The notes under the pieces: model-generated
Told to the model about the DNA's origin: nothing
Seen by the model: the letters and a program-made list of their open reading frames with translations, nothing else
Databases searched by the model: none
IMG/VR virus record: IMGVR_UViG_2693429662_000005
Length of the DNA stretch: 5,575 nucleotides
Source: a virus
Lineage: Duplodnaviria > Heunggongvirae > Uroviricota > Caudoviricetes
Strand: one strand, 5' to 3'
Program-made: the position numbers and the translations under genes
Part shown: positions 1 to 5,575 of the stretch, piece by piece
How positions within the stretch are numbered: the stretch's first letter is position 1
Layout of the letters: each line of letters opens with the position of its first letter

Positions 1-2
1 GT

Positions 3-362
3 CCGGTGTTTCATACGATAGTGTCCATTAAAAATGATGGACATTATTTTTGTAGAGCCGGAGGAAACAGACCAGACGGTTTAAATGAGCCGGTTACGGA
101 TGCAGAGTATACCGGTGAAGAGCTGGATGCAGATACCTGGCGGGCCACACTGCATATTGAGGTGTTTTTACCGGCACAGGTACCGGATTCGGAGCTGGAT
201 TCGTGGATGGAGTCCCGGATTTATCCGGTGATGAGCGATATCCCGGCTCTGGCAGGACTGATTACCACGATGGTTACGCAGGGCTATGAGTATCGTCGTG
301 ATGACGATATGGCGTTATGGAGTTCTGCAGATCTGACTTATTCCATTACATACGAGATGTGA
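3..362 (+). CDS. U: Tail terminator protein (lambda gpU-like), 5'-partial. The reading frame is open to the window start, so the true start codon lies upstream of the window.
   Basis: The C-terminal ~86 aa ([86 protein letters not shown]) are near-identical to lambda gpU as I recall it. Only frame 3 is open at the window start; frames 1 and 2 hit stops at 19-21 and 29-31. The stop TGA is at 360-362. The gene sits immediately upstream of V, as in lambda. Confidence 0.9.
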
Positions 363-365
363 GGA
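361..365 (+). promoter_or_regulatory. Shine-Dalgarno-like GAGGA for V, overlapping the U stop codon
   Basis: GAGGA lies 4 nt upstream of the V ATG at 370. Confidence 0.6.
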
Positions 366-369
366 CGAT

Positions 370-1122
370 ATGGCAACACCAAATCCCCTTGAGCCGGTAA
401 AAGGTGCCGGTACCACTCTGTGGGTTTACAACGGCAAGGGTGATGCTTATGCAAACCCGTTGTCAGACGATGACTGGCTGCGACTGGCTAAGGTGAAGGA
501 TCTGACGCCGGGCGAGATGACGGCAGAACCCTACGATGATAACTACCTGGATGATGAAGACGCGGACTGGACCGCGACCGGGCAGGGGCAGAAGTCTGCA
601 GGAGATACCAGTTTTACGCTGGCCTGGAAACCGGGAGAAGAAGGTCAGAAAGGGCTTATAGGCTGGTTTGAAAGCGGGGATGTGCGGGCCTATAAAATCC
701 GTTTTCCGAACGGCACGGTGGATGTGTTTCGTGGCTGGGTCAGCAGTATCGGTAAGGCCGTGACGGCGAAAGAAGTGATCACCCGCACGGTGAAAGTGAC
801 CAACGTGGGCAAACCTTCTGTAGCGGAAGAACGCAGCAAAATTACGCCGGTCAGTGCGATTAAGGTGACGCCGACATCCGGTACGGTGGCAAAAGGGAAA
901 ACAACCACCCTGACGGTTTCTTTTGAGCCGGAAAGTGCAACAGACAAGACGTTCAGAGCGGTTTCCGCCGATCCGTCGAAAGCCACCATTAGTGTGAAAG
1001 ATATGACAATTACGGTAAACGGCGTGGCGACAGGTAAGGTGCAGATCCCTGTGGTGAGCGGAAATGGTCAGTTCGCCGCAGTGGCTGAAGTCACCGTTAC
1101 TGAAGCGGGCGCTGCAGGGTAA
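370..1122 (+). CDS. V: Major tail (tube) protein, lambda gpV-like, 250 aa, with a C-terminal Ig-like domain
   Basis: The ORF translation (…[52 protein letters not shown]…[39 protein letters not shown]…) is highly similar to lambda gpV across its full length. The C-terminal ~90 aa (…[50 protein letters not shown]…) match the Ig-like (Big_2-type) domain of gpV. Confidence 0.95.
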
Positions 1123-1124
1123 AC

Positions 1125-1129
1125 GGAGG
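1125..1129 (+). promoter_or_regulatory. Shine-Dalgarno GGAGG for G
   Basis: GGAGG lies 6 nt upstream of the ATG at 1136. Confidence 0.65.
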
Positions 1130-1135
1130 TCATAC

Positions 1136-1567
1136 ATGTTTCTGAAAACAGAACAATTTGAATATAACGGTGTGTCCGTCACGCTTTCCGAATTGTCTGC
1201 GCTGCAGCGTATCGAGCATCTTGCCCTCCTGAAACGGCGTGCAGAACAGGCAGAATCCAGCGGCAACCTGCAGGTAAGCGTGGAAGATCTCGTCAGAACC
1301 GGCGCGTTTCTGGTGGCGATGTCCCTGTGGCATAACCATCCACAGAAAACGCAGTCACCGTCAATGAATGAGGCCGTGATGAAGATAGAGCAGGAAGTGC
1401 TCACCACCTGGCCTGCCGATGCCATTGCCCGGGCGGAAGACGTGGTGTTGTGCCTGTCCGGGATGATCGAAGCTGTTCGTCCGGATACTGATATTACTGA
1501 AGTGGCGAAAAATAACGCGCTGACTGATGATGATTTTTCTGCGGGAAAGTCTTCGACGGCGAGCTGA
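1136..1567 (+). CDS. G: Tail assembly chaperone, lambda gpG-like, 143 aa. The true start is the ATG at 1136, not the upstream in-frame ATG at 1064 that begins the track ORF.
   Basis: The translation from 1136 (MFLKTEQFEYNGVSVTLSELSALQRIEHLALLKRRAEQAESSGN…GAFLVAMSLWHNHPQKTQSPSMNEAV…IEQEVLTTWP…) matches lambda gpG from its first residue. A GGAGG SD precedes 1136. The track ORF's start at 1064 lies inside the V coding region and has no gpG counterpart. Confidence 0.9.
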   Translation: MFLKTEQFEYNGVSVTLSELSALQRIEHLALLKRRAEQAESSGNLQVSVEDLVRTGAFLVAMSLWHNHPQKTQSPSMNEAVMKIEQEVLTTWPADAIARAEDVVLCLSGMIEAVRPDTDITEVAKNNALTDDDFSAGKSSTAS

Positions 1568-2007
1568 ATTTTGCCCTCAGACTGGCGCGTGAGATGGGGA
1601 GGCCTGACTGGCGCGCCATGCTTGCCGGGATGACATCCACCGAATATGCCGACTGGCACCGTTTTTACCGTACGCATTATTTTCTCGATACCCAGCTGGA
1701 TATGCATTTTTCCGGGCTGACGTACGCCGTACTCAGCCTGTTTTTTTGCGATCCGGATATGCATCCCTCTGATTTCAGTCTGCTTGCCCCCCGGCGTGAG
1801 GAAGCGCAGACGGAGATGCCGGATGAGGAAAAAATGCTGATGCAGAAAGCGGCAGGACTTGCCGGAGGCGTCCGGTTTGGTGGGGACGGAGGGCGTGAGA
1901 TTTTATCGTCTGCGGATGTGGCGGATGTCAGCGAGGATGATGTCGCATTAATGATGGCTTCAGCGGGGATTTCCGGAGGTGTGAGATATGTCCCAGCCGG
2001 TTGGTGA
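1136..2007 (+). CDS. GT: Tail assembly chaperone G-T fusion (lambda gpGT-like), made by a -1 frameshift at 1543-1549; about 290 aa (G residues 1-138 plus about 152 aa from the T frame, 1549-2007)
   Basis: The -1 frame after the slippery site reads …ELNFALRLAREMGRPDWRAMLAGMTSTEYADWHRFYRTHYF…DMHFSGLTYAVLSLFF…LMQKAAGLAGGVRFG…, which matches the T portion of lambda gpGT. There are no in-frame stops between 1549 and the ATG at 1594 that begins the track ORF. The ATG at 1594 has no convincing SD, consistent with T being expressed only as a fusion. Confidence 0.85.
1543..1549 (+). promoter_or_regulatory. -1 programmed ribosomal frameshift slippery heptamer G GGA AAG (G to GT recoding site)
   Basis: GGGAAAG is at 1543-1549, with GGA (1544-1546) and AAG (1547-1549) in the G zero frame. 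The -1 frame is open from this point through the T ORF to the stop at 2005-2007. This is the same heptamer and position (near the 3' end of G) as the lambda G/GT frameshift. Confidence 0.85.
1975..1979 (+). promoter_or_regulatory. Shine-Dalgarno GGAGG for H, lying within the 3' end of the T frame
   Basis: GGAGG lies 8 nt upstream of the H ATG at 1988. Confidence 0.6.
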
Positions 2008-4567
2008 TCTTGTTATTGACCTGAGTCTGGATGCGGTCCGTTTCGATGAGCAGATGAGCCGGGTAAGGCGTCATTTTTCCGGACTGGAGACTGACGCCAG
2101 AAAAACCGCCAGTGCTGTTGAACAGGGCCTGAGCCGCCAGGCGCTGGCTGCACAAAAAGCCGGGATTTCCGTCGGGCAGTATAAAGCGGCCATGCGAACC
2201 CTGCCCGCACAGTTTACGGATATCGCCACGCAGCTTGCCGGTGGTCAGAATCCCTGGCTGATCCTGCTGCAACAGGGCGGTCAGGTGAAGGACTCCTTCG
2301 GCGGGATGATCCCCATGTTCAGGGGGCTTGCCGGTGCGATCACCCTGCCGATGGTCGGGGTCACCTCGCTGGCGGTGGCGACAGGTGCGCTGGTGTACGC
2401 CTGGTACCAGGGAGATTCCACGCTTTCAGCGTTTAATAAAACCCTGGTTCTTTCCGGTAATCAGTCCGGACTGACTGCCGATCGCATGCTGACGCTCTCC
2501 AGAGCCGGGCAGGCAGCAGGGCTGACGTTTAACCAGGCGAGAGAGTCACTGGCAGCCCTGGTGAATGCCGGTGTGCGTGGTGGTGAACAGTTTGATGCCA
2601 TCAACCAGAGTGTCGCGCGTTTTGCTTCTGCATCCGGTGTGGAGGTGGACAAGGTTGCAGAGGCTTTCGGAAAACTGACCACCGACCCGACGTCGGGACT
2701 GATGGCGATGGCGCGCCAGTTCCGTAACGTGACGGCAGAGCAGATTGCGTATGTTGCGCAGCTGCAGCGTTCCGGTGATGAGGCCGGGGCCTTACAGGCG
2801 GCGAACGATATCGCCACGAAAGGCTTTGATGAGCAGACCCGTCGCCTGAAAGAAAACATGGGGACGCTGGAGACCTGGGCGGATAAAACAGGGAAGGCGT
2901 TCAAATCGATGTGGGATGCCATTCTGGATATTGGTCGTCCGGAATCCTCAGCGGATATGCTTGCCAGTGCGCAGAAGGCATTCGATGAGGCGGATAAAAA
3001 ATGGCAGTGGTACCAGAGCCGGAGCCAGCGCCGGGGAAAGACCTCCTCTTTCCGTGCCAACCTGCAGGGCGCATGGGATGACCGGGAAAATGCCCGTCTG
3101 GGGCTGGCAGCGGCCACGCTGCAGTCGGATATGGAAAAAGCCGGTGAACTGGCCGCCAGGGACCGGGCCGAACGGGACGCATCACAGCTGAAGTATACCG
3201 GAGAGGCGCAGAAGGCGTATGAGCGTCTGCTGACGCCGCTGGAGAAATATACCGCCCGTCAGGAAGAACTGAATAAGGCCCTGAAAGACGGGAAAATCCT
3301 GCAGGCGGATTACAACACGCTGATGGCGGCGGCGAAAAAGGATTATGAATCGACGCTGAAAAAGCCGAAGTCGTCAGGAGTCAAAGTGTCAGCCGGTGAG
3401 CGTCAGGAAGACCAGGCGCATGCTGCCCTGCTGGCGCTTGAAACCGAGCTCCGGACGCTGGAAAAACACAGCGGTGCGAATGGGAAAATCAGCCAGCAGC
3501 GTCGCGATTTATGGAAAGCGGAAAATCAGTATGCGGTCCTGAAAGAGGCAGCCACGAAACGGCAGTTATCTGAGCAGGAAAAATCCCTGCTGACCCATGA
3601 GAAAGAGACGCTGGAGTACAAACGCCAGCTGGCTGAGCTTGGCGACAAGGTTGAACACCAGAAACGGCTGAATGAGCTGGCACAGCAGGCGGCGCGGTTT
3701 GAACAGCAGCAGAGCGCGAAGCAGGCAGCCATCAGCGCAAAAGCCCGCGGCCTCACCGACCGTCAGGCGCAGCGGGAGTCGGAAGAGCAGCGCCTTCGTG
3801 AGGTGTACGGTGATAATCCGGCTGCGCTGGCGAAGGCCACATCTGCACTGAAGAACACCTGGTCTGCGGAGGAGCAGCTTCGTGGAAGCTGGATGGCCGG
3901 GCTGAAGTCCGGCTGGGGCGAGTGGGCGGAAAGTGCGACGGACAGTTTTTCGCAGGTTAAAAGCGCGGCCACGCAGACCTTTGACGGTATTGCACAGAAT
4001 ATGGCGGGGATGCTGACCGGCAGCGAACAGAACTGGCGTGGTTTCACCCGTTCCGTGCTCTCCATGCTGACAGAGATTTTTCTGAAGCAGGCCATGGTGG
4101 GGATTGTCGGGAGTATTGGCAGCGCCATGGGTGGTGCTTTCGGTGGTGGGGCGTCTGCCTCCACGGGGACGGCCATTCAGGCTGCGGCGGCGAACTTCCA
4201 TTTCGCGACCGGGGGATTTACGGGGACGGGGGGTAAATATGAACCTGCGGGAATTGTTCATCGCGGGGAGTTTGTCTTCACGAAGGAAGCAACCAGCCGG
4301 ATTGGCGTCGGCAACCTGTACCGCCTGATGCGGGGCTATGCGGAAGGTGGTTATGTGGGCGGTGCCGGAAGTCCGGCGCAGATGCGGCGTTCAGAGGGTA
4401 TCAGATTTGAGCAGAACAACAACGTGGTGATTCAGAACGACGGTATCAACGGACAGGCGGGGCCGCAGCTGATGAAGGCGGTGTATGACATGGCCCGCAA
4501 GGGGGCGCAGGATGAGCTCCGGCTGCAGTTGCGTGATGGCGGTATGTTATCGGGGAGCAGGCGATGA
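1988..4567 (+). CDS. H: Tail tape measure protein, lambda gpH-like, 859 aa
   Basis: The N-terminus (MSQPVGDLVIDLSLDAVRFDEQMSRVRRHFSG…AGISVGQYKAAMRTLPAQFTDIATQLAGGQNPWLILLQQGGQVKDSFGGMIPMFRGLAGAITLPMVG…) and C-terminus (…TQTFDGIAQNMAGMLTGSEQNWRGFTRSVLSMLTEIFLKQAMVGIVGSIGSA…KYEPAGIVHRGEFVFTKEATSRIGVGNLYRLMRGYA…) are near-identical to lambda gpH. The centre is long, charged and alpha-helical/coiled-coil-like (Q/E/K/R/A-rich). Size and position, between GT and M, match the lambda tape measure. Confidence 0.95.
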   Translation: MSQPVGDLVIDLSLDAVRFDEQMSRVRRHFSGLETDARKTASAVEQGLSRQALAAQKAGISVGQYKAAMRTLPAQFTDIATQLAGGQNPWLILLQQGGQVKDSFGGMIPMFRGLAGAITLPMVGVTSLAVATGALVYAWYQGDSTLSAFNKTLVLSGNQSGLTADRMLTLSRAGQAAGLTFNQARESLAALVNAGVRGGEQFDAINQSVARFASASGVEVDKVAEAFGKLTTDPTSGLMAMARQFRNVTAEQIAYVAQLQRSGDEAGALQAANDIATKGFDEQTRRLKENMGTLETWADKTGKAFKSMWDAILDIGRPESSADMLASAQKAFDEADKKWQWYQSRSQRRGKTSSFRANLQGAWDDRENARLGLAAATLQSDMEKAGELAARDRAERDASQLKYTGEAQKAYERLLTPLEKYTARQEELNKALKDGKILQADYNTLMAAAKKDYESTLKKPKSSGVKVSAGERQEDQAHAALLALETELRTLEKHSGANGKISQQRRDLWKAENQYAVLKEAATKRQLSEQEKSLLTHEKETLEYKRQLAELGDKVEHQKRLNELAQQAARFEQQQSAKQAAISAKARGLTDRQAQRESEEQRLREVYGDNPAALAKATSALKNTWSAEEQLRGSWMAGLKSGWGEWAESATDSFSQVKSAATQTFDGIAQNMAGMLTGSEQNWRGFTRSVLSMLTEIFLKQAMVGIVGSIGSAMGGAFGGGASASTGTAIQAAAANFHFATGGFTGTGGKYEPAGIVHRGEFVFTKEATSRIGVGNLYRLMRGYAEGGYVGGAGSPAQMRRSEGIRFEQNNNVVIQNDGINGQAGPQLMKAVYDMARKGAQDELRLQLRDGGMLSGSRR
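4552..4557 (+). promoter_or_regulatory. Shine-Dalgarno-like GGGGAG for M, inside the H 3' end
   Basis: GGGGAG lies 6 nt upstream of the M ATG at 4564. The H stop and M start overlap as ATGA. Confidence 0.55.
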
Positions 4568-4893
4568 AAACCTTTCGCTGGAAAGTGAAGCCGGATATGG
4601 AGGTGAACTCGCAGCCGTCGGTGCGTGAAGTGCGTTTTGGTGACGGGTACTCACAGCGTATGGCGGCAGGGCTGAATGCTGACCTGAAAACATACCGTGT
4701 GACGCTTTTCGTGACCCGGGAGGAGGCCCGGCATCTGGAAGCGTTCCTGGCAGAGCACGGTGGCTGGAAGGCATTTTTGTGGAAGCCACCCTATGCATAC
4801 CGGCAGATAAAGGTGACCTGTGCCGGGTGGTCTGCGCGGGTCGGGATGTTGCGCGTTGAGTTCAGCGCGGAGTTTAAGCAGGTGGTGAACTGA
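4564..4893 (+). CDS. M: Minor tail protein (tail-tip assembly), lambda gpM-like, 109 aa
   Basis: The translation (MKTFRWKVKPDMEVNSQPSVREVRFGDGYSQRMAAGLNADLKTYRVTLFVTREEA…HGGWKAFLWKPPYAYRQIKVTCAGWSARVGMLRVEFSAEFKQVVN) has the same length as lambda gpM and is highly similar to it. Confidence 0.95.
   Translation: MKTFRWKVKPDMEVNSQPSVREVRFGDGYSQRMAAGLNADLKTYRVTLFVTREEARHLEAFLAEHGGWKAFLWKPPYAYRQIKVTCAGWSARVGMLRVEFSAEFKQVVN
4880..4885 (+). promoter_or_regulatory. Shine-Dalgarno-like AGGTGG for L
   Basis: AGGTGG lies 7 nt upstream of the L ATG at 4893. The M stop and L start overlap as TGATG. Confidence 0.5.
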
Positions 4894-5575
4894 TGCAGGA
4901 CATTCATGAAGAAAGCCTGAACGAGTCGGTTAAATCAGAGCAGTCACCGCGGGTGGTGCTCTGGGAAATTGACCTGACGGTGCAGGGCGGTGAGCGGTAT
5001 TTTTTCTGCAATGAGCTGAATGAAAAAGGGGAGCCGGTCACCTGGCAGGGGCGGGAATATCAGGCATACCCGATTGACGGCAGTGGCTTTGAGATGAACG
5101 GGAAGGGCAGCAGTGCCAGACCGTCGCTGACGGTGTCCAATCTGTTTGGTCTGGTCACCGGGATGGCGGAGGACCTGCAGAGCCTGGTGGGGGCCACGGT
5201 GGTCCGCCGCCGGGTGTATGCCCGTTTTCTGGATGCGGTGAATTTTGTGGCGGGCAATCCGGAAGCGGACCCGGAGCAGGAGCTGAGCGACCGCTGGGTG
5301 GTGGAGCAGATGTCAGAGCTGACGGCCATGACAGCCTCGTTTGTGCTGGCAACACCGACGGAGACGGACGGGGCGCTGTTTCCTGGTCGCATCATGCTGG
5401 CGAACACCTGTATGTGGGATTACCGGGGAGATGAATGCGGGTATAACGGTCCTGCGGTGGCGGATGAGTTCGACAACCCCACCACGGATATCCGTAAGGA
5501 CAGATGCAGCAAGTGCATGCGCGGGTGTGAGATGCGCGGCATGGTGGCTAATTTTGGCGGTTTCCTTTCCATTAA
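4893..5575 (+). CDS. L: Minor tail / tail-tip protein, lambda gpL-like, 3'-partial (runs off the window end; not in the ORF track because it has no stop)
   Basis: My manual translation from the ATG at 4893 gives MQDIHEESLNESVKSEQSPRVVLWEIDLTVQGGERYFFCNELNEKGEPVTWQGREYQAYPIDGSGFEMNGKGSSARPSLTVSNLFGLVTGMAEDLQSLVGATVVRRRVYARFLDAVNFV…FPGRIMLANTCMWDYRGDECGYNGPAVADEFDNPTTDIRKDRCSKCMRGCEMRGMVANFGGFLSI…. This matches lambda gpL, including the C-terminal Cys-rich motif (C…C…C…C) that coordinates an Fe-S cluster in lambda gpL. Confidence 0.9.
   Translation, partial: MQDIHEESLNESVKSEQSPRVVLWEIDLTVQGGERYFFCNELNEKGEPVTWQGREYQAYPIDGSGFEMNGKGSSARPSLTVSNLFGLVTGMAEDLQSLVGATVVRRRVYARFLDAVNFVAGNPEADPEQELSDRWVVEQMSELTAMTASFVLATPTETDGALFPGRIMLANTCMWDYRGDECGYNGPAVADEFDNPTTDIRKDRCSKCMRGCEMRGMVANFGGFLSI

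What the first reader, a model, noticed from the sequence alone, without database searches (positions are those of the whole stretch)
1543..1549. Conserved G/GT -1 programmed frameshift site (G GGA AAG) with a fully open T frame
The heptamer GGGAAAG sits in the G zero frame as G GGA AAG, nine codons before the G stop. The -1 frame is open from there for about 152 codons and encodes a T-like polypeptide. This is the hallmark recoding event of siphovirus tail assembly chaperones. The slippery site is intact even though the G C-terminus just upstream appears to differ from lambda, which suggests selection on the recoding signal rather than on the flanking protein sequence.
Basis: partly seen in the sequence, partly recalled or inferred. 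Interest (0 to 1): 0.45.

Follow-up and report, generated by a model that had tools for sequence, protein, structure and literature searches.

The report
Lambda-type G/GT tail chaperone frameshift site
This is the well-known ribosome "slip" signal that lambda-like phages use to make a small amount of a longer tail-assembly helper protein; it is intact here but ordinary, and it sits in a prophage whose neighbouring tail gene U has been broken by an insertion sequence.

Summary
GGGAAAG lies at 1543-1549, phased G_GGA_AAG in gene G (1136-1567). The -1 frame from base 1549 is open for 152 codons, to the TGA at 2005-2007.

G and T match the lambda G and T equivalog models far above cut-off. They lie between the major tail gene V and the tape-measure gene H. 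The predicted 290-aa fusion fits end to end a 290-position PHROG profile whose two halves match G and T.

All 103 close relatives keep GGGAAAG. A second in-phase GGGAAAG in H drifts among the same relatives. Across 190 loci in 21 lineages, an in-phase A_AAR lysine codon always sits in the short G/T overlap. The heptamer itself varies there (GGGAAAG, GGAAAAG, GGCAAAA-TAG), and the G linker just upstream is hypervariable.

Codon-position variation shows that T-frame coding starts at the slip site, not at the ATG (1594) that RefSeq annotates. I found no supported stimulatory RNA structure.

This is the lambda G/GT -1 frameshift described in 1993, so it is already known. One caveat applies to this copy: window 1-98 is the end of an IS66-family element inserted in gene U, so this prophage is probably tail-defective.

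The parts
1..98 (-). Outer end of an ISCro1-like IS66-family insertion sequence. The tnpA start codon is at 44-42 on the - strand and the terminal repeat ends ...GAGCCGGTTAC at 98. This is context for the finding, not part of the recoding unit.
   Evidence: The first 95 bases are absent from the best prophage matches. Bases 1-98 are identical to ISCro1 copies annotated in E. coli genomes and diverge from them after 98-103.
99..362 (+). 3' remnant of tail terminator gene U (about codons 44-131). The 5' part is displaced by the IS.
   Evidence: The Pfam Phage_tail_U match covers profile positions 44-130 only. Alignment with the intact U of E. coli F8704-2 starts at about 96-99.
370..1122 (+). 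Gene V, the major tail tube protein, with a C-terminal Ig-like domain. From the literature on lambda, V is the binding partner of the T domain.
   Evidence: PF16461 at 230 bits plus Big_2 at 66 bits.
1125..1129 (+). Shine-Dalgarno GGAGG, 6 nt before the G start codon.
   Evidence: Read directly from the sequence.
1136..1567 (+). Gene G, the tail assembly chaperone (143 aa). It is the zero-frame product.
   Evidence: PF06894 at 173.5 bits and TIGR01674 (equivalog) at 167.7 bits against a cut-off of 74.45. The N-terminal roughly 112 residues align closely to lambda gpG, with few substitutions and no gaps.
1471..1535 (+). Hypervariable, acidic C-terminal linker of G, just upstream of the slip site.
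   Evidence: 60% of columns vary within the lambda-type set. Family-wide, the last 15 G codons share only 18% pairwise aa identity. The region has indels relative to lambda.
1543..1549 (+). Slippery heptamer G_GGA_AAG. tRNA-Gly and tRNA-Lys re-pair on GGG_AAA, and base 1549 is then read again as the first base of GTC.
   Evidence: Phase and sequence are. The site is invariant in 103/103 related loci, and all three third-codon positions within it are invariant across 49 distinct haplotypes. It is the same heptamer, at the same position, as lambda's.
1549..2007 (+). T segment in the -1 frame: 152 codons plus TGA. It is expressed only as the C-terminal part of the GT fusion.
   Evidence: TIGR01715 (equivalog) at 203.8 bits against a cut-off of 77.35, and PF06223. 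The 16 codons after the site are open in 39/39 distinct sequences and show third-position-biased variation in this frame.
1136..2007 (+). Predicted GT fusion of 290 aa: G residues 1-138 (1136-1549) joined to the -1 frame (1549-2004).
   Evidence: Built. On the 290-position profile phrog_32165, G matches positions 1-142 and T matches positions 140-290.
1988..4567 (+). Gene H, the tape measure protein (859 aa). Its start overlaps the end of T. From the literature on lambda, H is the binding partner of the G domain.
   Evidence: TMP_2 at 233 bits and Tape_meas_lam_C at 73.5 bits. It is 78% identical to lambda H.
4564..4893 (+). Gene M, a minor tail protein.
   Evidence: PF05939 at 128 bits.
4893..5575 (+). 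Gene L, a minor tail protein. It runs off the end of the window.
   Evidence: Annotated as 'phage minor tail protein L' at the matching position in E. coli F8704-2.

Best explanation
This is the orthologue of the bacteriophage lambda G/GT programmed -1 ribosomal frameshift site, carried by a lambdoid prophage of the Escherichia group.

Shown here:
- G (1136-1567) and the start-less T frame (1549-2007) lie between the tail tube gene V and the tape-measure gene H.
- The two frames overlap by about 10 codons, and that overlap contains G_GGA_AAG in phase.
- T-frame coding constraint begins at the heptamer.
- The site is held fixed among relatives, while the linker before it and an identical heptamer in H both vary.

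Inferred from published lambda work:
- Most ribosomes read GGA AAG and then five more codons, and terminate to give gpG (143 aa).
- A few per cent (about 4% in lambda) slip back one base while tRNA-Gly and tRNA-Lys (mnm5s2UUU) occupy GGA and AAG. They re-pair on GGG AAA and continue as GTC TTC GAC..., giving a 290-aa GT fusion.
- The G parts of gpG and gpGT coat the tape-measure protein H. The T part recruits the tube protein V. The roughly 30:1 ratio is needed for correct tails, and neither protein stays in the virion.
- No dedicated RNA stimulator seems to be needed.

In this particular genome the neighbouring gene U is split by an IS66-family element. The signal is therefore intact, but the prophage probably cannot complete tails on its own.
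For: - Sequence, phase and frames were verified.
- G matches TIGR01674 at 167.7 bits and T matches TIGR01715 at 203.8 bits, both equivalog models far above cut-off. G also matches PF06894 and T matches PF06223.
- V lies upstream and H, M and L lie downstream.
- The heptamer is the same, with the same 5-codon tail to TGA, as in lambda.
- The G-T stretch is 96.6% identical to that of the deposited Escherichia phage genomes PhiR12_1/2/4/5 (host field E. coli K-12 or C) and 95.9% identical to Stx2a phages. The G-T haplotype is 99.9% identical to the E. coli F8704-2 prophage.
- The heptamer is GGGAAAG in 103/103 related loci. It sits in an invariant 15-nt block next to the most variable segment.
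- The in-phase GGGAAAG in H changes to GGGAAAA, CGGTAAA and other forms among the same loci.
- Family-wide, 190/190 loci in 21 clusters (90% T identity) have an in-phase A_AAR lysine codon in the G/T overlap.
- The 16 codons after the site are open in 39/39 distinct sequences. Variability by codon position is 0.23 / 0.19 / 0.44 in the T frame. The zero frame has a stop in 39/39.
- The first Met in the T frame moves between residues 1 and 23, so there is no conserved start.
- phrog_32165 is a 290-position profile whose positions 1-142 match G and 140-290 match T, consistent with a GT fusion.
- Literature: lambda's shift site is G_GGA_AAG, with about 96% zero-frame reading, a 30:1 ratio and sensitivity to tRNA-Lys thiolation. 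G binds H and T binds V (PMC5009743; PMC3296357; PMC7618472; PMC4493119).
Against: - Nothing here measures translation. Neither the fusion protein nor its frequency is shown for this sequence.
- The base two positions after the heptamer differs from lambda (TCT versus TGT), so the efficiency could differ.
- Gene U is interrupted by an IS, so the site may be idle in this host.
- Within-lineage invariance is only modest statistical evidence on its own. The chance that three third positions are all invariant is about 0.06, given 61% variable third positions.
Confidence: 0.93

Rival explanations
1. The site is an intact but currently idle relic. The prophage is defective because gene U, the tail terminator, is split by an IS66-family element. 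G/GT frameshifting therefore no longer contributes to making tails in this genome, and the heptamer is conserved only through recent descent from functional phages. This does not dispute what the site is; it disputes whether it matters here.
For: Window 1-98 is the end of an ISCro1-like element, and the U homology starts only at profile position 44. The G-T sequence is 96-99.9% identical to relatives, so there has been too little time for decay to show.
Against: V, G, T, H and M are all full-length and open. The rest of the prophage is outside the window. gpU could be supplied by one of the other lambdoid prophages that E. coli genomes commonly carry (median 2 and up to 27 matching places per genome).
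Confidence: 0.35
2. T is made on its own, from the internal ATG at 1594, as a 137-aa protein. This is how RefSeq/PGAP annotates the same gene in E. coli F8704-2. Under this view the heptamer is irrelevant.
For: PGAP annotates 'phage tail assembly protein T' from the position equivalent to 1594. An ATG is present there.
Against: - There is no Shine-Dalgarno sequence before 1594.
- The 15 codons between the heptamer and this ATG are conserved as protein in the T frame, with third-position-biased variation, and are open in 39/39 distinct sequences.
- The first Met is at a different place in other lineages (residues 1, 5, 9, 15 and 23), and most lineages have Phe where this lineage has Met (LAREFGRPDW).
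- The TIGR01715 match starts at residue 5 of the -1 frame read.
- phrog_32165 matches G over positions 1-142 and T over positions 140-290 in one 290-position profile.
- Published lambda work describes gpGT as the frameshift-derived product (PMC5009743).
Confidence: 0.03
3. The G-T fusion arises by RNA polymerase slippage (loss of one A from the mRNA) rather than by ribosomal slippage.
For: Either mechanism would give the same protein. The site contains a short A run.
Against: The run is only 3 A here (4 in GGAAAAG relatives). From general knowledge of the field, that is far shorter than the homopolymer tracts known to cause transcriptional slippage. The lambda shift responds to tRNA-Lys anticodon modification, which is a ribosomal property (PMC3296357).
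Confidence: 0.01
4. The heptamer is a chance occurrence with no recoding role.
For: In-phase X_XXY_YYZ heptamers are not rare: there are six in this window's ORFs, including an identical one in H.
Against: The site lies in the only roughly 10-codon stretch that links G to T. It is at the same position in lambda. It is invariant in 103/103 relatives, whereas the H copy drifts. An equivalent A_AAR site is present in 190/190 family members.
Confidence: 0.01

Closest known systems
Bacteriophage lambda G/GT -1 programmed ribosomal frameshift (Levin, Hendrix & Casjens 1993; Xu, Hendrix & Duda 2004, 2013, 2014)
   Same: - The heptamer is identical (G_GGA_AAG), in the same phase.
- The same five codons plus TGA follow it in G.
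- The Ser-Ala-Gly-Lys / Val-Phe-Asp-Gly-Glu-Leu junction is the same.
- The gene order is the same: U-V-G-T-H-M-L.
- T is 76% identical in protein, and the first roughly 112 residues of G align closely to lambda's.
   Different: - The G linker (residues about 113-134) is unrelated in sequence and three residues longer overall.
- T is 152 aa rather than 144 aa, with small insertions and a different C-terminal end (...GGVRYVPAGW).
- The first codon after the heptamer is TCT rather than TGT.
- This copy lies in a prophage whose gene U is interrupted by an IS66-family element.
G/T of Escherichia phages PhiR12_1/2/4/5, Stx2a-converting phages and the E. coli O39:NM F8704-2 prophage
   Same: G-T DNA identity is 96.6% (PhiR12), 95.9% (Stx2a phages) and 99.9% (F8704-2). 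The heptamer and the reading frames are the same.
   Different: These records annotate G and T as two separate genes without ribosomal slippage, and T starts at an internal ATG. Their gene U is intact.
N15 / HK225 / phi80 / mEp460 / Fels-1 type G-T frameshift
   Same: The protein families are the same (T is 31-45% identical). The architecture is the same, with a -1 shift on an in-phase A_AAG lysine codon 0-5 codons before the G stop. N15 carries an annotated 'slippery sequence for -1 translational frameshift'.
   Different: The heptamer is G_GAA_AAG, so the P-site codon is not a perfect X_XXY. T is shorter (112-115 aa) and lacks the C-terminal duplication.
TP901-1 and other siphovirus tail assembly chaperone frameshifts
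   Same: The position between the major tail gene and the tape-measure gene is the same, and TP901-1 even uses the same GGGAAAG heptamer. The requirement for both products in a set ratio is also shared (PMC4493119; PMC5009743).
   Different: The published work describes low sequence similarity between the G and T ORFs of different phages, with the link resting on position and mechanism (PMC5009743). I did not compare TP901-1 gpG or gpT with the window's proteins.

Membership tests
Lambda-type tail assembly chaperone pair G/GT with -1 programmed frameshift | Two overlapping ORFs located between the major tail protein gene and the tape-measure gene | tested here: met
   The order is V (370-1122), G (1136-1567), T frame (1549-2007), H (1988-4567).
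Lambda-type tail assembly chaperone pair G/GT with -1 programmed frameshift | The upstream ORF is a gpG-family chaperone | tested here: met
   TIGR01674 (equivalog) scores 167.7 bits against a cut-off of 74.45, and PF06894 scores 173.5 bits against 27.
Lambda-type tail assembly chaperone pair G/GT with -1 programmed frameshift | The downstream ORF is a gpT-family segment, in the -1 frame relative to G, with no conserved start codon of its own | tested here: met
   TIGR01715 scores 203.8 bits against a cut-off of 77.35. The frame offset was verified. The position of the first Met varies between residues 1 and 23 across 190 loci, and coding constraint begins at the heptamer.
Lambda-type tail assembly chaperone pair G/GT with -1 programmed frameshift | A shift-prone heptamer, in phase (X_XXY_YYZ), inside the G/T overlap | tested here: met
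   G_GGA_AAG is at 1543-1549. The overlap is 1534-1564. G_GGA_AAG is listed as highly shift-prone in E. coli (PMC5009743).
Lambda-type tail assembly chaperone pair G/GT with -1 programmed frameshift | The site is conserved among homologues beyond neutral expectation | tested here: met
   The heptamer is GGGAAAG in 103/103 close relatives, and an in-phase A_AAR site is present in 190/190 family members. The linker upstream is hypervariable. The identical heptamer in H is not conserved.
Lambda-type tail assembly chaperone pair G/GT with -1 programmed frameshift | The fusion protein is actually produced, at a few per cent of gpG | not testable with these tools
   This needs expression and Western blotting or mass spectrometry. 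Only the lambda value (about 4%, ratio about 30:1) is known, and that comes from the literature.
Lambda-type tail assembly chaperone pair G/GT with -1 programmed frameshift | Both products are required for tail assembly: the G domain binds the tape measure and the T domain binds the tube protein | not testable with these tools
   This is known from lambda and TP901-1 genetics. In this prophage gene U is interrupted, so even a genetic test would need complementation.
-1 frameshift signals with a 3' stimulatory RNA structure (dnaX / IS / retroviral type) | A stable, conserved stem-loop or pseudoknot 5-9 nt downstream of the heptamer | tested here: not met
   The best local hairpin (about 1583-1618) starts 34 nt downstream. 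Its z-score is only -1.8. The alignment fold of 9 lineages gives a covariation term of +0.19, with broken pairs. There is no Rfam match.

The most novel reading that the evidence does not exclude
The divergent acidic linker and the changed 3' neighbour codon (TCT instead of lambda's TGT) might set a frameshift efficiency, and hence a G:GT ratio, different from lambda's roughly 4%. That efficiency could be co-adapted to this lineage's slightly longer T and H. A related idea is that the non-conserved in-phase G_GGA_AAG in H (3034) produces a low level of a truncated tape-measure fragment with some effect. Neither idea is excluded by the sequence analysis, and neither has positive support.
Probability: 0.08. 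Interest if true: 0.25.

Novelty: already known. Interest (0 to 1): 0.07.

Why it matters
It matters little as a discovery. The lambda G/GT frameshift has been a textbook case of programmed recoding since 1993. This copy shares lambda's heptamer, and matching tail-gene DNA occurs in most complete E. coli genomes: 4271 of 5426 have a match to the window.

The practical value is for annotation. RefSeq and several phage records call T as a stand-alone gene from an internal ATG. That drops 15 conserved codons and misses the 290-aa GT fusion. The comparative data here show where the coding really begins. They also show that the family-wide constant is an in-phase A_AAR lysine codon next to the G stop, not the exact heptamer. 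Finally, the IS66 insertion in U is a reminder that an intact recoding signal does not mean an active phage.

Tried and rejected
- **Downstream stimulatory RNA.** Folding 1550-1650 gave a hairpin at about 1583-1618 with z = -1.8. An alignment fold of nine lineages showed no covariation support. The hairpin overlaps the conserved LAREMGRPDWR peptide and starts 34 nt from the site, so I rejected it as a stimulator.
- **Upstream Shine-Dalgarno-like stimulator.** No AGGAGG-like element lies in the 25 nt before the heptamer.
- **Rfam.** No family matched anywhere in the window.
- **Solved structures by sequence.** The fusion had no PDB match at E <= 1. I did not run a structure prediction. Alignments containing locus-derived sequences are not accepted by that tool, and the equivalog HMM matches already settle family membership.
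- **Genome-contig scan for diversity.** It gave only 21 loci, most at 76% T identity. Loci with lambda's own junction context appear, so these look like lambda DNA in unrelated assemblies and add no diversity.
- **Lambda-only comparison as proof of selection.** This was insufficient, because the 15-nt shared block is matched by other equally long identical runs. The family-wide set and the H control were needed.
- **Promoter and terminator scan of 1000-2100.** Nothing was found.
- **Primary lambda papers.** The Xu 2013 and 2014 papers are not held in the library. I took the mechanism from reviews and from papers that cite them.

Full report
**What is in the sequence**

The window is a block of lambdoid tail genes on the + strand:

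| Feature | Coordinates | Note |
|---|---|---|
| U remnant | 99-362 | 3' part only |
| V | 370-1122 | major tail tube protein plus Big_2 Ig-like domain |
| G | 1136-1567 | tail assembly chaperone |
| T frame | 1549-2007 | -1 frame relative to G |
| H | 1988-4567 | tape measure, 859 aa |
| M | 4564-4893 | minor tail protein |
| L | from 4893 | runs off the window |

GGGAAAG is at 1543-1549. G starts at ATG 1136, which is preceded by GGAGG at 1125-1129. That puts base 1543 as the third base of a GCG codon, so the phasing is G_GGA_AAG. In the zero frame five more sense codons follow (TCT TCG ACG GCG AGC), then TGA at 1565-1567.

Reading from 1549 in the -1 frame gives VFDGELNFALRLAREMGRPDW... for 152 codons, up to TGA at 2005-2007. 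Upstream, the -1 frame is open only from 1534. A -1 shift can therefore join G to T only within about ten codons.

'Nine codons before the stop' is a miscount: GGA is the seventh codon before the stop.

**Is the heptamer more than chance?**

On its own it is not. The window's ORFs contain six in-phase X_XXY_YYZ heptamers. One is an identical G_GGA_AAG in H at 3034, whose -1 frame closes after 13 codons. That second copy serves as an internal control.

- Among related loci that reach the H site, it reads GGGAAAG in 31, GGGAAAA in 19, CGGTAAA in 7, plus two other forms. Lambda H has no counterpart.
- The G/T heptamer is GGGAAAG in all 103 related loci recovered from genomes and viral contigs.
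- In 93 full-span loci (49 distinct haplotypes plus the window), 36% of G-T columns vary.
- The linker just upstream (1471-1535) is the most variable segment, at 60%.
- The heptamer lies in an invariant block. 1536-1550 (15 nt) is the part shared with lambda without gaps.
- All three third-codon positions inside the heptamer are fixed, although 61% of G third positions vary.

**Family membership**

- G matches TIGR01674, 'phage tail assembly chaperone G' (equivalog), at 167.7 bits against a cut-off of 74.45. It also matches PF06894.
- The -1 frame product matches TIGR01715, 'phage tail assembly protein T' (equivalog), at 203.8 bits against a cut-off of 77.35. It also matches PF06223.
- In PHROGs, G matches positions 1-142 and T matches positions 140-290 of a single 290-position profile, phrog_32165. 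The fusion predicted here is 290 aa. This fits proteins of this fused form already being in the phage databases.
- No solved structure matches by sequence.

**Comparison with lambda**

Lambda has the same heptamer, at record position 10109, with the same five codons and TGA after it. The first roughly 112 residues of G, and T, align closely. T is 76% identical. G residues about 113-134 are unrelated and have indels.

That comparison alone does not prove selection on the signal. Bases from 1549 onward also encode the highly conserved start of T, and several other identical runs are as long or longer.

**Wider comparison**

I collected 190 loci with both genes. They fall into 21 clusters at 90% T identity, reaching down to about 31% identity to the window's T. 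Every locus has an in-phase A_AAR lysine codon in the short G/T overlap, 0-5 codons before the G stop. The heptamer itself differs between clusters:

| Shift site | Clusters | Examples |
|---|---|---|
| GGGAAAG | 1 | lambda-type cluster, which includes the window |
| GGAAAAG | 15 | N15, HK225, phi80, mEp460, Fels-1, a Providencia phage |
| GGCAAAA-TAG | 4 | |
| GGAAAAA-TAG | 1 | |

N15 carries an annotated 'slippery sequence for -1 translational frameshift'.

The 15 G codons before the site share only 18% pairwise identity. The 16 T-frame codons after it share 55%. Those 16 codons are open in 39 of 39 distinct sequences. Their variability by codon position is 0.23 / 0.19 / 0.44, the signature of coding in that frame. 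The zero frame has a stop in all 39.

The first methionine in the T frame sits at residue 1, 5, 9, 15 or 23, depending on lineage. T therefore has no conserved start, and its coding begins at the slip site.

This argues against the stand-alone T that RefSeq annotates from the ATG equivalent to 1594 and that some phage records annotate from other ATGs.

**Mechanism**

The sequence-level facts above are shown here. The rest is inferred from published lambda work.

- G_GGA_AAG is among the most shift-prone heptamers in E. coli (PMC5009743).
- In lambda, about 96% of ribosomes stay in frame and make gpG. About 4% slip to make gpGT.
- The single tRNA-Lys (mnm5s2UUU) reads both AAG and AAA, and loss of its thiolation raises slippage and lowers phage yield (PMC3296357; PMC7618472).
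- gpG and the G part of gpGT bind the tape measure H. The T part binds the tube protein V. The roughly 30:1 ratio is essential, and neither protein is in the finished virion (PMC5009743; PMC4493119).

I looked for an RNA stimulator and found none that holds up.

- The best hairpin (about 1583-1618) starts 34 nt downstream. Its z-score is -1.8, it lies over the conserved LAREMGRPDWR peptide, and it has no covariation support in nine lineages.
- No Shine-Dalgarno-like element precedes the site.
- Rfam has no match.
- Transcriptional slippage is unlikely on a run of three A.

The best prophage matches in E. coli genomes start at window position 96. Bases 1-98 are the outer end of an ISCro1-like IS66-family element. 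Its tnpA start codon is at 44 on the - strand, and its terminal repeat ends ...GAGCCGGTTAC. These bases are identical to annotated copies elsewhere and diverge from them after the end.

The U homology begins at profile position 44 of 130. Gene U, the tail terminator, is therefore split. Unless U is supplied from another prophage, this element probably cannot finish tails. The slip site is intact, and its G-T haplotype is 99.9% identical to that of the E. coli O39:NM F8704-2 prophage. It may nevertheless be idle here.

**Verdict**

- The feature is the already known lambda G/GT frameshift. It lies in a very common prophage type: 4271 of 5426 complete E. coli genomes have a match to the window, with a median of two places per genome.
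- It is ordinary and scores low.
GCC GGC AAA would be.

Noticed in passing
window 1-98 (- strand), junction at 98/99: The window starts inside an ISCro1-like IS66-family insertion sequence. Its tnpA ATG is at 44 on the - strand and its end reads ...GAGCCGGTTAC. It interrupts tail gene U after about codon 43. An ORF at 6-362 fuses 29 IS-derived codons to the U remnant. This exact junction was not found in complete E. coli RefSeq genomes; the best match covering it was 91.8% identical, at a different insertion site.
   Followed up: yes
window 3034-3040 (gene H): There is a second in-phase G_GGA_AAG in the tape-measure gene. The -1 frame closes after 13 codons. The site is not conserved (GGGAAAG 31, GGGAAAA 19, CGGTAAA 7 among relatives) and is absent from lambda H. 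It may cause a low level of truncated H, but it looks like chance and serves as a negative control for the G/T site.
   Followed up: yes
window about 1810-1878 and 1930-1995 (T residues about 88-110 and 128-149): Lambda-type T proteins carry a tandem duplication of the C-terminal motif D/E-x-x-LM-x-x-A-x-G-[IL]-x-GGVR[YF]. Here the two copies are EMPDEEKMLMQKAAGLAGGVRF and DVSEDDVALMMASAGISGGVRY. N15, phi80 and Fels-1 type T proteins (112-115 aa) have a single copy. The function of the motif is unknown to me.
   Followed up: partly
L117-L122, L171 (viral contigs); family-wide: Some distant G/T homologues replace the heptamer by GCA_AAA_TAG or GAA_AAA_TAG, with the lysine codon directly followed by the G stop codon. 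This suggests a single-tRNA-Lys slip on A_AAA helped by a slowly decoded stop codon. Most other lineages use G_GAA_AAG, which is not a perfect X_XXY_YYZ heptamer.
   Followed up: partly
L006-L022 (genome-contig hits): T-gene hits at exactly 76% identity occur on short or low-coverage contigs of unrelated assemblies: Neobacillus, Oceanobacillus, Kitasatospora, Pseudomonas, Shewanella, Enterococcus, Chromatium and others. About 20 of the fetched loci carry lambda's own junction sequence. These hits are most likely phage lambda DNA contaminating the assemblies, not real prophages.
   Followed up: partly
L003 4499-4912 (= window 1594-2007); L002 3483-3872: RefSeq/PGAP and several phage submissions annotate T as an independent gene from an internal ATG, without ribosomal slippage. 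This omits 15 or more conserved -1 frame codons and the GT fusion. The lambda record J02459 starts T at the slip site, and HK630 and HK225 label it 'tail assembly protein GT'.
   Followed up: yes
L113 (E. coli STEC388) 3001-3314: In another E. coli strain the same type of IS66-family element is inserted inside gene T of a related prophage. There it replaces everything from the portal gene to mid-T, which shows that these tail modules are recurrent IS targets.
   Followed up: no
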